DNA of 11,885 bases from Myxococcota bacterium (lineage in GTDB: Bacteria > Myxococcota_A > Polyangia > Polyangiales > Sandaracinaceae): NCBI GenBank assembly GCA_036149055.1, contig JAYZQJ010000250.1, positions 1 through 11,885 of the forward strand, in the 5' to 3' direction. The translations under genes and the position numbers were made by a program. Shown here piece after piece: positions 1 to 11,885 of the stretch (within the stretch, counting starts at the first letter, position 1; each line of letters starts with the position of its first letter). The notes under the pieces were generated by a model. The model was not told the DNA's origin. It made no database searches and was given only the letters and a program-made list of their open reading frames with translations.

Positions 1-86
1 CCCCCCGGCGCGGCGCCACCTCCCCCCCGCCTCCCCGGGGGGCCGCTCGTCGAATTCTCGACTTACACCAAGCCCTTTATGCCCAC

Positions 87-241
87 GCGCGTCCCCGCGT
101 CTCGCGAACGAGGAGAGCCTCTCGCGCTGGCGCCACTCGCGCAGCAGCCGCTGCCGCTCTGACGCCGCCTCGTCTTCCAGTAGCTCGGGGACGCCCGGCC
201 GCGCGGTTGCCCGATCCTTGGCGCGTCCCCGTGTCTCGCGA
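87..241 (+). repeat. 21-bp direct repeat GCGCGTCCCCGYGTCTCGCGA (copies 87-107 and 221-241)
   Basis: Seen directly: 20/21 identical, 134 bp apart. Shares the GCGTCCCCG core with the 3' end of the 32-bp repeat. Confidence 0.7.
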
Positions 242-300
242 TGTCGACGCTGGACTCGTAGGTCGTTCGCCTACGTAAGTTCACAAGTTCACTCCGTCCC

Positions 301-534
301 CCCCTCCTCCGGCGACCCGAGGGCGGGCATCACGCCATCGTGGTCACGGGACTCATCTGGGACCGGACACTCCCGGACGAGTTTCAGATGGTCGACATCG
401 TCGACCCGGCTATCGGACCGGACACCATCTCGCTTCGCCGGTTGTACCAGTGGGTCACTCCCGACCTCCGCGAGTGCAACGTGCTCTTCAAGCTCGGCAA
501 CCGCCGTGCTGCGCCACGTGAGGTGAGGGAGTGA
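301..534 (+). pseudogene. C-terminal fragment of a papain-like (peptidase C39-like) domain protein
   Basis: Extending ORF 340..534 upstream gives GGHHAIVVTGLIWDRT...MVDIVDPAIG, matching the GHxxVxxG...VxIxDP pattern of C39-like peptidases. There is an in-frame TAG at 259-261 and no N-terminal half carrying the catalytic Cys. The stop overlaps the next GTG start (GTGA coupling). Confidence 0.5.
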
Positions 535-1253
535 CGGGACCGCTGGCGATGGTCTGCGCTCTGACCGTTCTCTGCGCCGCGTGCAGCGAGGAGCTGCCGC
601 GGCGCGCGCTCGTTCAGGTCGCGCTGCCCATGTGTGCTTCGTCCGATCCGAGCGCCGAGCCGACGTTCTCGATCGACCTCGACGGGCGGGTGTACTGGCC
701 GGGTGGGCTCTGGAAAGAGAAGCACCCGATCGAGCGGACGGCGTGGCTCGACGAGCTCGAGGTCCTCCTACGCAACGCGCCGGGCCGGCCGACGCTCGCC
801 ATCGATTCGCGGCACTCCTTCCAGCGGCTGAACCTCATCCTGTGGGCCGCCCACCGCGCCGGGCAGGAGATCATGCTCCTCACCCAGCATCGGGGCGAGC
901 GCCACGCGATCCCGATCGCGATGACCGAGCCCCCGCCGTCCTCCCTCGTGCTCCAGGTGTGGTGGGGCGGGGACGACATCATCCTCGAGCACGGGACTCT
1001 TCGGCCGCGCCCCGAGGAGGTGGTCAGCGCACCTCGAGGGGACGCCGGGGAGCGCGAGGTCCAGGGCGCGCTGTCGGCGCGCACGGCGGAGGTGTTCATC
1101 CTTCGAGAGCGCTCCCGCGATCTGGGCTGGCCGCTGAAGCCGCCGCTGCGTCTGCTGTGCGCGGGGCGCGCCCGTGTCGATCGCGTCGTGGTGCGTCCGG
1201 ATCTCGTGGTCTTCGACGAAGCCGCCGAGCGCGACCGACGGGACCGCGAATGA
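531..1253 (+). CDS. Putative lipoprotein with an ExbD/TolR-like periplasmic domain, possibly C-terminally truncated
   Basis: Hydrophobic N-terminus ending VLCAAC (lipobox-like). VQVALP...FSIDLDGRVYW...LAIDSRHSFQRLNLILWAAHRAG follows the ExbD pattern. GAGG-rich SD upstream. The stop codon lies inside 32-bp repeat copy 1. Confidence 0.6.
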   Translation: MTGPLAMVCALTVLCAACSEELPRRALVQVALPMCASSDPSAEPTFSIDLDGRVYWPGGLWKEKHPIERTAWLDELEVLLRNAPGRPTLAIDSRHSFQRLNLILWAAHRAGQEIMLLTQHRGERHAIPIAMTEPPPSSLVLQVWWGGDDIILEHGTLRPRPEEVVSAPRGDAGEREVQGALSARTAEVFILRERSRDLGWPLKPPLRLLCAGRARVDRVVVRPDLVVFDEAAERDRRDRE

Positions 1254-1278
1254 CGATATGACGACGAGCGTCCCCGGG
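1247..1278 (+). repeat. 32-bp repeat copy R1
   Basis: CGAATGACGATATGACGACGAGCGTCCCCGGG, exact consensus. Confidence 0.95.
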
Positions 1279-1363
1279 GCGGTGCTCGCGGGCGCAGGAC
1301 GAGGCCCGTGACGATGAGGCCCATCATCACCCCCCAGTAGGCGGTCTGGATCGTGTGGTTCAT
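1279..1363 (-). pseudogene. Short hydrophobic gene remnant (MNHTIQTAYWGVMMGLIVTGLVLRPRAP) running into R1
   Basis: ATG overlaps the stop of 1360..2205 (ATGA). It encodes one TM-like segment, then the frame enters the repeat and becomes Arg/Ser-rich shadow-ORF sequence. Confidence 0.4.
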
Positions 1364-2205
1364 GGGGCGATGGGGATCCTCGCGGCGAGCCACGCGGCCG
1401 CGGCCATGGCGAGGAGGAAGAGGTGGGCGAGCTCCCGTCGACGGACGAGCTCCGAGGCGACGGCGCCGGCGAGCGCGGCGGTCGCCATCATCCAGAGAAT
1501 GCCGGGGATCGGCCAGAGCTCACCGCCGATGACGGGCGGCCCGGCCTCCGCCAGGTGACGGGCGCCACGCGTGATCGCGGCCCCGCGCGCGGTCAGCGCG
1601 ATCACCGGAGCCATCAGCGCGATCGCGCACACGGCGGCTCCTCGCACCCACCCGTCGCGTCGTCGCGACACCAGCGCGCCGATCGTGAGCGGCGCGCTCC
1701 AGAGCCAAAGCCGCGGCGTCCACAGGCCGGCGGCGCAGCTCGCCAACCCCACCGCGGCGGCCAGCAGGTCCCACCGGTCGCGCGGCCTCAGCCGGTCCCG
1801 GAGCTCCGCCGCGACCAGCGCAGCGGCCGTGACGAGGGCGCCGAAAGCGCACGCCTCGACCCAAGCGACGCGGCACGCCGCCGTCAGCCGCGCCGGGAGG
1901 GACGGGTCGTCGATCGGGTGCCAGAGCGCTTCCCAGGCGAGCGCGACCAGCGGCAGCCCGGCGGGCGCGAGCAGGAGCGCGCGTCGCTCGAGCCAGACGA
2001 GCCCGACGCCCGCGAGCGCGGCGCCGAGCCCGACCGGGACGAGCGCGCCGCCCCAGCGGGAGAGCCCCTCTCCGGCGTGCGCTGGGTGCACGACCCACCC
2101 GACGGCGCAGAAGCCGAGGAACCACGTGACGGCGATGACGGCTGGGGCCCAGCGAAGGGCTCGATGCTCGTAGGTCGACGCGGCGTGGCTGCTCGTTGAT
2201 CGCAT
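1360..2205 (-). CDS. Hypothetical multi-pass membrane protein (281 aa)
   Basis: Many hydrophobic Ala/Leu/Val/Trp segments; GGGAG SD 4 nt before ATG; GC-rich third positions. Confidence 0.75.
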   Translation of the reverse strand: MRSTSSHAASTYEHRALRWAPAVIAVTWFLGFCAVGWVVHPAHAGEGLSRWGGALVPVGLGAALAGVGLVWLERRALLLAPAGLPLVALAWEALWHPIDDPSLPARLTAACRVAWVEACAFGALVTAAALVAAELRDRLRPRDRWDLLAAAVGLASCAAGLWTPRLWLWSAPLTIGALVSRRRDGWVRGAAVCAIALMAPVIALTARGAAITRGARHLAEAGPPVIGGELWPIPGILWMMATAALAGAVASELVRRRELAHLFLLAMAAAAWLAARIPIAP

Positions 2206-2241
2206 GGCGCTCCCATCGGCGGCGCCGCGGCGCGGTTGCGC
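2199..2241. repeat. 43-bp perfect direct repeat, copy A (ATCGCATGGCGCTCCCATCGGCGGCGCCGCGGCGCGGTTGCGC)
   Basis: Identical to 3365-3407. On the minus strand it contains the GGGAG SD and ATG of gene 1360..2205. Confidence 0.9.
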
Positions 2242-2296
2242 CTGACGAGGCGGGCGGCGCGCATCACGACTCCCTCGGTCCGAGCGGCGGGGACCA

Positions 2297-2328
2297 CGAA
2301 TGACGATATGACGACGAGCGTCCCCGGG
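2297..2328 (+). repeat. 32-bp repeat copy R2
   Basis: Exact consensus. Preceded by GGGACCA (R1 has GGGACCG). Confidence 0.95.
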
Positions 2329-2411
2329 ATCCGTCGAACACTTCGCGTCACTGATCGGACATCGGACGACAGGGCAGGGGGCCGTCGCCGGGAGCCGCGT
2401 AGCTCACCGGC

Positions 2412-3296
2412 ATGACACGCCTCACTTCATTCGCGTTCGTCGCCCTGATCCTCGCGTCCGCCTGCGGGCGCCAGGAGCCCCCGCCGGACCCCGGGCCGAT
2501 CGAGCCCCGGCTCCTCGCCCATCGCTGGGAGGGGAGCGTGCTCCGGGTCGACGAGCTCCCCACGGCGGAGCTCGAGGTCTCGACCCTGTCCGGCTCGATC
2601 GTCGTTGCGCACACGGGCTGGCCGTACGGGACGAGGATCCTCGTGGGGGCCGAGGTGCTCGAGGGGCGCGCCCTGCTGGAACGGCCGGACCTCGTTCCGC
2701 TGTTCGGCGAGGTGAGCCTCTCGGGGCTCGAGGACCCGGAGGGAAGCCCGTGGCGCCGGTCTCTACCGATTCGTATCGAGCCCGGAGAGGAGTGGCTCCC
2801 GATCGAGGTGGAGTCGCCGCCCGTCGAGCTCACGCAGCTCGCCGCGTTGCGCGCGATCGGGGCCGCGATGCGCGAGGAGGGGGCTCATCCGAATGGGTTC
2901 CTGTTCGAAGGCGAGCCCGAGGGCGACCGTCGCGACACCGCGCTCGTCGACTGGGCGGTCAGCGAGGACGCCGACCGGCGCATCTTCGGCGAGGGCACGG
3001 TCGCGCGAGAGATCGACTGGGTGATCCGCGAGCGCCGAGAGCCGACCGGAGAGAGCCAGCTCTGTGGCGGCTACTCCAACCCCGGCACGCCGGGGACCAC
3101 CGACGTTCGAATCACGCTGAACGAGTCGGTGTTGGTGGTCCGCGACCGACGAACCGGCGCCGAGGTCGCGCGCGAGCGTTTCCCCGCGTCGCGACGATGC
3201 CCGCGGATGGCCTATGTGGAGGGCGGCTCGACCGGCTCCGACCTGCGACCGATGCAGCGGTGGGTGGAGCGCTGGGTCGACGAGAACGCCGACTGA
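2412..3296 (+). CDS. Hypothetical lipoprotein (294 aa)
   Basis: Signal peptide MTRLTSFAFVALILASAC with lipobox, Pro-rich linker, typical composition, two C-terminal Cys. No family recognised. Confidence 0.8.
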   Translation: MTRLTSFAFVALILASACGRQEPPPDPGPIEPRLLAHRWEGSVLRVDELPTAELEVSTLSGSIVVAHTGWPYGTRILVGAEVLEGRALLERPDLVPLFGEVSLSGLEDPEGSPWRRSLPIRIEPGEEWLPIEVESPPVELTQLAALRAIGAAMREEGAHPNGFLFEGEPEGDRRDTALVDWAVSEDADRRIFGEGTVAREIDWVIRERREPTGESQLCGGYSNPGTPGTTDVRITLNESVLVVRDRRTGAEVARERFPASRRCPRMAYVEGGSTGSDLRPMQRWVERWVDENAD

Positions 3297-3315
3297 AGCG
3301 AGGTCGGGAGACGCG

Positions 3316-3347
3316 CGAATGACGGTATGACGACGAGCGTCCCCGGG
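3316..3347 (+). repeat. 32-bp repeat copy R3
   Basis: 31/32 match (A>G at 3325). Confidence 0.95.
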
Positions 3348-3364
3348 GCTGCGGCGAACGGTCC

Positions 3365-3407
3365 ATCGCATGGCGCTCCCATCGGCGGCGCCGCGGCGCG
3401 GTTGCGC
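3365..3407. repeat. 43-bp perfect direct repeat, copy B
   Basis: Identical to 2199-2241; starts 17 bp after R3. Confidence 0.9.
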
Positions 3408-3515
3408 GTCTCATGAACGTCCGGCGCGTCGGCGCCGATTCACGCGATGACGACGCGTCTCGCGCCGCCGTGGAGGCGCGTGTAAGGTCTGCGTGCCCCG
3501 GACGTTGGGAGCACA

Positions 3516-4946
3516 GTGCAGTCACCACTCCCGCCGCCCGCGCGCTCGTTCCGCGTTCTGCTCCTGTGCCTGATGAGCGCCCCGCTCGTCCTCGGCGCTC
3601 GCTGTGGGGAGCCCCTCGGCGCCGCGGAGCCGCCGCGTCCGCCACCGCCGCCCTACGCGGTGGTCTCCGCGGCGTCGAGCCCCGCCGTCGTGTTCGTCGC
3701 GCCGTCTCCGACGCCGGATGCTCCGGGCTCCATGACGTACGTCCTCCTGGAGGTCGACGGCACCGTCGTCGCTTCGCGCCGACTGGCCGCCGATGTGTTC
3801 CCCGGGAATGTGGATGATGACCGCGCAACCCTCGAACAGTTCGTAGGCGCTCGGGACACGGCAGACCTTCGAGCAGTGTTCGAGTCGCCGGAGCTCGGTC
3901 GCTTCCCGACGTCGCCTGGGGTGATCAGGCCGCGCCGGACCTGCCACACGGAGCGGTCCTCCCTGGTCTGTGTCGGTGAGGGAGGACGGGAGACCCGCGT
4001 CGACCTGAGCGGGGACTCCTCGCGATGCCCGATGATCCTGAACCGGACGCTGTTCGCCTCGGCGACCGGCGATCGCGTCGCCGGGTGGAGCGCGTCGTCG
4101 TGTCCCGTCGACGGCTCGAACCACCGCTACGCGTTGCACCGCGTGACCTTCGGCGCGTCCGGCGACCCGACCGTGCACACGGAGGACTTCGGGTACCCCA
4201 CACGTGAGCTCGCCCTCTCGCTGCGCGATGACGGGTCCGCCCTCGCGTGGGCGCCACCGACCTGGTATCGGGCCCGAGCGGGAGAGGACTTCGCGGCTGT
4301 CCGGTCCGGGGAGCCCGAGGGCATCGTGGACTCGATTCACCCGGTGGGCGCCACCGGGTGGGTCGCCGTCTCCCTCCATCGAGACGATCCCAGACCGGCG
4401 GCGCTGCGGTTCCTCGACGCGACCGCCGCGCCGGTCCGCGCTCCTCTGGAGATGGACAACGTGCTCGCCGCGAGGGCGGTCGACGAGCAGCTGCTCGTCG
4501 TGCGCACGGTCGGCGACCACATCGGGCTGGTTCGCCTGGACGCAGACGGCTCGATCTCCTCTTCGCTCGTCGTCCCGGCTCCCCGCGCGCGGTCGGCGAA
4601 CGCGAGGGGGCTGGCCCGGGAGAGGCCGCTCGCCCGATGCGTGATCAGCAGGGCCGTGTGGGTCACGGAGCGATCCCGCGACAGCGCGATGCTGGTGATG
4701 AACTACCCGGCGGACAGCCGGCACGACTACGAGACCAGGGCCTATCAGGAGCTCTACGAGGTAGAGGTCGACGATCGCGTGCGAGCCGCGATCGCGGCGC
4801 TCGTGCGGACGCCGGGCGGCGGTCAGGTGGGAGCCGCGGTCATCGCCCGCGAGGACGAGCGGTCGCCGTGGCGACTCGTGGTCGACGCCGCCGGGTGCCC
4901 CGGCGAAGTGCCGACGAGCCTCGAATTCCCGACTGGGCGAAGGTAG
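3516..4946 (+). CDS. Hypothetical exported protein, possibly a lipoprotein, beta-strand rich (476 aa)
   Basis: GGGAG SD before GTG; hydrophobic leader ending LVLGARC; poly-Pro linker; repeated short beta-strand-like motifs (LVRLDADG) suggest a propeller-like fold (inference). Confidence 0.7.
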   Translation: MQSPLPPPARSFRVLLLCLMSAPLVLGARCGEPLGAAEPPRPPPPPYAVVSAASSPAVVFVAPSPTPDAPGSMTYVLLEVDGTVVASRRLAADVFPGNVDDDRATLEQFVGARDTADLRAVFESPELGRFPTSPGVIRPRRTCHTERSSLVCVGEGGRETRVDLSGDSSRCPMILNRTLFASATGDRVAGWSASSCPVDGSNHRYALHRVTFGASGDPTVHTEDFGYPTRELALSLRDDGSALAWAPPTWYRARAGEDFAAVRSGEPEGIVDSIHPVGATGWVAVSLHRDDPRPAALRFLDATAAPVRAPLEMDNVLAARAVDEQLLVVRTVGDHIGLVRLDADGSISSSLVVPAPRARSANARGLARERPLARCVISRAVWVTERSRDSAMLVMNYPADSRHDYETRAYQELYEVEVDDRVRAAIAALVRTPGGGQVGAAVIAREDERSPWRLVVDAAGCPGEVPTSLEFPTGRR

Positions 4947-5130
4947 GCGGCTGCCGCCTCCACGTCCCGGCCCCCGGGGGACCACGGGCACTCCAACCTG
5001 ACGCGAGAGATGCACGCTGTCGTCTCGCTCCACCGGCGCGTGAGCAGGTGGTCGTCACCCACGTGGGCCCGGCCCGCCGAGACCACGGCCGGACCCGAGA
5101 GCTGAGCGGAGATCAGGGCGCGTCGTCGCG

Positions 5131-5136
5131 TACAAT
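5131..5136 (+). promoter_or_regulatory. Putative -10 box TACAAT, leaderless promoter
   Basis: Near-consensus hexamer in very GC-rich DNA, 7 nt before GTG at 5144; no SD. Confidence 0.5.
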
Positions 5137-5143
5137 ACGCGGC

Positions 5144-5617
5144 GTGAAGGCCGAACCGACTCACCGCTCGCCGATCACCGTCCGGGAGGACGGGCCGGTG
5201 ACGATCACGGTCTTCGACGGCGAGCAGCAGGAGGCCGATGTCGACGCCTACCTGGAGACCCTCCGCGAGCTCCACGAACGCGACCGGCCCTACATCGGCG
5301 CGTCCCTGATGCTGCGGTACTCGGCGGCGCCCGGTCAGCTCCGGCGCGTCGGGGAGTGGATGCGCGAGCACAAGCGAGATGTCGCGCGGCTGTGCGTGGG
5401 CAGCGCGATCATCGCGCCGAGCGTGGGGTTTCGCTTCGTGCTGTCGAGTCTCTTCATGATCCAGCGCATGCCGATGCCGTACACGGTCGTGTCCGGGGCG
5501 CGCGAGGCGGCCGAGTGGATCGAGCTCCGCGCGCGGTCGGTCGATCTCCGCGTGCCCGACGACCTCGCCGCGGTGCTCGCCGAGGAGCTGCGCGGGCGAG
5601 GGTACGACGCGGGCTGA
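5144..5617 (+). CDS. STAS/SEC14 (SpoIIAA-like) domain protein (157 aa)
   Basis: Real part of ORF 4247..5617. The pattern RVGEWMREH...LCVGSAIIAPSVGFRFVLSSLF...PMPYTVVSGAREAAEW is typical of this family, which is expanded in myxobacteria. Confidence 0.75.
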   Translation: MKAEPTHRSPITVREDGPVTITVFDGEQQEADVDAYLETLRELHERDRPYIGASLMLRYSAAPGQLRRVGEWMREHKRDVARLCVGSAIIAPSVGFRFVLSSLFMIQRMPMPYTVVSGAREAAEWIELRARSVDLRVPDDLAAVLAEELRGRGYDAG

Positions 5618-5684
5618 GAGGTCTGGCCCTGCGGAATCCGGGGCGGGCGTGCCGGGCCGGGCGTGGTCATGGCAAGGTGGCGGG

Positions 5685-6671
5685 ATGGCGGACGTAGCGG
5701 GGGCGACCCTCGAGCTCGACGATGGCGCGATGAGCCACCCGAGCCTCGCCGCGCTGCCTTCCATCGGGCTGTACGGCAGCCCCGTGACGATCCGGGGGCT
5801 GAGCATCCTCGCGTGCCGGGACCTGCCGGAGCTCGGCTCGCTGTCGCTCTACATGTCGGACTACGGGCCGGAGCTGGTCGACGTGCTCGCGGCGGCGCCG
5901 TGGCGGGAGGGGCTCTGGTCCCTGAACGTCTGCGGCAACCGGCTCGGCGCCGACGGGATGCGCGCGCTCATGAAGCTCCCCTGGCCGCGGCTCATCGGGC
6001 TCGCGGCCGGCTACGACGGGCTGGGGGACGACGGCGCGCTCGCCGTGGCCGACGCGGGGCTCCCCAGGCTGTCGACGCTCAACCTGCGGTCGAACGGGAT
6101 CGGCGCGCGGGGCGCGGCCGCGCTGTCGACGCGGTACGCGGCGCAGCTCGTGGACCTCGGGCTGGAGGACAACGCGCTCGGGGACGAGGGGATCGACGCG
6201 CTCCGGCGCGCGCCGTTCGAGCGCCTCCAGCGGCTGGACGTGCGCGACTGCGGGGCTCACGCGCGCTCGCTGGCGGACGCGCCGTGGGCCGCGAAGCTGC
6301 GCACCCTCGACGAGGGCGAGACGACGGGCCCCAGCCCCGGCGACGGCGCCGCCCAGTGGCGCGTGCGCCTCGCGATCCGTCCCCGCAACCAGCCGTCCGC
6401 CGTCGAGCGGATCGTGATCGGGGAGCGCATCACCATCGGGCGGACGCCCGGCTGCAGCGTCGAGCTGTTCGCCATGAACGTGCACCGCGTGCACGCCTGG
6501 CTCGAGGGGCGCGGAGACCACCTCGCGGTCGTCGACAACCGCTCGTCGAACGGCACGTACCACAACGGGCGCAAGGTGCCGCCGGAGGGCCGACGCGTGG
6601 TCCCGGGCGACTGGGTCGGCGTCGGCGGCTACCAGCTCCACGTGCTGGAGTACGCGCCGACCGGCTCGTGA
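5685..6671 (+). CDS. Leucine-rich-repeat protein with C-terminal FHA domain
   Basis: RI-like LRRs (LSTLNLRSNGIGARGAAAL, LVDLGLEDNALGDEGIDAL). FHA motifs IGR...H...DNRSSNGTYHNG...GDWVGVG. ATG 5685 preferred over GTG 5649; start uncertain. Confidence 0.85.
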   Translation: MADVAGATLELDDGAMSHPSLAALPSIGLYGSPVTIRGLSILACRDLPELGSLSLYMSDYGPELVDVLAAAPWREGLWSLNVCGNRLGADGMRALMKLPWPRLIGLAAGYDGLGDDGALAVADAGLPRLSTLNLRSNGIGARGAAALSTRYAAQLVDLGLEDNALGDEGIDALRRAPFERLQRLDVRDCGAHARSLADAPWAAKLRTLDEGETTGPSPGDGAAQWRVRLAIRPRNQPSAVERIVIGERITIGRTPGCSVELFAMNVHRVHAWLEGRGDHLAVVDNRSSNGTYHNGRKVPPEGRRVVPGDWVGVGGYQLHVLEYAPTGS

Positions 6672-6674
6672 GCG

Positions 6675-7583
6675 TTACAGCCGCGCGTGATCCTGGACGG
6701 CGAAGGTGTCGCACTGGCGGGCGTCGCCGGTGTCGAAGCCGCGGCGGAACCAGCGGATGCGCTGCTCGCTCGAGCCGTGGGTGAAGGTCGCCTCGTCGGC
6801 GTGGCCGAGGGCGTCGTCGCCGATGGAGTGGGCCGCCTGGGTCGCCTCGGCGAGGTCGGCGTCGGTGATGGAGAGCGAGGAGCGGGCGAAGTGGCCCCAC
6901 ACGCCGGCGAGGCAGTCGGCCTGCAGCTCCACGCGCACGGAGACCTGGGCGTCGCTCTCGCCGCGCACGCCGAGGCGGGTGGAGCCGATGAGGTTCTGCA
7001 CGTGGTGGCCGACCTCGTGGGCGATGACGTAGGCCTGCGCGAAGTCGCCGGGCGCGTCGAGGCGGCGGGCGAGGGTGCGGTAGAAGTCCGGGTCGATGTA
7101 GAGCCGGTTGTCGGCCGGGCAGTAGAAGGGGCCGACCGCGCTGGTGGCGTTGCCGCAGCCGCCGGTGGAGACGGCGCCCGAGAAGACGACGAGGGTCGGC
7201 GCCTGGTAGCTCGCGGGCGCGCCGCCGCCGTAGCTGGGGAGGCGCCGCTGCGCGAACTGGGCCGCCCAGACGTCCTCGGTCGAGGCGAGCACGACGCGCG
7301 AGAAGTCGCAGGCGTCGGCGTACTCCTGGGACGCCGCGCACACGCTGGAGCCCGAGGTCGCGACCTGTCCGCCGGAGCCGCCGAGGAGCTGGCGCACCGA
7401 GTCCGGGGCCAGGAAATAGACGCCGGCGCCGACCACCGCGAGCACGAGCACGCCGGGGATGCCGAACTTCCGGAGCACGATCGAGAAGAGGAAGTAGGCG
7501 AGGCCTCCGGCTCCCGCCCGGCCGGCGCGGCCCGCGCCGCGATCCTCGAAGTTCTCCGATCGCCGATGTCCGTCGATGTCCAT
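6675..7583 (-). CDS. ypfJ: YpfJ-family neutral zinc metallopeptidase
   Basis: RRSENFEDR-G N-terminus, one TM segment, GPFYCPAD, GDFAQAYVIAHEVGHHVQ (HEXXH), ELQADCLAG, FTHGSSEQR...CDTF. GAGGTGG SD. Confidence 0.93.
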   Translation of the reverse strand: MDIDGHRRSENFEDRGAGRAGRAGAGGLAYFLFSIVLRKFGIPGVLVLAVVGAGVYFLAPDSVRQLLGGSGGQVATSGSSVCAASQEYADACDFSRVVLASTEDVWAAQFAQRRLPSYGGGAPASYQAPTLVVFSGAVSTGGCGNATSAVGPFYCPADNRLYIDPDFYRTLARRLDAPGDFAQAYVIAHEVGHHVQNLIGSTRLGVRGESDAQVSVRVELQADCLAGVWGHFARSSLSITDADLAEATQAAHSIGDDALGHADEATFTHGSSEQRIRWFRRGFDTGDARQCDTFAVQDHARL

Positions 7584-7707
7584 TCGCCCACCTCACCCAA
7601 CAGATGCCCCGCGGTTGTGCGCGACCGGAGCGCGGCGCGCCACCCGAGACACGGGGTGAGATAGGCCCGCTCGGAGATTCGCACCCGCGATCCGCCCCCG
7701 CTCGCGG

Positions 7708-7713
7708 TATCCT
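7708..7713 (+). promoter_or_regulatory. Putative -10 box TATCCT upstream of the GAF gene
   Basis: TAnnnT hexamer in the divergent intergenic region, 26 nt before ATG. Confidence 0.3.
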
Positions 7714-7739
7714 CCCGATTCACCGAGAAGTACCCCGCC

Positions 7740-8303
7740 ATGGACACCGACAAAGTCATCGCCGCCTCCAAGAGCCTCCTCCGCTCCGCGTTCGACCAGG
7801 CCGCGCTGGTCGAGTTCCTCGGCCAGATCGGGGCCAGCGTCGGCGCGGACCGCGCCTACGTCTTCGAGAACGAGGACACGCCCGACGGCCGCACGCTCGC
7901 CCACCAGCGCTACGAGTGGAACAGCGGCGCCGCCGAGGCGCAGATCGACAACCCGGAGCTCCAGGGCCTGGTGATGAGCGACCTGCTCGCGCACTGGCTG
8001 GAGTCCTTCGAGCGCGGCGAGCCGCTCTTCGGGATCGTGCGCGAGATGACCCCCGCCGACCGGGAGATCCTCGGCCCGCAGGACATCCTCTCGATCCTCG
8101 TCTGCCCCATCCGGGTGCGCGGCGAGGTCTGGGGCTTCGTCGGCTTCGACGACTGCACGCGCGAGCGGGTGTGGACGACCGAAGAGCGAGGCGTGCTCAG
8201 CGTCGCCTCGAACGCCCTCGCGGCCGCGCTCCGCCACCGTCAGGTCTCGGCCGGCCTCGCCGCCTCACGCAGCGCGCTGCGCAAGGCCATCGGCGGCCCG
8301 TAG
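7740..8303 (+). CDS. Stand-alone GAF domain protein (187 aa)
   Basis: GADRAYVFEN, YEW, ILSILVCPI...VWGFVGFDDC...RVW are characteristic GAF motifs of the kind found in sensor kinases. No output domain. Confidence 0.88.
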   Translation: MDTDKVIAASKSLLRSAFDQAALVEFLGQIGASVGADRAYVFENEDTPDGRTLAHQRYEWNSGAAEAQIDNPELQGLVMSDLLAHWLESFERGEPLFGIVREMTPADREILGPQDILSILVCPIRVRGEVWGFVGFDDCTRERVWTTEERGVLSVASNALAAALRHRQVSAGLAASRSALRKAIGGP

Positions 8304-8315
8304 ACCCGGCTCGCC

Positions 8316-9716
8316 TCACTCGGGGAAGGGGATGTCCTGCCGGCCGGCCTCCGCGCGGAGGCGGGCGATGAGCGCGTCGTCGGCGGTCTCGGGCGTGTAG
8401 GGGTACTCGGCGGAGGCGTCGAAGACGGCGTCGGGCATGTGCTCGGTGAACTCGATCTCGTCGCCCGGGACCGGGCGCTCGAGGTTGCCGATGAAGCGCG
8501 CCGCGCCGCGGTCGGGGCCCTCATGAATGACCCTGTGGCCGATGGGGCCCATCGGCATGAAGACGTTGTTCTCGACGAGGAGCTGCCCCGGCGCGATGCT
8601 GACCTCCATGGCGCGGCTGACGCGCCAGTTGAAGAGGTTGTTGAACGAGTGCGCCCAGCCCTTGCGGATCAAGGGCATGCGCTGCTCACACGCCTCGTAC
8701 CAGTTGTGGTGCGCGGTCCAGCGCATGGTCTCCCCGTCGCCGCTGGGCGAGGACGCGCCCACGAGCATCGTGAAGACGTGGTTGCGGATGTGCGTGTACG
8801 AGATGGTCACCTCGGTCACGCCCTCGGTCGCGTCGAACGCGCCGTCGCGGCCGCGCTCGAGGTCCATGTGGTGCACCCACATGCGCCGGCCGCCCGCGGT
8901 GAAGCGGATGAGGTCGTCGGCGGTGTCCCGCACGCCGAAGTGGGTGAGGACGACGTTGCCCCGGCCGCCCCGGACGTAGAGACCGAAGCCGGTCACGGTC
9001 ACGTCGGCCCCGCGCCCGTCGATGGTCTTGTCGCTCTCGACGTCGATCGGCGAGCGCAGCGCGATCTCGCCGCTCACCCGGAACCGGATCCACGCCGGCC
9101 CGGTCGCCTCCGCCGCCGCGCGCAGCGAGCCGGGGCCGTCGTCGGCCAGCGTGGTGACCTCGACGATCGGCCCGCCCGCGCCGCCGGTGGTGAACCGCCC
9201 GAAGCCGACCCGCTCGTCGAGGATGCGCTCGTGCGGGGGGCGGGGATCGGCGGCGTCGACCGGCGGCCCGGCGTCGGGCGCGCCGGCGTCGGTCGCCTCC
9301 CCGCCGCACACGCAGTAGTCGGAGCCGTGCCCGGTGTCGGCGCACCCGAGCGCGGGCAGGTCGGTGCGCGGCTCGCAGGCGCCGGGCCGGTCGTCGTAGC
9401 TCGCGGTGCACGGGCGTCCGAGCGCCGCGCAGACCTCCGCGCAGCCCGCGCCGTCCTCGAAGACCACCTCGCACCGCGCCCCGTCCTCTCCGCTGTCCTC
9501 TCTGCAGAGCGACCAGCCGCGGTCCGCCGCCACCTCGGCGCACGACGGCAGCGCGCCCGCGTCGTCGGCGACCCGGGCGTCCATCGGGGCGACGCGCGCG
9601 TCCATGGGCGCGACGCGTGCGTCCTCGGCGGCGCGGCCGGCGTCCTCGGCGGGCTCCGGGTCACCGCAGGCGGCGAGGGTGAGCGACAGGATCGACCAGG
9701 CGAGCGTTCGGAGCAT
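8316..9716 (-). CDS. Polysaccharide lyase family 1 (pectate lyase-like) lipoprotein, paralog A
   Basis: Lipobox LAAC; Cys-rich domain; GFGRFTTGG, DDGPGSLR, SDKTIDGRG, WVHH, DGAFD, QRMPLIR (RxPxxR), HSFNN. Confidence 0.9.
   Translation of the reverse strand: MLRTLAWSILSLTLAACGDPEPAEDAGRAAEDARVAPMDARVAPMDARVADDAGALPSCAEVAADRGWSLCREDSGEDGARCEVVFEDGAGCAEVCAALGRPCTASYDDRPGACEPRTDLPALGCADTGHGSDYCVCGGEATDAGAPDAGPPVDAADPRPPHERILDERVGFGRFTTGGAGGPIVEVTTLADDGPGSLRAAAEATGPAWIRFRVSGEIALRSPIDVESDKTIDGRGADVTVTGFGLYVRGGRGNVVLTHFGVRDTADDLIRFTAGGRRMWVHHMDLERGRDGAFDATEGVTEVTISYTHIRNHVFTMLVGASSPSGDGETMRWTAHHNWYEACEQRMPLIRKGWAHSFNNLFNWRVSRAMEVSIAPGQLLVENNVFMPMGPIGHRVIHEGPDRGAARFIGNLERPVPGDEIEFTEHMPDAVFDASAEYPYTPETADDALIARLRAEAGRQDIPFPE
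9568..9623 (-). repeat. In-frame 21-bp tandem repeat encoding (DARVAPM) about 2.7 times
   Basis: Protein reads EDARVAPMDARVAPMDARVADDAG; the units differ at synonymous positions. Confidence 0.8.
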
Positions 9717-9799
9717 GCGGCCTCGATGGCGAGAGTTCCTGCGCCGAGGCTACACGAGCGCCGTCCGCCGAGGCGAGAGGCCCCCCTCACTGCGCCCCC

Positions 9800-11170
9800 T
9801 CACTCTGGAAACGGGACGTCTTGCCGGCCGGCCTCGGCGCGGAGGCGGGCGATGAGCGCGTCGTCGGCGGTCTCGAGCGTGTAGGGGTACTCGGCGGACG
9901 CGTCGAAGACCGCGCTCGGCATGTGCTCGGTGAACTCGATCATGTCGCCGGAGAGCGGCCGCTCGAGGTTGCCGCGCAGCCGCACCGCGCCGCGACCGGC
10001 TCCCTCGCTGACGACCTTGTGGCCGACGTTGGTCTGGGGCGCGAGCACGTTGTTCTCGACCAGCATCTGCCCGGGCGAGATGCGCACGCTCATCGCGGTG
10101 CCGCTGCGCCACTCGATGAGGTTGTTGAACGAGTGCGCCCAGCCCATGCGGATGAACGGCAGGCGCTGCACACAGTTCTCGTACCAGTTGTGGTGCCCGG
10201 TCCAGCGCATGCCCGCGCCGTCGCCGGTGTCCGAGCCGGCGCCCACCAGCATGGCCTTGTCGTGGTTGCGGATGTGGGTGAACGAGATGGTCACCTCGGT
10301 CACGCCCTCGGTCGCGTCGAACGCGCCGTCGCCGCCGTTCTCGAGGTCCATGTGGTGCACCCACATGCGCGCGCCGCCGTCATGGAAGCGGATGAGGTCG
10401 TTGGACGTGTCGCGGATCCCGAAGTGGGTCAGGATCACGTTGCCGCGGCCGCCCTGCACGAAGAGGCCCTCGCCGGTGACCGTGACGTCGGCGCCGCGCC
10501 CGTCGATGGTCTTGTCGCTCTCGACCATGATCGGGCTGGCGAGCGCGATCTCGCCGCTCACCCGGAAGCGGATCCACGCCGGCCCGCTCGCCTCCGCCGC
10601 CGCGCGCAGTGACCCGGGCCCGTCGTCGGCCAGCGTGGTGACCTCGACGATCGGCCCGCCCGCGCCCCCGGTGGTGAAGCGCCCGAAGCCGACGCGCTCG
10701 TCGAGGATCCGCTCGTGCGGCGCGAGCGAGCCCCCGCCGTCGACCGGCGGCCCCGCGTCCGGCGGCCCCGCGTCCGCCGCGACCGCCTCTCCGCACACGC
10801 AGTAGTCCGAGCCGTGCCCGGTGTCGCCGCACCCGAGCGCCGGCAGATCGCGCTGGGCCTCACACGCGCCCGGCTGATCCTCGTAGCTCTCCGCGCACGC
10901 GCGCCCGAGCGCCGCGCAGACCTCGGCGCAGCCCGCGCCGTCCTCGAAGACCACCTCGCACCGGGCCCCCGCCTCCGCGCAGACCGACCACCCGCGCGCC
11001 TCCGCGACCTCGGCGCAAGACGGCGGCGCCCCCGCGTCGTCCTCCGGCGTCGTCGCGTCCATGCCCGGCGCGCGCGCGTCCACCGCGCGGCCGCCATCTT
11101 CGGTGTCGTCGGAGCCGCCGCACGCGACGAGCGCGAGCGACAGGAGCGAGGCGGCGAGCGTGCGGGTCAC
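9800..11170 (-). CDS. Polysaccharide lyase family 1 (pectate lyase) lipoprotein, paralog B
   Basis: Lipobox LVAC; same architecture as paralog A; canonical HDKAMLVG and QRLPFIR motifs. Confidence 0.92.
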   Translation of the reverse strand: MTRTLAASLLSLALVACGGSDDTEDGGRAVDARAPGMDATTPEDDAGAPPSCAEVAEARGWSVCAEAGARCEVVFEDGAGCAEVCAALGRACAESYEDQPGACEAQRDLPALGCGDTGHGSDYCVCGEAVAADAGPPDAGPPVDGGGSLAPHERILDERVGFGRFTTGGAGGPIVEVTTLADDGPGSLRAAAEASGPAWIRFRVSGEIALASPIMVESDKTIDGRGADVTVTGEGLFVQGGRGNVILTHFGIRDTSNDLIRFHDGGARMWVHHMDLENGGDGAFDATEGVTEVTISFTHIRNHDKAMLVGAGSDTGDGAGMRWTGHHNWYENCVQRLPFIRMGWAHSFNNLIEWRSGTAMSVRISPGQMLVENNVLAPQTNVGHKVVSEGAGRGAVRLRGNLERPLSGDMIEFTEHMPSAVFDASAEYPYTLETADDALIARLRAEAGRQDVPFPE

Positions 11171-11176
11171 CGGCTC

Positions 11177-11182
11177 ACGCTA
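11177..11182 (-). promoter_or_regulatory. Putative -10 box TAGCGT, leaderless promoter of PL1 paralog B
   Basis: TAnnnT 6 nt before the GTG start; no convincing SD. Confidence 0.4.
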
Positions 11183-11236
11183 CCAGCGCGCCGGACCCTC
11201 CGGGCCGCCGGAATCGTACGCCGTACGAGACCCCGC

Positions 11237-11533
11237 TCACCGCTTCTCTCGCGGCGGGAGGAAGAAGTGGTCGCGCATCCGCCGGAGGAAGTCGGTCTCG
11301 ATCGGGTAGCCCGACGCCGATCCGATGACCGCGTCGATCCCGCACTTGGGGCAGAGCGCGGTGTCGCTGCCGATCCACTCCTCGATCGCGTCGAACGAGT
11401 AGATCTGTGCGCACGAGAAGCACCCGCACGCCGCGCTCCGCCGCAGCACCTCACGGTGCGCGTCGCACCACGTGTGCGCGTTCACGATGTCGACGGCCAG
11501 GTCGCCCGACGGCGGCAGCTTCTGTCTCGGCAT
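11237..11533 (-). CDS. Small conserved-type Cys-rich (zinc-ribbon-like) hypothetical protein (98 aa)
   Basis: CGCFSC...EWI...TALCPKCGIDAVIG...FLRRM...FF resembles a widespread uncharacterised small-protein family. AGGTGAGG SD before ATG. Confidence 0.85.
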   Translation of the reverse strand: MPRQKLPPSGDLAVDIVNAHTWCDAHREVLRRSAACGCFSCAQIYSFDAIEEWIGSDTALCPKCGIDAVIGSASGYPIETDFLRRMRDHFFLPPREKR

Positions 11534-11550
11534 GCCTCACCTTACGTGAG

Positions 11551-11714
11551 CTCGGGGACGCTCGTCGTCATATCGTCATTCGCCGTCAGGGGAGGGCCCG
11601 GGGACGCTCGTCGTCATATCGTCATTCGCCGTCGACTCGACCCGCCTCCCGCACCGCGGTCGCGATGAAGTCGGGGAGGGGCCCCGGGGACGCTCGTCGT
11701 CATATCGTCATTCG
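11551..11714 (-). repeat. Cluster of three reverse-orientation copies of the 32-bp repeat (R4 11551-11582, R5 11597-11628, R6 11683-11714)
   Basis: CCCGGGGACGCTCGTCGTCATATCGTCATTCG. R5 and R6 are exact and R4 has one mismatch (11552). Intervening sequences are 14 and 54 bp. Confidence 0.95.
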
Positions 11715-11885
11715 ATCTCGACTCGATGGCTCCTGGTCCGCGGGCCCTCAGGAGGTGGCAAACAATGGCGCCGAGGCACCCCCGCCCGCTTCCACGACAC
11801 TGACCCGAGACGACGGCAGGCGACGAGCGCAGCGAGGTCGCCGCACGCGCCACTCGAGTCGTTCGATCCCGCGGCAGCGGGCGGC

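Follow-up and report, generated by a model that had tools for sequence, protein, structure and literature searches.

Integron and CALIN arrays consist of short accessory and toxin-antitoxin genes separated by co-oriented, array-specific, hairpin-forming sites, and their content varies between strains. Another kind of repeat is tied to a single-strand transposase: in TIRtrons, a Y1 transposase gene (TIRYT) is located between terminal inverted repeats (TIRs) near the gene ends (Di Nocera, De Gregorio, Rocco 2013; PMC3733652). The parts of that report compared here describe TIRs that start with GGGGWS and are dispersed as singles, dimers and groups, and genomes with several TIRYTs, each with its own TIR; the repeat family analysed below shares these properties. 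At the level of the enzyme, and as far as the relevant parts of the two classifications go, subgroup 2.1.2 of TnpA-Y1 subclass 2.1 (Quentin et al. 2018, PMC6006769) is the same as RAYT group 1 (Bertels et al. 2017, 10.1101/119735).

We analysed a stretch of 11,885 nucleotides from a Myxococcota bacterium (the window; contig JAYZQJ010000250.1 of assembly GCA_036149055.1, here G000), for which an initial annotation had proposed a cassette-like array of three 32-bp direct repeats. The three same-orientation copies were confirmed on the + strand at positions 1247-1278 (R1), 2297-2328 (R2) and 3316-3347 (R3), with start-to-start distances of 1050 bp (R1-R2) and 1019 bp (R2-R3) and one base that differs in R3. 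The conserved part of the repeat is, however, a sharp-edged core of 27 bp (AATGACGATATGACGACGAGCGTCCCC in R1, 1249..1275, the reverse complement of which starts with GGGGAC, as TIRtron ends do; R2, 2299..2325; R3, 3318..3344, with the one substitution), and instead of three copies the window holds six, the other three forming a tandem cluster on the - strand (11554..11580, 11600..11626 and 11686..11712), the middle one of which has a 41-nt flank in common with a copy on contig C194. Genome-wide, we identified 34 exact copies of the core, 59 at up to 2 substitutions and 60 at up to 4, whereas the reversed pattern had 0 matches in 61 of 61 genomes, which places the repeat far above chance (the unpublished genome G023 contributes to the survey tallies only, not to any claim). 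The sister species (G001) has 88 copies, mainly as dyads in the loci examined, G017 has 81, and G044 has 4 near copies. An exact-pattern scan of a wider collection of genome contigs, from which the window's own and near genomes may have been excluded, returned 0 matches, and comparison of the repeat with Rfam returned none.

The 60 copies in G000 are spread over 38 sites as singles, dimers and groups, and 20 of the 38 sites have another site at most 3.5 kb away. This clustering, in accessory islands, is absent in 4 of 5 other GGGGAC families (0/59, 0/28, 0/30 and 0/42 sites). Genes flanking the repeat have a poorer codon fit (0.261 vs. 0.334). Of 41 pairs of copies that share flanking sequence, 28 part ways 11-22 nt beyond the CCCC end, by a method that is blind to lengths below 11 nt.

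The window-type repeat flanks an HUH/Y1 transposase gene as an inverted pair in relatives, where the TIRs of the genes on G001 C101, G017 C150 and G051 C29 and in G024 differ from the window repeat at 3, 3, 5 and 8 positions, respectively. Among 18 homologous genes, 16 are surrounded by inverted GGGAC-ended pairs (at least 19 of 27 positions matching), each gene having its own TIR, and all 16 paired TIRs begin with NGGGACG. Against this stands G044, where the single TIRYT for which both ends were examined has a TIR 12 mismatches away. The window repeat reads GGGGACGC and agrees with the published GGGGWSAS motif, which in the part of PMC3733652 compared is common to some TIRs only, at 7 of 8 positions; its seventh base is G where the published base is A. 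The repeat is identified with the TIRs around TIRYT genes. The suggestion in the initial annotation that it may be the site of an undescribed system is not upheld, since TIRtrons, to which it belongs as a TIR, are already on record (PMC3733652).

The family of the enzyme was established. All 18 homologs have residues H60, H62 and Y120 without exception, 17 of them match NF047646 (the scores, where shown, are 28 and 33 bits, below the cut-off of 80), and the best fold match of a structure model (pLDDT 88; a single-sequence fold with pLDDT 39 was discarded) is TnpA-REP 4ER8 (E = 2.9 × 10−7). The C-terminal profile matches DnaA domain IV (E = 4 × 10−5), single members match Bac_DnaA_C and HTH_23/38 weakly, and the closest clade members are too diverged for Pfam Y1_Tnp. 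A HuH-Tyr spacing of 58 residues (published median 58-67), a conserved Ser after the Tyr, a C-terminal DnaA-like helix-turn-helix and the lack of a REP hairpin all agree with subclass 2.1 as characterised in the compared parts of PMC6006769; the 60-100 genome copies found here differ from the average of 12 given for the commonest flanking 16-mer of RAYT group 1 in the compared part of 10.1101/119735. REP/REPIN elements with their RAYT (REPtrons; TnpA-REP, PDB 4ER8) are similar in having extragenic repeats, head-to-head dimers and tandem runs that a single-copy HUH enzyme spreads, but the window repeat has no GTAG/GTGG foot, its CGTC is internal, its single arm barely folds (-3.0 kcal/mol), and TIRYT has an additional DNA-binding tail. 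The simpler alternative in the initial annotation, a new REP-like dispersed repeat, is partly right, in that this is a dispersed family tied to a RAYT-like enzyme.

The expectation that the enzyme is encoded elsewhere was borne out in relatives, where a RAYT-like HUH transposase is linked to the repeat, but not in G000, where tblastn and a clade HMM in six frames found no TIRYT matching the window repeat. The sister species encodes an intact enzyme of 296 aa with its own TIR; a single-protein scan with this enzyme confirmed 0 of 71 candidates. The only two TIRYTs of G000 (on C209 and C63) are each associated with a different dispersed TIR family, of 32 and 66 copies, and in contrast to described TIRtrons the window family persists without a matching gene in this assembly (96% complete, 289 contigs). 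As the matching enzyme was also not found in 60 metagenome loci around the repeat, the present activity of the family is only putative.

The gene calls of the initial annotation were upheld. An orphan lipoprotein-like gene (531..1253, + strand, start at 531 or 549) has its stop codon inside R1; its G001 homolog is 45% identical and is not followed by a repeat. The earlier label "ExbD-like" for this gene finds no support, with no Pfam or NCBIfam match and an Atlas lead of 0.85 to a cluster that is 34% ExbD, and the four cargo genes together had no match in Pfam or NCBIfam and only unnamed clusters in the Atlas. Behind R1 lies a 12-nt flank (1276..1287, + strand) that is common to a repeat copy 3.9 kb farther upstream in another strain of the same species. 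The "short remnant" noted between R1 and R2 is indeed a fragment; it comprises codons 1-24 of a gene for a membrane protein of 94 aa (1291..1363, - strand), cut at the R1 junction and complete in the other same-species strain. Next to it lies an orphan membrane-protein gene of 281 aa (1360..2205, - strand), with a 56% paralog on C155, a contig that has no repeat copy. An orphan lipoprotein gene of 294 aa (2412..3296, + strand) lies between R2 and R3; used as a query, it had no match in 31 other genomes of the family, and one 98% cluster in the protein database. A strain-variable block (3365..5064) begins 20 nt past R3 and contains an orphan gene of 476 aa (3516-4946) and the second copy (3365-3407) of a perfect 43-bp duplication, which was found in this window alone and has its first copy at 2199..2241 (+ strand).

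Misassembly, which would have undermined the array, does not account for R2-R3, because an independent contig matches positions 1278-3364 in one piece at 98.3%. The left side of the R1 junction is present in runs X2, X7 and X13 of other studies and the right side in X7 and X13; among the pieces listed, none bridges R1. Positions 3365-5064 are thinly covered in X2, X7 and X13, which is not proof of absence. Comparison with the other strain places R1 of the window at a breakpoint where a gene has been cut short 12-15 nt beyond the R1 end. The stretch from R2 through the gene to R3 is the same in both, with R2 and both its 400-nt flanks unchanged, and past R3 the other strain has, in place of 3365..5064, another block, of 1179 bp, that carries a gene for a polysaccharide lyase. 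Repeat copies were gained and lost between strains. Strains of the window's species show 20 gene-scale differences, of which 7 end at a repeat and 13 do not. This is no significant excess over an intergenic null (15.5%, p = 0.29) and counts against the mechanism proposed below. The raw count is higher, with 21 of 67 breakpoints within 30 nt of a repeat (2.6% of all bases), but we set this enrichment aside because most of these breakpoints are gains or losses of tandem copies and the proper null is intergenic DNA. Orthologous copies break on either side of the TIR, so that there is no single fixed cut position and a cut 20 nt outside the GGGG end is unsupported. Neither excision of R1-R2 or R2-R3 as cassettes nor, among the 20 events, a one-repeat empty site was seen in the strain comparison, and joints obtained by laying reads on R1-R2 were rejected as evidence of excision, as they derive from other repeat copies. 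Overall, the interpretation given in the initial annotation has partial support. Gene content often differs between strains beside the repeats, which hints at a role in gene shuffling.

In the sister species, the repeat forms co-oriented dyads of 87 bp that are present at most gene junctions of integron-like arrays and have an array-specific spacer (10 of 10 dyads in L034 and 6 of 6 in L036). Alignment ends between strains are within 35 nt of a dyad in 13 of 19 cases, compared to 29% under a non-coding null (p = 5 × 10−4), with ends that are not independent of each other. Contigs of the same species as G001 show the arrays in filled, empty and alternative states, with junctions 0-33 nt from the repeat: L134 has a single-dyad empty site in which 3.2 kb are missing; in L148, L173 and L191 the cargo is a different one, at a distance of 5, 23 and 4 nt, respectively, from a dyad, and for L148 and L191 this cargo has no near-identical match in G001; and in L176 two dyads enclose a segment of 1033 bp that G001 has once and without dyads. 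Array cargo includes AbiEi/AbiEii, HIT and pRiA4b ORF3 genes. These arrays resemble integron/CALIN arrays in layout, with hairpin-forming sites between short accessory and toxin-antitoxin genes, and differ from them in mixed gene orientation and imprecise junctions. In agreement with the initial annotation, the attC ends RYYYAAC/GTTRRRY are missing from the core and from the 87-bp dyad and the repeat is not a CRISPR, having no Rfam match and, in tandem runs, spacers that resemble each other. Cargo arrays, strain alleles and co-oriented dyad arrays are not described in the parts of PMC3733652 compared.

Taken together, these findings point to a new TIRtron repeat family that acts as a rearrangement hot spot. 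Probably, the repeat is the TIR of a TIRtron in which an HUH/Y1 gene (TIRYT, RAYT group 1, TnpA-Y1 subclass 2.1) is located between inverted GGGGAC-ended repeats, and works as follows. TIRYT would bind the TIR via its DnaA-like helix-turn-helix tail, nick single-stranded DNA at a distance of up to about 20 nt and rejoin it nearby; copying of the TIR with 10-20 nt of flank would give rise to tandem runs, head-to-head pairs and array-specific variants, and the reaction would now and then cause adjacent deletions or join new DNA. Copies may accumulate in accessory islands, where they would be tolerated, and serve as frequent but non-obligatory breakpoints, with host recombination between co-oriented copies assisting breakage. 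The G000 copies would be gene-less ends: their enzyme may have been lost or may be missing from the assembly, or the related enzyme on C209 may act in its place in trans. A tentative extension is that TIRYT and TIR dyads form an integron-like gene-capture platform, in which the single-strand HUH transposase would join DNA from foreign or neighbouring sources at most about 20 nt from the TIR, duplicate the site and build co-oriented, strain-variable arrays of accessory, defence and surface-protein genes; RAYT group 1 would then gain a host-useful function. TIRYTs are a known but little-studied kind, and the family bears on what RAYT-type transposases do for their hosts, with a testable set of the 296-aa sister-species enzyme and its TIR, allele variants and mapped junctions. 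If TIRYT makes those junctions, there is a second route, besides integrons, to accessory-gene arrays; if not, the family simply adds to the repeats that mark plastic islands and fragment assemblies.

A cassette system of its own, driven by the HUH enzyme, would resemble an integron without integrase: the 87-bp dyad or a single TIR would serve for attachment, TIRYT would carry out insertion, excision and reordering of cargo, and each insertion would duplicate the site. Such a dedicated system is possible, though rather unlikely. Some support comes from the island clustering, the strain junctions at R1 and R3 and the sister-species arrays, with their dyads at most gene junctions, cassette-like alleles, alternative cargo, defence-type genes and alignment ends near dyads. 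Against it, the window's intervals were not seen to be excisable, 13 of 20 differences have neither end at a repeat, gene orientation and cassette ends are not fixed, and orthologous cargo is bordered by the repeat in one species only (e.g., 17 vs. 2365, 138 vs. 681 and 1576 vs. 58 nt); nor was a circle or an exact filled/empty pair seen in assembled contigs of the G000 species. The two largest G001 arrays are not adjoined by a TIRYT gene, and the sister-species contigs are short (1.2-5.2 kb) and possibly mis-joined at repeats.

It is improbable that the repeat is merely a passive TIR/MITE family that lands in roomy intergenic space, survives in islands and affects gene flux through rare RecA deletions, with breaks at repeats due to chance or assembly. 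Exact gene-sized indels far from repeats (1.5 and 1.7 kb on C88, 2.7 kb on C80), the position of 23 of 60 G000 copies within 1 kb of a contig end, and the L134 allele, explicable by RecA deletion between two direct dyads, fit this reading, as does one intergenic site between conserved genes that holds window-type dyads in G001 (L039) and another TIR family in G000 (C47). However, homologous recombination offers no explanation for an R1 junction that falls within a gene and includes a 12-nt flank belonging to another copy; in the sister species, unique new sequence is attached at distances of 4-23 nt from dyads, and the other GGGGAC families are mostly unclustered. It is very improbable, and largely refuted, that the repeat serves a different enzyme as its site, be it an integron integrase, a shufflon-type recombinase or a DDE transposase, e.g., IS66: two copies on C25 enclose one IS66, and three copies in G001 have an IS630-like gene beside them, whereas the IS66 is missing beside the corresponding copies in the other strain, no integron integrase scored above the TIGR02249 cut-off in G000 or 5 relatives (0 of 6 genomes), the repeat and dyad lack attC ends, and it is TIRYT genes that the repeat directly flanks.

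Some copies have four-helix-bundle genes or IS66 nearby, but these were dropped as partners because the repeat does not form their ends, and an ECF-promoter reading was dropped because its "spacer" is fully conserved. The window also contains a copy of a second GGGGAC-ended repeat family (282..301, + strand; 65 copies at up to 3 mismatches to the 20-mer), for which no matching transposase gene was found, and, at about 39..96, a decayed head-to-head pair of the repeat (71% to the core) in which the ends alone are recognisable and which aligns to an intact pair and its flank in a same-species strain.

The three plus-strand repeats of the window (R1, 1247-1278; R2, 2297-2328; R3, 3316-3347) lie where the initial annotation had placed them, and three further copies, on the minus strand, are present near the right end of the window. 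What is conserved among the copies is a sharply bounded core of 27 bp. The host genome (G000), probably that of a marine myxobacterium, as its gene content, its Atlas neighbours and the run labels suggest, is assembled into 9.9 Mb (73% G+C) in 289 contigs, one of which, C250, is spanned end to end by the window. This assembly contains 34 exact copies of the core, and 56, 59, 60 and 61 copies at up to 1, 2, 4 and 5 substitutions, respectively, spread over 22 contigs. Of the 60 copies, 59 are intergenic (genes were called with our own codon model), and 23 have a contig end less than 1 kb away, a zone that makes up 5.8% of the genome. The copies form 38 sites, comprising singles, tandem runs and broken head-to-head pairs, the last at contig ends. 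At up to 3 mismatches, the core is present in 6 of 61 genomes, with 60 copies in G000, 88 in its congeneric sister species G001, 81 in G017, 4 each in G044 and G051, and 1 in G024.

The gene to which this repeat belongs is apparent in G017, where an inverted pair of the core encloses a single 296-aa gene with homologs in 30 of the 61 genomes. In the 18 homologs that we aligned, chosen as best-scoring and near full-length, H60-x-H62 and Y120 are kept without exception (18/18), and 16 genes have at their ends an inverted repeat pair starting with NGGGAC, in a variant that differs gene by gene. The REP-associated tyrosine transposase model matched 17 of the 18 proteins (first member, 33 bits vs. 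a cut-off of 80), the tail of the enzyme matches DnaA domain IV, and the top match of an alignment-based structure model (pLDDT 88) is TnpA-REP 4ER8, followed by IS200/IS608 transposases. The terminal inverted repeats (TIRs) of the genes in G001 (C101), G017, G051 (C29) and G024 differ from the window repeat by 3, 3, 5 and 8 mismatches, respectively, and these genes share one well-supported clade of 8 with a G000 gene on C209. The layout is the same as that of the TIRtron, a TIRYT (HUH/Y1 transposase) gene between inverted TIRs, described in PMC3733652; the enzyme is of the same class as TnpA-Y1 subclass 2.1 of PMC6006769, which is RAYT group 1 of 10.1101/119735. The window repeat is a TIRtron end, and represents a new family of this already described kind. 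A literature search of titles and abstract openings, with few subscription papers and with passages of PMC3733652, found no cargo arrays at TIRYT repeats; the present case adds strain-level alleles and mapped junctions, with a positive result in the sister species and a non-significant one in the species of the window.

Two genes of the TIRYT kind were identified in G000, one on C209 and the other on C63. The TIR of each is different from the window repeat and is dispersed in its turn, with 32 and 66 copies, respectively, at up to 4 mismatches. Neither tblastn nor a clade HMM, run over all six frames, found a third such gene in G000, no matching TIRYT gene came from the 60 metagenome loci that surround copies of the repeat, and in the G000 interval corresponding to the G001 TIRtron site, other genes are present and the repeat is absent. 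Therefore, as far as the 96%-complete assembly shows, the copies in the window are gene-less ends. G000 also carries seven Y1_Tnp genes that resemble one another and belong to a different group (L083-L089, on C132, C4, C83, C116, C198, C143 and C29), several at contig ends and with no GGGGAC-type inverted pair seen, as well as three more long Y1-like genes (C7, C195 and C268). Its GGGGAC-ended repeats, one of them at window 282-301, fall into at least five families, vs. only two assembled TIRYT genes, and on C80 different families of this type adjoin one another.

Comparison with another strain, represented by the same-species metagenome contig Ga0310345_10000404, which matches window 1278-3364 and 5065-11885 at 98%, shows that repeat copies are gained and lost between strains. 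At the position of R1, the other strain lacks the repeat and a 94-aa gene continues through, and a repeat bearing the 12-nt flank of R1 sits 3.9 kb upstream. The G000 junction resembles the product of an adjacent deletion that ran from a point just beyond the TIR into the gene; more than one event is needed, because the DNA left of that TIR also differs between strains. Strain-specific blocks begin 20 nt past R3, and the one in G000 starts with a 43-bp perfect duplicate of 2199-2241, a sequence absent elsewhere in the genome. In G032, a TIRtron (L059) lies between two identical direct copies of a 170-bp sequence (1047-1216 and 2636-2805), which recall the 43-bp duplication; the TIRYT enzyme may characteristically leave long target duplications. 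Between G000 and the other strain, 21 of 67 alignment ends are no more than 30 nt from a repeat, most of them tandem-copy changes. Among 20 differences of at least 500 bp, listed by hand outside other repeats and contig ends, 7 end, on at least one side, no more than 33 nt from a repeat. This is not a significant enrichment (P = 0.29 for 7/35 ends; 10/35 if both ends count), because 15.5% of the intergenic bases of these loci, which were chosen for containing the repeat, are equally near. Some precise indels of single genes are distant from all copies; they include insertions on C88 (70113-71631 and 74373-76091) and C80 (13999-16682) that have no repeat and little or no target duplication.

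Most copies in G001 are paired head to head in 87-bp dyads of TIRs, and in two arrays the dyads are co-oriented (10/10 and 6/6) with an array-specific spacer. Of 18 metagenome contigs not assigned to the species of G000, 15 matched G001 loci (26 regions, part of the genome), and 13 of 19 internal alignment ends fell within 35 nt of a dyad, vs. 29% of non-coding aligned bases (P = 5 × 10−4, with the caveat that the two ends of a pair are one event and not independent). Among the alleles are an empty site, where a single dyad stands instead of 3.2 kb, three dyads bordered by other cargo, and a 1033-bp segment flanked by two dyads in a contig but by none in G001. Two alternative cargoes tested had no near-identical copy in G001, a result that speaks against simple jumps between loci but not against every mis-join. 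One conserved intergenic site carries different TIR families in G000 and G001.

We consider it probable that the TIRtron repeat family is a hot spot, a frequent breakpoint. The family's HUH chemistry and the DnaA-like tail suggest that TIRYT would bind the TIR, nick nearby and rejoin locally, so that a TIR would be copied together with a short flank; that another enzyme acts at the repeat seems very improbable. Among copy pairs sharing flanks, 28 of 41 diverge 11-22 nt past the CCCC end, and 0 of 20,000 random pairs passed the same score. The same route might occasionally delete or join adjacent DNA, and co-oriented dyads of about 100 bp would be a substrate for host recombination, deleting or exchanging blocks.

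Against an ordinary dispersed repeat, the simpler alternative of the initial annotation, stand the clustering of sites and the gene-scale junctions, some of which lie 0-33 nt from a copy. Another site lies within 3.5 kb at 20 of 38 sites, the highest among six frequent GGGGAC-starting families of G000 (others 12/47, 0/59, 0/28, 0/30 and 0/42), and the flanking genes have the poorest host codon fit of the six (median 0.261 vs. 0.334 for 7654 genes; the genes are not independent). We regard a passive repeat as rather improbable. The clustering, the junctions at R1 and R3 and the dyad-bordered G001 alleles would also suit the dedicated cassette system first suggested, to which we give a somewhat better, although still low, chance. 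Gene changes between strains do occur at repeats, but R2-lipoprotein gene-R3 is the same in the other strain (and covered in runs of three other studies), 13 of the 20 large differences lie away from repeats, junctions fall on either side of the TIR, orthologous cargo genes of G000 and G001 are bordered by the repeat in only one of the two species, and no integron integrase exceeded the TIGR02249 cut-off in the 6 genomes searched.

Close to the repeat (at about 1 kb or less), 23S_rRNA_IVP (four-helix-bundle) genes with low-complexity tracts form a recurrent multicopy unit in G000 and G001 (L001 6070-6441; L005 185-523; L041; L044-L047). An IS66 element lies between two repeat copies on C25 of G000 (L005 1061-3514), with 20-22 nt of flank common to both copies on each side, and was not seen at the equivalent place in the other strain. 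Window 11752-11885 is the beginning of a different, longer dispersed repeat (about 300 bp in the other strain; no Rfam match) with 85 G000 matches of at least 100 nt, 59 of them within 1 kb of a contig end. Both the 64-codon ORF at 340-534 and the gene that follows it are conserved in G001 (72% and 64%); in one G001 copy, an IS fragment takes the place of the front of the ORF, which may therefore be the end portion of a longer gene. A tandem pair of pectate-lyase lipoprotein genes, paralogs with 81-84% DNA identity, occupies 8316-9716 and 9800-11170.
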